This document shows positions 1 to 64,000 of a DNA stretch of 64,000 bases, in pieces. A program made the position numbers and the translations under genes. Position 1 is the stretch's first letter. The number at the start of each line of letters is the position of its first letter. This DNA is from Armatimonadota bacterium (GTDB lineage Bacteria > Armatimonadota > SYMT01): assembly GCA_046292385.1 (NCBI GenBank), contig JBKBRF010000031.1, positions 1-64,000 on the forward strand, read 5' to 3'. The notes below the pieces were generated by a model. That model was not told where the DNA came from. It saw only the letters and a program-made list of their open reading frames with translations, and ran no database searches.

Positions 1-533
<533 letters not shown>

Positions 534-656
534 TCTTTACTCCCCCCGGGGTAATACCTGCCGGCAGAGCCGGCCGGGGAACCCGAACAGGGCCCAGCCG
601 TGCTTACCCGGCAAGGTCCGGGGGGGAAACAGGCCCGGACAGGAGCGTAGCGAGCG

Positions 657-869
657 ATGAGTACCGCCGAGATCGTGTTGTGGGTCCTGCTAGCGCTGCA
701 CGCGCTCTCGATCGTCGACGTCTGGATGTCCCGCCTGAGCCGCACGGCGCAGGTGCTCTGGACCTTCGTCCTGCTCTTCATGCCGGCGGTCGGCCTCTTC
801 GCCTGGGTCCTCACCCGCCAGTCCGCCCACCGGCCGCTCCCGGACCTCCCGAGCGAGCCGGCGGCGTAG
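657..869 (+). CDS. small two-TM membrane protein (PLDc_N-like)
   Basis: AGGAG SD; two hydrophobic helices with W..(x)..P..G pattern. Confidence 0.65.
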   Translation: MSTAEIVLWVLLALHALSIVDVWMSRLSRTAQVLWTFVLLFMPAVGLFAWVLTRQSAHRPLPDLPSEPAA

Positions 870-884
870 ACTTCCGAACCGTTA

Positions 885-1105
885 TTCACCGCGGAGACGC
901 AGAGAGCGCGGAGAGAACCCGAACCAGAACCAGACTAACCGCCAAGACGCCAAGACCGCAAAGAGGAACCAGAAGGGACAGACTCCGGGGCCGCTGTTCC
1001 GTACTCGACAGGCGAGCTAGGCCCATCCCTCTTGGCGAGCTTTGCGTTCTTGGCGGTTCAATACAGTTCCGGTGCTCTCCGCGTGCTCCGCGTCTCTGCG
1101 GTGAA
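885..1105. repeat. nested intergenic palindrome (family A, MITE/REP-like)
   Basis: Outer IR ttcaccgcggagacgcagag../..ccgcgtctctgcggtgaa; inner IR accgccaagacgccaag../..gcgttcttggcggt; related to 31230-31526 and 32255-32588. Confidence 0.75.
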
Positions 1106-1133
1106 TCCCCGGTCCCCCTACCGGCCGGTCCCC

Positions 1134-3044
1134 CTACCGGAAGGTGAGCGTGTAGACGAAGCCGGCGCCGGCGTCCCACTCATCGTCGCCGAGGAGGCGG
1201 TCGATGAAGCCGATCAGGAGCAGGTGGTTGCCGAGCTGGTGCCGGAGCCGCAGGGTGGCGCGCTCTGCGGCGTCTTCGCGGACCGCGTATTCCAGGAAGA
1301 GGTCGACCTTCGCCCGGTGGTAGAGCGCCGGGAAGTAGAGGCCGCCCATGAAGAGGTGGCGGTTGTTGATGCCGCGGCCCACTTCGAAGTAGCCGTCGAC
1401 CTTGTTGGGGAGGATCGGCTGTGAGGCGTCGAACGACCACCCGAGGTTGTGCCCGTCTTCCGTGACGTGCAGGAGGGAGTAGCCGACGTACCCGCCCCGG
1501 AACGGTGCCTGGCCGCGCGCGTAGAAGCCATGGTGGCCGCGCCGGCGGAGCGCCTGCGTGTCCATCAGGTAGGCGACCTGCTGCCGGAAGCCGTCGAAGT
1601 TGCGCTGCAGCACCACCGCGTCACTCGCCTGGAGCCCCAGCAGGGTGCCGATGTCGTTGTTGTTCGCCGGGCCGAGGAAGAGGTGCTGGCGGCCGGCGAT
1701 CACCTCTCCGTGGTGGCCGCGGAGGTGGAGGAACGCTTCGCTGAGGTCGTGCTGGCTCCGGCTGCCGTCGACGAGCGTGTACCGGTAGCCGATCTCTCCG
1801 TAGACGTCGCCGGAGACGCCGGAGAGGCGGACCCGGGCGCCGGTGGCGCTGCTGCCGTCCGTGAGGAAGCCGTACGGCTCGAACCGCCAGAGGACGTTGT
1901 CGACGCCCTCATCGGTCGGGTACGGCGGCTGCACGTTCTGCGGAAGGAAGATCTCCTCCGGCCGCGGGGCGGGCCGGCCGGTGCCGGTCGCCTGGGCGAA
2001 CTGTCGGCCCAGGGCCGGGCGCATGCCGAACGCCTTCGCCCCGAACTTGCCGGGCGGCAGCGGCTCGCCGCCGCAGTCGTCCTCCCCGTGCGGCGCCGGC
2101 GTTCGCCGGCCGCCGTTCAGGCCCAGCACGCTGCGGATGGCATCGTCTGCCGCGAACTGCTGCTCCTGTACCGTCTGGTGCTCCTGGGTGCCCGGGTAGG
2201 TCTGGAGATGGTCCTGCTCGTTCTGGAAGAACGGCTGGCGCACGCCGCCCGCGAACTCCGCGTTGGCGACCGGATAGGCGCCGCCGGGGGCCTGGTTCGG
2301 GCGGACCGTGGTCCCCTGCCCGGAGCGCAGTGGGATCACCGGATCGCCCGGGTTCTTCCGCAGCAGATAGCCGCTCTCCCCCTCCCCGCGGGCGGGCAGC
2401 GCCGGGGTGAAGGTGACGGTACCGGTCTCCCGGTTGAAGCCGGTGATCGAGCGGACCAGGTTGGCAAACGGGCCGTCGGTGAACTGGATCTGGCCGCCGG
2501 TCCAGTCGACGGTGCTGTCCTGGAGCACGTCGTCGACCAGGGTGGTGCCGGACACCTGGTCCGCCACCCCCGCGGAGATCGGGTTCGAGGCGCTGGCGAC
2601 GAAGACCAGGCCCTGGTAGCAGCGGACGAGCGTCTTCTGACCCTGCTCGTCCACTTCCAGCGTGAGCTGGGTTCCGCGGACCGCCGCCACCGCGTCGCCG
2701 CCGCTGATGGTGCCGGGCGACTTGTAGTTCGCGTGCACCTTCCCGCGCACCACGCGCACGTCGCGCTGGCGGCGGCTGGTGACCACGATCTCCGTCAGCT
2801 CGCCCAGCGTGAGGAGGCTGCCGTCCGAGAACTTGAGCCGCGCGCCGGAGCGGCCGGCGGTGCGCACCCGGTCCCCCACCTCCAGCGCGTCGCCGAGCCT
2901 GGCGTCGACCAGCGTCTCGGTGGCCGGTTTGCCCCGCTTCACCACGCGCACGACCTGGTTCAGGTTCGCCGCGGTTTGCGCGTGCGCCGCCGCTGCGCCC
3001 AGCAGGAGCGCCAGCGCGGATGAGCCCGCCACGATCTTTTTCAT
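1134..3044 (-). CDS. FecR-domain protein with probable C-terminal outer-membrane beta-barrel
   Basis: Signal peptide MKKIVAG..AHA; FecR motifs GDRVRT, FSDGSLLTLG, AAVRGT; alternating beta-strand C-terminus ending FVYTLTFR; ATG overlaps upstream TGA. Confidence 0.75.
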   Translation of the reverse strand: MKKIVAGSSALALLLGAAAAHAQTAANLNQVVRVVKRGKPATETLVDARLGDALEVGDRVRTAGRSGARLKFSDGSLLTLGELTEIVVTSRRQRDVRVVRGKVHANYKSPGTISGGDAVAAVRGTQLTLEVDEQGQKTLVRCYQGLVFVASASNPISAGVADQVSGTTLVDDVLQDSTVDWTGGQIQFTDGPFANLVRSITGFNRETGTVTFTPALPARGEGESGYLLRKNPGDPVIPLRSGQGTTVRPNQAPGGAYPVANAEFAGGVRQPFFQNEQDHLQTYPGTQEHQTVQEQQFAADDAIRSVLGLNGGRRTPAPHGEDDCGGEPLPPGKFGAKAFGMRPALGRQFAQATGTGRPAPRPEEIFLPQNVQPPYPTDEGVDNVLWRFEPYGFLTDGSSATGARVRLSGVSGDVYGEIGYRYTLVDGSRSQHDLSEAFLHLRGHHGEVIAGRQHLFLGPANNNDIGTLLGLQASDAVVLQRNFDGFRQQVAYLMDTQALRRRGHHGFYARGQAPFRGGYVGYSLLHVTEDGHNLGWSFDASQPILPNKVDGYFEVGRGINNRHLFMGGLYFPALYHRAKVDLFLEYAVREDAAERATLRLRHQLGNHLLLIGFIDRLLGDDEWDAGAGFVYTLTFR

Positions 3045-5149
3045 TGGTGTTCCTTCCCTACTGCGTTCCGGTCCGCGCCCGCGGGCGCGCAATCTGGTCC
3101 CGGTACACTCGCCGCCGCCCTGTCGCGCCCCGCCTCTCCCGGCGGAGCTCCACCGCCGGCCTGAGGGCGCGCCAGCTCGATCGAGTAGACCGGCATCGGC
3201 TCTTTCCGGCCCCGGACCACCGCCGTCCCCCGGGAGACGGTCGGCGCCAGGTCTCCAGCCGCTTGCTTCGTTGCCTCACTAATAAGGATCGTTGTACCGA
3301 ACTCCTTGTTCATTCCTTCCAGCCGAGAAGCGACGTTCACCACGTCGCCGATCACGGTGAACTCGGCGCGCTCGCCCTGGCCGATCTCGCCAACCGTGGC
3401 TGGCCCGCTGTGGATGCCGATGCGCGTCTTGAGCGGCGGCTTGCCCCGCATTTCCGGTGTGCGCTGCCAGGCGTTGAGCACCTCTTCCATTTCGATGGCG
3501 CAGCGAACGGCCCGCGCGGCGTGATCCGGCTGCCGGTCTGGGAAGCCGAAGTAGGCCATCATGCCGTCTCCCATCAGCTTGTCCATCGTCCCGCCGTGCT
3601 TGAACAGGATCGGGAACATCACGGCGAAGTAGCGGTTGAGCAGCTCGCAGATCTCCTGACTCGACATCGTCTCCGAGAGGGTGGTGAAGCCCTGGAGGTC
3701 GGAGAAGAGCATGGTGATCTCGCGGGTTTCGCCACCGAGCTCCGGCCACTCGCTCAGCTTGTCCGCCACGCCGGGGCCCACGTGCCGGCTCAGCACCCGC
3801 CGCACCCGGAGCTGTTCCTTGCGCTCGCCGAAGTACATCACCACCGACTGCGCGGGTACGACGATCAGGACCCCGACCGTGGCGGTCACCGGCTCCAGCC
3901 AGACGCCGAAGTCCGCCAGCAGACGCGGCGTGCCCCACCAGAGCAGCCCGATGGCGCCCGCGCCGGCAGCCACCAGCGGCACGGGACTCAGGGCTCGGCC
4001 GACCAGCGCGAGCAGCAGGCAGACGCCGGCGAGCAGCAGCACCCGCAGCCACTCCGGGGCGTTGGACGGTGGAAGGCCCTGCAGCGCCGTCTGCGTGATG
4101 TGCGCCTGCAGCTCTACGCCCGGCATCTGGAAGCCGTCCTCTTCCGAAGAGCGGACCGGCACCCGGTGGAAGTCCTGCTTCACCTTGGTCGCGTCGCCGA
4201 TCAACACGATCCGGTCCTTCAGCCGCTCCGCCAGGATCTCCCGCTCCGCCGCGCGCTCCGGCTCGAACGCCAGGTAGACGTCTTCGTAGCCGATCACCGT
4301 CCCCGGCCCCGCGGGCGCTCCCCTGGGGCCGTAGAACCAGATGTAGCTGGCGTCGCGCCGCGCGTCCCACGGCTGCTTCGCCGGTCGCCGGCCGAGGAAC
4401 GTCCCGGTCTTTGCGAGCTCCTCCGTCATCACCGTCTTGGGGTTCGCGCCGGAATAGGCGGCGGCCGCGGCAACGCCGAGCGTCGGGATCAGCGTGTCCT
4501 CCCCGGTGTCGTAGTCGATCCCGGGAAACGCCCACCAGAAGCTCCGGACCGTCTTGTCCGAGTCGAGCGGCACGTTGACGACTCCGATCCCGGCTGACGC
4601 CTCATAGAGTGAAAACTCGGGGTAGCTGATGTCGATCGTGCTCTGCGCCAGGTCCTTCTTGTTGCCGCGGTCCTCCACTACCGCCAGGATCACCCGCCCG
4701 TGGCGCCGGATCGCCTCGGCGAGCCGGGGGTCCGCCTCGGCGTCCTCGTCCGCGAAGAGGAGGTCGAACACGATCACCTTCGCACCGAGACGGCGAAGGT
4801 TGTCGAGCACGCGCGCGTGGAAGGCGCGCGGGTGGTCGGTCCACGAGAGGCCGCCGGGCGGGGTCTCCACCCGGGAGAGCTGCTCGAAGGTGTCTTCGGA
4901 GATCTGCACGACCGTGACCGGCCCGGGCCGGACCGACCCGCCCCCCGCGTTCTGCGCCCGCGCGGTCATGCCGAGGTCGAACGCGGTCCCCTCCACCTTC
5001 AGCAGCAGCGGGTTGCCGCCGCGGTGGAGCTGCGCCTGCAGCGTGTACGCCGCCACCACGGCGACCAGGGCCACGGCGAGCGTGGCGACCCGCAGCCAGC
5101 CGGCGCGGCTGAGCGCGCGGCCCAGATTGCTTCCAGGGGCGGACACCAA
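3041..5149 (-). CDS. CHASE2-domain class III adenylate cyclase
   Basis: CHASE2 motifs (VIVFDLLF, RIVLIG, MPGVELQA), 3 TM helices, cyclase motifs MLFSDLQGFT, DKLMGDGMMA, FTVIGDVVNVASRLE. Confidence 0.92.
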   Translation of the reverse strand: MVSAPGSNLGRALSRAGWLRVATLAVALVAVVAAYTLQAQLHRGGNPLLLKVEGTAFDLGMTARAQNAGGGSVRPGPVTVVQISEDTFEQLSRVETPPGGLSWTDHPRAFHARVLDNLRRLGAKVIVFDLLFADEDAEADPRLAEAIRRHGRVILAVVEDRGNKKDLAQSTIDISYPEFSLYEASAGIGVVNVPLDSDKTVRSFWWAFPGIDYDTGEDTLIPTLGVAAAAAYSGANPKTVMTEELAKTGTFLGRRPAKQPWDARRDASYIWFYGPRGAPAGPGTVIGYEDVYLAFEPERAAEREILAERLKDRIVLIGDATKVKQDFHRVPVRSSEEDGFQMPGVELQAHITQTALQGLPPSNAPEWLRVLLLAGVCLLLALVGRALSPVPLVAAGAGAIGLLWWGTPRLLADFGVWLEPVTATVGVLIVVPAQSVVMYFGERKEQLRVRRVLSRHVGPGVADKLSEWPELGGETREITMLFSDLQGFTTLSETMSSQEICELLNRYFAVMFPILFKHGGTMDKLMGDGMMAYFGFPDRQPDHAARAVRCAIEMEEVLNAWQRTPEMRGKPPLKTRIGIHSGPATVGEIGQGERAEFTVIGDVVNVASRLEGMNKEFGTTILISEATKQAAGDLAPTVSRGTAVVRGRKEPMPVYSIELARPQAGGGAPPGEAGRDRAAASVPGPDCAPAGADRNAVGKEHQ

Positions 5150-5158
5150 TGGGGATCC

Positions 5159-8100
5159 TTACTTCTTCCCGGACGACGGCCGCGTCCCGCACCCGGTGCC
5201 CCGGACCGAAACGTCGACCGAGCTTCGCCGCGGATCGGAGGAGCGGATGACGAGCGATTCGGAGAACGTGCGGCGCCTCGGCGGGATGAACCGGATCGTC
5301 ACCTGGAGCGACTCGCCCGGGGCGAGCGTATAGGGAACGCCGCTGACGCCCTGCGCGAGCACCTTCTCCTTTCCGACGTAGAGCGTGAACGGCGCCTCGA
5401 CCGGGCCGATCGTGCCGTTTAGCTCTCCCTGACCGGTGTTCTTGAGCGTGATCCGCTTCTCCGCGTAGTAGGTGACGCGGATGTTGCCGAACTCGACCCG
5501 GGTGGGGGTCACTACCAGGCGGCCGGCCCCCCGGAAAACGATCTCACCGCATGGCTCGGCAGCGCGGTTGCCTGCCGCGTCGACCGCCTCGATCGTGACG
5601 CGGTACCCGCGGAGGCTGCCGGTCTTGTTGCCGGCGAGCGTTACCGAGCCGTGGTAGAGCTCGCCGCCCTTCTCCGGCGAGAGCGTCACCGTAATGGTGC
5701 CGTCGCCCTTCCCCTTGCCGGTCTTCCTGACGCCGCCCGGCACGAGCCGGGCGACCACCCGCTCCAGCCCCTCCGAGTCGAGGATCCGGGCGCTGATCCG
5801 AACGGTGCCCCCGGTGGCCGGAAGCTCCCGCGGATCGACGGTGCAGTCCGAGATCCGCGGCAGGTCGGTAACTACAAACTCCCCGCAGTCCTGCGTCGCC
5901 ACGTTGCCGGAGGCGTCGGTGGCGCGGATCACCACCTCGTACCTCGCGGTTTCCGCGCCCTCGTTGGCGGGGGCGTCGAAGTCACCCACGTGGGTAATCT
6001 GCAGGCCCTGCCCCAGCGGCCCGCGCTTACCGCGGATCCGTGGGTTCGGGTCACCCAGCTCGATCGTCTCGGTGCTGCCGTCCGGGCTGGTGATTACCGC
6101 TTCCACCCGGTTCAGCGCCTCGGAGTCGGTGACGCTCGCCTGGATCCGCACCCGGCCCCCGGAGGCGAGGAGCTGCCGCGGGCTGGCATCGCAGAAGTGA
6201 ATCTGCGGCGGGGTCCGATCCGCCGCGCCGACGGTAAAAGCGCCGAGCGACCTCCGGCTCACGTTGCCGGCCGCGTCCTGGGCCAGGACCTCCACCCCGT
6301 AGGTGAGCGTCTCTTCCGTGGTGTTCGCCCCGGCCGTATAGGTCCCGGTGTAGACGTCGTTCGCGCCGGCAGTGAGCGTCACCGTTGCCGTGGTCTCATC
6401 CGGCAGGGTGACGTGGGCCTTTGGACCCACCACCCCCACGTTGTCGGTGATGATCGCGCGGATCGTCACCGTGCCGCCTTCTTCCGAGAGCGCGACCGGG
6501 TCGAGCGTGCCGCTCTCGATCACCGGGGGATCGAGGTCCGCCCCTTCCACCGTGAAACCGCCGGCCGCGGACCTCCCCACGTTCCCCTGCGCGTCTGCCG
6601 CCTGGATCTCCACCGAGTAGGTCTTGGCATCGCGGGCCGTGTTCGCGGGCGCGGCGTAGGTGCCGCGGTAGACCATCGCCCCGGTATCGAGCGTCAGCGC
6701 CGCCTCCGCCGTGGAGGAGTCGGGCAGGGTGATCACCGCCTTCGCGGAGGCGACCCCCACGTTATCGGTGATGCGCGCGGAGATGAGGACCGGGCCGCCG
6801 CCGGAGGGCATACTGCGCGGCATGAGATTTGCCTCGGTAATCACCGGCGGCTGCGCGTCGCCGGCGGCCACTTCGAACGTGCCGCACGGCTCCGTAGCGA
6901 GGTTCAGGGCGCCGTCTTCCGCGCCGATCTCGACGCTGTAGGTAGCAGCCGTCGAGCCACTGTTCGCGGCAGCGGTATAGGTCGCCTCGAACGTGTCCCC
7001 GCTCGTCCGGGCGAGGAGGATCGTCTCGACCGTCAGGTCCGGCCGCGTGACCTTTGCCTGGACCCGGGTCACCCCCACGTCGTCCGTCGCGTCCGCGCGG
7101 ATCACCACGTCACCGCCGGACGCCGGAAGCGATCTCGGCGTCACGCTGCAGTTGGAGAGGGACGGCGGGGTGGCGTCCCGCTGTACCCTGACGTCGCCGC
7201 AGCCCGCGCGGCTGGTGTTTCCGGCCGCGTCCGCGACTTCCACCTCGACCCCGATCGTCATCTCCACCGGGCCGCTATTCGCGGGCGCGGTGAAGGTGCC
7301 GGAAAAGGTGTCGCCCGTGGCCCGGGCGAGCGTCACGCGCTCGTCGCCGGCGGGCAGGTGGACGATCGCCTCCGCCTTAGCGACGTCGACATTGTCCTTC
7401 GCCTCGAGAGTCACCGTCACCGTCCCGCCGGCGGGTCCCAGCACGGTCGGATCGAGCGAGCAGGAGGGGATCAGCGGCGCCTGGCGGTCGACGTACGCCA
7501 CCGTGAAGTCGTAGCCCGAGCTGGCATTCTGGGTGACGCCGGCGAGCGCGGCGTTTCCGAACGGATCGACGCTCACCGCCAGCGCCTCGTCCTGCGGCAC
7601 GCTTCCGGTCAGGCTGCCGTTCAGGATCGTCGGCGGCAGCAGGTCGCCATTCGGCGCCAGCTCGAGCAGGGCGAAGTCAAAGCCCGAGCCGGCGTTGTGG
7701 AAGCGTCCCGCGACGTAGATGCGGTCACCCGGCCCGATGAAGACGGCGTTCCCCTGGTTGTCCGGTGCCTCGGTCTCGGAGCCGCGGATCCGCTTCGTAA
7801 ACGAACGGGTGCCGTCCGCGGCGAGCAGTTTGTCAATGCGAATGTCGGAGTCGCTCGAGCCTTTATGGAAGCCGGCAGCCACCACCGCGTCGGTGCTGTC
7901 GACCGCCACGTCGAGCACTTCTGCGTGGTCCCCCGTGCCGGCATCCGGCTGGGACGACCACACGAAGTTTCCGTCCGCAGCGAGCTGCAGCACGTAGAAC
8001 TGGCTCGCGCCGGCGGTAAAGAGCGTGCCGCCCACGACCACGCGGCCCTGGCTGTCCACCACGACCGAATTCGCCCGCGTCGTGACGTCGCCCGTCCCGC

Positions 8101-8932
8101 CCGCGTCGGAGTAGTCCCAGAGGTCCTCCCCCGTGCTCCCCTGGAGCTTCAGCACGTAGAAGCTGGACCCGCCTTCCGTCATCAGCGTGCCCACGGCGAC
8201 GATATCTTCCTGGTCGCCCCCTCCGGTGACCGTCCCCGCTCCGGCCACGTCGAAGGCGAAGTTCCCCACGGTCCGGGAGCTGATGAACCGCCGCCAGCCG
8301 AGATCGCCTTCCCGCCCGGAGAACTTGACCACGGTGAACGACTGGACCCCTCGCCCATCGGTGCTGTAACCGGCGGCGACCGGGTTCTCCACCGCGTCGA
8401 GCGTCAGGCTCAGCGCCCGGTCGTTCCCGCCGCGGTCCGGCAGCGTCTTGGCCCAGACCGGCGTGCCGTCCGGAGCCCACTTCGCCACCAGCAGGTCCTC
8501 TCCCGTCGCCGGATCGCTCACGTAGCCCGCGACGAACACGGAGCCGTCGCGGCCGACCTCCACGTCGGCGCCCGCCGCGGAGCCGCCCGACGCGCTGATG
8601 GTGCGCGACCAGAGCTCCGCGCCGCTGGGCGCGTACTTCACCACCACCAGCTCCGTGCCGCCGGTCAGCGACTCGACCGCGCCCGTTGCCACTACGTTCC
8701 CCTGGTGATCGGTCTCCACGTCGGCCGCCCGCTCCAGCCGGGAGGTCTCGCTGCCGCTCAGGGTCCGGACCCACGCGAAGGGCGGCGGGGTCTCGGCGAC
8801 CCCGACACGTGTAGGAGCTGCGGTGCGACGGCTGGGGAGCCGCCGCCTTTCCGAATCCGCGACCCCGGCCAGGGCGACCGCGGAAAGGCCGGCGACGGCG
8901 AGGGTGGCGAGCAAGCGAGAGCGGCGGTTCAC
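5159..8932 (-). CDS. large secreted protein: beta-propeller repeats, ~5-6 tandem Ig-like repeats, C-terminal ASH/choice-of-anchor-D-like domain
   Basis: Signal peptide; repeated VAVD..G.V.V.G..K...G...W units; repeated D..PP.I..C...P..L...GG.V.I.A...D units; VEFG..ITLKNTG..VTIRFIP tail. Confidence 0.75.
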   Translation of the reverse strand: MNRRSRLLATLAVAGLSAVALAGVADSERRRLPSRRTAAPTRVGVAETPPPFAWVRTLSGSETSRLERAADVETDHQGNVVATGAVESLTGGTELVVVKYAPSGAELWSRTISASGGSAAGADVEVGRDGSVFVAGYVSDPATGEDLLVAKWAPDGTPVWAKTLPDRGGNDRALSLTLDAVENPVAAGYSTDGRGVQSFTVVKFSGREGDLGWRRFISSRTVGNFAFDVAGAGTVTGGGDQEDIVAVGTLMTEGGSSFYVLKLQGSTGEDLWDYSDAGGTGDVTTRANSVVVDSQGRVVVGGTLFTAGASQFYVLQLAADGNFVWSSQPDAGTGDHAEVLDVAVDSTDAVVAAGFHKGSSDSDIRIDKLLAADGTRSFTKRIRGSETEAPDNQGNAVFIGPGDRIYVAGRFHNAGSGFDFALLELAPNGDLLPPTILNGSLTGSVPQDEALAVSVDPFGNAALAGVTQNASSGYDFTVAYVDRQAPLIPSCSLDPTVLGPAGGTVTVTLEAKDNVDVAKAEAIVHLPAGDERVTLARATGDTFSGTFTAPANSGPVEMTIGVEVEVADAAGNTSRAGCGDVRVQRDATPPSLSNCSVTPRSLPASGGDVVIRADATDDVGVTRVQAKVTRPDLTVETILLARTSGDTFEATYTAAANSGSTAATYSVEIGAEDGALNLATEPCGTFEVAAGDAQPPVITEANLMPRSMPSGGGPVLISARITDNVGVASAKAVITLPDSSTAEAALTLDTGAMVYRGTYAAPANTARDAKTYSVEIQAADAQGNVGRSAAGGFTVEGADLDPPVIESGTLDPVALSEEGGTVTIRAIITDNVGVVGPKAHVTLPDETTATVTLTAGANDVYTGTYTAGANTTEETLTYGVEVLAQDAAGNVSRRSLGAFTVGAADRTPPQIHFCDASPRQLLASGGRVRIQASVTDSEALNRVEAVITSPDGSTETIELGDPNPRIRGKRGPLGQGLQITHVGDFDAPANEGAETARYEVVIRATDASGNVATQDCGEFVVTDLPRISDCTVDPRELPATGGTVRISARILDSEGLERVVARLVPGGVRKTGKGKGDGTITVTLSPEKGGELYHGSVTLAGNKTGSLRGYRVTIEAVDAAGNRAAEPCGEIVFRGAGRLVVTPTRVEFGNIRVTYYAEKRITLKNTGQGELNGTIGPVEAPFTLYVGKEKVLAQGVSGVPYTLAPGESLQVTIRFIPPRRRTFSESLVIRSSDPRRSSVDVSVRGTGCGTRPSSGKK

Positions 8933-9263
8933 GTTCCAGGTTCCTTAGGACGAATTCGGGGCGGCGGCGGGACCGCCGGGCGGCCGCTCTCCGGCTGGGG
9001 TAGGAAGCGAGCGGCCTTTCCGAGGTTCACGGCGGCGCGGCCCGCTCCCTCCTGCGGCGCCCGTTCGCGGACGCCGGCAAGCCATCCGGGCAAGGAGCCG
9101 TCAGGTTTGGACCGGGAGCGAAGCTGCCAGACTGAGAGCGGCGCCTAAACCCAGGACGCTCCGAGCGCCTGCCGGTTTGGTCACTACCACTCAGATAGCG
9201 TGCGGGGAGGGCGAAGCAAGACCTACCCGCTCCAGGAAAACAGACAAAAGGGCCACGGGACCG

Positions 9264-9602
9264 ATGAAAGATCGAGGGAACGCAAAGGAGATCCTGCTGG
9301 TGCACCCGGACACCCGCTTTCGAGCCACCCTCCGGCAGGTGCTGGAGGAAGCAGGGCACCGGGTGGAGGTGGTGGCGGACGCGCCCGCCGCGCAGGAGCG
9401 CTTGCGAGCAGAGCCGCCCCCCGCGCTGCTGCTGCTGGGAGATGGAATGCCGCCCGAGAGCGTGCGGCGGCCGGGAGTGCCGGTCATCCGCCTGGTGGGC
9501 GGAGCGTCCGCCGCCGGGGAGACCGCGGAAGTCGCCGTGCTCGAGCGGCCGCTCGACGTCGATGAGCTACTCACCACGGTGCAGCAGCACCTGCCGGAGT
9601 AG
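9264..9602 (+). CDS. single-domain, degenerate response-regulator receiver protein
   Basis: ILLVH..L..VLEEAGH.V..P.LLLL..PVI..LERPLDVDELL receiver-like pattern. Confidence 0.65.
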   Translation: MKDRGNAKEILLVHPDTRFRATLRQVLEEAGHRVEVVADAPAAQERLRAEPPPALLLLGDGMPPESVRRPGVPVIRLVGGASAAGETAEVAVLERPLDVDELLTTVQQHLPE

Positions 9603-9727
9603 CACCTCGGAGTGGGAGAGTGGGCGCAAGGGAGAGTGGGCGCTAGGGAGAGCGGGAGAAACCGCTGCCGGGGAGCGCCCTCGCCTGGCGAAGGGCCGCC
9701 GCCGTAACCATCTGCCTTGGAGTAAGA

Positions 9728-9818
9728 GCCGGAATCGCCGTGCACGGAAGGTTCGACTTTAGCCTTTAGCCTTCTGCCTTTAGCCTTTAGGATCCCTCAT
9801 CGTTCATCCTTCATCCCT
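9728..9818. repeat. intergenic repeat family B (hairpin ccgtgcacgg plus (cctttag)n)
   Basis: Similar to 35499-35590, 63322-63412 and, inverted, 54638-54730. Confidence 0.7.
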
Positions 9819-9905
9819 CTAAACAGGAGGGACTCGCTCCGGCGGACGGCAAACTGAAGGGCGATTTCGCCTTTCCGCTCGCCCGCCGCGAGCCAGGAGC
9901 CGACC

Positions 9906-10871
9906 GTGGACAGCTCTCTCGACCGACGACAGTTCTTCGCCCGCTCGGGCGCCGCCGCGGCCGCCGCCGGAGCGGCCGCGCTGGCCCGACCCGCCGAGGC
10001 GGGCTCCACCCCCCGGAAGCCGTTCCGCTTCTGCCTGAACACCAGCACCATCCGCGGGCAGAAGCTGCCGCTCGAGGAGGAAGTCGACCTTGCCGCGCGC
10101 GCCGGCTACGACGCCATCGAGCCGTGGATCGGGGAGATCGACGACTACGTGAAGCGCGGCGGCTCCCTGCGCGACCTCGCCCGACGGATCTCGGACCGCG
10201 GCCTGACGGTGGAGAGCGCCATCGGCTTCCCGGAGTGGATCGTCGAAGACGAGGCCCGCCGGCAGCGGGGCCTGGACGAAGCGAAGCGCTCGATGGAGCT
10301 GGTCAAGCAGCTCGGCGGCAAGCGGATTGCCGCGCCGCCGGTCGGCGCCCAGGGCCAGAACGACGCGCTGATCGAGCTTCCCCGCGCCGCAGAGCGGTAC
10401 CGCGCGCTGTGCGAGCTGGGGCAGCAGATGGAGGTGGTCCCGCAGGCGGAGGTGTGGGGCTTCTCCCGCAACATGAGCCGGCTGGGCGAAACTGCCTTCG
10501 TGGTGATCGAGGCGGGCCATCCGTTCGGCTGCATCCTGCCGGACATCTACCACCTCCACCGCGGCGGCTCCGGCTTCGGCGGGCTGCGCCAGCTCTCCGG
10601 CGAGTCGGTGCAGGTCTTCCACATGAACGACTACCCCGCCGAGCCCCCCGCGCCGCAGCTCAACGACGCCCACCGCGTCTACCCGGGCGACGGCGTGGCC
10701 CCGATCCCCGCGATCCTGCGCAGCCTGATCCACCCGGACCGCACCCTCGTCCTCTCGCTGGAGCTGTTCAACCCGGACTACTGGAAGCAGGACGCCTTCC
10801 AGGTGGCGAAGACCGGCCTGGAGAAGATGCGGAGCTGCGCCGCGAAGGCGCTGGAGCAGCGCTCCGCCTGA
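9906..10871 (+). CDS. Tat-exported sugar phosphate isomerase/epimerase (xylose isomerase-like TIM barrel)
   Basis: DRRQFF Tat motif; GYDAIEPW, DIYH, HMND, LSLELFN. Confidence 0.85.
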   Translation: MDSSLDRRQFFARSGAAAAAAGAAALARPAEAGSTPRKPFRFCLNTSTIRGQKLPLEEEVDLAARAGYDAIEPWIGEIDDYVKRGGSLRDLARRISDRGLTVESAIGFPEWIVEDEARRQRGLDEAKRSMELVKQLGGKRIAAPPVGAQGQNDALIELPRAAERYRALCELGQQMEVVPQAEVWGFSRNMSRLGETAFVVIEAGHPFGCILPDIYHLHRGGSGFGGLRQLSGESVQVFHMNDYPAEPPAPQLNDAHRVYPGDGVAPIPAILRSLIHPDRTLVLSLELFNPDYWKQDAFQVAKTGLEKMRSCAAKALEQRSA

Positions 10872-10884
10872 CGGCCGGCGCGGG

Positions 10885-11871
10885 GTGACGATGGCTTACC
10901 TGGTGATAGAGCGGTCGGGGAACAGGGAAGAAATACGCCGGGTCGAGCTGGATGCCTTGGAGAAAGGCGACTTCGCGGGGGCTGACTTGCGGCAGTGTGT
11001 CTTTCGCCTCCGGCCGACCGCTTCCGATTTCATGCTTCTCGCGGCCATCGGCGCGATGGCGATCGCGGCCGTAGGGTTGACCATCGCGTTCGATCCGGCC
11101 GGACCTTATGATGCGGTCTCCATCGCTCTGTTCCTGTTGATGGTGTTGTCCCTGTCCCTCGGCGGCGCCTGGTACAAGCTGGCCCACCTTCGGAGCCTCT
11201 CCTTTCTGGCGCTCTTCGTCTTCGCCACCATCGGTTTCGCGGCAGCGTCTCGGGATTATGTGACGACTCCCGCCTTCGTCCCGCTGCTGATCGGATACCT
11301 CGTCCTGTCGTCGATCGCGGTGTGGGGAATGAAACGGTGGGGCCGACGTGAGAAGCCGGCCAGCATGAGATCGGCTAACCTGGCCGGCGCTGATCTGACG
11401 GGCATTCAGATCGAGATCGGCTCCGGCATGGCCCTCTCTCACGCGGATCTCACCGGAGCGCGGATCGAGGGGGGCAAGCTGGTGAACGTGGATCTCCGGG
11501 ACGCGCGCCTCGACGGGGCGTTGATGAACGGGATCCGCATTCACCAATCTCGGCTGCAGAATGCCAGCCTGGAAGGAGCGTCCCTCGCAAACGCGGAGAT
11601 CAACCGGTGTCGCCTCGACGGCGCCAACCTGTGCCGGGCGGACCTCCGGCAGGCCGCGATGAAATCGGTCGACGCCCGGGGTGCAAACCTGGAAGAAGCG
11701 GATCTGCGCGGGGCCGACCTGCGCTACTCGCAGCTGGTTGAAGCAAACCTGTCGGGAGCCCGCCTCGAGGGAGCGGACTTGCGCTGGACCTCCCTCCGGG
11801 GTGCCAGGCTGGACGGGATCACTCACGATACGCAGACCCGTTGGCCGCGGGGGTTCACCCCACCCGCGTAG
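10885..11871 (+). CDS. membrane protein with pentapeptide repeats
   Basis: Four TM helices then A(D/N)LxG repeats ending TRWPRGF. Confidence 0.85.
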   Translation: MTMAYLVIERSGNREEIRRVELDALEKGDFAGADLRQCVFRLRPTASDFMLLAAIGAMAIAAVGLTIAFDPAGPYDAVSIALFLLMVLSLSLGGAWYKLAHLRSLSFLALFVFATIGFAAASRDYVTTPAFVPLLIGYLVLSSIAVWGMKRWGRREKPASMRSANLAGADLTGIQIEIGSGMALSHADLTGARIEGGKLVNVDLRDARLDGALMNGIRIHQSRLQNASLEGASLANAEINRCRLDGANLCRADLRQAAMKSVDARGANLEEADLRGADLRYSQLVEANLSGARLEGADLRWTSLRGARLDGITHDTQTRWPRGFTPPA

Positions 11872-12024
11872 CTTCCCGGGCTCCTGCGGAGCACCCCGAG
11901 ACAGGAAGGCGGAAGCTGCTGGACTCCCACCGGCGCGAGGACAGTTTCTCCGCGGCGGGATAGTCTGTTGTAGGAGCCTCCGTAGTATCACGTGGGCGCG
12001 CTCTACGCGTGAGGAGACAGGTGG

Positions 12025-13074
12025 ATGGAACAGGAAGACCAGAGCTACAGCCGGCGGGAGCTGATGAAGAAGGCGGCCGGGTCCGCGGCGGCGGTGACCG
12101 GGCTGGCGGCGGCGGCCGCGGTCCCGCGGGAGAGCACGGCCGCCGCACAGGCGGTGAAGCCGGGCCGGCCGAAGATCGGGTGCGTGAGCTGGTGCTTCCA
12201 CGGCTTCGAGGGCGGCGCCGACCCGACCGAGTCGATCCGGATCATGGGCGAGCTCGGCTTCGAGGGCACCGACCTGATCCTGAACGCCCGGGAAGACATC
12301 ACCGACTTCTGGACCGACGCGAAGATCGGCGAGCTCCGCCGTCTGCTCGACCGGCACAAGATGGAAGTGGCGCAGTTCGTCATCTTCCAGCCGGTGGTCG
12401 AAGGCCTCACCAGTACGAACCGCGACGAGCGCGAGCGGAACCTCGACTACTTCGAGGCGGGGGTCAAGATCGGGAAGAAGCTCGGCGCGCCGATCGTCGA
12501 CATCGTGGCTCCCTGGGCGCGAGAGCTGAACCCACCCGGAGGCGGGTACCTCCCCCGCTACTACGACCTCCCCAACCCGCAGCCGGGACAGAAATTCCAC
12601 ATCGAGATCGCCCCCGGCTTCGACTGGGACGCGCTCTGGGCGGCGTACGTCCAGACCACGAAGGACTGCCTGGCGCGCGCCAAGGCACACGGCCTGAAGC
12701 TCACCATCGAGCACCACACCCACACGATGATCCCGGACGCCGTCTCGTTCCTCCGCCTCTGGGATGCGATCAAAGACCCGGCGCTCGGCTACAACCTCGA
12801 CACCGGCTGGACCCTGAGCCAGCGGGAGTACCCGCCGGTCGCCATCCACAAGACCAAGAAGCAGTTGATGAACCTGCACGTACGGGACATCGACGGCATG
12901 ATGCGGAGCTTTATCCACGTGGGCGATGGGGTGATGGACTTCAAGGCAGTCGTCGACACGCTCAAGCAGGTCGGCTACAACGGCTTCATGTCGATCGAGC
13001 AGGACAAGTGGCCCGGCGACATGAAGGCGACCTGCGCCCGGTATCTCGCGATGATGAAGGAGTATCGGGGGTAG
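12025..13074 (+). CDS. Tat-exported sugar phosphate isomerase/epimerase
   Basis: SRRELM Tat motif; TIEHH, NLDTG, HVRD, SIEQ metal ligands. Confidence 0.85.
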   Translation: MEQEDQSYSRRELMKKAAGSAAAVTGLAAAAAVPRESTAAAQAVKPGRPKIGCVSWCFHGFEGGADPTESIRIMGELGFEGTDLILNAREDITDFWTDAKIGELRRLLDRHKMEVAQFVIFQPVVEGLTSTNRDERERNLDYFEAGVKIGKKLGAPIVDIVAPWARELNPPGGGYLPRYYDLPNPQPGQKFHIEIAPGFDWDALWAAYVQTTKDCLARAKAHGLKLTIEHHTHTMIPDAVSFLRLWDAIKDPALGYNLDTGWTLSQREYPPVAIHKTKKQLMNLHVRDIDGMMRSFIHVGDGVMDFKAVVDTLKQVGYNGFMSIEQDKWPGDMKATCARYLAMMKEYRG

Positions 13075-13170
13075 CGAGACGGGAGACGGGAGAGGGAAGA
13101 AGAAAGACTTCCGCCCTGCGCTGGCCTCGCCGCACCGTGTCTCCACCGCCCGCGACCACGGCAGCTTCTC

Positions 13171-13222
13171 ACGCGGCCTCACCCCCGGCCCCTCTCCTGC
13201 GAGGAGAGGGGAGCTATCGGTG
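13171..13222. repeat. REP-like repeat family D
   Basis: 52-bp unit with hairpin cctctcct..aggagagg; reverse-complement copy at 55398-55449 with 2 mismatches. Confidence 0.8.
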
Positions 13223-13407
13223 CGGAGCCAGCCTGCTCCCCCTTCCCTCTCAGGGAAGGTTTATCCGCCGAACGGGGGAGGGTTGGGGGGGGGGTTAGGC
13301 CGCGCCGAAGCGGTAACTCCCCTGTACTACTAACCGCGAGAATCTTGCCGGGAGGCCCAGATTCTGCCGGTGGTCCTCGCGAGCGTGGACCTTGCGAAGC
13401 GGGAGGG

Positions 13408-13913
13408 GCCAGTCTCGAGGCGTCATTGCTTCTCTTCGAGATGTAGCATCGAGCCCGCGACCCGACCCCGCGCCCTTGTGCCGGGAGGCAGCCCTCCCGC
13501 GACGCAGGCCCTCCGCGGCCTTTTTACACTCCGCTGCGCTCCGTTAGCAGGCCGCTGCGGGAGTAGGCTCCGGTAAGCTCATCCCGCGCCAGGAAGCGTA
13601 ACCCGTGCCGACAGGCGAGCTCACGGGCTGCCTCCCGACCCTTCAAGCGACCACCCCTCACCAGGGGTGGTCGCTTGAGCCGCCTGGAGCGGCCCGTGAG
13701 TCGCCGCATTGCCACTACCGCAGGCCGCGAACGCGGAGCGCAGCCAACCGATGGGCACGCCCGGAGCAGTCCGCTAGCCCGAAGGGCGTGAAAGGACTGC
13801 GGGAGGGCCAACCACGCGGGAGGGCCGCTCCAGGCGGTGAGGGCGCGGGGTGAACACCCGGAGCGATGACGGTCTCGCCGAGAGAATCCTTCTCCCGCGG
13901 CCTTGAGCTTGGT
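13408..13913 (+). other. large highly structured non-coding element (cruciform; candidate ncRNA or composite MITE)
   Basis: Perfect stems 13465-76/13840-51, 13482-94/13625-37, 13643-58/13663-78, 13680-95/13822-37; outer stems with G-U pairs on + strand. Confidence 0.55.
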
Positions 13914-13967
13914 TGCGGCATCAGCCGCGCTCTGTCCCTCTGTCCATCCGTCTCCGAAGGGTCCCGT

Positions 13968-13997
13968 TTGCGCGGACACCGTGCGCTCCACTATAAT
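13968..13997 (+). promoter_or_regulatory. sigma70-type promoter of mnmG
   Basis: TTGCGC-18bp-TATAAT. Confidence 0.6.
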
Positions 13998-14041
13998 CGG
14001 GCCGAGTTTCTGGCCCGGAGCGGGAGTGGAGTAGAGGCGGA

Positions 14042-15949
14042 ATGTCCGACACGTTCGACGTCATCGTAATCGGCACCGGCCACGCCGGGTGCGAGGCCGC
14101 GCTGGCGGCGGCGCGGATGGGACGTCGGACGCTGGCGCTCACCCTCAACCTCGACAACATCGGGCACATGCCGTGCAACTGCTCGGTCGGGGGTCCGGCC
14201 AAGGGGCACGTGGCGCGGGAGATCGATGCACTGGGCGGGGAGATGGCGGTGAATACCGACCTCACCCTCACCCACATGCGGATGCTGAACACCGGGAAGG
14301 GCCCCGCGGTGCAGGCGCTCCGCGCCCAGGCGGACAAGCAGCAGTACCAGGACCGCATGGGACAGGTGCTGCGGAGCCAGCCGGGGCTGACCCTGCGCGA
14401 GGAGACGGTCGCCGAGCTGCTCGTGGAGCCGGAGGCGACCGACGGCCGGTCCGAGCCGGCGTTCCGGATCGTCGGCGTGCGCTGCGAGACGGGGCGCGAT
14501 TACTACGGCCGCGCCGTGGTGATCACCACCGGCACCTTCCTGCGCGGCGTCTGCCACATCGGCGAGGAGAAGGTCTCCGCTGGACGGCACGGCGAGGCGC
14601 CCGCGATCTCGCTGTCGGATCACCTGCGCCGCCTCGGCTTCCAGGTCTCCCGCTTCAAGACCGGCACCACGCCGCGGATCGCGCTGGAGAGCATCGACCT
14701 CGACCGGACCGAGCTGCAGCCGTCCGACGACGATCCGGAGCCGTTCAGCTACCTCCACGACCGCCTCCCGCAGGAGTCGCTGCTGCCGAGCTGGCAGACG
14801 TTCACCACGCCGGAGACGCACCGGGTGATCCGGGAGAACCTGCACCGCTCCGCCATGTACGGCGGCCACATCGAAGGGATCGGCCCCCGCTACTGCCCCT
14901 CCATCGAGGACAAGGTCGTCAAGTTTCCGGACAAGGAGGCGCACGGCATCTTCCTGGAGCAGGAGGGCTGGGAGACGAACTGGGTCTACGTGCAGGGGAT
15001 GTCGACCAGCCTGCCGGCGGAGATCCAGCTCCAGTTCCTCCACACCATCCCCGGTCTGGAGCGGTGCGAGATGCTGCGGCCCGGCTACGCGGTGGAGTAC
15101 GACTGCGTGCTGCCGACCCAGCTCCAGCCGTGGCTGGAGACGAAGCGGGTCCGCAGCCTCTTCCTGGCGGGGCAGATCAACGGCACCAGCGGCTACGAGG
15201 AGGCCGGGGGGCAGGGGCTGATCGCCGGCATCAACGCCGCGCTGCGCGCCGCCGACGAAGCGGCCGAGCCGTTCGTGCTCGACCGGGGGGAGTCGTACAT
15301 CGGCGTGATGCTCGACGACCTGGTAACGAAGGGCACCTTCGAGCCGTACCGGCTGCTCACCTCGCGCGCGGAGCACCGCCTGCTGCTGCGGCACGACAAC
15401 GCCGACCTCCGCCTCACCGCGAAGGGCCGGGCGCTCGGCCTGGTCACCGACGAGCGCTGGGAGCGGTTCCTGGCGCGGACCGCGCAGCTCTCGGAGGCGG
15501 AGGCCCGCCTGCGCCGCATCAACCTGCAGCCGGGCTTCTCCTTCACCGGCAGCCGCGGCCCGGTCACGCTGGAGAAGCAGACCTTCGGGCCGCAGTTCAT
15601 CCGCCGGCCGGACGTCGACTTCCGCGTGATGCGGCGGGAGTTCCCGGCGCTGGGAGAGCTGCCGCGGCTCGCCATCCGCGACCTGGAGATCGCGATGAAG
15701 TACGAAGGCTACATCCAGCGGCAGCAGGACGAGGTTGCCCGGCAGCGCCGCATGGAGAGCCGCGCGATCCCGGACGACTTCGACTACGACGCGGTTCACG
15801 GCCTCTCGTACGAGGGCCGGGAGAAGCTGCGCCGCCAGCGGCCGCACAGCCTCGGCCAGGCCGCGCGCATCCCCGGCGTCACCCCTGCCGACGTCGGCAT
15901 CCTGATGGTCGCTCTGGAAGCCCAACGCCGCCGAGCCGCGGTGGCCTGA
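14042..15949 (+). CDS. mnmG: tRNA uridine-5-carboxymethylaminomethyl modification enzyme MnmG (GidA)
   Basis: [51 protein letters not shown]. Confidence 0.98.
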
Positions 15950-15962
15950 TCGGGAGGCTCCT

Positions 15963-17033
15963 TCAGCGGCGGAGCATCGCCAGCGCCACCGCGCGGCCTC
16001 CCTGCGAGCCGTTCACGGTGAGGTCTCCTCGGCCGTTGATGCCGCTCACTTCGGTGAGAAACGGCCGCCGACCCCGAAGGTGCCGCACGGCGAGGCGACG
16101 GACGGACTTCGTCCGGCCGCGGCTCCAGAGCCTCGGGCTGATCGGCCCCTCGAACGACGAGATCGTGTAGGCAATCACTCCGCGGTCATTGACCGCTGCT
16201 TCTACCCCGAAGTCTCGTGCCTTCTCCAGGGGCTTCGGCGCCGTGTCTCGCGGATACCGCCACCGTACCAGCCGGACCGGAACCGCCCACTCCCCCGTGC
16301 CGGCACTGCCTACGATGACTCCCTCCGCGTTGATATCCTGGGCGACGCTGTGACTGCCACCGGGGAGCACTCCCAGGTCTCGCATCACCCCGTCTTTCCA
16401 CACGAACGCGTGGGTTTTCTCATCGGGCGTGCTCGCAGCGCCAACCACCACGCCGTCGTCGTTGAGAGCGAGCGCCCGGCTGGAGTGCCCGCCCAGCGTC
16501 CCCAGGTCCGTCAACACCCCATCTCGGTAGAGGAAGGCGTGCTCGTCCTCGAGTCGATCCCCGTTCTCATCTCGGCCGACGAGTGAGTAACCGACGGCGT
16601 GACCGGAGTCGTTTACGTCCAGCGCCTCGCTGTGTGACCCGCCGGGCAGCATGCCAACCTTCACCACCATCGCGCCGCGCGCCACGAATCCCTCGGTGGC
16701 GCTGCCGGAGGAGAACCAGCCGGCGACATATCCGGAGTCGCTGATGCTGTTGGCGACGCTCAAGCCCGGGTGGTCCGGCAGCACCGGACGCGCGCCGGAC
16801 CGCCGGTCCCAGATGAAGGCGCGGTAGTCGCCGCCGGACGCTTCGGTCGAGAAGCCGACTACCTGGCGAGAGTCGTTGATGCCCTCTGCGAAGGCGCTTC
16901 CGTCCGGATGAAGGGACTCGATCGCAGAGAGTTGATAGCGGTCCCGTTCTCCCGCCACAGGCGCAGCTACGAGTAGGGGCAGCGTGACGAGCAGCGAGGC
17001 GCTAAAGCACGCTCGGACCCGAATCGAGTGCAT
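15963..17033 (-). CDS. secreted HAF-repeat (extracellular beta-propeller) protein
   Basis: Signal peptide; repeated HAF(L/V)..G.M.DLG.L.G..S.A..IN..G.VVG. Confidence 0.85.
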   Translation of the reverse strand: MHSIRVRACFSASLLVTLPLLVAAPVAGERDRYQLSAIESLHPDGSAFAEGINDSRQVVGFSTEASGGDYRAFIWDRRSGARPVLPDHPGLSVANSISDSGYVAGWFSSGSATEGFVARGAMVVKVGMLPGGSHSEALDVNDSGHAVGYSLVGRDENGDRLEDEHAFLYRDGVLTDLGTLGGHSSRALALNDDGVVVGAASTPDEKTHAFVWKDGVMRDLGVLPGGSHSVAQDINAEGVIVGSAGTGEWAVPVRLVRWRYPRDTAPKPLEKARDFGVEAAVNDRGVIAYTISSFEGPISPRLWSRGRTKSVRRLAVRHLRGRRPFLTEVSGINGRGDLTVNGSQGGRAVALAMLRR

Positions 17034-17112
17034 CGGCAGAGTCTCCGGCCTGATTCACCGTTAGGCAATCTTCACTGCTAACGTCGGCGGAATTCCGCGA
17101 GGCCTCGAACAA

Positions 17113-18360
17113 TCATCCGGCGGCGGCATCGAGGGCGAGGCCGCTGACGATGCTCGTGTAGAGGTCCTGCCGCAGGGGGACCCGCTCTTCCCCGAAGATC
17201 TCCCGCAGCAGCTCCTGCGTGCAGATGAGCGCGGAGGAGCCGCCCGCGAGCAGGACGCGATCGATCTCACGCGGCGCCAGGCCGGCCTTCGCCAGCGTCT
17301 CGTCGATCAGGCGGCGAATCTCCTGCAGCTGCTCCCGGAAGAGCGTCCGCAGGTCGGCGCGACTCAGCGGCTCCTCGATCGAGACCCCGTCCGCCTGGTA
17401 GGAGATGGTGGTGCGCTCCTCTTCGGAGAGCCGCACCTTCGCCGCCTCGATGGCAGCGAAGAGGTCCGGGCCGAGCCGGCGGGAGACCACCGTGTGGAGC
17501 GTCGCCAGGCGCGCGGCTCCCCCCGTGGCGGCGCTGGCGTTGAAGATGCGGCGGACCTCCGACGTGTACTCCTGCTCCGTGATGCGCCAGTTCGCGTCCG
17601 GGTTCACGAGCCGGTTGAAGAGGGAGCGCGGCAGCTCCAGTCCGCCGCTCCAGGTCTCGCCCTTGCCCAGGTGGTGCAGGAGCTTGTTCTCGAAGAGGAT
17701 CCGGTCGAGCAGCGTCCCGCCGATGTGGCGGCCGCCGGTCGCCAGCACGGAGTAGCCGCTCCCGCCGGTGCGCGCGACGCAGAGATCGAGCGTGCCGCCG
17801 CCGAAGTCGAAGATCAGCACGGTGCCCTCCGACCGCTCGCCCGTGGCCGCATAGAAGTAGCGAGTCACCGCCTCCGGCTCGGAGAGGAACCGCACCCCGG
17901 TGAACCCGGCCAGCTCTGCCGCTTCCCGCAGCATCCCCTCGGCGCGGGCGTCGATCCCGGGGTCGGGGGAGAAGCGCACCGGGCGGCCCAGGGTCACCTG
18001 CGTCACCGGAGCGCCGGCACAGGCGTCGACCTGCTCCTTCACCCGCCGGAGGACGAGCGTGAGGAGGTCGACCAGCGTATAGGCCCTTCGGAACATGCGG
18101 AACTGCTCGTCCGGCGTCACCTCCGGCAGGGCGGACTTGAGCGCGCGGACGAAGCGGCCGAACGGATCGGCCTGGTACGCGGTCACCGCGGAACGCCCGA
18201 TGCGGCGGAAGTCGTGGCGACTGAAGTAGAGCAGCGTCGGGAGCAGGCGCGGATCGGCGTTCGCCGGGTCGATCTCGCAGATACGGGTCCCCTCCGGGGC
18301 GGCGATCGCCGCCAGGGTGTTGCTCGTGCCGAAATCGATCCCACAGGTAGTCTCGTGCAT
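17113..18360 (-). CDS. Hsp70-family chaperone, YegD-like
   Basis: GIDFGTSN, TLGRPVRF, FDFGGGTLD, LLAGGSS; no substrate-binding domain. Confidence 0.88.
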   Translation of the reverse strand: MHETTCGIDFGTSNTLAAIAAPEGTRICEIDPANADPRLLPTLLYFSRHDFRRIGRSAVTAYQADPFGRFVRALKSALPEVTPDEQFRMFRRAYTLVDLLTLVLRRVKEQVDACAGAPVTQVTLGRPVRFSPDPGIDARAEGMLREAAELAGFTGVRFLSEPEAVTRYFYAATGERSEGTVLIFDFGGGTLDLCVARTGGSGYSVLATGGRHIGGTLLDRILFENKLLHHLGKGETWSGGLELPRSLFNRLVNPDANWRITEQEYTSEVRRIFNASAATGGAARLATLHTVVSRRLGPDLFAAIEAAKVRLSEEERTTISYQADGVSIEEPLSRADLRTLFREQLQEIRRLIDETLAKAGLAPREIDRVLLAGGSSALICTQELLREIFGEERVPLRQDLYTSIVSGLALDAAAG

Positions 18361-18521
18361 AGTGATCTCGAGCTTCCGCCACGCGGGTGATCGAAGCTCC
18401 GGAGAGAGGGACGGCGGTCGCTAACGGGGTTCCGGACCGGCTCAGAGTAGCGGGTTCGGCGGCCGGGGTCCAGCGGCCGGCGGCGGCGGAAAGAAACCTG
18501 CAAAACGAGACTCACTTAACG

Positions 18522-18551
18522 TTGCGGCCCCGCGCAGACCCGTGGTAAACT
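18522..18551 (+). promoter_or_regulatory. putative promoter of RRM gene (implies ~190-nt leader)
   Basis: TTGCGG-18bp-TAAACT with extended TG. Confidence 0.45.
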
Positions 18552-18747
18552 CCACGCAAGTTCAGATCGAGTTCGTTCGCATTACCGTTCGGAAGCGCCA
18601 GCCCCGTCCCGAGAGTGCGAGAGCATTCCTTGAGGCGGGGTTTCTTGTCTGCCGGGGGGACAGTCGGACCGTCTGACCCTACGCGGCCGGGGTCATGCAG
18701 GCCGCCGTTAGGCCGGAACCGAAGACCGGTTACCGGTGAGGACTACC

Positions 18748-19152
18748 ATGAGCAAGCGACTTTTCGTCGGCAACCTGTCTTTCCGCACCAGCGAGGAAGA
18801 CCTGCAGGAAGCATTCGCTCCCTATGGCTCGACGAGCGCGACCATCCCCGTGAATGAAGAGGGCCGCTCGAAAGGCTTCGGCTTTGTCGACGTGTCGGAC
18901 GAGCAGATGAATGCGGCGATCGACGCGTGGAACGGCAAGGAGCTCCACGGCCGGGCTATCAACGTCAACGAAGCTCGCCCGCGCCCTGAGCGCGGCGGCG
19001 GCGGCGGCTACGGTGGTGGCGGCGGCTACGGCGGCGGTGGCGGCTACGGCGGTGGCGGCGGCTACGGCGGCGGTGGTTACGGCGGTGGTGGCGGCGGCGG
19101 CCGGGACCGCGGTGGCCGCGGCGGCGGCGGCCGGGACCGCGGCGGCTGGTAA
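18748..19152 (+). CDS. RRM RNA-binding protein with Gly/Tyr/RGG-rich tail
   Basis: RNP2 LFVGNL, RNP1 KGFGFV, VNEARPR, (GGGGGY)n. Confidence 0.95.
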   Translation: MSKRLFVGNLSFRTSEEDLQEAFAPYGSTSATIPVNEEGRSKGFGFVDVSDEQMNAAIDAWNGKELHGRAINVNEARPRPERGGGGGYGGGGGYGGGGGYGGGGGYGGGGYGGGGGGGRDRGGRGGGGRDRGGW

Positions 19153-19179
19153 GCAGCTCGAGCGAACCCAAGACACGAT

Positions 19180-19211
19180 CGGCCCGTGGGATCAGCTCCC
19201 GCGGGCCGTTT
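19180..19211 (+). terminator. probable intrinsic terminator
   Basis: cggcccgtggga..tcccgcgggccg then ttt. Confidence 0.55.
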
Positions 19212-19606
19212 CACGTACCGGGTGGTCGCGGGAATACCCCACCGGGATGCCTCGCCGGCCGCCCGACCGGAATCCGGAAGCTGCACATCCCGCACCAGCG
19301 GAGACGCGGCGCGGATACACTAGTACTCCGTCAGGCCGGGATGAATAAGTGGATTTGGAAAGGGAGAGTGGGAGACGTCTGTTGCAGGTGAGCAAGTTGG
19401 CACGTTGCAGGTTGAGCTCCCCGGTGGGTGGGGTTCGGAACCAGGAACATGCCCACCGGGAACCTGCTCACCACAGCGAGGGAGCGGAGCTCCCACTCCC
19501 CCGCTCTCCCTGGCTCCCACTCCCACAGATCAGAAGTAGCTGGACACACCACTAGTTGCGCCGGTCAGCCCCGGCAGCATGACCGACGCCGCTGGACAAC
19601 AACAAG

Positions 19607-21457
19607 ATGAGCGAACCGAGCGAACTGAGCGAACCGACCACTCCGAGCGAAAACGGCTTTGCAGGCCTGGGCCTCTCCCCCACCACCATGGCTGGTGTGG
19701 AGCGGGCAGGCTTCGACAATCCGACGCCGATCCAGCGGGAGGCGATCCCGGTGCTGCTCTCCGGCAAGGACCTGATCGCCCAGGCGCAGACCGGCACCGG
19801 CAAGACGGCGGCGTTCGGATTGCCGCTCCTCGACCGGATCGATGCGGAGACGGCGACGCCGCAGGCGCTCATCCTCTGCCCCACCCGCGAGCTGGCGGTG
19901 CAGGTCTCGGAAGCGATCTACGCCTTCGGCCGCCCGCACGGCATCCGGATCGTCCCCCTCTACGGCGGGCAGCCGATCGACCGGCAGCTCCGCGCCCTGC
20001 GGGCGGGGGTGCATGTCCTGGTCGGCACCCCGGGACGGATCCTGGACCACCTCCGCCGCGGCACCCTCGCCCTCGACCGGCTGGGAATGGTCGTGCTGGA
20101 CGAGGCGGACGAGATGCTCGACATGGGCTTCGTCGAAGATATCGAGATGATCCTGGAGGCGCTGCCGGAGGACCGTCAGACCGCGCTCTTCTCCGCCACC
20201 ATGCCGGCGCCGATCCAGCGGCTGGCCCAGCGGCACCTGAAGGACCCGGAGCGGATCGTCATCGCGCCGGAGCCGCACAACGTGCCCCAGATCCGGCAGT
20301 CGTACTATGAGGTGATGCCGGCGCGGAAAGTCGACGCGCTCACCAGCATCCTCGACATGGAGACGCCCGGCCCCACGATCATCTTCTGCCGGACCAAGCG
20401 CGAGGCGGACGAAGTGGGCGAGCACCTGCGCGGGCGCGGCTACCTGGCCGAGAGCCTGCACGGCGACCTCGCCCAGCAGGAGCGGGAGCGCGTGCTGCGC
20501 CGCTTCAAGGAAGGGCAGACCGAGCTGCTCGTGGCGACCGACGTGGCGGCGCGGGGTCTCGACATCGAGACGGTGACGCACGTGGTGAACTACGACATCC
20601 CGTGGGACGCCGAGTCGTACACCCACCGCATCGGCCGCACCGGCCGCGCGGGTCGGGAAGGGGACGCGATCACCCTGGTCACGCCGCGGGAGCGCCGCCA
20701 GCTCAAGCTGATCGAGCGGGCGACCGGCGCCAGGATCGTGCCGGTGCGCCTCCCCACCGCCGCCGATATCGCGCAGCGCCGCCGGGAGCTGTTCCAGCAG
20801 ACGATCCTGGAAGCGCTGGAGCAGGGCGAGTTCGAAGACTTCCTGGTGACGGTCGGTCAGCTCGAAGAGCAGTTCGACCCGGCGGAGATCGCCGCGGCCG
20901 CCCTCAAGCTGCTCTGGAAGCAGCAGCGCCACCAGGCCTCCGCTTCGGAGATGGAGGCGGAAGCCGGCCCGCCGCCGGAAGCCGGCATGGCGCGGCTCTT
21001 CGTCACCGTCGGCCGCCAGGACGGACTGCGGCCGACCGACCTGGTCGGCGCCATCGCCAACGAGGCGGGGCTGGCCGGCAAGGAGATCGGCACCATCGAC
21101 ATCATGGACCGCTGCGCCTTCGTCGAAGTGCCGAGCCACGCGGCCGACCGCGTGGTGAAGGCGCTCAACCGCACCACGCTGCGCGGACGCAAGCCGAAGG
21201 CGGAGCGCGCGCCGGAGGGTATGGCGGAGCTCCGCCCGGAAGAGCGGGCGCCGCGCCCGGAAGACCGCGGGCCTCGGCCGCCGCGCCCGGCGGGCCGCCC
21301 CCCGCGCCCGGCCGGACCGCCGGCGGGTCCGCGCGGAGCGGGACGGCCGTTCGGGAAGCCGGAGCGGCCCGCGCGTCCGTCATTCGGACCCAAGCCCAGC
21401 GGTCCGGGTGCGGGACCGAAGAAGAGCTTCGGGCGGAACCCTCGCAAGGGCTGGTAG
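19607..21457 (+). CDS. deaD: DEAD-box RNA helicase DeaD/CsdA with DbpA RNA-binding domain
   Basis: AQTGTGKT, PTRELA, DEAD, SAT, HRIGRTGRAG, C-terminal DLVGAIANEAG. Confidence 0.92.
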   Translation: MSEPSELSEPTTPSENGFAGLGLSPTTMAGVERAGFDNPTPIQREAIPVLLSGKDLIAQAQTGTGKTAAFGLPLLDRIDAETATPQALILCPTRELAVQVSEAIYAFGRPHGIRIVPLYGGQPIDRQLRALRAGVHVLVGTPGRILDHLRRGTLALDRLGMVVLDEADEMLDMGFVEDIEMILEALPEDRQTALFSATMPAPIQRLAQRHLKDPERIVIAPEPHNVPQIRQSYYEVMPARKVDALTSILDMETPGPTIIFCRTKREADEVGEHLRGRGYLAESLHGDLAQQERERVLRRFKEGQTELLVATDVAARGLDIETVTHVVNYDIPWDAESYTHRIGRTGRAGREGDAITLVTPRERRQLKLIERATGARIVPVRLPTAADIAQRRRELFQQTILEALEQGEFEDFLVTVGQLEEQFDPAEIAAAALKLLWKQQRHQASASEMEAEAGPPPEAGMARLFVTVGRQDGLRPTDLVGAIANEAGLAGKEIGTIDIMDRCAFVEVPSHAADRVVKALNRTTLRGRKPKAERAPEGMAELRPEERAPRPEDRGPRPPRPAGRPPRPAGPPAGPRGAGRPFGKPERPARPSFGPKPSGPGAGPKKSFGRNPRKGW

Positions 21458-21523
21458 CAGCCGGCTCCCTCCGGCTATGATACTGTTCCGTACGGTAACG
21501 AGGCATTGGCCGCGGAGGGGGAC

Positions 21524-22762
21524 GTGCAGCGACGGGTGGTGGTAACAGGCATCGGGCTCTGCGCCCCGATCACCTGGGACGAGCTCCTGGCGGGGAGGTC
21601 GGGGCTCTGCGAGCCGGACGGCTGGCAGGTGCCGGACCTCCCGCTGCGGATCGGCCGGAGCCGCCGGGACGTCGCCGCGGAGGTGCGGGCGCTTCCACCC
21701 GGCGCCGGCGGCAGCTGGCGCCCGGACCGGCTCGATCCGGTGAGCCACTTCGCCCTGCTGGCGGCGCACGCCGCCCGGGAGGACAGCGGCGCCGGCCCGG
21801 AAGAGCTGGAGCGCGCCGCGGTGGTGGTCGCCTCCGCCATGGGGGGCGAGCGGACGCACGACACCTCCAGCCAGCACCTGGCGGAGCACAAGCTCACGGG
21901 GAAGCGAGCCCGGTTCTCTCCGTTCACCGCCCCGAAGCTGATGCCGAACGCCGCCTCCGCGAACGTCGGAATGCTGCTCGGCTCTCACGGCCCGAACGTC
22001 AGCCCGGCCGCCGCCTGCGCCAGCGGCGCCTACGCACTCGCCCAGGCCGCCGACCTGATCCGGCTGGGCCGCTGCGAGGTGGCTGCCGCGGGCGCCGCGG
22101 AGGCGCCGTGCGAGGAGATCTCCGCCCGGGTCTTCCTGGCGGGAGAGGCGCTCTCCCCCAGCGGCGAGTCGCTGCCGTTCCACCGGCGGCGCAATGGCTT
22201 CGTCCTGGCGGAGGGCGGCGCCGTGCTGATGCTGGAGGAGCTAGAGCACGCGAAGCGCCGCGGCGCGCGCATCTACGCCGAGCTGGCCGGCGCGGGACTC
22301 ACGTGCGACGCCTACCACGTGGTGGCGCCCCATCCGGAGGGCCGGTACGCCGCCGCCGCGATGGAAGCCGCGCTGCAGGACGCGAAGCTGGCGCCGGAAG
22401 AGATCGGCTACGTCAACGCGCACGCCACCGGCACCCCGGCGGGTGACCTGGCAGAATGCCACGCGGTGCGCCAGGTCTTCGGGCCGCGCCCGCCACTGGT
22501 CGGCGGCACCAAGGGCGCCACGGGCCACCTGCTCGGCGCCGCCGGGGCCCTGGAGGCGGCGATCGCGGTGCTTGCCGTCTCTCGGGGAGTGGTCCCGCCC
22601 ACGATCGGTCTGGACGCCGAAGGTACCGACCCGGAGTGCGCGGCGGGCGAGCTCGACTTCATCCCCGGGGAGGCGCGAGAGATACCGCTGCGCGCCGCCG
22701 CAAGCAACAGCTTCGCGTTCGGCGGCCACAACGCGTGCCTCATCTTCCGCCGCTTCGAGTGA
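21524..22762 (+). CDS. beta-ketoacyl-ACP synthase II (FabF-like)
   Basis: RRVVVTGIG, ACASG catalytic Cys, NAHATGT, GHLLGAAG, SNSFAFGG; GTG start with GGAGGG SD. Confidence 0.88.
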   Translation: MQRRVVVTGIGLCAPITWDELLAGRSGLCEPDGWQVPDLPLRIGRSRRDVAAEVRALPPGAGGSWRPDRLDPVSHFALLAAHAAREDSGAGPEELERAAVVVASAMGGERTHDTSSQHLAEHKLTGKRARFSPFTAPKLMPNAASANVGMLLGSHGPNVSPAAACASGAYALAQAADLIRLGRCEVAAAGAAEAPCEEISARVFLAGEALSPSGESLPFHRRRNGFVLAEGGAVLMLEELEHAKRRGARIYAELAGAGLTCDAYHVVAPHPEGRYAAAAMEAALQDAKLAPEEIGYVNAHATGTPAGDLAECHAVRQVFGPRPPLVGGTKGATGHLLGAAGALEAAIAVLAVSRGVVPPTIGLDAEGTDPECAAGELDFIPGEAREIPLRAAASNSFAFGGHNACLIFRRFE

Positions 22763-22806
22763 GCTTTCCGCACAAACGCGAATCCGAACGGACGTGGATC
22801 CGAACA

Positions 22807-22998
22807 AACGCGAAGGCGCGAAGTTTACGCGAAGGACGCGAAGGGAACCGGCGGGAATGACACCATCTACACGGAAGCGGGGTTCGTCAGCCCGCGCAGG
22901 CGGGCTTTGCTTTATGTAGCGCCGAGTTTACTCGCGCGCGGGCCAGCGCGCCTTAACCCGGGTTCGCGTCCTTCGCGTAAACTTCGCCTCTTCGCGTT
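22807..22998. repeat. intergenic inverted repeat with nested hairpins
   Basis: 36-bp IR aacgcgaag..gcgaagtttacgcgaaggacgcgaa (22807-42 / 22963-98). Confidence 0.75.
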
Positions 22999-23020
22999 CG
23001 TTCGAAATCCCGTCTCTACG

Positions 23021-23818
23021 ATGCTGATCTCCTACCACAACCACACCAACTGGAGTGACGGCGCTCCCACGCTGGCGGCGCAGATCCAGGCGGCGCGGGC
23101 CGCGGTCCTGGACGAGCTGGGCATCTCCGACCACTACGTCCTCGATCCCCGCGGGGAGGCGGTGGAGTGGTCGATGCCGGTCGACCTGCTGGGTGACTAC
23201 GTCCTCCAACTCCGCGCCGCGGCGGCGGAGACGCGCGACCTGCGCCTGCGACTGGGGATCGAGGCCGACTTCTTCCCGGAGACGGTGGAGCGGCTGCGGG
23301 AGGCGCTGGAGCCGTATCCGTGGGACTACGTGATCGGCTCGGTCCACAACGTCGACGGCTCCCCGATCGACTCGTACTCCCGCGACTGGGAAGCGCTCTC
23401 CGAGGAAGGGCGGAACGACGTCTGGCGCCGCTACTGGGAGCGGATCCGGCAGATGGCGGAGAGCCGGGTGTTCGACTTCGCCGCGCATCCGGACCTGCCG
23501 AAGAAGTTCGGGTTCCGGCCGACGGTCGACCTCACCGCCGAGATCGAAGCAGCGCTCGATGCGATCGCCGCCGCCGACATGGCGATCGAGATCAACACCG
23601 CGGGCTGGAGCCTCCCGGCCGCGGAAGCCTACCCGTCGCCGGAGATCCTGCGGTCCGCCCGGAATCGAGGCATCCCGCTGCTCATCAACGCCGACGCCCA
23701 CTTTCCGGAGTTCCTGACGCGGGATTTCGCCCGCGCCAGGGAGCTCGCCCGCTCCGCCGGCTACACGGAGCTGGTCCGCTACGAGCGGCGCCGGCGAATC
23801 CCCTACCCGCTCGACTGA
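23021..23818 (+). CDS. PHP-family histidinol-phosphatase (HisJ-like)
   Basis: YHNHT, GISDH, GIEADF, DYVIGSVH, AHPDLPK, EINTAG, ADAH. Confidence 0.85.
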   Translation: MLISYHNHTNWSDGAPTLAAQIQAARAAVLDELGISDHYVLDPRGEAVEWSMPVDLLGDYVLQLRAAAAETRDLRLRLGIEADFFPETVERLREALEPYPWDYVIGSVHNVDGSPIDSYSRDWEALSEEGRNDVWRRYWERIRQMAESRVFDFAAHPDLPKKFGFRPTVDLTAEIEAALDAIAAADMAIEINTAGWSLPAAEAYPSPEILRSARNRGIPLLINADAHFPEFLTRDFARARELARSAGYTELVRYERRRRIPYPLD

Positions 23819-24015
23819 CCGCGCGTTTGAATGGCTGCCTTCTGCGGGTAAGCGAGGGATCAAGCAAAAGAAACGCCCGGGACGGTCCTCCGAAACCGTT
23901 CCCGGGCGGCGCGGCATCGATCCCGCGTAAGCTGCAGTGCTTCATTAGGCACCGGCCGCCTGCCTGGCAACCCGGCAGGCGGTCTCTCTTCGGGAATTAT
24001 TTCCCCGGGCTAACG

Positions 24016-24507
24016 ATGGACGTGCTCGACCTGGATCGGACGCGGGTGCTCGCGGCGGTTGCCGGACCGACGCTCGAGGGTGCGAACCTCTGCTTTCAGG
24101 AGCTGCCCCGGGCGGATCTCGCTCGCGCCTTCATGGCGGGAGCCCTGCTGGACGGGGCCGACCTGCGCGGTGCGGACCTGAGCGGGGCCGACCTGAGCGG
24201 GACCTCGCTGGTCGGGGCCAGCCTGCGCCGGAGCCGGCTGCGGGGCGCACAGCTTGCGGGCGCCGACCTGGAGGCCGCCTCGCTGCGCGATGCGGACCTG
24301 CACGCGGCGGACCTGGAGAATGCCGACCTGACCGGCACCAATCTCGAAGGCGCGGACCTGGAGAACGCGCGGCTCCTGGGGGCGAACCTGGAGGCGGCAC
24401 GCCTCGATCGCTGCCGCCTGGCCGGGGCGCTCTACGACGAGTTCACCCAGTGGCCCGAGGGCTTCGACCCCGCCGCCGCCGGCGCCCGGCGCTCAGGACC
24501 AGCGTGA
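24016..24507 (+). CDS. pentapeptide repeat protein
   Basis: Tandem ADL.G repeats, TQWPEGFDP end. Confidence 0.85.
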   Translation: MDVLDLDRTRVLAAVAGPTLEGANLCFQELPRADLARAFMAGALLDGADLRGADLSGADLSGTSLVGASLRRSRLRGAQLAGADLEAASLRDADLHAADLENADLTGTNLEGADLENARLLGANLEAARLDRCRLAGALYDEFTQWPEGFDPAAAGARRSGPA

Positions 24508-24861
24508 GCCGAGCGCCGCTCCGGCCGCGGCGGCGAGCACGCCGAAGAGCAGGCTCGCCGCGGCGTAGCCGGCCGCCTGGGCAGACTGCCCGCGGGCCAG
24601 AAGCTGGAGCAGCTCCACGCTGAAGGTCGAGAAGGTGGTGAATCCGCCCAGCACGCCGACGCCGAGGCCCAGGCGCACCGGCTCCGGCAGCCGCTCCCGG
24701 CCGACCGCGTAGAGGAGCCCGAGCAAGAACGAGCCGGTGATGTTGATCGCGAGGGTCGCCCACGGAAAGCCGGCCCCCACGCGGGCGGTGAGCCAGCTCC
24801 CCAGCAGGTAGCGCGTCACCGATCCGGCCGCGCCGCCGAGGGCGATCCAGAGCAGCGTCAC
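24493..24861 (-). CDS. crcB: fluoride efflux channel Fluc/CrcB
   Basis: GGAAGSVTRY, FPWATLAIN, GGFTTFSTFS. Confidence 0.93.
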   Translation of the reverse strand: MTLLWIALGGAAGSVTRYLLGSWLTARVGAGFPWATLAINITGSFLLGLLYAVGRERLPEPVRLGLGVGVLGGFTTFSTFSVELLQLLARGQSAQAAGYAAASLLFGVLAAAAGAALGSRWS

Positions 24862-25439
24862 GCCGGGCTCTCCGGCGGCTCGACCGCCTCCGCGCCGCGC
24901 CGCGCGAATTCGGCGCGGAAGACCTCGACCGTCGGCTGGTCGATCAGGGTGAAGCGGATCTCCCGCAGCACCGAATCCGGCCGCTCCGCGCAGAACCGCT
25001 CCGCCTCCGCCACCAGGATCGCGGCGCAGCGATCCTTGGGAAAGCCGAAGATGCCGGAGCTGATCGCCGGCAGCGCGATCGAGCGCAGACCGCGCTCCTC
25101 CGCCGCCGCCAGCGCGTGCGAGACCGCGCTCGCCAGCTTCCGATCCTCGTCGCCCTCTCCCATCCGCGGACCCACCGCGTGGATGACGTGCTTCGCCGGC
25201 AGCGACCCGGCGGAGGTCACGGCGACCTGCCCCACAGGGACCCTCCCGATGCGGTCGCTCTCCTGCTGGATCACGCGCCCGCCGCGGCTCACGATCGCGC
25301 CCGCCACGCCGCCGCCGTGCTGCAGGTGCGTGTTCGCGGCGTTCACGATCGCGTCGACCTCTTCCGCGGTCAGGTCGCCGTGCCGGAGCTCCAGCACCTG
25401 TCCGCCGGCGGCGCTCAGCCTGGCGACGACCCGGCTCAT
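24858..25439 (-). CDS. macro-domain protein (ADP-ribose binding/hydrolase)
   Basis: GDLT..VDAIVNAAN..GGGVAGAI, VIHAVGP, PAISSGIFGFP. Confidence 0.92.
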   Translation of the reverse strand: MSRVVARLSAAGGQVLELRHGDLTAEEVDAIVNAANTHLQHGGGVAGAIVSRGGRVIQQESDRIGRVPVGQVAVTSAGSLPAKHVIHAVGPRMGEGDEDRKLASAVSHALAAAEERGLRSIALPAISSGIFGFPKDRCAAILVAEAERFCAERPDSVLREIRFTLIDQPTVEVFRAEFARRGAEAVEPPESPA

Positions 25440-26836
25440 CGCGCTCCTCCGTCTCCGCCCAGCACGCAGCGCTCCGCCAGGGACGGCAGGTAGACGTTCC
25501 AGCCGAGCTCCGTCGTGATGCGCGCGTTCAGTGCCTGCCGCGCCTGCGGCTCGCCGTGGACCAGGAACGTCCGCTTCGGCGGGGTGGTGAAGTGCCCCAG
25601 CCAGCGCATGATCTCGCCGCGGTCGGCGTGGGCGGAGAGCGCGTCGACCCGCACCTTCCGCGCGCGGATCGGCACTTCCCAGCCGTAGGCCCGGAACATC
25701 TCCGCACCGTCCAGGATCGCCCGGCCCGGCGTGCCGACTCCCTGATAGCCGACGAACAGCAGCGTGGTGGTCGGCTCGGAGATGTGGTTCAGCAGGTGGT
25801 GGCGGATACGCCCGCCGTTCGCCATGCCGCTCCCGGCGATGATGATCCCGGGGCCCGGGCGGTCGTTCAGCGCCTTCGAGTCGTCCCGGGAGTGGAGGTA
25901 GCGGAAGTTGGGGCCGTCGAACGGCGACTGGCGCGCGTCCATCAGCGCGGACATCTCCAGGTCGTGGTCCTGCGCGTGACTGGCGAACATCGGGGTCACG
26001 CTCACCGCCATCGGGCTGTCGATGTAGACGTCCAGCTCGGTCGCCCGGCCCTGGCGCCAGATCTTGTTCAACAGGTAGAGCAGCTCCTGCGTGCGGCCGA
26101 CCGCGAACGACGGGATCAGGATCCACCCTTTGTTCTTTACCGCCGTCTCGATCACCCCGATCAGCGTCTGCTCCACGTCCATGTTCGCGTGGTCGCGGTC
26201 GCCGTAGGTCGACTCGAGCAGCAGGTAGTCGGCCTGCGTCACCGGCGTCGGATCGGGGATGATGCTCTGGTCGTACCGGCCGAGGTCGCCGCCGAAGAGC
26301 ACCCGCCCGGCGTCGGTCTCGGCCGAGACGAAGGCGGAGCCGAGGATGTGACCCGCGCGGATGAAGTGCGTGGCGACCCCCGGGACCGGCTCGAACAGGG
26401 TGTCGTAGTCGACCGGCTCGAGCTGCGACAGGCAGCGCCGGACATCTTCCTCATCGTAGAGCGGCAGCGCCGGGTGGTGGCGTGACCAGCCGTGGCGGTT
26501 CGCGTGCTCCGCCTCTTCCTTCTGCAGCCGTGCGGAGTCTTTCAGCATCACGTGGAGCAGGTCGCGCGTGGCCGGGGTGCAGTAGACCGGGCCGCGATAG
26601 CCGTGCTTCACCACGCGCGGCAGGTAGCCGGTGTGGTCCATGTGCGCGTGGGTGAGCACGACGGCATCGAGCGAGTCGGGCCGCACCGCGAACGGCTTCC
26701 AGTTGCGCTCGCGGATCTCCCGCGGCCCCTGGAAGAGCCCGCAGTCGACGAGCACCCGCTTGCCGGCCGTCTCGAGCAGGTGACGGGAGCCGGTAACGGT
26801 ATCGGTCGCCCCGTAGAAGGTGATGGAGGTATCCAC
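25436..26836 (-). CDS. beta-CASP MBL-fold ribonuclease-like metallo-hydrolase
   Basis: VTGSRHL, THAHMDH, AGHILGS, ESTYG, SAHAD, LVHGE. Confidence 0.9.
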   Translation of the reverse strand: MDTSITFYGATDTVTGSRHLLETAGKRVLVDCGLFQGPREIRERNWKPFAVRPDSLDAVVLTHAHMDHTGYLPRVVKHGYRGPVYCTPATRDLLHVMLKDSARLQKEEAEHANRHGWSRHHPALPLYDEEDVRRCLSQLEPVDYDTLFEPVPGVATHFIRAGHILGSAFVSAETDAGRVLFGGDLGRYDQSIIPDPTPVTQADYLLLESTYGDRDHANMDVEQTLIGVIETAVKNKGWILIPSFAVGRTQELLYLLNKIWRQGRATELDVYIDSPMAVSVTPMFASHAQDHDLEMSALMDARQSPFDGPNFRYLHSRDDSKALNDRPGPGIIIAGSGMANGGRIRHHLLNHISEPTTTLLFVGYQGVGTPGRAILDGAEMFRAYGWEVPIRARKVRVDALSAHADRGEIMRWLGHFTTPPKRTFLVHGEPQARQALNARITTELGWNVYLPSLAERCVLGGDGGAR

Positions 26837-26949
26837 GATGCTCCAATCGAGAGAAGGTCGAGCGTCTCTATGGAGTAGTTCGGCCTCCGAGCAACCGACC
26901 CTTCCTGACCCGGTCTGTGAGGGCCTCGGGTGCGTCCTCCCGGAACGGA

Positions 26950-27090
26950 CGAGGGAATGAATTCCCTCGCTGGGCGGCCTCCGGCCACGCGTCCTCCGGA
27001 CGCCGGAACGAGGCCTTGCTGAGTCCCCGGAGGGGCTCCCCCGTCCGGGGGATAAAACCTCGTGCGGTTGTTGCCGCCGTTTCAACCGCC
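26950..27090. repeat. intergenic repeat family C (multi-hairpin REP-like)
   Basis: Shares cggccacgcgtcctccggacgcc, agtcccc, acctcgtgc, ttgccgc..tttcaacc with 63163-63285. Confidence 0.75.
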
Positions 27091-27104
27091 CGGAAACGGC
27101 CCCC

Positions 27105-28679
27105 CTACCCCGCCACGAAGCGCTCGTTCGGGGGGGGACCGCCTTCCCGGCGGACGCCGCGGTCGCCGTTGGCGGCGAGGTGGCGCAGGACCTGGTAGAC
27201 CGTCTCCGTCTGCTCTTCCTCACCCAGCTCCGCCGCCAGCTCCGGGGCGGTGCGCGGGCCGCCGGCGCGAAGGGCTTCCAGCACGCGGCCCTGGAGGGCG
27301 ATCACCCGCTCTGCCGCCTTCTTCCCGGCTTCCACCCCGGGCTGGTGGTAGGCGTTGATTCCGATGAGCGAGGCGTAGAGGCCGACGGCGCGATCGAACA
27401 GCGCGATGAGCCGGCCGAGCGCCGCGGCGTCGAGCCTCTCCATGGTGATAGTGAGCGACTCCCGGCCGTTCTCCGCCAGCGCTTCCCGGGTGCCGAGGAG
27501 GAAGCCGTGGAGGTAGTCGCCGCTGGTGGCGCCGGGCTGGACCTCGATCGACGGCCCTTCGCGGTCCTGCAGCACCTGGATGAAGGTGACGAAGAAGTTC
27601 ACCGCCCCTTCCCGGAGCTGCTGGACGTAGGCGTGCTGGTCCGTGCTGCCCTTGTTGCCGTAGACGACGATGCCCTGGTTGACGCGGCGGCCTTCCAGGT
27701 CGAGCTCCTTACCGAGCGACTCCATCACCAGCTGCTGCAGGTACTTGGCGAAGAGGCCCAGGCGGTCCTTGTACGGGAGCACCACCATGTCTTTGGCCCC
27801 ACGCCCCTCTCCGGCGTAGTACCACATCAGGGAGAGCAGCGCCGCCGGGTTCTGCCGGATCTCCGACCGGCGGGTGGCCCGATCCATCTCGGCGGCGCCG
27901 CGGAGCAGCGCTTCCACGTCGTACCCCAGCAGCGCGGCGGGGAGAAGGCCGACCGCGGAGAAGACGGAGGTGCGGCCGCCGACCCAGTCCCACATCGGGA
28001 AGCGGGCGATCCAGCCGCCGCGCTCCGCGTGGCGGTCCAGCTCGCTGCCGGCGCCGGTGATGGCGACGGCGTGGCGGGAGAAGCTGAGCCCCGCGCGGCG
28101 GTAGGCGGCCTCGGTCTCCACCATGCCGTTCCGCGTCTCCTTGGTGCCCCCCGACTTGGAAGCGACCACCACCAGCGTCTGGGCCAGCCCCTCGCCGAGC
28201 TCGCGGAAGATGCGGTCCATGCCGTCCGGATCGGTGTTGTCGAGGAAGAACGGGCGGAGCGGCTGCTCCACCGAGCCGAGCGCGTCCGCCACGAGCTGCG
28301 GCCCGAGCGCGGAGCCGCCGATCCCGATGAGCAGCAGGCTCCGGAAGCGGCCGCCCCGCTCCGGCGCCACCTCCCCCGCGTGCACGCGCCGGGCGAAGTC
28401 GCGGACGTGCGCGAAGGTCTGCTCGATCTCGCTCCGGATCTCCGGCGTCGGCGCGAGCGAGGCATCCCGGAGCCAGTAGTGGCCGACCATCCGGCCCTCG
28501 TCCGGGTTGGCGATCGCGCCCCGCTCCAGCGCCTCCATGGCGGAGAGCGCGCTCCGCATCGGCGCTTCCATCTCCGCCAGGAACGCCTCCGAGAACTCCA
28601 TCCGGCTGATGTCCAGCGAGAATCCCTGTGCCTCGTCCGCGACGAGATAGCTCCGATACCGCTCCCATGCGCCTGGCAT
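27105..28679 (-). CDS. pgi: glucose-6-phosphate isomerase
   Basis: [50 protein letters not shown] before ATG 28679. Confidence 0.95.
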
Positions 28680-28906
28680 GCCCGACCTCCTGATCGACTT
28701 CGACCGGTAAGCGTATAACGACGAGGCGGGATCGTCCACCCTCGCCGCCGGCGCCCCGCCGCCCCTGGCGGCCCCCGCGAAGATTTCCTGTGATCCGGCT
28801 CTCTTCCACTAGCAACGCGGCCACAATCAGAATAGAATCATCTACAGAACGAGCCCTCTTGCTGAGGGCGCGAGCGAGCTTCTCCCGGGGGCCATCCAGA
28901 CGAACT

Positions 28907-30043
28907 ATGCCGCACCGCCTGCTTCGAGGATTTGGTCGTAAGGGTTCCCCGGAGCCGGAGCCGGCCTCGCCCACCTCGCCCTCCAACGCCGCGCGTCCCG
29001 CCGCGGCCCCGGTCGCCCCCGCCGTCGCTACCTCGCAGACGCTTACCGCGCTGGAGCTGGCGCGGGAGCTGTTCCGGGGGGTGGAGCACTTCATCCTTTC
29101 GACCCCGGACCTCGACACCCCGAGCTTCCTGAACCGGCTTCGGCGCATGTCCGCCCAGCTTACCGGGAGCGCCTCCCCGGACGACCTGGAGGCGCAGCGG
29201 CAGTGGGTCGCCGAGTCGCTCGCCGCCTTCGGGCAGCTCCAGCGCCGCTACCTGGCGGAGCGCGAGGACGAGCTGTGGCGGGTGCTGGGGATCTACGGCG
29301 AGCACCAGCGGATGGACGGCGCCGCCAACCAGCAGTTCCACGAAGGGCTGCGCGGCGCCCACGAGCGCATGGGCAACCTGATGCGGCTGGACGACCTGCG
29401 GCAGGTGCGGGAGCGGCTGGAGTCGGAGCTGCAGCGGGTCGACGCGCTGGTCGACCAGAAGGCGAAGTCGGACCTGGAGCGCGCCTCGCTGCTCGACGCG
29501 AAGGTGCGGCAGCTCGAGGCCGCCCTCTCCTCCGCCCGCCAGGAGGCGATGCAGGACCCGCTGACCGGCGTCTACCACCGCGGCGGCTTCCTCACCCAGC
29601 TCGAGGCGCTGCTCGCGTCCCCCACGCCCCTCGCGCTGGCGATGATCGACATCGACAACTTCAAGGACATCAACGACACGCTGGGCCATCTGGTGGGCGA
29701 CCAGGTGCTGCGCTTCGCGGTGGAGCTGCTCGGTAAGGTGGCGCGGCCCGGCGACGTGATCGGGCGCTACGGCGGAGACGAGTTCTGCCTCGCCGCGCCC
29801 GGCATCCCGGCCGACCGCCTGGGCGACCGCTTCGACGCCCTCGCCTCCCAGCGGACGATCAACTTCCAGCTGGAGGAGCGCTTCTGCTCCGTCCGTCTCT
29901 CGTTCAGCGTGGGGGTCGCCAGCTCGGCGGCCGGTGACACGATCGAGTCGCTGATGGAGCGCGCGGACGGCGCGATGTACGAGGCGAAGCGGTCCGGAAA
30001 AGGCCAGGCGCGCGTCGCCCGGACTCCCGTTTCCGCCGCCTGA
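28907..30043 (+). CDS. GGDEF diguanylate cyclase with coiled-coil N-terminus
   Basis: DPLTG, DIDNFK.IND..GH..GD, RPGD I-site, RYGGDEF. Confidence 0.92.
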   Translation: MPHRLLRGFGRKGSPEPEPASPTSPSNAARPAAAPVAPAVATSQTLTALELARELFRGVEHFILSTPDLDTPSFLNRLRRMSAQLTGSASPDDLEAQRQWVAESLAAFGQLQRRYLAEREDELWRVLGIYGEHQRMDGAANQQFHEGLRGAHERMGNLMRLDDLRQVRERLESELQRVDALVDQKAKSDLERASLLDAKVRQLEAALSSARQEAMQDPLTGVYHRGGFLTQLEALLASPTPLALAMIDIDNFKDINDTLGHLVGDQVLRFAVELLGKVARPGDVIGRYGGDEFCLAAPGIPADRLGDRFDALASQRTINFQLEERFCSVRLSFSVGVASSAAGDTIESLMERADGAMYEAKRSGKGQARVARTPVSAA

Positions 30044-30208
30044 CGTAGAACCGGAATCTCTAGCGGTACTGGAGTGGGAGAGAGGGCGAGTGGGTGAGCT
30101 TGAGAAGCTGCTGACGGGAGCGGGTCTCCCATTCCCCCACTCTCCCTTGCACCCACTCCAAACCGCTAGAAGTAGCGGGACACCACCAACGATGGGTATA
30201 GCTTTGCC

Positions 30209-31216
30209 ATGATCGACCGGCGCAAGGCCCTCGGTCTCGCGGCGTCCGTGGTGGGGGCCGCGCTGCTTTCCCGCGGAGGGCGCGCGAGCATGGGGAAGAG
30301 CTCCGTCACGACCGGCAAGATCGAGATCCCGGAAATCTCCGGCGGCACCCTCACCCGGAACGGCGCCCTTCTCCTGGTGGCGGACGAAGGGAACGGCGTG
30401 TTCCTGTTCCGGGACGCGGCGAAGCGGCTCCAGTCCGGGAGCGTGAAGCCGAAAGAGGACGAGCGCCTCCGGCTGCTGATGGAGAAGCAGGTCGACCTGG
30501 AAGACCTGGAAGACGCCGCCTGGGACGAGCGCGGCAGCGCGTTCCTGATCACCTCCCACGCGCGCAGCAAGCGCGGCGACTCGCCGGAGCAGCGCTACCG
30601 CCTGGCCCGCCTCCGTTTCGACGCCACCGGCCTGCTCCTGAAGGCGGAGGAGACCGACGCGCTCTTCCAGGCGATCGTGAACGAGCTGCCGTTCCTGGCC
30701 GACGCGGTGCGCCGCCCGCCCGCCCGCTCCGGCCTGAACATCGAGGGGCTCGCCTGGTCGCCGGAGGGGCACCTCCTGATCGGCCTCCGCGCCCCTACCA
30801 TTACCGAAAGCGTGGAGCGGGAGCACGGGGGACAGGAAGACGCCGTGGTGCTCCGGCTCACCAACCCGCACGCGCTCTTCGAGGAGCAGGGAGCGCGCGC
30901 CCTCCTCGCCGACACGGTGAAGCTCGACCTCCGCGGCCAGGGAATCCGCGGCATGTGCCTCGACCCCTCCCGGGAATTCTGCTGGCTCATCTCCGGCCTC
31001 TCCGCCGACCCGACGCACGACGTCCAGGCGCCCTGGGGCCTCTGGCGGTGGGACATGAAGGGCGCCGCCGTCCCGGCGAGCGTCCCGAAGGAAGTCGATC
31101 TGGAGACCCCGGAGACGGTGGCAGCGCTCGAAGTAGACGGTAAGCCGCACCTGCTCCTGATCGACGACGAAAAGGACGCCTGCCGCTACGCGCTCTTCCC
31201 GGTGCCGGAGGCGTAG
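30209..31216 (+). CDS. Tat-exported DUF3616-like beta-propeller protein
   Basis: DRRKAL Tat motif; DLEDAA..ITSH, LNIEGLA..LLIGLRAP. Confidence 0.65.
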   Translation: MIDRRKALGLAASVVGAALLSRGGRASMGKSSVTTGKIEIPEISGGTLTRNGALLLVADEGNGVFLFRDAAKRLQSGSVKPKEDERLRLLMEKQVDLEDLEDAAWDERGSAFLITSHARSKRGDSPEQRYRLARLRFDATGLLLKAEETDALFQAIVNELPFLADAVRRPPARSGLNIEGLAWSPEGHLLIGLRAPTITESVEREHGGQEDAVVLRLTNPHALFEEQGARALLADTVKLDLRGQGIRGMCLDPSREFCWLISGLSADPTHDVQAPWGLWRWDMKGAAVPASVPKEVDLETPETVAALEVDGKPHLLLIDDEKDACRYALFPVPEA

Positions 31217-31229
31217 GCTCCCCGAACCT

Positions 31230-31526
31230 ATTTCACCACAGAGCGCACAGAGGACACAGAGAGGGGAACAGAGGGTTTTGGCCTGATCCGCTTCACGAGA
31301 CCAGTGCTGCGGCCCCGGTCCGAACCGCATCCACCGCAGAGGCCGCGGAGAGCGCAGAGGAAACGCAGAGGGGAACCAGAGGACGGGCCTGCCGCGCCTC
31401 TCGAGTCCCGTACAGCGACCCCCGGTGATTCTTCTGCTGGTTCCCCTCTTTGCGTCCTTTGCGCTCTTGGCGGTAAATCCGGTTCGGATTCTGGTTCTCT
31501 CTGCGTCCTCTGCGTCTCTGCGGTGA
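31230..31526. repeat. family A repeat, left copy flanking PhyH gene
   Basis: First ~145 bp nearly identical to 32255-32402. Confidence 0.85.
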
Positions 31527-31538
31527 GTCTGATTCCCA

Positions 31539-32255
31539 ATGCCTCTCGATAGCCTCAACCGTGTTGGCGCGGTGGTGATCTCTGGCGTGCTGAACGCCGC
31601 CCAGGTGCGGGAGCTCCTCGCCGTGGTGGACGGCCTGGAGGCTGCTCCGGCGGTGCGGCGGCGGGCGGGGGAGACGTATGCGGTGCGGGACCTGCTGGCG
31701 CGAGCCCCGGCGGTCCGGGAGCTGGGGGAGAGCCCGGCCGTGCGGGCGCTGGTGGAGCCGCTGCTCGGACCGGACGCGCTGCTGGTGCGCGCGATCCTGT
31801 TCGACAAGCGCCCCGGCGCGAACTGGACCGTCGCCTGGCACCAGGACCGCACCATCGAGGTACAGGAGCGGCGAGAGGTGCCGGGGTTCGGCCCGTGGAC
31901 GGTCAAGGCGGGCGTCCAGCACGTGCAGCCGCCCGCGGAGGTGCTGGAGCGGATGCTCGCCGTGCGCCTCCACCTGAGCGACTGCCCACCCGGGAACGGC
32001 GCCCTACGGGTGCTGCCCGGCTCCCACCGGCACGGCCTGCTCTCCCAGGCGGAGATCCGGGAGTGGGCCGCGGGCGGAGAGAGCCTCCCCCTCCCCGCCC
32101 GCGCCGGCGACGCCCTGCTAATGCGCCCCCTGGTGCTGCACGCCTCCTCCCCGGCCGTCACCGCCACTCGCCGGCCGGTGATCCACCTGGAATACGCCGC
32201 AGGGCCGCTCCCGGGCGGGCTCCGCTGGCGAGTGGGGGCTCCGAACCGGGACTAA
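31539..32255 (+). CDS. phytanoyl-CoA dioxygenase (PhyH) family 2OG-Fe(II) oxygenase
   Basis: WHQD, NGALRVLPGSH, LHASS, R.VIHLEY. Confidence 0.88.
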   Translation: MPLDSLNRVGAVVISGVLNAAQVRELLAVVDGLEAAPAVRRRAGETYAVRDLLARAPAVRELGESPAVRALVEPLLGPDALLVRAILFDKRPGANWTVAWHQDRTIEVQERREVPGFGPWTVKAGVQHVQPPAEVLERMLAVRLHLSDCPPGNGALRVLPGSHRHGLLSQAEIREWAAGGESLPLPARAGDALLMRPLVLHASSPAVTATRRPVIHLEYAAGPLPGGLRWRVGAPNRD

Positions 32256-32588
32256 CCACAGAGCACACAGAGGACACAGAGAGGGGAACAGAGGGTTTTG
32301 GCCTGCGCCGCTTCACGAGTCCCGTGCTGCGGCCCCGGTCCGAACCGCATCCACCGCAGAGGCCGCGGAGAGCGCAGAGGGCACGCAGAGGAGGGAACCA
32401 GAATTCCGGCCTTGTTCCGCCGAACGAATGCCGTACAGCGGCCCCGGGGTTTGTCTCTTCCGGTCCCTCTGCGCTCTTGGCGTCTTGGCGGTAAGTCCGG
32501 TTCGGTTCCTCTCTGCGTCCTTTGCGTTCTCTGCGGTGAATCCCCGTTCGGTTCCTCTCCGTGCCCTCAGTGTGCTCTGTGGTGAAAT
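32255..32588. repeat. family A repeat, right copy flanking PhyH gene
   Basis: Direct repeat of left copy; internally palindromic. Confidence 0.85.
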
Positions 32589-32601
32589 CACCCGGCTCGC
32601 G

Positions 32602-33732
32602 TCAGGCCCTGGTCCGGCGGACCGCCTCTTCCAGGTGCTCTTCCATCTGGCTGACGATCGCGTCCCAGGTCTTCTCCTGGGCCTTCTCCAGCCCGCGGCG
32701 GGCGCGGTCGCTGTTGTCCTCTGCCAGCGCGGCGCGGACTGCCTGCACGTACTCCTGCGGGGTGCGGGCGATGCGGACGATATCGGCGTAGTTCTCCACC
32801 ACGTCCTTGACGGGGGAGCTCACGACCGGCTTGAGGCCCGCGAAGTACTCCAGCGTCTTGGTGGGGCTCAGGAAGCGGGTCGCCTCGTTGTCCGCGAACG
32901 GGACCAGCGCCACGTCGAACGACTTCAGGTAGCCGGGGAGCTGCGCGTAGGTGCGCTGCCCGACGTAGTGGATGTTGTCCGCTTTCGGAAGCTCGGCCGG
33001 GTCGACCTTGGTGACCGGCCCCACCAGCACGATGGAGCCCTCCGGGAACGCTTCCGAGAGGGCGCGGATCGCGTCGTAGTCCATCCGCTCGTCGATCACG
33101 CCGTAGTAGCCGATGACCGGGTGCGGGAGGTTGCGGACGTCTTCCGGGATCTCGGTCTCTTCCTGCGTCGCCTGCTGGAAGTGGCTCACGTCGACGCCCG
33201 AGTCGAAGCGGTGGCAGTTGCCGTGGTGCTGGCGCTTGTTGAGCCACATGCTGAGCCCGCCGGTGAACATCACGTCGGCCTGCCCCATCAGCTGCCGCTC
33301 GCATTCCACCAGGGCCGGCGGCGCGCCCCGGAACGCGGAGAGCTCGTCCATGCAGTCGTAGACGACGGTGTGACTGTCGCTCAGGTCGGCGAGGTAGATC
33401 GCCATCGGGGCGTAGTGCCAGCGGATGCCGCCGCCGAAGCCGCGGTCCCGGATGATGGGCGCCACCAGGTCGCGGATGAGCTGCTGGTTCGTCGCGGAGA
33501 CCTGCGGCAGGTGCTCCTCCTGGTGCGGCACCCACGGCTGGACGATCGTGATCCCGTCCTGCTCGCGCACGTCCACGCGCGGCGTCTCGCCCGGCTGCAG
33601 GTGGGGGAACGGCTCCTCGATGAAGAGGATGCGGCGCCGGGCGGCCATCCGCGAGAGGATCTGCTGCGGGCGCTGCCAGACTCCGTCCCACCGGAGGTGG
33701 CAGTGGACGACCATCGGATCGGTTTCAGTCAA
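32602..33732 (-). CDS. GT-B glycosyltransferase (GT4-like)
   Basis: HLRWDGVWQRPQ, VYDCMDELSAF, GYYGVIDER, SPTKTLEY; TTG start with AGGAG SD. Confidence 0.85.
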   Translation of the reverse strand: MTETDPMVVHCHLRWDGVWQRPQQILSRMAARRRILFIEEPFPHLQPGETPRVDVREQDGITIVQPWVPHQEEHLPQVSATNQQLIRDLVAPIIRDRGFGGGIRWHYAPMAIYLADLSDSHTVVYDCMDELSAFRGAPPALVECERQLMGQADVMFTGGLSMWLNKRQHHGNCHRFDSGVDVSHFQQATQEETEIPEDVRNLPHPVIGYYGVIDERMDYDAIRALSEAFPEGSIVLVGPVTKVDPAELPKADNIHYVGQRTYAQLPGYLKSFDVALVPFADNEATRFLSPTKTLEYFAGLKPVVSSPVKDVVENYADIVRIARTPQEYVQAVRAALAEDNSDRARRGLEKAQEKTWDAIVSQMEEHLEEAVRRTRA

Positions 33733-33951
33733 CGTCTTACTCCTTGATTCACTGAATTCACGGCACGCCAAAGGGGGGCCCGCCCCACTCCGGCAGGCGC
33801 GGAGACGCACCTCCGGCGGCGGTAGGGTGAGCGGGCGCAGGTCCGTTCTACCCACCTCAAGGCTTGCTCCCAAACCAGTCGGACTATCCGCCCTCCGCTT
33901 GCGCTCGCTATCTGGGCGATGTAGTATGGGCCTCCCCTGCGAGGAACACCC

Positions 33952-35430
33952 GTGAGCGACTCCGCGTTCCGAAAAGTCCCCTCTCTACGCGACGCCCGGG
34001 CGTTCCGCGAGCACGCAGCATCGCTCGGACTCGAGCTCCCGTGTGACGACGAGATCCTGCCGGCGCCGGCCTCGCCGCTCGCTTCCCCGCTGCGGTGCGG
34101 ATCCCTCACGATCGGCAACCGCTGGTGCATCCAGCCGATGGAGGGCTGGGACGGCACGACGGATGGACGCCCGAGCGAGCTCACGATCCGCCGCTGGCGG
34201 CGCTTCGGGGAGAGCGGGGCGAAGCTGATCTGGGGCGGGGAGGCGGTCGCCGTAGTGCCGGAAGGCCGAGCGAACCCGAACCAGCTCCTGATCCACGAGT
34301 CGACGGTGGACGACCTCGCCGGGCTGCGCCGCACCCTGGTCCAGGCGCACCAGGAGACGAGCGGCGACACGAGCGACCTGGTAGTCGGCCTGCAGCTCAC
34401 CCACTCCGGGCGCTTCTGCCGGCCGAACCGGAAGGACCGGCCGGAGCCGCGCATCCTCTTCCGTCACCCGCTGCTCGATCGGCGGCTCGGCCTCGGAGAC
34501 GACTACCCGGTCCTGACCGACGCCGAGATCGAGGAGCTCATTCGGGCTTACGTCCGCGCCGCGGTGCTGGCACGGCAGGCGGGCTTCCAGTTCGTCGACC
34601 TCAAGCACTGTCACGGCTACCTGGGCCACGAGCTCCTCGGCGCCCACACCCGGCCGGGGCCGTATGGCGGCTCGTTCGAGAACCGGACCCGCTTCCTGCG
34701 CGAAATCGTGGCCGGTATCCGCGAGGAGGCGTCGGAGCTGGAGCTCGGGGTGCGGCTCTCCGCTTTCGACTTCGTCCCGTTCCGCCCCGATCCGGAGCGG
34801 ACGCAGCCCGGCCGCATGGGTCCCGGCATCCCCGAAGCGTACGACGAGGCGCTCCCCTATCGCTACGGCTTCGGCGTCGACGCGGAGACGCCGGTGCAGC
34901 CCGATCTGACGGAGACGGTCCGCTTCCTCGCGCTGCTGCGCGACCTCGGCATCCGCCTGGTGAACCTGACGGCGGGAAGCCCGTACTACAACCCGCACAT
35001 TCAGCGGCCCGCCATCTACCCGCCCTCCGATGGTTACCAGCCGCCGGAAGACCCGCTGGTTGGCTGCGCCCGCCAGATCGGCGTAGTGCGGGATCTGAAG
35101 CGCCGGTTCCCCGAGCTGCTGCTGGTCGGCACCGCCTACACCTACCTGCAAGAGTTCCTGCCGCACGTGGCGCAGGCGGTGGTGCGAGAGGGCTGGGTCG
35201 ACGCGGTCGGCCTGGGGCGGATGGTCCTCTCCTATCCGGAGCTGCCCCGGGACACGCTCACCCGCGGCGAGATGCAGTCGAAGCTGATCTGCCGCACCTT
35301 CAGCGACTGCACCACCGCCCCGAGGAACGGCATGGTCTCCGGCTGCTACCCGCTCGACCCGTTCTATAAGGAGAGCCCCCTGCGCCGCGAGCTGCAGCAG
35401 ATCAAGCAGGGAAAAAACGTTTCGGGGTGA
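33952..35430 (+). CDS. NADH:flavin oxidoreductase (Old Yellow Enzyme family)
   Basis: [40 protein letters not shown]. Confidence 0.88.
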
Positions 35431-35498
35431 GTGGGAGACGTTCGTAGACGGAGGGACGGAGCCGCCACCCTTTCCGGGGGTGTGCCGGAGCCCGGGGG

Positions 35499-35590
35499 TC
35501 GCCAGCGAGCAAGAGCAAGAGTAGGACCTCCCGTGCACGGAGGGTTCGGCTTTAGCCTTTTGCCTTTAAGGGTCCCTCATCGTTCATCCC
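35499..35590. repeat. intergenic repeat family B
   Basis: gagcaagagcaagag-ggacctcccgtgcacggagggttc-ctttagcc-ccctcatcgttcatcc. Confidence 0.75.
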
Positions 35591-35697
35591 TAGAAGTCCG
35601 CCCCGAAGCCGACTCCAGATTCGCCCGCCGCCGCCTGACATGAGAGTCGGGCGGTCCCGCCCGTCCAGTCCCGTCCCGATCCCGAGGAGTACCCCCG

Positions 35698-37107
35698 ATG
35701 ACGATGAGCTTGCTGAGCGACCACTTACCGCCCCAGTCTCTTGACGCGGAGCAAGCCACCCTCGGCGCGGCGCTGATCAGCCGGAACGCGGTGGAGCGGG
35801 CGCTGGAGATGCTGGAGCGGGAGGACTTCTACCTCGAGGCGCACCGCAAGATCTTCGACGTGATCGCCTACCTCTCCGAGCGGGACGATCCGGTCGACGA
35901 AGTGACCGTCACCGAGGAGCTGCGGCGCCGGGACCAGCTGGAGCAGATCGGCGGCATCGCCTACATCAACCGGCTGCAGGAATCGGTGCCCACCGCCGCC
36001 CACGTGGAGTACTACGCGCGGACGGTGGGGCAGAAGTCGACCCTCCGCAAGCTGATCGACGCCTCCAACGAGATCATCGGGAAGGCGCACGACCAGGAGG
36101 AAGAGGTCGACCACATTGTCGACCACGCGGAGCGGCTCATCTTCGCCGTCGCCCAGCGCCGGGTGAACCAGGGCTTCACGCACATCCGCCCGGTGGTGTT
36201 CGAGACGCTGGAGCACCTGGAGACGGTCCGCGCCAACGACAGCCGGATCACCGGCATCCCGACCGGCTTCACTCCGCTGGACCAGATGACCTCCGGCCTG
36301 CAGCGCGGCGACCTGGTGATCGTGGCGGGACGCCCCTCGATGGGTAAGACCTCTCTCGCGCTCGCCTTCGGGTTGAACGCCGCCTCGCTCGCCGACACGC
36401 CGGTCGCCGTCTTCAGCCTCGAAATGTCGAAGGAGCAGCTCGCGCACCGCCTGATCTGCTCCGAGGGGAAGGTCGACGGCATGCGGCTCAAGACCGGCTT
36501 CCTCCGCACCAGCGTGGACGACGACGAGAGCGACTACATCCGCCTGGGCCGCGCCTGCGGCCGCCTGGGCGACCTGCCGATCTACATCGACGACGCCTCC
36601 GACATCTCGGTGCTCGACATGCGCGCCAAGTGCCGCCGCCTGAAGAGCGAGCACGGCCTGGGGATGGTGCTGGTCGATTACCTGCAGCTCATCCGCGGCC
36701 ACGGCAAGCCGGAGAACCGCAACCAGGAGATCTCGGTGATCGCCCGCTCCCTCAAGAGTATGGCGCGCGAGCTCGACGTGCCGGTGGTAGCACTCTCCCA
36801 GCTCTCCCGAGGCGTGGAGCGCCGCGAGGACAAGCGCCCGATGCTCTCCGACCTCCGGGAGTCCGGCTCGATCGAGGCAGAAGCCGATATCGTGATGATG
36901 CTCTACCGCTCCCGCTACTACAACCGCGGCGAGGACGGCGACGGCATGGCGGAGCCGCCCCCCGGCCAGGAGTGGCTGGAGGAGACGGAGCTGATCGTCG
37001 CCAAGCACCGAAACGGCCCCGTCGGCACCGTCCGCCTCGGCTTCCTGCGCCGCTACGCCCGCTTCGAGGACCTGGCGATGGAGGGCTACGAGCCGCTCGA
37101 CAACTGA
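35698..37107 (+). CDS. dnaB: replicative DNA helicase
   Basis: PPQSLDAEQ, GRPSMGKT, FSLEMS, VDYLQL, LSQLSR, RPMLSDLRESGSIE, KHRNGP. Confidence 0.98.
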   Translation: MTMSLLSDHLPPQSLDAEQATLGAALISRNAVERALEMLEREDFYLEAHRKIFDVIAYLSERDDPVDEVTVTEELRRRDQLEQIGGIAYINRLQESVPTAAHVEYYARTVGQKSTLRKLIDASNEIIGKAHDQEEEVDHIVDHAERLIFAVAQRRVNQGFTHIRPVVFETLEHLETVRANDSRITGIPTGFTPLDQMTSGLQRGDLVIVAGRPSMGKTSLALAFGLNAASLADTPVAVFSLEMSKEQLAHRLICSEGKVDGMRLKTGFLRTSVDDDESDYIRLGRACGRLGDLPIYIDDASDISVLDMRAKCRRLKSEHGLGMVLVDYLQLIRGHGKPENRNQEISVIARSLKSMARELDVPVVALSQLSRGVERREDKRPMLSDLRESGSIEAEADIVMMLYRSRYYNRGEDGDGMAEPPPGQEWLEETELIVAKHRNGPVGTVRLGFLRRYARFEDLAMEGYEPLDN

Positions 37108-37492
37108 GACGGAGAGACAGAGGGAAGGGGAGACGGCGAGAGCTACCACCGGATGGCGGGGTGGCCCCGCGCCGAAGGGCGGTTAGGATCCCCTCTGTCC
37201 CTCTGCCTCTCCGTCTCTCTATCTCCGAGGGTCTCTGTCGCGATTCCCGGGAATCGCATGCCGGCCCCTACATCTCCCGGGGCTCCACGCCTGCGGCGGC
37301 TCTCTTAGCGCCGCCTTAACACGATCTTTTTCGCACCGGTCGCTCCGGAACGGAATCCGGTGCAGTAACCGAGCCCGGATCGGTCAAAAACAGACCGGGC
37401 TCGGACCCCCGCTCGCTTGCTCGCTGAATGAACTGCCCCTTCCATAGGCCGTCCCGGCTCCGCTCTCTCTACCCGCCGGGACCGCTCTCCCC

Positions 37493-37799
37493 CGTCTCGC
37501 CTGACACTCCCCCGCCGCTCGTCTCGATTGACATGCCGGAATCGTGGCTCAGTGGGCCTGCGCCGCGCACTCGTCTCGATTCACACACGAATCCAGACTC
37601 CGACTCCCGATTCCGCGGAATCCGGGGTGTCAGCCGGGACGAGGAGGGCCGGACCGGGGGCCGGGATGTCAATCGAGACGGGGGGTATGGCAGCCGGGAC
37701 GAAGCCGGATGTCAGGCGAGGCGGGCCGGCGTGTCAGGTGAGACGAGAATCCTGAATCGCCGGTGTCACCCGGAACGGGCGCCGATGTCAGGCGGGACG
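37493..37799. repeat. iteron-like array, ten 14-bp units TGTCA-NNN-GRGACG (putative replication origin)
   Basis: Minus-sense units at 37493, 37520, 37572; plus-sense units at 37628, 37667, 37688, 37710, 37732, 37764, 37786. Confidence 0.85.
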
Positions 37800-37944
37800 G
37801 CTCGACCCCACGGATTCATTGATTCCCAGGCACGAAAATCGCTCCGGCGCCTCCCCTGGAAAGAAGCTGAGAACAGTGACTGCTTTGGAACCACAGAGAA
37901 CGTCTGCGCGGCGCGCAGCGAAAACGGCGGCAGAGGTTGTAGCA

Positions 37945-39288
37945 ATGGACTTTGAGGACGATCCAATCCCTGCGGCTCCCGGTCCCCGGATCGGGCGCGA
38001 TGAGCTGAACCTGGCGGAGTTCCCGTTCGCGCTGCTGGCGACGCGGCCCGGCAAGTCGCAGGAACAGCGGCTGGTCTTCCAGGATGGCGCCAAGGAGTGG
38101 GTGGTCGAGGGCAGCAGCACCTACGGTCTGCCGAACGCGGTCGACGTGCAGGTCTACGTAGTGCTGATGGAGATCACCAAGGAGCAGGGCTTTCCGGCGG
38201 GGGTCTACTTCAATCGCAGCAACATCGTGAAGCGCCTCGGCTGGGTCCACAGCGGCGCCTCCTACGAGCGGCTGATCCTTTCCCTGGATCGCCTGGTCGG
38301 CGTCACGATCCGCACCAAGAACGCTTTCTACGACGCCCGGCAGCGGCGGTGGACCACCCAGGAGGCGTTCCACATCCTGGAGAGCTACAAGATCGCCGAC
38401 CTCTCCCAGCCGAACGCGCACCAGACCTCCCTCTTCCCGAGCTGGATCCGGTGGAGCCAGGAGCTGTACGCCAACATGCAGGCGGGCTACATCAAGTCGC
38501 TCGACGTCGACCTCTTCCTCTCGCTCCGCAGCTCCATCTCGCAGGCGCTCTACCGCTACCTCGACGCCAAGCGGTACGACGGCAAGCCGTGCTACCGGAT
38601 CGGGCTGAAGAAGCTCGCGTTCGAGCACCTGGGGATGTCGCGCAGCTACTACGCCTCCGACATCAAGCGGAAGCTGCGGCCCGCGCACGAAGAGCTGATC
38701 GAGTGCGGCTTCCTCGCCGGGGCGGAGTACGCGCCGATGAAGAGCGGCGAGGAGATGGTCGTCTTCCAGTTCCCCACCCGCGCCGCCCGAGAGGCCGCGA
38801 AGCCGCTCCCCGAAACGGAAGATCCGCTGCTGGCGCGGCTGCAGGAAGCGGGGGTCTCCCGCGTCACGGCGGCGAGCCTGCTGGGGACAAGCGCGGAGGA
38901 GTGCGCGCGCCAGCTCGACTTCCTCCCCTACCGGGACGCCCGGGATCCCGGCGCCGTGCTGGTGAAATCGATCCGAGAGGCGTGGGCGGCCCCGCCGGGA
39001 TGGCTGCAGGCGCAGGAGCGCCGCCGGGCGGAAGAAGAGGAGCGCCGGCGCCGGACCGAGGCGGTGGAGCGCCAGGTGAAGCAGTCGGCCGCCGAAGCGG
39101 AGTTCGAGGCGTTCTGGGCCGCCCTGCCCGTCGAGCGGCGCGAGGAGCTGGAAGCGGCCGCGATGCGCGAGCTGCGGCGCGAGAACCGCGTGGTCGCCGA
39201 GTTCGCGACGAAGCACCCGGACAGCCCCGTCTATCGCGGCGCCGTGCGCCCCCTGTTGAAGAAGCTCTCCGGCTGGAAGGCGTCTTGA
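37945..39288 (+). CDS. plasmid-type replication initiator protein (RPA/RepA-like)
   Basis: GRDELNLAEFPF, GLP...D..VY..LM, wHTH-like IVKRLGW..SG..Y.RL..SL.RL, ALYRYLDAKR; C-terminal DPGAVLVKSIRE.W..P; GAGGT SD before ATG 37945. Confidence 0.8.
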   Translation: MDFEDDPIPAAPGPRIGRDELNLAEFPFALLATRPGKSQEQRLVFQDGAKEWVVEGSSTYGLPNAVDVQVYVVLMEITKEQGFPAGVYFNRSNIVKRLGWVHSGASYERLILSLDRLVGVTIRTKNAFYDARQRRWTTQEAFHILESYKIADLSQPNAHQTSLFPSWIRWSQELYANMQAGYIKSLDVDLFLSLRSSISQALYRYLDAKRYDGKPCYRIGLKKLAFEHLGMSRSYYASDIKRKLRPAHEELIECGFLAGAEYAPMKSGEEMVVFQFPTRAAREAAKPLPETEDPLLARLQEAGVSRVTAASLLGTSAEECARQLDFLPYRDARDPGAVLVKSIREAWAAPPGWLQAQERRRAEEEERRRRTEAVERQVKQSAAEAEFEAFWAALPVERREELEAAAMRELRRENRVVAEFATKHPDSPVYRGAVRPLLKKLSGWKAS

Positions 39289-39311
39289 TCCTATGCCGGT
39301 AGGATAGAGGC

Positions 39312-39680
39312 ATGAGCGAGGAGGAGTTCGAAGAGCTGGTGATGGAGGCGCTGGAGGGGCTGCCGCGGCAGTTCAAGCGCTACATGCAGAACGTCCAGGT
39401 GGTGGTCCAGCCCTACCCCACGCGAGAGCAGCTTCGGGCGGTGCGGGCGGCGTCCGGACACACGCTGCTCGGGCTTTACCACGGGGTGCCGCTGACCCAG
39501 CGCAGCACCACCACGCCGCCGTTGATGCCGGACGTGATCACGCTTTTCCGCGAGCCGCTGCTGCGCTTCTGCGCGACCCCGGAAGAGCTGCGAGAGCAGG
39601 TGCGGCACACCGTAATCCACGAGATCGCCCACTTCTTCGGGATCAGCGACGACCGCCTTCGCGAGCTCGGCGCGTACTGA
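39312..39680 (+). CDS. minimal zincin metallopeptidase (Zincin_1/DUF1025)
   Basis: LLGLYHGVPL, PDVITLFR, HEIAHFFGISD. Confidence 0.88.
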   Translation: MSEEEFEELVMEALEGLPRQFKRYMQNVQVVVQPYPTREQLRAVRAASGHTLLGLYHGVPLTQRSTTTPPLMPDVITLFREPLLRFCATPEELREQVRHTVIHEIAHFFGISDDRLRELGAY

Positions 39681-39742
39681 TCGGTGTGACTGCCGCGGCG
39701 CCGGGGAAGCTTAGTCCCGTGGATGGCTGGAGGACCACGCGG

Positions 39743-40180
39743 ATGGCGGTGGTGACCTGTGAAGCGTGCGGAGCGAAGAACCGGGTCGACCCGGAGCGGG
39801 CGGCGGCGGCGCAGCCTACCTGCGGCCGGTGCGGGACGGAGCTGCGGAGGGCGGAGGGGCCGGTGACGGTGACCGACGCGACCTTCGACCGGATCATACG
39901 CGGCGGTGGGTCGCGGCCGGTGCTGCTCGACTGCTGGGCGCCGTGGTGCGGTCCCTGCCGCATGCTGGCGCCGGAGCTGGACCGGCTGGCGGCGCAGTCC
40001 GGGGGCCGCTTCGTGGTGGCCAAGCTGAACGTGGACGAGAACCCGCGGACGGCGGAGGCGCTGCAGGTGCGGAGCATCCCGGCGCTCTTCATCTTCAAGC
40101 ACGGCAGCGTGGTGGAGCAGCTCACCGGCGCGCAGCCGGCCTCTGCGCTCGCCGCGAAGCTCCAGGCCCATCTCGATTGA
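39743..40180 (+). CDS. trxC: thioredoxin 2 with N-terminal Zn finger
   Basis: CxxC..CxxC plus WCGPC. Confidence 0.88.
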   Translation: MAVVTCEACGAKNRVDPERAAAAQPTCGRCGTELRRAEGPVTVTDATFDRIIRGGGSRPVLLDCWAPWCGPCRMLAPELDRLAAQSGGRFVVAKLNVDENPRTAEALQVRSIPALFIFKHGSVVEQLTGAQPASALAAKLQAHLD

Positions 40181-40198
40181 CGAGGACGCACCAGGAAC

Positions 40199-40234
40199 GC
40201 CGAAGGGCCGCCCCGTGAGAGGCGGCCCTTCGGC
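40199..40234. terminator. hairpin between convergent genes (bidirectional terminator)
   Basis: 14-bp stem gccgaagggccgcc/ggcggcccttcggc. Confidence 0.6.
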
Positions 40235-40258
40235 TGGGAAACCGGTGTGTCGAAGCGA

Positions 40259-40726
40259 CTAGTGGCCTTCGCCCGGCGGGTGATTGTGGCCCTCGTGGCC
40301 CGTCTCGCCCCCGGTCGCCGCGCCTGCGCCGCCGAGCGTGCGGATGTGCGCGATGACTGCGGTGATCTCCTCCTCCGAGAGCTGATCCTTGAAGGCCGGC
40401 ATCTTCTTGTCTTCGGAGCCGTTCTCGATGATCTCCCGGAGCTTGTCCTCACCCGTGGTGGCGGTATGGGTCAGCTCCGGACCGGAGCCTTCCACACCCG
40501 AGCCCGCCTCTCCGTGGCAGCCCTGGCAGGCGCGGGCGTAGACTACAGCGCCATCCGCGGCGCCCGCTTCCGCGCCGTTGGTGCCGGCCGAGTTCATGCC
40601 GGCCTCGTTGCCGCCGGCAGGTCCGCCAGGAGTGGAGTCTCCTTCGGGCGGGTTGTTGCACCCCGCCGCTACCGACAGCGCAACCAGCGCTCCGGCAAGC
40701 AGGGTCCATCTCGTTGTGCTCTTCAC
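40259..40726 (-). CDS. lipoprotein monoheme cytochrome c with His-rich tail
   Basis: Lipobox VAAGC, CQGCH, MPAF, tail GHEGHNHPPGEGH. Confidence 0.85.
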   Translation of the reverse strand: MKSTTRWTLLAGALVALSVAAGCNNPPEGDSTPGGPAGGNEAGMNSAGTNGAEAGAADGAVVYARACQGCHGEAGSGVEGSGPELTHTATTGEDKLREIIENGSEDKKMPAFKDQLSEEEITAVIAHIRTLGGAGAATGGETGHEGHNHPPGEGH

Positions 40727-40893
40727 TGGTGGGTCCTTTCCAATTCGCTTCCTGCCGGGCTGGCAGGGGCGCCGCTGGGCGCCGGGCGAGCAGCCGATGA
40801 TCCAACAAGAAAACGGGAAGGGGGTGGATTCGGGTTCCCCTTCCCGAGTGATCCTACCACCCCTCGCCTGCTCCCTAACCGTAGACTCCGGCG

Positions 40894-42072
40894 TTACGCT
40901 GCCCTGGCTGCCTCGCCGGCTTCCGTCTCTGGCAGCTCCGCGCCCGTTCCGCGGGCCGTCTCCTGGATTGCGAAGGCGATGGTGTCGAGCAGCTCGTTCC
41001 GGCGCCAGAAGACCTCCCGCTGCCGCATCGCTCCGTTGCCATGCTTCAGGGTGCGGCGCACCAGGCCGGAAACCTGCTCCCAATCCCCCTCCGCCTCCAG
41101 GCCGGGCCGCACCCGCTCCAGCAGCTGCTCGACCAGGTCGACCGCCAGCACGCGCCGGCAGTGCTCCACGTCGAACAGCTCGCTGGTGAGCCCATAACGG
41201 GCCGCCATCCACATGGAGGCCTTCAACAGCTCGGGGCGAGCCTTCCGGTACGGCGCTCCCGCGCGGGCCTCCTCCAGGCAGACACGGGTGAGGCCGCGGA
41301 TCAGTCCCGCGATCATCACGGCGTCGTCCACGCCGAGGCAGACGTCGGTGACGCGGAACTCGACGGTTGGCAGCCGCGCCGGCAGCCGGATGTCCCAGTA
41401 GATCTTGCTCGGATCGTCGATCACCCTGGTGGCGACCAGCCCCTCGATCAGGGACTCGTAGTCTTCCCGGTCCTCGAACGGCTGCGGCGGACCGGAGAGC
41501 GGCCACTGGCCCCAGAGCTCCGTCCGGAAGCTGGCGTAGCCGGTGTCCTCTCCCCGGTAGAACGGGGAGTTGGCGGAGAGCGCCAGCAGCGGCGCCAGCC
41601 AGAGACGGGCGCGGTTGAGCACCTCGATCCCGAGGCCGGGATCCGGCAGTCCCACGTGGACGTGGCAGCCGAAGATGATGAGGTCCCGGGCCAGGTGCTG
41701 GTAATCCGCCGCCAGCTTCTGATAGCGCTCGCGCGGCGTGATCATCTGGTGCTCCGGGCGGGAAAACGGATGGGTGCCCGCCGCGATGATCCGGGTACCG
41801 TCCCGTCCCGCCGCCTCGATGAGGCCGCGCCGGTGGCGCGCCACCTCCGCCCGCACGTCGTCCAGCGTCTCGCAGACCGGCGTGGCAGACTCCACCTGGG
41901 AGAGGTGCAGCTCGGTTGTTACCTGCTCCCCCAGCTCCCGCCGCGCGTCCCGCAGCACGCGGCTGGCCCGGCTCCGGAGCTCTCCCGTCTCCGGGTCTAC
42001 GATCTGGTACTCCTCCTCCACCCCCAGCGTCAGCCGCCCCGGCAGCTCCCTCTCCTCCGCGTCTCCTGCCAT
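40894..42072 (-). CDS. carboxylate-amine ligase (YbdK/GCS2 family)
   Basis: TLGVEEEYQ, GCHVHVG, SANSPF, YWDIR, TVEFRVTD, AARYG. Confidence 0.9.
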   Translation of the reverse strand: MAGDAEERELPGRLTLGVEEEYQIVDPETGELRSRASRVLRDARRELGEQVTTELHLSQVESATPVCETLDDVRAEVARHRRGLIEAAGRDGTRIIAAGTHPFSRPEHQMITPRERYQKLAADYQHLARDLIIFGCHVHVGLPDPGLGIEVLNRARLWLAPLLALSANSPFYRGEDTGYASFRTELWGQWPLSGPPQPFEDREDYESLIEGLVATRVIDDPSKIYWDIRLPARLPTVEFRVTDVCLGVDDAVMIAGLIRGLTRVCLEEARAGAPYRKARPELLKASMWMAARYGLTSELFDVEHCRRVLAVDLVEQLLERVRPGLEAEGDWEQVSGLVRRTLKHGNGAMRQREVFWRRNELLDTIAFAIQETARGTGAELPETEAGEAARAA

Positions 42073-42424
42073 CTCTGTGTTCCGTGCTCCTCTTCCGGTT
42101 CGTATGGCCACGGTCGCGCCGCGCCCGTGGCATCCGGAATGTTCCCAGAGACTGCCTGCCTTACGCGTTCCCATGCAAAGCCCCTCGGGAGACGGGTGCC
42201 CGCCCCGTTGGCGGGAGGAGATCGGGGCTCGTTCGGGAACTGATAGGGCGGCTCAGTTCGGAACTCTCTTGGAAGAGCTTCCGTTAGAAAGAGTGCATGT
42301 GGCGTCCACATGCGCACCTACTCTCTCCGCAGGCGGAAACGCACGCGGAGACCTCCCGGCCCCCGTGCCGCGGACCGCCCCGAGGACCACGCAGTTGCAG
42401 AGCAAATACGGTGGAGCAATCAGC

Positions 42425-43546
42425 GTGCAGGAGATCGTCTACTCCATCCTGCAGTGGGGCATGATCCTCAGCGGGGTGGCGGTGGTCCTGATCACCGGCT
42501 ACTACATCTACGGCTCCGCCTCCGCGGCGGACCAGCTCTTCCGCGGCGGCTCCCCCGCCGGCGGCATGATGACGCCGCAAGAGTTCGCCCGGCACGTGAG
42601 CAACATGAACATGCTGCTCGGGTGGCTCCGCATTGCCTCCGTGATCCTGCTGATCTGCACGCTGGGCCGCTTCTGGGCCTTCCCGGAGACCGGGCTGGGC
42701 GTGGTGGTGGTGGGCGCGGCGCTGGCGTTCGGCTTCCCGATGCTGCTGGATAACTTGGCTGGCCCCGCGAGCGCGCTGCCCCAGAACCTGCAGCGGGTGG
42801 GCAATCCCCGCGCGGTGCTCCCCGGCACCTACCAGTCGATCGGCCTGATGATGCTCGGCGCGGGGGTGGTGCAGCTCCTGGTGCACGGCGTCTTCCGCCT
42901 CGCGAGCTCCGGCAGCCGCCGGCCGAAGGCCAGCGCCGAGTCGTCACGTGAAGCGGCGAAGGTGCGGAAGCAGCAGGACCAGTTCCTGGGAGCTTGCTGG
43001 AAGCTGCCGTTCTGCCGCGATACCGAGAAGCAGCTCTGCCCGATCCGGGCGCAGAAGAAGTCGTGCTGGCGCACCGGCCGCGGCTGCTACTGCGACCAGA
43101 ACGTCATCCTCACCCTGAGCGGCGGGAACCAGTACCAGGCGAGCCGCGGCAGCTCCGGCTATCTCTCCGCGGGCGCCACCGTGGCGCGTCCCAAGACGCT
43201 CCGCGAGAAGCGGGAGCAGTGCCTCGCCTGCCCCATCTACCTCCACCATCAAGGTCAGAAGTACCGCCTGGGCGCTCCGCTGGTGCTGCTCGGCATCATC
43301 GGCGGGGTGGCGCTCTACCATACCGCCATCCAGCAGAAGTACGCGGCGCTGATGCTCGGCCTCGGCCAGGCGACCGCCAAGTTCAGCTTCCAGACGTCGG
43401 CGTCCGGCGGCGACCCGATGGCGTGGGCGCGGGACATGGCGGCTCACCAGGGCATCATGTGGATGCTCCTGTCGGTGGTCATCGTCCTTAGCATCGCCTA
43501 CCTGATCCAGGGTCTGGAGTGGGTGCTCTTCCGGCTGGGTTTGTAG
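42425..43546 (+). CDS. multi-pass membrane protein with 8-Cys (two-CW-like) domain
   Basis: GTG start after GGAG; ~6 TM helices; CWKLPFC..CP..CW..GCYC..CLACPIYLHH. Confidence 0.7.
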   Translation: MQEIVYSILQWGMILSGVAVVLITGYYIYGSASAADQLFRGGSPAGGMMTPQEFARHVSNMNMLLGWLRIASVILLICTLGRFWAFPETGLGVVVVGAALAFGFPMLLDNLAGPASALPQNLQRVGNPRAVLPGTYQSIGLMMLGAGVVQLLVHGVFRLASSGSRRPKASAESSREAAKVRKQQDQFLGACWKLPFCRDTEKQLCPIRAQKKSCWRTGRGCYCDQNVILTLSGGNQYQASRGSSGYLSAGATVARPKTLREKREQCLACPIYLHHQGQKYRLGAPLVLLGIIGGVALYHTAIQQKYAALMLGLGQATAKFSFQTSASGGDPMAWARDMAAHQGIMWMLLSVVIVLSIAYLIQGLEWVLFRLGL

Positions 43547-43651
43547 CCCCGGGCTGTCGCCCGGCACCAGGGGTCACGCGCGTGGTAAGGTGCCTGCGTC
43601 GGGAGCGCAGCATCGGTGCTGCCGGATTGCACGAGCGGTCCCTACCGTTCT

Positions 43652-43824
43652 CCACCCCCGTCATCCTGAACGTCAGTGAAGGATCTCGGCAGCCGTGCTG
43701 GGACGGGACTCGCAGGTGGGTGACGCGGACTCTACCTCCGGTTTCCCTCCGCGCGCCCGGCCACCCGCTCCGGCGCAGAGCGGGCGACGTAGGTCCGTCA
43801 TTTCCTTCAGGATGACGGGGGTGG
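43652..43824. repeat. intergenic element bounded by 19-bp perfect inverted repeat
   Basis: ccacccccgtcatcctgaa / ttcaggatgacgggggtgg. Confidence 0.75.
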
Positions 43825-43890
43825 GAAACCGAAGGCGGCCGAGCCTTTCCCGCTCGAATCCTTATCCCGCAGGATGGGAGGTCGGTGTGA

Positions 43891-44850
43891 TTACGGAGTG
43901 CGCCTCGACTTCGCCGCGGCCTCGCTCATCATCCGCTGGAGCGGGAGAAACCCGGCCTCTACGAGCTCCGCGACGTCTTTCCCGGCGCCTTCAAGGGTGC
44001 CAGCGTCGAACGGCGGCTGCGGGTCGTACTCCGCGCTGAGCTGGAGCGCCCGCGCCATCCTCTCGTTCCGCAGCCGGGCCGCGAGCTGCAGGCCGAAGTC
44101 GATCCCGGCCGTCACGCCGCCGCCCGTCATCCGGTTTCGATCCACCACCACCCTCGCCTTCACCGGCGTCGCCCCGAAGAGCGGCAGCACCGAGTCCCGC
44201 ATGGCCCAGTGCGACGTCGCCCGGTAGCCCGCGAGCAGACCCGCCGCTCCGAGGACCAGCGATCCGGTGCAGACGCTGGTGACCCACTCGGCGCTCCGGC
44301 CCTTCTCCGCCACGAAGTCGAGCACCTCGTCGTCCTGCATCACGGCAAGCGTGCCGAGCGTCCCGCCCGGGACCAGCAGCACCGTCAGCTCCTCCGGGCA
44401 CTCGCTGAACATCCGCGTGGGCAGGATCGGCACGCCGGCATCGCTCACGACCGGCTTCGACCGGTCCTTCCAGACCAGGTGGACGTCCACGTTTCCCATC
44501 CCCGCCAGGATCTGCTGCGGGCCGATCAAGTCGAGCGCGGTCATCTGGGGATAGACCAGCATCGCCACCTGCTGTGGGCGGCCGTCCGGGATCCCGAGCT
44601 GCTCCCGCACCTGCCTCGGGATCTCCGGCGGAGAGGCGGGCTCCGCCGGGACCGGCTCCGGAGGCGCGGCGGGCCGCTCGTCGGCCGCGAGGGCCGAGTG
44701 CGGCTGGAGTGCCAGGCCGGCAGCCGAAGACGCGGTCAGCGCCAGGCTCACGGCATGGCGGACGATCTCTCGCCGGCTCATAGCGCTGTTTCCCACTCGA
44801 GCATCGAGCTCGCCGGAAGAGAGGTGCTGGCTCTTGTCTGCTTTCATCAC
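43891..44850 (-). CDS. DJ-1/PfpI family protein (isonitrile hydratase-like), possible Tat signal; start uncertain (44781 or 44850)
   Basis: LDLIGP, VPGG, TSVCTGSL, TGGGVTAGIDFG, EYDPQPPF. Confidence 0.88.
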   Translation of the reverse strand: MMKADKSQHLSSGELDARVGNSAMSRREIVRHAVSLALTASSAAGLALQPHSALAADERPAAPPEPVPAEPASPPEIPRQVREQLGIPDGRPQQVAMLVYPQMTALDLIGPQQILAGMGNVDVHLVWKDRSKPVVSDAGVPILPTRMFSECPEELTVLLVPGGTLGTLAVMQDDEVLDFVAEKGRSAEWVTSVCTGSLVLGAAGLLAGYRATSHWAMRDSVLPLFGATPVKARVVVDRNRMTGGGVTAGIDFGLQLAARLRNERMARALQLSAEYDPQPPFDAGTLEGAGKDVAELVEAGFLPLQRMMSEAAAKSRRTP

Positions 44851-44890
44851 CTTATCGCTTCACTTCTGACAGAGAGACGACTGTTCGGGC

Positions 44891-44938
44891 ATACCCCCGT
44901 GGGGTATCCGGTAATTGATATACCCTGCAGGGGTATAT
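44891..44938. promoter_or_regulatory. two tandem CsoR/RcnR-family-like operators
   Basis: ATACCCCCGTGGGGTAT (44891-907) and ATATACCCTGCAGGGGTATAT (44918-938) between divergent genes. Confidence 0.65.
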
Positions 44939-45043
44939 TGTCAAGGTGATCCGGCGTCACCGCGCCGCGCGCGCTGCGTCCTGGATCATGGCTCGCCCTA
45001 CGGGAGTCGCAGCGAGCTGCCGGACCGACGAGAGGAGAGCGCC

Positions 45044-45781
45044 ATGACCCGAATCGACCCGATGGGTGACGGGATCTACCGGATCTCTACGCAGGCGTGG
45101 GGGTTCCCGATCACGATGAACCAGTTCCTGATCGACGACGAACACCCGGCGCTGATCCACACCGGCACGTTTCCGGTGTATGAGGCGGTCCGCAGCGCCG
45201 TCGCCGAGGTCCTCGATCCGAAGCGGCTCCGGTACGTCGTGGTGCCACACTTCGAGGCGGACGAGTGCGGTGGAATGGGCCGCTTCGTCGCCGACGCTCC
45301 GGAGGCCACGCTGATCTGCAGCGAGGTCGGCGCCGCGGTGAACCTGAGCGGCTGGGACTACTCCGGTTCGGTGCAGGGCCAGCGGGACGGCGACACGCTG
45401 GAGCTGGGCACCCATACGCTCCGCTTCCTCGAGACGCCGCACGTCCACCACTGGGACTCGATGATGGTGGTAGACGAGACGACCGGCAGCCTCTTCCCGG
45501 CGGACCTGTTCATCCAGCCCGGCGACCAGCCGCCGGTGGTCGAGGAAGACATGACGATCGCGATGTGCCAGCTCTATCGCGAAAGCGGCATCTTCGCCGC
45601 GAAGGAGCCGGTGGTGGCGGTGGTGGAGCGGCTGGAGCGGCTCGATCTGAACTGGGTCCACCCGATGCACGGGGGCAGCCTGTCGAAAGCCGCCCTCCCC
45701 CGCTACGCCCGGGCGCTGCGGGAAGAGGGCATCGCGTTCGACGGCACGCTGCTGGGACGTCGGCTGCCGGGAGTGATCTGA
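45044..45781 (+). CDS. MBL-fold protein (FprA/ODP-like di-iron domain, stand-alone)
   Basis: NQFLI, HFEADECG, TPHVHHWD, LFPADLF, PMHG; GAGGAG SD. Confidence 0.8.
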   Translation: MTRIDPMGDGIYRISTQAWGFPITMNQFLIDDEHPALIHTGTFPVYEAVRSAVAEVLDPKRLRYVVVPHFEADECGGMGRFVADAPEATLICSEVGAAVNLSGWDYSGSVQGQRDGDTLELGTHTLRFLETPHVHHWDSMMVVDETTGSLFPADLFIQPGDQPPVVEEDMTIAMCQLYRESGIFAAKEPVVAVVERLERLDLNWVHPMHGGSLSKAALPRYARALREEGIAFDGTLLGRRLPGVI

Positions 45782-45808
45782 GGCGGCTCGAAGCTCGTAG
45801 AGCCACCT

Positions 45809-47440
45809 CTATTCCGTGGAGGCTGCCACCTCGCCCTGCGGTCCGGCGAAGTGACTCCGGGCAGAGGCGAGCCAGTAGACCGCGAGCCCGATGCCGGCCA
45901 GCAGCATGGTCCAGAGCACCAGCTCGTTTGGCGGCAGGCTGAAGATGACGCAGAGGAACGCCACCCAGCCGAGGGCGATGCCGTTTACCAGCGGCGACCA
46001 CCGCCCCAGGCTCCACGGCGCCGTCTCGCGCGTTGTGAACTCTCCCCGGCCGGTCCACCGGTTCCGCACGTTCAAGTAGATCGGCAGCGCGTAGGCGAGG
46101 TAGAGCGCGATGGTGGAGATCGAGGTCACCACCGTGAACGCCGCAGCGTAGAGGCAGATCAGCACCGCCAGCAGGCTGGTGATCAGGATCGCCCAGACCG
46201 GGGTCCCGAGCCGTTCACTCACCTGCTTGAGCAGCGGTGAGCCGGGCATACCGTCATCGCGGGCGAAGGCGTACCACATCCGGCCCATGGAGGAGATGGA
46301 GGCAAGACCGCAGAGCCACATCGCCACGCCGATGATCACCGCCACCACGTTCCCCAGGGCCGCGCCCAGGTTCTGGTAGGCGATGTAGAGGACGGGGTAG
46401 GGGTCCCCCGCCGTGGCGGCGACGTCGCCGTTCGGGATGCGCCAGGTAAGGGCCAGCAGCAGCACGTAGCCGACCACCGACGACACCGCCACCGAGAGGA
46501 AGATGCCCCAGGCGGAGTTCAGTCGCGCCATCACCGTCTCTTCCGCTACGTGGGCGGAGGCGTCATACCCGGTGAAGGTCCACTGCGCCTGCAGGAGGCC
46601 CAGCACGAAGACCAGCCCCAGCGGCGCGGCCTGGTAGAGGCTGGCGAGACCCGGGAAGAGGTTGAAGAGAGGCGACGGCAGCTTCCAGTCCCCCACTACC
46701 AGCGCGGGAGCAGGGTGGCCGGGAGAGAGCTCGGCTGAGGCGGCGTCGAGCGGGTTCTCCACCGTGGTCCAGGTCGCGAGAAAGCCGAGCGGGTTTTGAT
46801 GGGATCCCAGGAAGAGCAGCAGCCCCACGATCAGCGCCACGCCGCCGATGTGCCAGTAGACGCTGAAGTCGTTCAGCCGTGCGGTGAGCCGGATCCCAAA
46901 GACGTTGACCAGGACCTGCGGCACCATGAGCAGCACCATCACGAAGACGGTGAAGTACCAGCTCGTGAGGGTGCCGAATACCGGAATGGTGCTCTCCGGG
47001 TCGATGCCGGCCATCCGTGTGACCGCGCCGATCAGGTAGGTCGCGGCGGCGATGTTGATGCCCGCCGTGATGGTGACCTGCCCGAGCATGTTCAGCCAGG
47101 CAGTGGTCCACGCCCACCCCTTGCCGCCGAGACGGTAGGCCCAGAAGTAGAGCCCGCCGGCGGTGGGATACGCCGAGGCGAGCTCCGCCATGGAAGCGGC
47201 GACGCAGAGCGTGAAGAGGCTCACGATCGGCCAGCCAACCGTGTTGATGGCAGGCCCGGCGAACTTGAGGCCGTAGCCGTAGAGCAGCACCGCCCCGGTG
47301 AGGATCGAGATGATGGAGAAGGAGATGGCGAAGTTGGAGAACCCGCCCATCTCCCGGAAGAGCTGCTGGGCGTAGCCGAGCCGGCGCAGGTCCTCGATAT
47401 CCTTCTGGATGATCTCTTCACGGCTCGGTCGCTTGCTCAA
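45809..47440 (-). CDS. APC-family amino acid/polyamine permease
   Basis: FSNFAISFSIIS, AELASAYPTAGGLY, GYDASAHVAEET. Confidence 0.92.
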   Translation of the reverse strand: MSKRPSREEIIQKDIEDLRRLGYAQQLFREMGGFSNFAISFSIISILTGAVLLYGYGLKFAGPAINTVGWPIVSLFTLCVAASMAELASAYPTAGGLYFWAYRLGGKGWAWTTAWLNMLGQVTITAGINIAAATYLIGAVTRMAGIDPESTIPVFGTLTSWYFTVFVMVLLMVPQVLVNVFGIRLTARLNDFSVYWHIGGVALIVGLLLFLGSHQNPLGFLATWTTVENPLDAASAELSPGHPAPALVVGDWKLPSPLFNLFPGLASLYQAAPLGLVFVLGLLQAQWTFTGYDASAHVAEETVMARLNSAWGIFLSVAVSSVVGYVLLLALTWRIPNGDVAATAGDPYPVLYIAYQNLGAALGNVVAVIIGVAMWLCGLASISSMGRMWYAFARDDGMPGSPLLKQVSERLGTPVWAILITSLLAVLICLYAAAFTVVTSISTIALYLAYALPIYLNVRNRWTGRGEFTTRETAPWSLGRWSPLVNGIALGWVAFLCVIFSLPPNELVLWTMLLAGIGLAVYWLASARSHFAGPQGEVAASTE

Positions 47441-47469
47441 GGTCTCTCTCCGTATAATCCTTCGAGCCG

Positions 47470-48639
47470 CTACAGCGCTGCCCGGTAAAGTGCCGCCAGG
47501 TCCGCCTGTGTCACGTCGCGGGGGTTGCAGAGGTGACAGCCATCCCGGTAGGCGAGGTCCGCGAGCCGCTCGACCAGCTCCGGGACGACCCCGACCTCGC
47601 CGAGTCGGCGCGGCAGCCCGATCCGCGCGAAGAGCCCGGAGAACGCCTCCGCCAGCCGCTCCACCGTCTCTGCCGGCGCCTCGCCCCGTGCGTCGAGTCC
47701 GATCGCTTCCGCCACTCTCCCCGCCCGCGCCGCGATGGCGCCGGCGTTGAAGCGGAGCGCGTGAGGGAGCATGACGGCGTTCGCGGTGCCGTGGTGGACG
47801 CGGGCGACGGTGGAGAGCGGATGTGCCAGCGAGTGGATCACCCCCAGGCCCTTCTGGAAGGCGATGGCCCCCATCAAGGCGGCGGCCATCATGTCGGAGC
47901 GGGCGGTGAGATCGGAGGGACTCTCCACGGCCCGCGGCAGCGCCGCGAAGCCGCTCCGCAGTCCCTCCAGCGCGATGCCGTCGCAGACGGGGTGGTAGCC
48001 CCTCGCGAAGAACGCCTCCAGGTTGTGGATCAGCGCGTCCGCTCCCGTCCCTGCGGTCACTGCAGCCGGCATTCCGACCGTCAACTCCGGATCGCAGACC
48101 GCGAGCGTAGGGATCAGCGTGGGGTGAAACAGCACGCGCTTTCGATCGCCGCGGGTCACGACCGTGCTGCGGCCGACCTCGCTCCCCGTCCCTGCCGTGG
48201 TGGGGATCGCGACCAGCGGCGGCAGCGGCACGCGCACTTCGGCCTGGGACGGGTCCCCCTCCGGACGCAGAAACCGCTCGAACGACTCGTCGTGGCTGAC
48301 GTCGACACGCACCGCCTTTGCGGCGTCGATCGGGCTGCCGCCGCCGATGGCGATCAGGTAATCGCAGCCGGCTTCGCGGTAGGCATCGGCGGCGTTCAGG
48401 ACGGTGTGCAGATCCGGGTCGGGGCGCACCCCGGCGAACAGCGTGGGGGTCGCCCCCGCCGCTCGCAGCCGCTCCCGCAGCCGCTCCACCACTCCGGAGG
48501 CGAGCACTCCCGGATCGGTAACTACCAGAGGCCGCGACCCGAAGGCGGCTGCCTGTGCCGGAAGCTCGCGCAGCCGGCCGCTGCCGAAGAGGACTCGGGT
48601 GGGGAAATCGAAGTCCCCCTGCATCGAGTGGTGGCTCAC
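47470..48639 (-). CDS. iron-containing alcohol dehydrogenase
   Basis: GGGSPID, PTTAGTGSE, DALIH, HSLAH, HHG. Confidence 0.92.
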   Translation of the reverse strand: MSHHSMQGDFDFPTRVLFGSGRLRELPAQAAAFGSRPLVVTDPGVLASGVVERLRERLRAAGATPTLFAGVRPDPDLHTVLNAADAYREAGCDYLIAIGGGSPIDAAKAVRVDVSHDESFERFLRPEGDPSQAEVRVPLPPLVAIPTTAGTGSEVGRSTVVTRGDRKRVLFHPTLIPTLAVCDPELTVGMPAAVTAGTGADALIHNLEAFFARGYHPVCDGIALEGLRSGFAALPRAVESPSDLTARSDMMAAALMGAIAFQKGLGVIHSLAHPLSTVARVHHGTANAVMLPHALRFNAGAIAARAGRVAEAIGLDARGEAPAETVERLAEAFSGLFARIGLPRRLGEVGVVPELVERLADLAYRDGCHLCNPRDVTQADLAALYRAAL

Positions 48640-48640
48640 G

Positions 48641-49975
48641 TCAGATGATCTCGAAGTAGCGCCGCAGCTCCCAGTCGGTCACCGCTTCCCGGAAGCGCCG
48701 CACCTCCCAATCGCGCGACGCGGCGAAGTGATCCACGAAGGCGCTGCCCAGCAGCTCCCGAGCGGCCTCGCTCCGGGAGAGAAGGGCGGTGGCCTCGTCC
48801 AGTGTCTTCGGCAGCGGCACGCCGTCTGCGTGGTATCCGCTGCCGGCCACCGGTGGGGGCGGAGTGAGCCCCTGCTCGATTCCGTAGAGGCCGGAGGCGA
48901 GGGCAGCCGCCAGCGCCAGGTACGGATTCGCGTCGGCGCCTGCCAGGCGGTTTTCGACCCTCGCCGCGCCCGGGTGAGTCCCGGGAATGGTGCGGAGCGC
49001 GGTGGTACGGTTCTCCAGTCCCCAGGTAGCGGAAGTGGGAGCCCAGAACCCCGGCACGAGGCGACGGTACGAGTTGATCGTGGGGCAATAGAGGGCGGTC
49101 AGCTCCGGCATCAGGGCGAGCTGCCCCGCCACGAACGCCCCCATCTCGGCGCCCGAGCCCTGGAAGCGGTTACTCCCTCCCGAGTCCCACAGGCTCAGGT
49201 GCAGGTGTCCGCTGCTTCCGGCCCGGTCGGCGCTCCACTTGGCCATGAAGGTGGCGGTGCATCCGTGCCGGTGGGCGATCTCCTTCACCAGCGTCTTGAA
49301 GATCGCCGCCCGGTCCGCCGCCTCCAGGACGTCCTGGACCGCGATCGCGGCCTCATAGACCCCGGGGCCGGTCTCCGTGTGGAGCCCTTCCAGCTCGACC
49401 TTCGCCTCGGCGCACCGGTCGAGGATCTCGTGAACGAGCGCGCCGTTCTGCGCCGCCCGGAGCCCGCTGTAGCCAAAGCTGCCGGGTGAGAGCGGCGCCA
49501 GCGCCTGGAACCCCTTCTCCTGCAGCGAGGCGGGCGACTCGCGGAAGATCCAGAACTCGTACTCGACCGAGGCGCGGGCGTGGAAGCCGAGCGCCTCCCC
49601 CCGCCGGATGATCCGCTTCAGGAGATTGCGCGGGCAGACCGGCAGCGGCGTCTCCGGAGCTTCCCAGAAGTCGCAGAGGAAGAGCGCCGTCTGGGGCTCG
49701 TCCGGGAGCAGGCGCAGCGTGTCCGGATCGACCCGTGCCAGCGTGTCCGGGTAGCCGGTGCTCCAGCCGGTGAAGGTGTCGAAGTCGTAGGTGCGGTCCT
49801 CGACGTCCCACGCGAAGATGACGTTGCAGAACCCGAAGCCCTTCCGCACCGCCGAGGCGAGCTTCTCTACGGAGACGTACTTGCCGCGCAGGACCCCGTC
49901 CAGGTCGGTCCCCGCCAGCCGCACCTTGCGGACGCCGTGCCTCTCCAGCTCCTCTAACCCGCCCTCCGTCTGCAT
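48641..49975 (-). CDS. glutamine synthetase-like gamma-glutamyl-amine ligase
   Basis: DLDGVLRGK, EYEF, HTETGPG.YE, SSGHLHLS, NSYRRL, ENR. Confidence 0.9.
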   Translation of the reverse strand: MQTEGGLEELERHGVRKVRLAGTDLDGVLRGKYVSVEKLASAVRKGFGFCNVIFAWDVEDRTYDFDTFTGWSTGYPDTLARVDPDTLRLLPDEPQTALFLCDFWEAPETPLPVCPRNLLKRIIRRGEALGFHARASVEYEFWIFRESPASLQEKGFQALAPLSPGSFGYSGLRAAQNGALVHEILDRCAEAKVELEGLHTETGPGVYEAAIAVQDVLEAADRAAIFKTLVKEIAHRHGCTATFMAKWSADRAGSSGHLHLSLWDSGGSNRFQGSGAEMGAFVAGQLALMPELTALYCPTINSYRRLVPGFWAPTSATWGLENRTTALRTIPGTHPGAARVENRLAGADANPYLALAAALASGLYGIEQGLTPPPPVAGSGYHADGVPLPKTLDEATALLSRSEAARELLGSAFVDHFAASRDWEVRRFREAVTDWELRRYFEII

Positions 49976-50204
49976 CCCGCCTCCCCGTGCCAATCAAGCC
50001 AGCCCCCGCCCGCCAGGGGACAGTGAGCCGTGGGAAACGGAAAGACCTTCCGGCGTCAGGCTGCGTCCGGGGCGGGGTCGCTCGAGCCTTGCGAACTTGA
50101 GAATGAGAACGAGAAGGAGAAAGAGAAGGAGCTAAGCCCGAAGGGCATCCCCACATCCCCGTTGCCACATCTCCCCATCTCCTGAACGGCCCGGGTGCCT
50201 GTTC

Positions 50205-51209
50205 TCAGAGCAGGTGGCGCATGCGGAACGGCGGCACGGGCTCTCCCCCGCTGAGGGCTTCGAGGACGCGGGTCCGCATGGTGAGGAAGCTTTCCCTGCC
50301 GTCCGGGTGGGTGAGGAGCGGGCGGCGCGCGGCGGCGCTGTCGAGCATCACGGCGGCTGCCGCCGGCGCGACCTCGCAGCGGCGGAAGACCCATTCTAGC
50401 TTGCGGCCGTAGAAGGTGGGAAAGTCGAGGCTGCCGTAGGCGGAGACCGGCTGGTCCTGGTAGCTCTTGCGGCCCGCCTCGCCGAAGACGGCTCCCTGCA
50501 GCGCCAGGGTGACGAACGGCACCAGCTCCATGCCGGTGCGCAGCAGCTTCAGCTCCGGGTGGAGCGGCGCCTGTTCTGCCAGCGCCCGCACCGCCAGCTC
50601 GGCGGCAGTGCGGCTGTAGAGCTTGTAGCCGCTCTGGAGGTCCGGCGCGCGCTGGATCAGGTAGCGGGCGTCCCACGCGGAGCCGTCCCGCGCCAGAGCG
50701 AACGCGACGGCGTCGACGATCGCGTCGTTCAGGAGCAGCTCGTACTCCCCACGCACCCAGCCGAGCGGCGCGTGGACGCTGGCGCGGCTGCCGATCACCG
50801 CCACCGGCACCCCGGGACACTCCCCCGCGATCTGCTCTCCGATCCGGTAGAGGTGCGGGAGGTCGTCGAGCATGTGATCGCCGTCCGCGTCCCGGGCGGC
50901 GATCCACTCCGGCGGTCGCTCTCTCCGGAGCAGGTGCCGGATGCCGGCCGCCAGCGCCGCGCCCTTCCCCTGGTTTTCCGGGAGCGGCACCAGCTCGAAC
51001 GGCGCGCCCCAGGCCGGGCCCATGCTCTCCCGCAGCCGCTCCGCCGCCTCCAGGGCGGCGGGGCAGCCGTCCGGGACCACCACCACGTCGGCCGGTGCCG
51101 CGCAGGATGCGGCGTCCGCGAGCGTGGTGAGGAGCAGCTTCTCGATCTCCGGGGCCGGCGTCGCGGCGGGGTACCACGCCGGGATCACGATCCCGACGCG
51201 GTCCACCAT
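50205..51209 (-). CDS. GT-A fold (GT2-like) glycosyltransferase
   Basis: IVIPAW, VVVPDG, NQGKGAA, DADGDH, DLQSGYK; GAGGGGAG SD. Confidence 0.75.
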   Translation of the reverse strand: MVDRVGIVIPAWYPAATPAPEIEKLLLTTLADAASCAAPADVVVVPDGCPAALEAAERLRESMGPAWGAPFELVPLPENQGKGAALAAGIRHLLRRERPPEWIAARDADGDHMLDDLPHLYRIGEQIAGECPGVPVAVIGSRASVHAPLGWVRGEYELLLNDAIVDAVAFALARDGSAWDARYLIQRAPDLQSGYKLYSRTAAELAVRALAEQAPLHPELKLLRTGMELVPFVTLALQGAVFGEAGRKSYQDQPVSAYGSLDFPTFYGRKLEWVFRRCEVAPAAAAVMLDSAAARRPLLTHPDGRESFLTMRTRVLEALSGGEPVPPFRMRHLL

Positions 51210-51241
51210 CTCCCCTCGGATCGGATACGCCGCGCGCACCG

Positions 51242-52339
51242 TCAGATCACTTCCAGGTAGTCGCGGTCCGGCAGCTCCGGGAACGGGGCATGCGGCTCCG
51301 TCTGGTACCAGTAGGCGACGCTGCTGATGTCGTCCTGCAGCGGCAGGTAGCGGCCCTTGCCCTCCTGGGCCGACTTCCACCCGAGTGCCTGGATCGTGAC
51401 GCGCAGGTCGTCCTCGAAGCGGATCGGGTCCTGGATGTGCCAGCGGTACATCCCGAACCGCTGCTGAGCCTGGTAGAGGCCGTCCGGCTTGATCACCTGC
51501 GGCATACCGAGATACGGGGTGCTGAAGACGCCGTACTCCCCTTTCGGGTGCTCGAAGTTCCAGGCGCCGCCGAAGTAGTCTTCCGTGCCGGTGCCGCAGA
51601 TGGTGGGGAACTCGGCGTCCCCGTCCATGTAGAACTTGATCTCTCCCTCGCCCCACCAGCGGTTGTTGTTGACGCCCCAGGCGAGGTAGGTGCCGACGTA
51701 CTGCCCCCAGCCGCGGACCCCGTCCAGCAGCGTGTGGACCGTCTTGTACGGCAGCGGGTTGCTGCGGCGCCACTGGGCGTGCAGGTAGGCGGCGTCGTCC
51801 GGCACGTCGGTCAGGGTGTAGTCGATCTGGTAGTAGTAGCCGCGGATCTGGTCGTCTGCCAGGTTCTCCAGCGTGATCCGGGCCGACTTCCGGAACGGCA
51901 TCACCCAGTAGCTGTTGAAGCCGCCCGCCGGGTTCACCGCGATCGGGAGCGAGCTGACGTTGCACCGCTCGCACCAGCCGTTGCAGAAGAAGTCGCCGAG
52001 CGGCGTCTCCACGGACGGGGTCTCCTCCCCATCCCAGTAGATGCGCAGCACCAGGAAGCGCCACCACTGCGGGTGGACGGTGTTCCAGATGTGCTGGATC
52101 GCCCCCGGCCCCTCGATCTCGGCCAGGGTGACGGTCTGCCGCGGCTCGATGTTGATGGAAGGCGAGACCTTCCACCCCTGCCCCAGCTCCCGCGCGGAGG
52201 TGGCGCCGGTGCCTTCGGTCGCCATGCCGGCTTTGCCCTTCTCGCCGGTGAAGTTCTCCGCGCTGATGCTGCGGGTCACGGCTCGGGAGAGCCGGAAGAC
52301 GTTGCTGAGGTTGACCTCGAGGGGGTTGAAGGGTGTCAT
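51242..52339 (-). CDS. DUF2961 / GH172 family glycoside hydrolase
   Basis: SISAENFTGEKG, GPGAIQHIW, WWGEGEIKFY, GTGTEDYF. Confidence 0.88.
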   Translation of the reverse strand: MTPFNPLEVNLSNVFRLSRAVTRSISAENFTGEKGKAGMATEGTGATSARELGQGWKVSPSINIEPRQTVTLAEIEGPGAIQHIWNTVHPQWWRFLVLRIYWDGEETPSVETPLGDFFCNGWCERCNVSSLPIAVNPAGGFNSYWVMPFRKSARITLENLADDQIRGYYYQIDYTLTDVPDDAAYLHAQWRRSNPLPYKTVHTLLDGVRGWGQYVGTYLAWGVNNNRWWGEGEIKFYMDGDAEFPTICGTGTEDYFGGAWNFEHPKGEYGVFSTPYLGMPQVIKPDGLYQAQQRFGMYRWHIQDPIRFEDDLRVTIQALGWKSAQEGKGRYLPLQDDISSVAYWYQTEPHAPFPELPDRDYLEVI

Positions 52340-52658
52340 GGGTGGGTTCACTTTACGAATGTGCTTCGGGGGTTGGTTGGTCCGTTGCGGAGCGCTTTCC
52401 TTTTTGGCGTGAGAGAGTTCTTCACCGGGGGCCACCCCGTGCCCTCACCAGATATCGCTGGGGAAATCGGGAGGTTACTCCTGTGCCCCGCTAGCGCGGG
52501 GCGCGAAAGCAAGCCCCCCGTACTGGGGGCAAGCATTCGCACTCCAGAGGCCGAACCGGGAGGGGATTCCCTCTCGCCGAAAGTGAGACGGCTGCGGTGA
52601 AGTCTGTGGAGTGCGGTGGCTTGCCACCGCTTCCCCGGAGGGGAATTGCGTACGTGAG

Positions 52659-54467
52659 CTAGTCCACTGCCGTGCCGGTTTGCCGCGCCAGCTCTTTCGC
52701 TTGCTCGACCATGCCGCGCAGCAGCTCCACGCCGCCCTCCCAGAACTCCCGGCGGGAGACGTCGATGCCGACTTTGGCCAGGATCTCTTCCGGACGCAGG
52801 GAGCCGCCGGCGGCGAGGAGATCGAGGTAGCGCTCCACGAAGGCGGGGCCTTCCTGCTTGTAGCGGGCGTAGAGCGAGAGCACCAGCAGCTCGCCGAAGG
52901 CGTAGGCGTAGACGTAGAACGGCGAGGCGAAGATATGCGGGATGTAGTGCCACCACCAGGCATGCTCTTCGCCCAGGGTGAGCGCGTCGCCGAACATCTC
53001 CTGCATGCTGCTCTGCCAGAGCTCGTTGTACCGCTCGGTCGTCAGCTCGCCCTCGCTCCGGCGCGCCGCGTGGGCCGCCTGCTCGAAGCGGTACATCGCG
53101 ACCTGCCGGAAGACGGTGGCGATGCTGTCCTCCAGCTTGCCGGCGAGCATCGCCAGCCGCTCCTTCGGGTCGGTGATCTGCTGCTGCAGCCGCTCGAAGA
53201 CGAGGATCTCGGCGAACACGCTCGCCGTTTCCGCCAGCGGCAGGATCGGGTGGAAGTCGAGGTAGTTATTTCGCGCCGCCAGTACCCCGTGGATCCCGTG
53301 TCCCAGCTCGTGCGCCAGCGTCATCACGTCGCGCGCGCGGTTGGTGTAGTTCATCAGGACGTACGGGTGGAGGTCCGGCGTGACGGAGCTGCAGAAGGCG
53401 CCGCCGCGCTTGCCCTGGCGCACCTCGGCGTCGATCCAGTTGCCTTCGAAGAACCGTCCCGCGATCTCCCGCACCTGCGGGGAGAAGTCGCCGAACGAGT
53501 TGAGCACCAGCTCCCGGGCCTCGCCGAACGGGATGTCCTGCTGCGTCTCGCCGATCGGCGCGTAGCGATCGAGATGGTCGAGCTGCTCCAGGCCGAGCAG
53601 GCGCTTCTTCAGCCGGTAGTAGTCCGCGGCGACCTCGTAGTTTTCCCGCACCACCTGGACCATGTTCTCCACCACCTCGGCGGAGAGCTCGTTGTCCTCG
53701 TGGCGCGCCTGCTCCGGCGTCTCGTAGCCGCGGAGACGGTCGGTAGTCGCCTTGTTCTGTAGCAGGGTGTTGAAGATGAAGGTGAGCGGGTGGGAGTGCT
53801 CGCGGATCGTCTCCGTCATCGCGGCGCCGGCGGCGGCGCGGACCTCCCGGCTCGGGTCGTAGAGCAGCGCCATCGCCTCGCTCTGATTCATCTCCTTCAC
53901 CTCCCCGTTCAGCCGCACGCGCAGCTTCCAGCGGGAGGTGGTCTCGGAGAAGAGGCGGACGAACGCGCGTGCGCCGGTGTTGTGGAGCTCGTCCATCACC
54001 TTCTCTTCCGGCTCGGAGAGATGGTGGCGAGAGATCTCGCGCTGGTGCTCCAGGAAATGCCGCCAGGGGGCGAGGCCCGGGTCCGCGATCACGCGGTCGA
54101 ACGTCTCCTGCGGGATCTTGCCGATCTCCAGCTCGAAGAAGATCAGGTGAGCGGAGCTGGCGGTGTTCTCTTGCTGCAGCCGCTGAAAGAAGGCGCCTCG
54201 GGCCGGGTCGGCCGTGTCCGCCGCGAACATCAGGTGCGCGTAGGCGAGCGGCCGGATCTTCAGCCGGTTGAGCGCGTCGTACTCCTCCATTGCCTGCCGG
54301 AGGGTCTCGGGCTGAAGCTCCGCGGTGGCGATGCGGTTGCGGTACTTCGCCTCGAATTCCTGGGCCCGCGCCAGCGACGCGTCGAGATCGGTGCGGAGCG
54401 CCGGGTCCTCGAACCCGGTGTAGAGGTCGGAAAGATCCCACGCGGGGGGCGCCGATGGCGGAGTCAT
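52659..54467 (-). CDS. M3B oligoendopeptidase F
   Basis: WDLSDLY, GKRGGAF, HELGH, AETAS, PFYVYAY. Confidence 0.92.
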   Translation of the reverse strand: MTPPSAPPAWDLSDLYTGFEDPALRTDLDASLARAQEFEAKYRNRIATAELQPETLRQAMEEYDALNRLKIRPLAYAHLMFAADTADPARGAFFQRLQQENTASSAHLIFFELEIGKIPQETFDRVIADPGLAPWRHFLEHQREISRHHLSEPEEKVMDELHNTGARAFVRLFSETTSRWKLRVRLNGEVKEMNQSEAMALLYDPSREVRAAAGAAMTETIREHSHPLTFIFNTLLQNKATTDRLRGYETPEQARHEDNELSAEVVENMVQVVRENYEVAADYYRLKKRLLGLEQLDHLDRYAPIGETQQDIPFGEARELVLNSFGDFSPQVREIAGRFFEGNWIDAEVRQGKRGGAFCSSVTPDLHPYVLMNYTNRARDVMTLAHELGHGIHGVLAARNNYLDFHPILPLAETASVFAEILVFERLQQQITDPKERLAMLAGKLEDSIATVFRQVAMYRFEQAAHAARRSEGELTTERYNELWQSSMQEMFGDALTLGEEHAWWWHYIPHIFASPFYVYAYAFGELLVLSLYARYKQEGPAFVERYLDLLAAGGSLRPEEILAKVGIDVSRREFWEGGVELLRGMVEQAKELARQTGTAVD

Positions 54468-54637
54468 GAGTGCGGTGCCTTCGAACAAAACGGTGAAGGA
54501 GCGGCCCGAACGCCCGCCCTGCGAGGCGCCGAACCCGACCTCCTTAGCTTAACACGGACCGCCGCGCGGCTGCTTCCGAACCGAGCCAGTGTAAGAAAAG
54601 GAGATAAGGGGATTACTGGGGATAAGGGGATGTCCTA

Positions 54638-54730
54638 AGGGCAGAGGGATGAGGGCAGAGGGCGGAATTCCGAACCTCCGTGGACGGCGGGTTCGGTCCT
54701 CTGCACTCCGTCCTCTGCCCTCATCCCTTC
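54638..54730. repeat. intergenic palindrome related to family B
   Basis: gggatgagggcagagg../..cctctgccctcatccc around ccgaacctccgtggacggcgggttcgg. Confidence 0.65.
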
Positions 54731-54749
54731 TGACACCGGTTCCGTTACC

Positions 54750-55304
54750 CTAACGCTTGTAGAGAACCGACTCTCCGGAGCGGAGGAGGCCGGTGAAGAG
54801 GCCTTCCAGGGCGGCGACCCGGGCGGCGGGCTCGACCGCTTCTTTCAGGATGGAGAGCGCGGAATCCCGCTCGGTGTCGGTCGGGTCGCGGTCGAGGGCG
54901 ATCAGGTAGAGGCCGCGGATCAGGGCGCGGTTGGGGCGCCGGAGCTCTTCGAACTCGCGGGTCTGGCAGAGCGCCCAGAGCACGTCGACCAGCGCGTCCG
55001 CCTTCTCGTCCGGGGTCTTAGCGTTCCGGATCACCTCCAGCCCCGCCTTGTTCTCCTCGGGCTTCGGCTTGCGGCCCATCAGCAAGAGCCAGACGTTCTC
55101 CATCAACCGCTCGTCGCGCGCGGCGGCCGATTCCCGCATGAACGCCCCGAGGAACGGGGAGACCTTCGGGAGCTTCCTGATCGCCTCCGTGCTCGCCTGC
55201 CGGAGCTCGCCAGTCAGCAGTCCCCGGCGGGAGAGCGCCTTCCGCATCTCCGGAGTCAGGTTCTTCGGGCGGCCGTCGCCGTCCCCTTTCGGATCGTCAC
55301 TCAT
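54750..55304 (-). CDS. hypothetical protein with two helical repeats (DUF1553 C-terminus-like)
   Basis: L..R.P...E....L...........AL.DVLWAL / LYL.AL.RDPT..E.....ALE.L...LL. Confidence 0.65.
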   Translation of the reverse strand: MSDDPKGDGDGRPKNLTPEMRKALSRRGLLTGELRQASTEAIRKLPKVSPFLGAFMRESAAARDERLMENVWLLLMGRKPKPEENKAGLEVIRNAKTPDEKADALVDVLWALCQTREFEELRRPNRALIRGLYLIALDRDPTDTERDSALSILKEAVEPAARVAALEGLFTGLLRSGESVLYKR

Positions 55305-55397
55305 GGGCTACAGCTCCCTGCTTCGAAAATGCCCCTCGAGGCGTAGGGCGATGGGTTGACACTCCGGCGCGGCCTACCGCCCGGCGTAGCGGCATCA

Positions 55398-55449
55398 CAC
55401 CGATAGCTTCCCTCTCCTCTCAGGAGAGGGGCCGGGGGTGAGGCCGCGT
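55398..55449. repeat. REP-like repeat family D, second copy
   Basis: Reverse complement of 13171-13222. Confidence 0.8.
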
Positions 55450-55526
55450 AAGCAGCAGCTACAACCGATCTTTCACCCTTCCGGGGGGCTTCAGCGGTAT
55501 CAACTCATCCGGGTAGTGCCGGACGA

Positions 55527-56123
55527 CTACATCTCCCGACGCCCTTCTAGCGCCTGCAGCAGCGTCGCCTGGTCCGCGTAGTCGAGGTCGCCGCCTACCG
55601 GCAGGCCGAAGGCAATCTTGGTCACGCGCACGTTGAACGGCTTGATCAGGCGGGCCAGGTACATCGCGGTGGTGTCGCCCTCCACTGTCGGGTTGGTGGC
55701 GAGGATCACCTCTTTCACGTCGTCCCGCTGGATCCGCTCCATCAGCTCCCGCACGTGGAGCATCTCCGGCCCGATGCCTTCCATGGGGGAGATAACGCCG
55801 CCGAGGACGTGGTAGCGGCCGGTGAACTCGTTGGTGCGCTCCATCGCCAGCAGGTCCCGCGCTTCCGCCACCACGCAGAGCAGGCGCGGGTCGCGGCGGT
55901 CGCTGCGGCAGATCTCGCAGATCGGCTGGTCGGTGTAGTTGAAGCAGACGCCGCAGACGCCGATCCGCTGCTTCACGTCGACGATCGCGTCGGCAAGCTG
56001 CCGCGCTTCATCGGCGGGGATGCGCAGCAGGTGGAACGCCACGCGCTGCGCCGACTTCGGCCCGATGCCGGGCAGCTTCTCCAGCTCTCCCACCAATCTC
56101 GCCAGCGGTCTCGCGTAGTGCAT
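55527..56123 (-). CDS. recR: recombination mediator RecR
   Basis: LPGIGPKSA, C4 Zn finger, Toprim ATNPTVEGD. Confidence 0.97.
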   Translation of the reverse strand: MHYARPLARLVGELEKLPGIGPKSAQRVAFHLLRIPADEARQLADAIVDVKQRIGVCGVCFNYTDQPICEICRSDRRDPRLLCVVAEARDLLAMERTNEFTGRYHVLGGVISPMEGIGPEMLHVRELMERIQRDDVKEVILATNPTVEGDTTAMYLARLIKPFNVRVTKIAFGLPVGGDLDYADQATLLQALEGRREM

Positions 56124-56318
56124 CTCTCTCCTCTTTCGGTCTCCGTCTCGTCCGGGTCAGCTCGCCTCGATCCATTCCAGAGTTTCCGTCCTGCGTCCAG
56201 TGACTCTTACCGCTTCCGCCGGAGCGCGACAAAGGGGCGCGGACGCCGGCGGTCCGCACCGCAGCCGGCGCTCACGCTCGCATCCGCACCCCTCGCTCGC
56301 GCGTCGGCCGGGGACCGC

Positions 56319-56663
56319 CTACCCCATCATGCCGGGCGGAATGGGCAGGCCGCCGCTGATCTTCTCGATCTGCTCGCGCTTCAGCGCGTTCGCCTTCTCC
56401 TGGGCCTCGCGGAAGGCGCTGAGCACCAGGTCCTGCAGCATCTCCACGTCTTCAGGATCGACCACCTGCGGATCGATCTCGACGTTCTCGAAGACGCCGG
56501 CGCCGGTGATCTCCACCCGCACCATGCCGCCGCCCGCGGAGCCTTCCAGCTTGGTGTTCGCCAGCTCCTGCTCCAGGTTCTGCATATCCTGCATGGCCTT
56601 CTGGGCCTGCTTCATCAGGTTGCCCATGTTGCCCAGGCCGCCCAGGTTTCCAAAGCCCCGCAT
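56319..56663 (-). CDS. ybaB: YbaB/EbfC nucleoid-associated protein
   Basis: MKQAQK, AGGGMV, DVEMLQDLV; lies between dnaX and recR. Confidence 0.95.
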   Translation of the reverse strand: MRGFGNLGGLGNMGNLMKQAQKAMQDMQNLEQELANTKLEGSAGGGMVRVEITGAGVFENVEIDPQVVDPEDVEMLQDLVLSAFREAQEKANALKREQIEKISGGLPIPPGMMG

Positions 56664-56741
56664 TCTCTCACTCCTTCCGACCGCGCTCCGCGGCGAATCC
56701 TCTTCCGTAGTTTACCGCCATTTTCCCCGGTGCAGCGTCAC

Positions 56742-58775
56742 TCACTCCCCGGACCGGCGCTCGTCGACGATGCGGCCCTCGAACACCTCGATCACGTCGT
56801 GCAGCAGCTCTCCGTCGCGCGGAGAGGCCGCCGCGGGAGCCGGCGGTCGGGAGCCGGGCGCCGGAGCGGCAGCGGCGGGAGAGCTGGCCGGGGCGGGAGA
56901 GCTGGCCGGGGCGGGCGCGGGCGGCTCCGGCTGCGGCTCCCGCCGCGAGGGCGCGCCCCCGGGCTGCCGGCCGCGGGCGCCGCCGCCGATCACCTCCGCG
57001 CGGACGCGGCACGAGGATCCCGCCACCCGCTCGATCACCTGCACGAGCGGCTCGCTGAACTGCTTGCCTTTTTGCGTGAACATGTCCGCCATCGTGGCGG
57101 AGGGAAAGCCGATGACCAGCTCGTTGCGCTCGATCCGCAGCGGCTGCGTATCGGCGAGGCAGACCTGGATCGTCGCCTTGCGGCTGCGCTTCAGCTCTTC
57201 CAGCACCACGCGCCACTTGCGCCGGAGCAGCTCCAGGTCGGGCGCGGGGCCGCTGTCGGCGGCCGGGCTCCGGGCGGGCTCCGGCGGAGTGGCGGGGGGC
57301 TCTTCGCGGCGGACCGGCGCCGGTCGCGCAGGCGGCGCCGGGGGAGCGGCGGAGGGCGGCGGCGCGACTTCTCCCGCCAGCGGCTCCGACGGCTCCGACC
57401 CGAATAGCGAGAACATGTCGTCGTCATCGTCATCGCCGCCGGCCCGGGCATCGCCGACCGTCAGCGGCGGGAGCCCCATCTCACCGGTGCCGAAGCTCGC
57501 TCCCTTGCGCGCGGGGACCGGCTCCTGGGGCGGAGAGGGTGGCTCCGGAACGAACGGCGACGGCTCCTCGGCCGGTCGTGCCGCGGCGGGCTCCGGGCTC
57601 CGCGGGCGCTGCGGCGCCGGGGCGGGCAGCTGCGGCGCCGGTCGGGACGGACGGGCCGCCTCGGCTGCCGGCCGCGGGCGCTGCTCGGCGGCCGGCAGCT
57701 CCTCTACCGTCATCATCCGCACCAGGGCCAGCTCCACTAGCAGCCGCGGCTGCTCGCTCCACCGGGCCTCGCGCTCCGCCTGCGCCAGGATCTGGATGGC
57801 GGCGACAAGGCGCCCTTGCCCGAAGCGGCGGGCCTGCTCCTGCGTACGGGCGGCCTGGTCCGGCTCGCCGGGCGCGGGGCTGCCGGCCGCGGTGAGCATC
57901 AGCGTGCGGAAGTGGGCGGTCAGGTCGCTCAGGAGCTGCCGCGGATCCTTCCCCTCGCTGATCAGCTCCTCCAGCGTGCGGAAGAGCGTGGCGCCGTTCC
58001 CCTCCAGGATCGCGTCGCCCAGGGCGAAGAGCGTGTCCGCCTCCACCGTGCCGAGGACCGCGTAGACCTCCCTCGCGGTGATCTCCCCCTCCCCGAAGGC
58101 GAGCACCTGCTCCAGCAGGCTCAGGGCATCGCGCCAGCCGCCGTTCGCCTCCCGGGCGATCAGGTCGACCGCCGCCCCGTTGATCGGCGCGCCCTCCTGC
58201 TCTGCCACCCAGCTGATCCGCTCCCGGAGCTGGTCCATCGAGGCGCGGCGGAAGTCGAACTTCTGGCAGCGGGAGATGATGGTGGGCGGAATCTTGTGCG
58301 CTTCGGTGGTAGCGAGGACGAACACCACCCGCGCGGGCGGCTCCTCCAGGGTCTTGAGCAGTGCGTTGAAGCCCTCGTTCGTGATCTGGTGGGCTTCGTC
58401 GATGATGATGACCCGGTACCCGCCGGAGGCGGCGACGTAGGCCAGGTTCTCCCGCAGCTCCCGCATCTGGTCGATGCCGCGGTTGGAGGCGGCGTCGATC
58501 TCCGTCAGATCGAGGTAGCGCCCCTGCGTGATCTGCTGGCAGGCGTCGCACTCGTTGCACGGCTCCGCGTCCTTCGCCTGGCGGCAGTTGAGCGCCTTGG
58601 CGAGGAGCCGGGCGGTGCTGGTCTTGCCGGTGCCTCGCGGGCCGCAGAAGAGGTAGGCGTGCGCCACCCGGCTGGCCCGGACGGCGTTTTGCAGCGTCCG
58701 CGTTACGTGCTCCTGCCCGGACACGTCCTCGAACGTCTGGGAGCGGTATTTCCGGTAGAGGGAGATATAGGCCAT
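56742..58775 (-). CDS. dnaX: DNA polymerase III subunit gamma/tau
   Basis: LYRKYR, GPRGTGKT, IDAASN, DEAH, SRC. Confidence 0.97.
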   Translation of the reverse strand: MAYISLYRKYRSQTFEDVSGQEHVTRTLQNAVRASRVAHAYLFCGPRGTGKTSTARLLAKALNCRQAKDAEPCNECDACQQITQGRYLDLTEIDAASNRGIDQMRELRENLAYVAASGGYRVIIIDEAHQITNEGFNALLKTLEEPPARVVFVLATTEAHKIPPTIISRCQKFDFRRASMDQLRERISWVAEQEGAPINGAAVDLIAREANGGWRDALSLLEQVLAFGEGEITAREVYAVLGTVEADTLFALGDAILEGNGATLFRTLEELISEGKDPRQLLSDLTAHFRTLMLTAAGSPAPGEPDQAARTQEQARRFGQGRLVAAIQILAQAEREARWSEQPRLLVELALVRMMTVEELPAAEQRPRPAAEAARPSRPAPQLPAPAPQRPRSPEPAAARPAEEPSPFVPEPPSPPQEPVPARKGASFGTGEMGLPPLTVGDARAGGDDDDDDMFSLFGSEPSEPLAGEVAPPPSAAPPAPPARPAPVRREEPPATPPEPARSPAADSGPAPDLELLRRKWRVVLEELKRSRKATIQVCLADTQPLRIERNELVIGFPSATMADMFTQKGKQFSEPLVQVIERVAGSSCRVRAEVIGGGARGRQPGGAPSRREPQPEPPAPAPASSPAPASSPAAAAPAPGSRPPAPAAASPRDGELLHDVIEVFEGRIVDERRSGE

Positions 58776-58921
58776 CTAGCTGGAAGCTGGGAGACGAGAG
58801 ATGAAAGAGGGGGCCGCGGCTCGGCGCGATTCGGGCGCGACTGCTCCCCACGCGGCCTTACCCCCGAACGCAAAACGAGGAGGACGGCGTCCGCTCGTCC
58901 TCCCCGCCTGCTTGTTGCTTT

Positions 58922-59187
58922 GGCCGTGCACCTGCCTTCGACCTGCACCACGAGCGCGTTACTTACGATTGCTACTCAGATCGGGTGGTCCGCATCACTC
59001 CGTCCACCTGCTTACCGTTGCTCCTTCCGGCCTGGCGGGGTTCACAGGTATTCGGCTGCGCGGGACCCGGTCCTCGGCGCAGCTACCGTAAGGCAGACCG
59101 CCGGGTGACAGGCCTGGGGCAGGAATTCAGCCCCGCTATGATGGGTTTCGGGTACAGGGCACCACAAGCTCCCCGCCTAGCACGACC
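58922..59187 (-). ncRNA. ffs: signal recognition particle RNA, large (Alu-containing) type
   Basis: Helix 8 GTGAACCCCGCCAGGCCGGAAGGAGCAACGG; 5' GGTCGTGCTAGGCGGGGAG pairs with 3' GTGCACGGCC; upstream of dnaX; TATAAT at 59220-59215. Confidence 0.92.
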
Positions 59188-59333
59188 AAACTGTCCGGAT
59201 CTCTCCGTGGCGCTATTATACCGGAATCCCGGCACCGGGGGAATGACGCCCCGGAAATGAGAACGGGAGGCGAGGTCGCCGCAGGTACCGCCGCGATCTC
59301 GCCTCCCGGGTATGCCGGCCGGAGCCGGAGGCG

Positions 59334-60788
59334 CTACTTACGCTCGGCCAGGAGCTTCTTGCCCGTGCCCAGGATGTCGTCGCGCTTCAGGACCAGGCTG
59401 GTGCTCAGGTAGCGCAGCGGGTACCGCTTGCCTTCCATCACCCCGCCTCGCTCCGGGTCTTCCTGGATCATGTCGCTCGGCCCGCGCAGGTTCTCCCCGT
59501 GCCAGCCGTAGAGGTCCTGGATGAAGGCGGCCTGCAGGCGGGGGTTGTAGCTTACCACCAGCTCATACTCGTCCGCCTTCAGCGGATAGATCTCTTCCGG
59601 GTTCCGGTCCATGTCCGCCGGGTCCCGGTCCAGGTCGATCAGCTTCTTGAACTTGCCTTCCTTTACGGAGACGTCGTCCCACTCCAGGATGCAGTTCGCC
59701 ATCTTGAAGTCGAACCCGCGCTTGATCCGCTCCTCGTAGTCCTTGTCCCGGATCAGGACGCGCACGCGAGACTGGTCCAGCACGTTGGTGGTGCCTTCCA
59801 CCAGGATCTTCTTCGGCTCCACCCGGGTCACCGTGAACCGGATGTTCAGGTCAATCGGCTGGGTCCGGTTCAGCTTGCCGCCGCGCAGCCGCTCCACGTG
59901 GTTGGTGGCCACCTTCAGGTCGCCCCGCACGTTCTCGTTCGGCTTGTCCTTCAGCCAGTCTTCGGCGAGCTTCAGGTTGCTCTGGAAGAGACGCAGCGCC
60001 TCCGCCGTGTTCCCCTCCCGCTCCGCCAGGCGCGCCAGGCGCTCGTTGCGGCGGCGGTTGGTGATGTAGAGGTTGTGCTGCGCGGCGTCCAGGTTGGGAC
60101 CCGCGGTGCCGATCGACTTCTCGCCCGCGGAGATCTCTTCTTCGGACTTCTGCCGGTTCTCTTCCCACTTCGTGATGGCCGCGTCGATGTCGCCCATCTT
60201 CTCGATGGCGTGGGCGAGCTGGTGCCGCACGAAGGCCGGGGCGGTCTCCCGTCCCGTCGTGGTGCCGCGCTGGGAGGCGGAGTCGTACGCGGCGGTCGAC
60301 TTCTTGAAGTCCTTCGTCTTGTCGTAGTGCATGTACCCCAGCTCGAAGTAGAGGTCATACACTCCGTCGTTGTTCTCGCAGCCCTCTTCCAGGAACTGGA
60401 TCCCATCCTCGATGAGACGCTTGTCCAGGAAGTTGTAGGCCATGTGCCAGGCGCCGGTGGCGTAGACGTCGAGCTGGTGCGGGTCGATCTTGGTGATGGT
60501 GTGGACCATCTTGATGATCGGCCGGTACTCGCCGCGGTGGAAGTAGTCGTCCGCCTGCACCCACATCAGCGAGGCGACCGCCTCCCGGATCCCGAGCACG
60601 GTCGGCAGCAGCGCCTGGAAGGCGGAGTCTCCCACCGCCACGTCGCGCACGTTGTTGCTCTTCACGGCCCTCCCGGCCAGCACGTACTGGTCGTGCTGCG
60701 GCTTGATCACCTCGCTCAGCGCGGCGCTTGCCACGAAAGTCGCTGCGAAGAGGCCCCATACGAGCTTGTTCGGCCCTTTCGGACGCAT
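59334..60788 (-). CDS. membrane-anchored TPR-like protein accompanying ABC-2 system
   Basis: N-terminal TM; SLMWVQADDYFHRG, DPHQLDVY..GAWHMAYN, TPR-like helices. Confidence 0.7.
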   Translation of the reverse strand: MRPKGPNKLVWGLFAATFVASAALSEVIKPQHDQYVLAGRAVKSNNVRDVAVGDSAFQALLPTVLGIREAVASLMWVQADDYFHRGEYRPIIKMVHTITKIDPHQLDVYATGAWHMAYNFLDKRLIEDGIQFLEEGCENNDGVYDLYFELGYMHYDKTKDFKKSTAAYDSASQRGTTTGRETAPAFVRHQLAHAIEKMGDIDAAITKWEENRQKSEEEISAGEKSIGTAGPNLDAAQHNLYITNRRRNERLARLAEREGNTAEALRLFQSNLKLAEDWLKDKPNENVRGDLKVATNHVERLRGGKLNRTQPIDLNIRFTVTRVEPKKILVEGTTNVLDQSRVRVLIRDKDYEERIKRGFDFKMANCILEWDDVSVKEGKFKKLIDLDRDPADMDRNPEEIYPLKADEYELVVSYNPRLQAAFIQDLYGWHGENLRGPSDMIQEDPERGGVMEGKRYPLRYLSTSLVLKRDDILGTGKKLLAERK

Positions 60789-60789
60789 C

Positions 60790-61656
60790 TTAGACCTCCT
60801 TGCGGTCGAACACGTGGATTCCCACCAGCAGCCACAGCGCGCCGTAGAGCATGCCGTAGACGCTGACCTGAGCGGCATAGACCCAGTGGTTCACCGCGAT
60901 CGGCACTTCCGGATGGACGATGCTGCCCATGATGTTGAAGTCGTGGAAGTGCGGCAGCGCGTAGTAGATCCCCTTCGAGAGGAGGGAGGTGACCACCATC
61001 GACTGCTCGTTGCGGTTCGCGAGGGCGGAAACGAGCCACTGCAGCGAGCCGACGATCCAGATGAAGGCGGTGATGGAGAAGTTCACCGTCGGCGTCAGGA
61101 AGAGCGAGAGCGTGGTCGCGATGGCGGTGACGATCACGAGCTGGAAGTAGATCACGATCGTGGCGCGCGCCACCAGGATCATCTCTCCGAAGCCGCGCAG
61201 CATCCACTCTTTGACGTTCACCCCCTGGGACGCCTGGGTGAGCATCTGCTCCGCGGAGCCCTGCGGGGGGCGTGCCGCCAGCACGAAGAGGACGATCATC
61301 AGCACGATGCTCATGAGGCCGACCATGAAGCCGACCGTGAGCGCGCCGCCCAGGAACTTGCCGAAGAAGAACTCCCAGCGCTGGATCGGTTTGGCTAAGA
61401 CCGAATAGATCGTGCGCCGCTCGATCTCGTTCGGGATCAGGAAGACGGAGGTGGTGATGGAGATGAGCGCCCCGAAGATGAGGATGATCACCAACTGCGT
61501 GGACTTGAACACGGTCGCCTGCTCGCGCGCCGTGAAGTAGTTCAGCATCAGCGCGAGGACCAGGCTGACGAACGCCAGCAGCAGGAAGATGAGCAGGACC
61601 CGCTTGCGGAGCGCATCTCCGAAGGTGTTGCGGGCGATTACCCAGACGTTGTTCAT
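60790..61656 (-). CDS. ABC-2 type permease
   Basis: IARNTF, EIERRTIYSVLAKPI.RW...GKF, F..KEV end; 6 TM. Confidence 0.9.
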   Translation of the reverse strand: MNNVWVIARNTFGDALRKRVLLIFLLLAFVSLVLALMLNYFTAREQATVFKSTQLVIILIFGALISITTSVFLIPNEIERRTIYSVLAKPIQRWEFFFGKFLGGALTVGFMVGLMSIVLMIVLFVLAARPPQGSAEQMLTQASQGVNVKEWMLRGFGEMILVARATIVIYFQLVIVTAIATTLSLFLTPTVNFSITAFIWIVGSLQWLVSALANRNEQSMVVTSLLSKGIYYALPHFHDFNIMGSIVHPEVPIAVNHWVYAAQVSVYGMLYGALWLLVGIHVFDRKEV

Positions 61657-61658
61657 GA

Positions 61659-62621
61659 CTACTTGCCCTTGGTCAACTGGTTCATCGTGCCGATGCGCCG
61701 GCCGGGCTGGTCCGCCAGGCCAACCGTCTCCACGAAGATCTCTTCGAGCGTGCGCTTCAACGGCATCACGGAGATCAGGTGTCCCTTGTTGTTCCGGATC
61801 AGGTCCACCACGTCGTTCACGAGCGTCTCGTCCGCGCAGGTAACCCGCACGTGGCCGTTGTCGCTGTGGACCGCTCCGGTCAGCGCTTCCAGCTTGCCCT
61901 TTACTTCCGCGCTCACGTCCCGCGCCAGCACCTCGGTCCGGCCTTCCGCGATCAGGTCGTCCACCCGGCCGGCCTTCACGAGCTTGCCGTAGTTGAGGAT
62001 GCAGATGCGGTCGCAGACCAGCTCCACGTCGGAGAGCTGGTGGCTGGAGAGGAAGATCGTCTTCCCCTGGTCCCGCAGCGACTCGATCAGGTTGCGGATC
62101 TCGATGTGCGCCACCGGGTCGAGGCCGGAGGTCGGCTCGTCGAAGATCAGCAGCTCCGGATCGTTGATCAGCGCCTGCGCGATGCCGATGCGCTGCATCA
62201 TGCCCTTGGAGTACTGCTTGAGCTGCTTCGCCTTGTCGTTGCGCAGCCCCACCAGGTCCATCAGGGAATCGACCCGCTTGGCCCGGGCATCCTTCGGCAG
62301 CTTGAACAGGCGCCCGTAGAAGTCGAGCAGCTCGCCGCCGGTCAGGTGATCGTAGAAGTAGGGGTTCTCCGGGAGGTAGCTCACCTTCTCGCGCATCGCG
62401 ATGGCGCCGGCCGGATGGCCCAGCACCTCGGCGGTGCCTTCATCCGCGTAGATCAGCCCCAGGAGCATCTTGATCGTGGTGGTCTTACCGGCACCATTGG
62501 GCCCGAGGAAGCCGAAGATTTCACCCCTCGACACTTCCAGGTCCAGGTGGTCCACGGCCACCACTTCACCCCGCTGGAAGAACCGCTTGGTAAGTCCTTC
62601 CGCGCGAATAGCCAGGTCCAT
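61659..62621 (-). CDS. ABC transporter ATP-binding protein
   Basis: GPNGAGKTT, YSKGM, DEPTSGLDP, SSH. Confidence 0.95.
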   Translation of the reverse strand: MDLAIRAEGLTKRFFQRGEVVAVDHLDLEVSRGEIFGFLGPNGAGKTTTIKMLLGLIYADEGTAEVLGHPAGAIAMREKVSYLPENPYFYDHLTGGELLDFYGRLFKLPKDARAKRVDSLMDLVGLRNDKAKQLKQYSKGMMQRIGIAQALINDPELLIFDEPTSGLDPVAHIEIRNLIESLRDQGKTIFLSSHQLSDVELVCDRICILNYGKLVKAGRVDDLIAEGRTEVLARDVSAEVKGKLEALTGAVHSDNGHVRVTCADETLVNDVVDLIRNNKGHLISVMPLKRTLEEIFVETVGLADQPGRRIGTMNQLTKGK

Positions 62622-62981
62622 CTGGGAGGATCCTCCGTTGCTCTAGGGTAGAGCCATGGTCGAGCTCTTGCGGTGGCCGGTCGAGCTCTGCGTAGAGACA
62701 ATGAAACGGTGTAGCTGGGCGCCGAGCGGTGCGAAGCCGGGGAGAGATCCGGCCGGGTTGACCGCTGCACCCGGAAACCGGGGCGCCCGGTCAGAGCGGA
62801 GCCTTCCGCCCGTGACCCCTTGCACACCTTCTCATACGCCTTGGTTTTTCGTGGCAGTTCCGCCTGCGGACACGAAAAAACCGGCCGCCAAGCGCCCGGG
62901 TGATTGGTGGATCGGAAAAATTTTTCAGATCAGCACACTTTAGGGGTTGTGCCGCTGATGTCCGTGTGCTATGATCCGGCT

Positions 62982-63050
62982 GCGTGAAACCTCATTTTCA
63001 CCTCCTTTCGTAGCGTGCCCGCCGGATCCAATCCGGCGGGCCATTTTTTT
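62982..63050 (+). ncRNA. candidate ~70-nt sRNA with anti-Shine-Dalgarno sequence
   Basis: TTGTGC-17bp-(TGc)TATGAT promoter; TCACCTCCTTTC at 62998-63009; 11-bp hairpin plus T7 terminator. Confidence 0.6.
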
Positions 63051-63162
63051 GCGCCTGGCAGCCTGTGTAAGAAGGGGGATGTGGAGATAGGGGGAGGAGG
63101 GGGATGAGCCGGCCTTCTTCGCCTAGCGAATCCCGGGGCGGACGCATCGCCGACGGGGGCCG

Positions 63163-63412
63163 CGAGGAATTGAAATACCTCGCTCGTCGGCCTGCGGCCA
63201 CGCGTCCTCCGGACGCCTCAAACCGGGCCCTTCTCAGTCCCCGAAGGGGGACCTCGTGCCGTGATTGCCGCGGTTTCAACCACCCTGCATCGCGCTAACG
63301 AAGCCGCGCCGGAGATTCGAAGGTCGCCAGCGAGCAGGAGCAAGAGCAAGAGCAGGAGCAGGACCTCCCGTGCGCGGAGGGTTCCACTTTAGCCTTCTGC
63401 CTTTAGCCTTTA
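63163..63412. repeat. adjacent copies of repeat families C (63163-63285) and B (63322-63412)
   Basis: Similarity to 26950-27090 and to 35499-35590/9728-9818. Confidence 0.75.
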
Positions 63413-63416
63413 GAAG

Positions 63417-64000
63417 CTACGCTGCCCGGCGGCCGGCGCTCTCCAGGGGCGGCGTGAGCCGGGACCAGCCCAGCATCTCCCGGACGGCCGCGGCGGGATC
63501 GCCGGTGTTCCGGCGCAGCAGGTCGAGCTGGCGGTCGGCGCCGCCGGGCTCCCGGATCGAATCGACCAGGCCCTGAAGGTACTCCACGCAGCCGAGGCGG
63601 CGGGCGATGGGGGCCAGCCGCGCTCCCAGGTCGGCCACGTGGTCCGGCACGCTCCGCGTGACCAGCGTGCGCGGGTCGACGAGCTCGGCGTCGCGCCCGA
63701 AGCGGCAGGCGCGCCACTTGTTCTGGCGCACCATCATCGGGTGGTGCTCCCGCTGGTACGTGCCCTCGTCGATCTCCTCGGAGAGCGCCTGCACCAGGCA
63801 CTGGACCAGCGCCACCAGCCCCAGCGTCTCGTCCAGGCTGGGCGGCATGTCGCAGATCCGCACCTCTACCGTGCCGAAGTTGTGGTGCGGGCGCACGTCC
63901 CACCAGATCTCCCGGATGGTGTGGATGAACCCGGTCTCGATCAGGTGGTTCACCAGCCAGGTGTACTCGCTCCAATTCCGCATCGGCTCCGGGAGGCCGG
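63417..64000 (-). CDS. second YbdK/GCS2 carboxylate-amine ligase (3' part; continues beyond window)
   Basis: IWWDVRPH..FGTVEVRICD, NKWRACRFG. Confidence 0.85.
   Translation of the reverse strand, partial: GLPEPMRNWSEYTWLVNHLIETGFIHTIREIWWDVRPHHNFGTVEVRICDMPPSLDETLGLVALVQCLVQALSEEIDEGTYQREHHPMMVRQNKWRACRFGRDAELVDPRTLVTRSVPDHVADLGARLAPIARRLGCVEYLQGLVDSIREPGGADRQLDLLRRNTGDPAAAVREMLGWSRLTPPLESAGRRAA

Follow-up and report, generated by a model that had tools for sequence, protein, structure and literature searches.

Near the 3' end of the window, a 64,000-nt stretch of DNA from an Armatimonadota bacterium, a bacterial promoter, a perfect anti-Shine-Dalgarno (anti-SD) sequence and a terminator-like hairpin follow one another on the plus strand. 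The question raised by this locus is whether these elements constitute a gene for a small RNA (sRNA) and, if so, what such an RNA would do in the cell. The first-pass annotation had read the region as a self-contained RNA of about 70 nt, which could either occlude ribosome-binding sites in trans or act as a cis-antisense RNA, and had named as the contrary case that the motif is merely the SD of a minus-strand ORF. Our analysis of the sequence and of its relatives indicates, with high confidence, a real, conserved, stand-alone and non-coding RNA gene, and the gene is oriented along the plus strand. The window belongs to contig C31 of a genome of 7.04 Mb with 69% G+C.

The promoter elements and the GC-rich hairpin that had been annotated were all found in place, with the addition of a CA dinucleotide between the stem and the seven T residues (Table 1). 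We infer a transcript with its 5' end at 62982, as suggested by the promoter geometry together with the onset of conservation, and with its 3' end within the T run. A look-up of sequencing runs for 62940-63060 listed none of RNA, and a single run of unknown kind with fewer than five sampled words. The A/T tract which may serve as an UP-like element lies about 8-10 nt further from the -35 hexamer than in most copies of the unit; the other copies also carry A/T-rich tracts 5' of the -35, and the DNA surrounding these is G+C-rich. Folding of 62982-63050 gave an MFE of -27.8 kcal/mol with a z score of -5.03, which was equalled by none of 200 shuffled sequences, and the predicted fold consists, from 5' to 3', of a 6-bp hairpin (P1), an open stretch of 14 nt and the terminator. 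The sequence GTGAAAcctcaTTTTCACCTCCTTTCG begins at 62984 and is arranged as GTGAAA-CCTCAT-TTTCAC over 62984-63001. The 3' arm of P1 continues into CUCCUUUCGUAGCG, and the two together have the sequence of the 16S rRNA anti-SD tail, UCACCUCCUUUC. Two CCUC motifs are present in the RNA, one in the hairpin loop and the other in the tail.

Table 1. Positions of the predicted sRNA unit, its parts and the neighbouring minus-strand features in the window
Feature	Coordinates	Strand	Evidence or remark
A/T tract AAAAATTTTT, possibly UP-element-like	62916-62925	+	5' of the -35
-35 hexamer TTGTGC	62947-62952	+	read from the sequence; TTG kept in 13/13 copies
-35/-10 spacer, 17 nt	62953-62969	+	read from the sequence
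Extended -10, TGcTATGAT	62967-62975	+	TAnnnT kept in 13/13 copies
Predicted sRNA, ~69 nt	62982-63050	+	covariance-model score 97 bits (window copy)
34-nt core GCGUGAAACCUCAUUUUCACCUCCUUUCGUAGCG = GCGTGAAACCTCATTTTCACCTCCTTTCGTAGCG	62982-63015	+	identical in G000, G004, G005
5' hairpin P1, GUGAAA/UUUCAC, 6 bp	62984-63001	+	MFE and centroid structures
P1 loop CCUCAU	62990-62995	+	unpaired in the predicted fold
Anti-SD motif TCACCTCCTTTC, 12 nt	62998-63009	+	same 12 nt as in the 16S 3' tail of relatives in the phylum
Predicted single-stranded stretch CUCCUUUCGUAGCG, 14 nt, bearing CUCCUUUCG	63002-63015	+	MFE and centroid structures
Intrinsic terminator stem, 11 bp (9 G-C), loop 3 nt	63017-63041	+	terminator scan
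CA, then T7, 3' of the terminator stem	63044-63050 (T7)	+	terminator scan
Mini-ORF MRFHAAGS*	62969-62995	-	preceded by the anti-SD complement AAGGAGGTGAAAATG; judged not functional
Promoter-like motif GGAACT-N17-CGTAT of the ABC operon	62834-62861	-	read by eye
ABC transporter ATPase, first gene of the operon	61659-62621	-	PF00005, 1.9e-29
ABC-2 permease	60790-61656		same operon as the ABC ATPase; PF12679

The annotated absence of a plus-strand ORF was essentially right. A single listed plus-strand ORF, of 39 aa (62971-63090), covers the unit, and its start codon falls within the -10 box, 5' of the likely transcript start; the ORF list has no frame of at least 20 aa that starts inside the RNA. 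One GTG-led frame of nine codons lies within the RNA; it has no SD and is not preserved in the divergent homologues described below.

Taken one at a time, the promoter, the terminator and the motif are weak evidence. The motif TCACCTCCTTTC occurs once in the 64-kb window, with 0.22 occurrences expected per window at up to one mismatch and at least one match in 20 of 100 shuffled windows; the 12-nt motif by itself is not beyond chance in the window. The sRNA promoter was not flagged by a consensus promoter scan, because its -35 matches the consensus at only three of six bases, and terminator-like sites were found at 1 per kb against 1.1 expected from shuffled sequence. What raises the unit above chance is its conservation across 13 loci, namely the own genome (G000), G004 and G005, which represent two further genera of the family, and 10 metagenome contigs.

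These copies were obtained by several searches. A BLAST search with 161 nt, run on 61 genomes from the phylum, recovered the unit in G004 and G005, a fourth match, in G028, covering the terminator only; the carriers in the order amount to three of eight genomes. When 185,579 species, each represented by one genome, were scanned for an exact 19-mer, six loci came up, the two true ones being again G004 and G005 with 88.6 and 87.7 bits. The remaining four matches (two in Saccharibacteria, one in Patescibacteria and one in Nocardia) scored at most 17.4 bits and were treated as chance. A gapped-pattern scan of metagenome contigs gave 44 loci. The covariance model scored ten of them at 52.6-76.6 bits; the remaining 34, with at most 25.9 bits or no score, were low-G+C chance matches. 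The 12 non-window copies taken together score 52.6-91.9 bits. A phage-borne unit was also considered and rejected: of two exact-word matches in viral contigs, one had 21.5 bits, 33% G+C and no terminator, and the other gave no match to the model. The search for paralogues that the first-pass annotation had proposed came back empty in the own genome, where BLAST (E<=10) found no second copy and the 14 other matches were short terminator-like sequences or stretches of 14-16 nt.

The pattern of conservation follows the predicted parts of the gene. TTGnnn, the 17-nt spacer and TAnnnT stand in register in all 13 copies. The TG extension of the -10 is present in nine of them, which are the ones adjoining an ABC operon, and the four copies without TG have cGT before TATACT or TAAACT together with a better -35 (TTGATT in three, TTGTCG in one). 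The spacer and the 6-7 nt that follow the -10 vary freely among copies, and conservation sets in 6-7 nt 3' of the -10 with the core. In G000, G004 and G005, recovered by BLAST searches that imposed no motif, this core is identical at 34 of 34 positions. The 10 metagenome copies show only two substitutions between them, T14G of L043, which lies in the loop, and T30C of L060; for these copies the search pattern had fixed 20 of the 34 core positions and left 14 free, so that their invariance is partly made by the search. The adjacent ABC ATPase gene has 76-79% DNA identity among five of the same loci, and the third positions of its identical codons are only 56-67% identical. The core has stayed frozen while this neighbour diverged, which argues for very strong purifying selection on the core nucleotides themselves.

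The region 3' of the core evolves differently. The linker between core and terminator is variable in length (1-6 nt), and in 12 aligned complete copies 8 of the 11 terminator pairs are changed on both sides. The covariation score of the terminator is 0.254 against 0.094 for shuffled alignments and was reached by none of 500 shuffles; pairing holds in 88.5% of cells and drops to 38-53% if the partner columns are displaced by 1-3 positions. A T run follows the stem on the plus strand in every complete copy. In case of P1, all six pairs are invariant in the core family and the hairpin gives no covariation signal either way. The annotated claim of a self-contained small RNA gene on the plus strand is strongly supported by this comparison of loci, in which the promoter stands in register, conservation begins at the predicted start and the covarying terminator has its T run on this strand.

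Regarding the 16S rRNA, the match that had been annotated holds for relatives in the phylum. No assembled 16S gene is present in G000 nor in its four closest relatives (G004, G005, G001 and G006), and the tails were taken instead from four other Armatimonadota genomes. The 3' end reads GGATCACCTCCTTTCT in three of these and CACCTCCTTAAGG in one. As three of the four genomes end in the same tail as the motif, the 12-nt identity holds at phylum level. The likeness is limited to UCACCUCCUUUC, which is identical, but the unit has its own promoter and terminator, is not in an rRNA gene, and its flanks are unlike helix 45. The SSU rRNA model of Rfam also gave no match over the region.

Two explanations in which the unit would act in cis have to be weighed against an independent sRNA gene. 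On the minus strand the core reads GAAAGGAGGTGAAAATGAGG, a perfect SD (AAGGAGGU) with an ATG 5 nt later, which is an ideal initiation region, and an operon encoding an ABC ATPase and an ABC-2 permease lies downstream on this strand, 260-360 nt from the sRNA and divergent from it, in 9 of the 13 loci. The ATPase moreover has a weak, sub-threshold match to a DrrA-type C-terminal domain (21.9 bits, cut-off 27.4), and from these observations it could be proposed that the minus-strand SD and a leader peptide (MRFHA...) regulate the exporter operon by ribosome-mediated attenuation. This proposal is highly improbable. The mini-ORF runs over 8, 8, 48, 8, 19, 12, 33, 50, 12, 12, 12 and 20 codons in 12 copies and its ATG is missing in L043, the shared residues being only the five of MRFHA, whose codons lie in the invariant core; where the frame varies, it coincides with the plus-strand promoter and shows the conservation pattern of a promoter, not that of a peptide. 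No ABC operon is found near 4 of the 13 copies, the T run of the hairpin is on the plus strand only, and a promoter-like motif of the operon's own, GGAACT-N16/17-CGTAT, separates the ABC gene from the sRNA promoter at each of the eight loci with a placeable ABC start. This motif resembles the pattern of ECF-sigma promoters, and if it is of this type the ABC mRNA would start about 150 nt from the sRNA and would not overlap it. The reading of the motif as merely an SD for a minus-strand ORF, which had been named as the contrary case, appears largely refuted by these comparisons, and a cis-antisense RNA is likewise not borne out, as the opposite strand has only the non-conserved mini-ORF and the ABC promoter-like motif lies farther off. 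In the second explanation, the unit would be the 5' leader (a transcription attenuator) of Peptidase_C26/SAF-dehydratase-like genes on its own strand, with the short RNA as the terminated product. A Peptidase_C26 gene (E 2e-43 to 8e-42) does start about 2-60 nt past the terminator, on the same strand, in L019, L053 and L023, and its orthologue in the own genome is also on the same strand, 3 kb downstream (C31:66038-66787). A leader of this kind is nevertheless unlikely. A convergent gene comes next in the window, L047 and L035, where it encodes a GCS2 ligase, and in L020, where it is a DUF1559 gene, and the core is invariant in these loci regardless; between the sRNA and C26 genes of the own genome lie two convergent genes, that of the GCS2 ligase and one of M20 type. 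A competing antiterminator pairing is not evident, the sequence of the terminator is free to change, and the C26 ribosome-binding regions share no common complementarity to the core, a 9-nt match (GAGGUGAAA) to the C26 start being seen in L019 only and absent in L053, L023 and the own genome. The neighbourhood of the sRNA and C26 genes is thus an old one, and some genomes may have transcripts that read through into C26.

For an independent plus-strand RNA, a trans-acting anti-SD sRNA is the function that we favour, with moderate confidence. We infer a mechanism in which the RNA is transcribed from a housekeeping-type promoter (weak -35, extended -10) and ends at the intrinsic terminator. The exposed CCUCAU loop and CUCCUUUCGUAGCG would then base-pair in trans with GGAG-type SD regions of several mRNAs, and this pairing would block 30S binding and repress translation, with the mRNA probably being destabilised. 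Assistance by Hfq is suggested by the U-rich 3' end and by an hfq gene (90 bits) in the genome, which lies at C78:5776-5964. Occlusion of ribosome-binding sites in trans, which had been the other annotated option, would fit both the exposed CCUC and CUCCUUUCG motifs and the presence of hfq.

The translation context is suitable for such a mechanism. Among candidate starts, taken as those close to an upstream stop, GGAGG peaks 5-9 nt 5' of the start codon at 100-125 occurrences per position against a background of about 25-60, and the organism uses SD-led initiation. A proxy of GGAGG followed by any ATG or GTG was dropped because in-frame coding sites contaminate it, as seen from a 3-nt periodicity. 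The seed complement CGAAAGGAG occurs 49 times in the own genome, and 17 of these sites lie directly before a start codon with an ORF. The own-genome candidate sites that precede ORFs are of the (C)GAAAGGAGG type. An extended complementary site elsewhere in the own genome was not found, the best ungapped matches being 14/16, 19/26 and 24/34. In G005, CGAAAGGAG occurs 86 times and its reversed control 100 times, so that no excess of the motif is seen, and no orthologues were detected (blastp E<=1e-5) between the 18 own and the 30 G005 genes preceded by CGAAAGGAG, in a comparison which covered exact 9-mers only and G005 ORFs cut at 150 aa. Against the ribosome-binding region of the ABC ATPase at eight loci, only the 5-nt GGAGG core of the sRNA complement matches and there is no extended complementarity.

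For an energy-based ranking, RNAduplex was run on 65,590 GGAG-type sites, of which 41,516 reached -20 kcal/mol or lower; this ranking is uninformative because G-U pairing lets the U/C-rich RNA anneal to G-rich DNA in general. A seed-restricted ranking of 15,866 candidate starts placed a BNR-like gene at the top with -28.4 kcal/mol. This candidate was rejected, the value being -17.3 in G004 and -12.4 and -15.3 in genomes without the sRNA, with the G005 start not located by the pattern. A YajQ-like candidate (-23.5 kcal/mol), the other of the two best-scoring own ribosome-binding regions tested, was rejected as well, its complementarity not being kept in G004, G005 and G006. In a 15-mer search that tolerated wobble pairs, 11 sites matched without any mismatch and 278 with up to one, 59 of the latter before an ORF. 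Several of the ORFs from the wobble search have signal-peptide-like N-termini. A CsrA sponge was also considered and set aside: the RNA has no GGA motifs and csrA was not found in the own genome, which is 98% complete.

The frozen, sharply bounded core and the absence of conserved targets are the noteworthy features of this RNA, and they bear on what its partner may be. The 34 invariant positions, both hairpin arms included, exceed the need of a short seed, and because of this invariance beyond the seed and a P1 without covariation, a protein or the ribosome could be the true partner. One explanation of this kind is that the RNA mimics the 3' end of 16S rRNA, as a hairpin followed by UCACCUCCUUUC, and either titrates a protein or ribosomal component that recognises this tail or associates with ribosomes. 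The 12-nt identity to the 16S tail of the phylum relatives would be accounted for, as would the invariance of all 34 nt, the two hairpin arms included, since such invariance is expected of a ligand for a protein or the ribosome more than of a seed-type sRNA, and a conserved mRNA target was not found in the searches of the own genome, G004 and G005. But the resemblance to helix 45 does not go beyond the 12 nt, and an sRNA selected to recognise strong SDs would converge on the same 12 nt; further, the divergent homologues keep the CCUC motifs and not the remaining sequence, and the genes beside the sRNA encode no candidate partner protein. Such mimicry is improbable on this balance. A related idea, still less probable, is that the RNA is a decoy of the mRNA-docking surface of the 30S subunit, which would clamp SD and start codon globally or titrate a factor that binds the free 16S tail. 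The loop sequence CUCAU presumably has the same five letters as the anticodon loop of initiator tRNA, and the anti-SD tail and CUCAU are so spaced that the complement of the RNA is an ideal SD-N5-AUG initiation region. If true, a decoy would be a ribosome-independent brake on initiation, and it would explain both the frozen 34 nt and the lack of a conserved gene-specific target. More generally, should a partner of protein or ribosomal nature account for the invariance of the 34 nt, the RNA would represent a different kind of control of translation initiation.

The unit can be followed outside the core family. A second covariance model, built from 12 copies and applied to 151 Armatimonadota genomes, gave three strong matches (87-92 bits) and then a weaker tail. 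The tail includes G035 (38.4 bits) and G060 (37.0 bits), in which GCGUGAAG, a loop of 15-19 nt with CCUC motifs, UUUCACCUCCUUUCCUUU and a terminator follow one another, and G028 (27.3 bits), which has GUGUGA...UCACACCUCCUUUCGCAGUG, a terminator and a promoter of its own, TTGCGT-17-TGgTATACT. On these features the three are credible divergent homologues in other families. Their predicted folds have a 5'-terminal hairpin that ends just before a single-stranded CUCCUUUC; the hairpin closes directly 5' of CUCC, the loop sizes differ, and the CCUC motifs are placed in the larger loops. Since this architecture is shared by the divergent homologues, it predates the frozen 34-mer, as do the CCUC motifs. 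For the barely cultivated Armatimonadota, the unit is a well-defined first sRNA candidate with clear boundaries and with relatives across several families, and it adds to the evidence that sRNAs displaying an anti-SD arose independently in many phyla.

Comparison with known RNA families was made with Rfam 15 (4227 models). Over 62600-63450, with E values up to 10, no family reached its gathering threshold, and at 10 homologue loci only a tRNA in L070 did so. The best overlapping matches were VrrA with 21.4 bits (threshold 50) and suhB/mmgR with 13.4 bits (threshold 41), and the RsaE model was absent among the matches at E<=10. No account of this RNA, or of the small-RNA biology of Armatimonadota, was found in the literature as far as its text was available. 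The unit has the general features of a stand-alone sRNA gene, since its own promoter and intrinsic terminator are kept as a unit and it is non-coding. The genome encodes hfq and the terminator has a T7 tail, and the RNA may bind Hfq.

Two groups of sRNAs come closest in their manner of working. In the Firmicutes, RoxS/RsaE, FsrA and CsfG are, like the RNA described here, small and stand-alone, each with a promoter and a terminator of its own, and the available text of the reports describes several short C-rich motifs in loops or single strands which pair with G-rich ribosome-binding regions of many mRNAs (PMC8216469, PMC6158497). The resemblance to RoxS/RsaE is in mechanism only, there being no match in sequence or structure. 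The present RNA carries a full anti-SD, CACCUCCUUUC, with CCUC and CCUCC, whereas the RoxS/RsaE motifs are described in that text as C runs (CCCC) in loops; moreover, it is found in Armatimonadota with an hfq gene and not in Firmicutes. In the Alphaproteobacteria, RNAs of the Cuckoo family (RSs0680/CcsR, C14, alpha-r14) have, according to the accessible parts of the source, two to four adjacent hairpins, each with the loop CCUCCUCCC, a motif described as anti-SD-like for which occlusion of ribosome-binding sites was proposed; only this motif is conserved, and the stems vary by compensatory change (PMC4615179). The RNA of the window has instead a single 6-bp hairpin with the loop CCUCAU and carries its main motif in the single-stranded stretch after the hairpin, and its whole 34-nt body is invariant whereas in the Cuckoo RNAs, as the same source presents them, the motif alone is. 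CCUCCUCCC is absent from it, which places it outside the Cuckoo/alpha-r14 group. From these comparisons, the unit is best regarded as a new RNA family, which would work in the manner of the C-rich Firmicutes sRNAs and of the Cuckoo RNAs while belonging to neither.

The motif GGAACT-N16/17-CGTAT precedes the divergent ABC operon that adjoins the sRNA and is also present in seven other loci (L019, L020, L045, L047, L035, L059 and L062), being kept in all of the loci with a placeable ABC start (8/8). Several of the best wobble-tolerant matches to the sRNA seed in its own genome (CGCTGCGAAAGGAAG and similar) were found ahead of ORFs with signal-peptide-like or twin-arginine-like N-termini, and these may hint at an sRNA regulon of exported proteins. 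The positions of all the features are listed in the table.

Features in the sRNA neighbourhood and in related genomes
Feature	Location	Strand	Remark
GGAACT-N16/17-CGTAT motif	window 62834-62861	minus	upstream of ABC ATPase/ABC-2 permease/TPR operon
Perfect 12-nt palindrome GGAGGATCCTCC	window 62625-62636		encloses SD of ABC ATPase gene
G/A-rich tract AAGAAGGGGGATGTGGAGATAGGGGGAGGAGGGGGATG	window 63069-63107	plus	directly 3' of sRNA terminator
Tract counterparts	L047 about 3080-3140; L035 about 2255-2320
Inserted two-gene cassette	within G000:C31 about 63417-66787 (L191)	minus	relative to L019 (G005)
Seed-match site	C3 225693	minus	own genome
Seed-match site	C2 274821	minus	own genome
Seed-match site	C17 84897	plus	own genome
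Seed-match site	C57 16360	plus	own genome
Seed-match site	C9 20202	plus	own genome
sRNA-model matches (examples)	G035 C16:95667-95747; C15:733-786; C11:12968-13024
Three tandem units	G026, L072 1501-1568; 1697-1766; 1830-1897
Single unit	G051, L082 1501-1580

In the genus with the large-loop homologue, weaker matches to the sRNA model (E<=0.1) occur several times per genome (n=8 in G035 and n=5 in G060), and inspection covered the best one in each; the weaker ones may be paralogous copies. A textbook sigma-54 promoter, TTGGCACGaatcTTGCA, lies ahead of every unit in G026 and G051, and each unit encodes a 5' hairpin, then a CUCCUUCC stretch, then a terminator; an Rfam match was not found for these units. 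They appear to form an anti-SD-like sRNA family of their own in Armatimonadota, one that is driven by sigma-54.

The G/A-rich tract is semi-conserved across the three loci with a convergent GCS2 gene (window, L047 and L035), and it holds no conserved ORF. In kind it complements the C/U-rich sRNA, so it could tie up the seed when transcription reads through the terminator, or it could behave as a G-rich sponge. The inserted cassette encodes the GCS2 carboxylate-amine ligase and an M20-type amidohydrolase, and in our genome it separates the sRNA from the Peptidase_C26 and SAF-dehydratase-like genes, all of these being gamma-glutamyl or amide-bond enzymes.

In the ABC ATPase gene the SD falls inside a palindrome, so the mRNA could mask this SD by means of the adjoining CCUCC; among the ABC loci compared, the palindrome is present in G000 only. 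The GGAACT-N16/17-CGTAT motif resembles the ECF-sigma promoter consensus, and this likeness suggests that the exporter adjoining the sRNA is under envelope-stress control.
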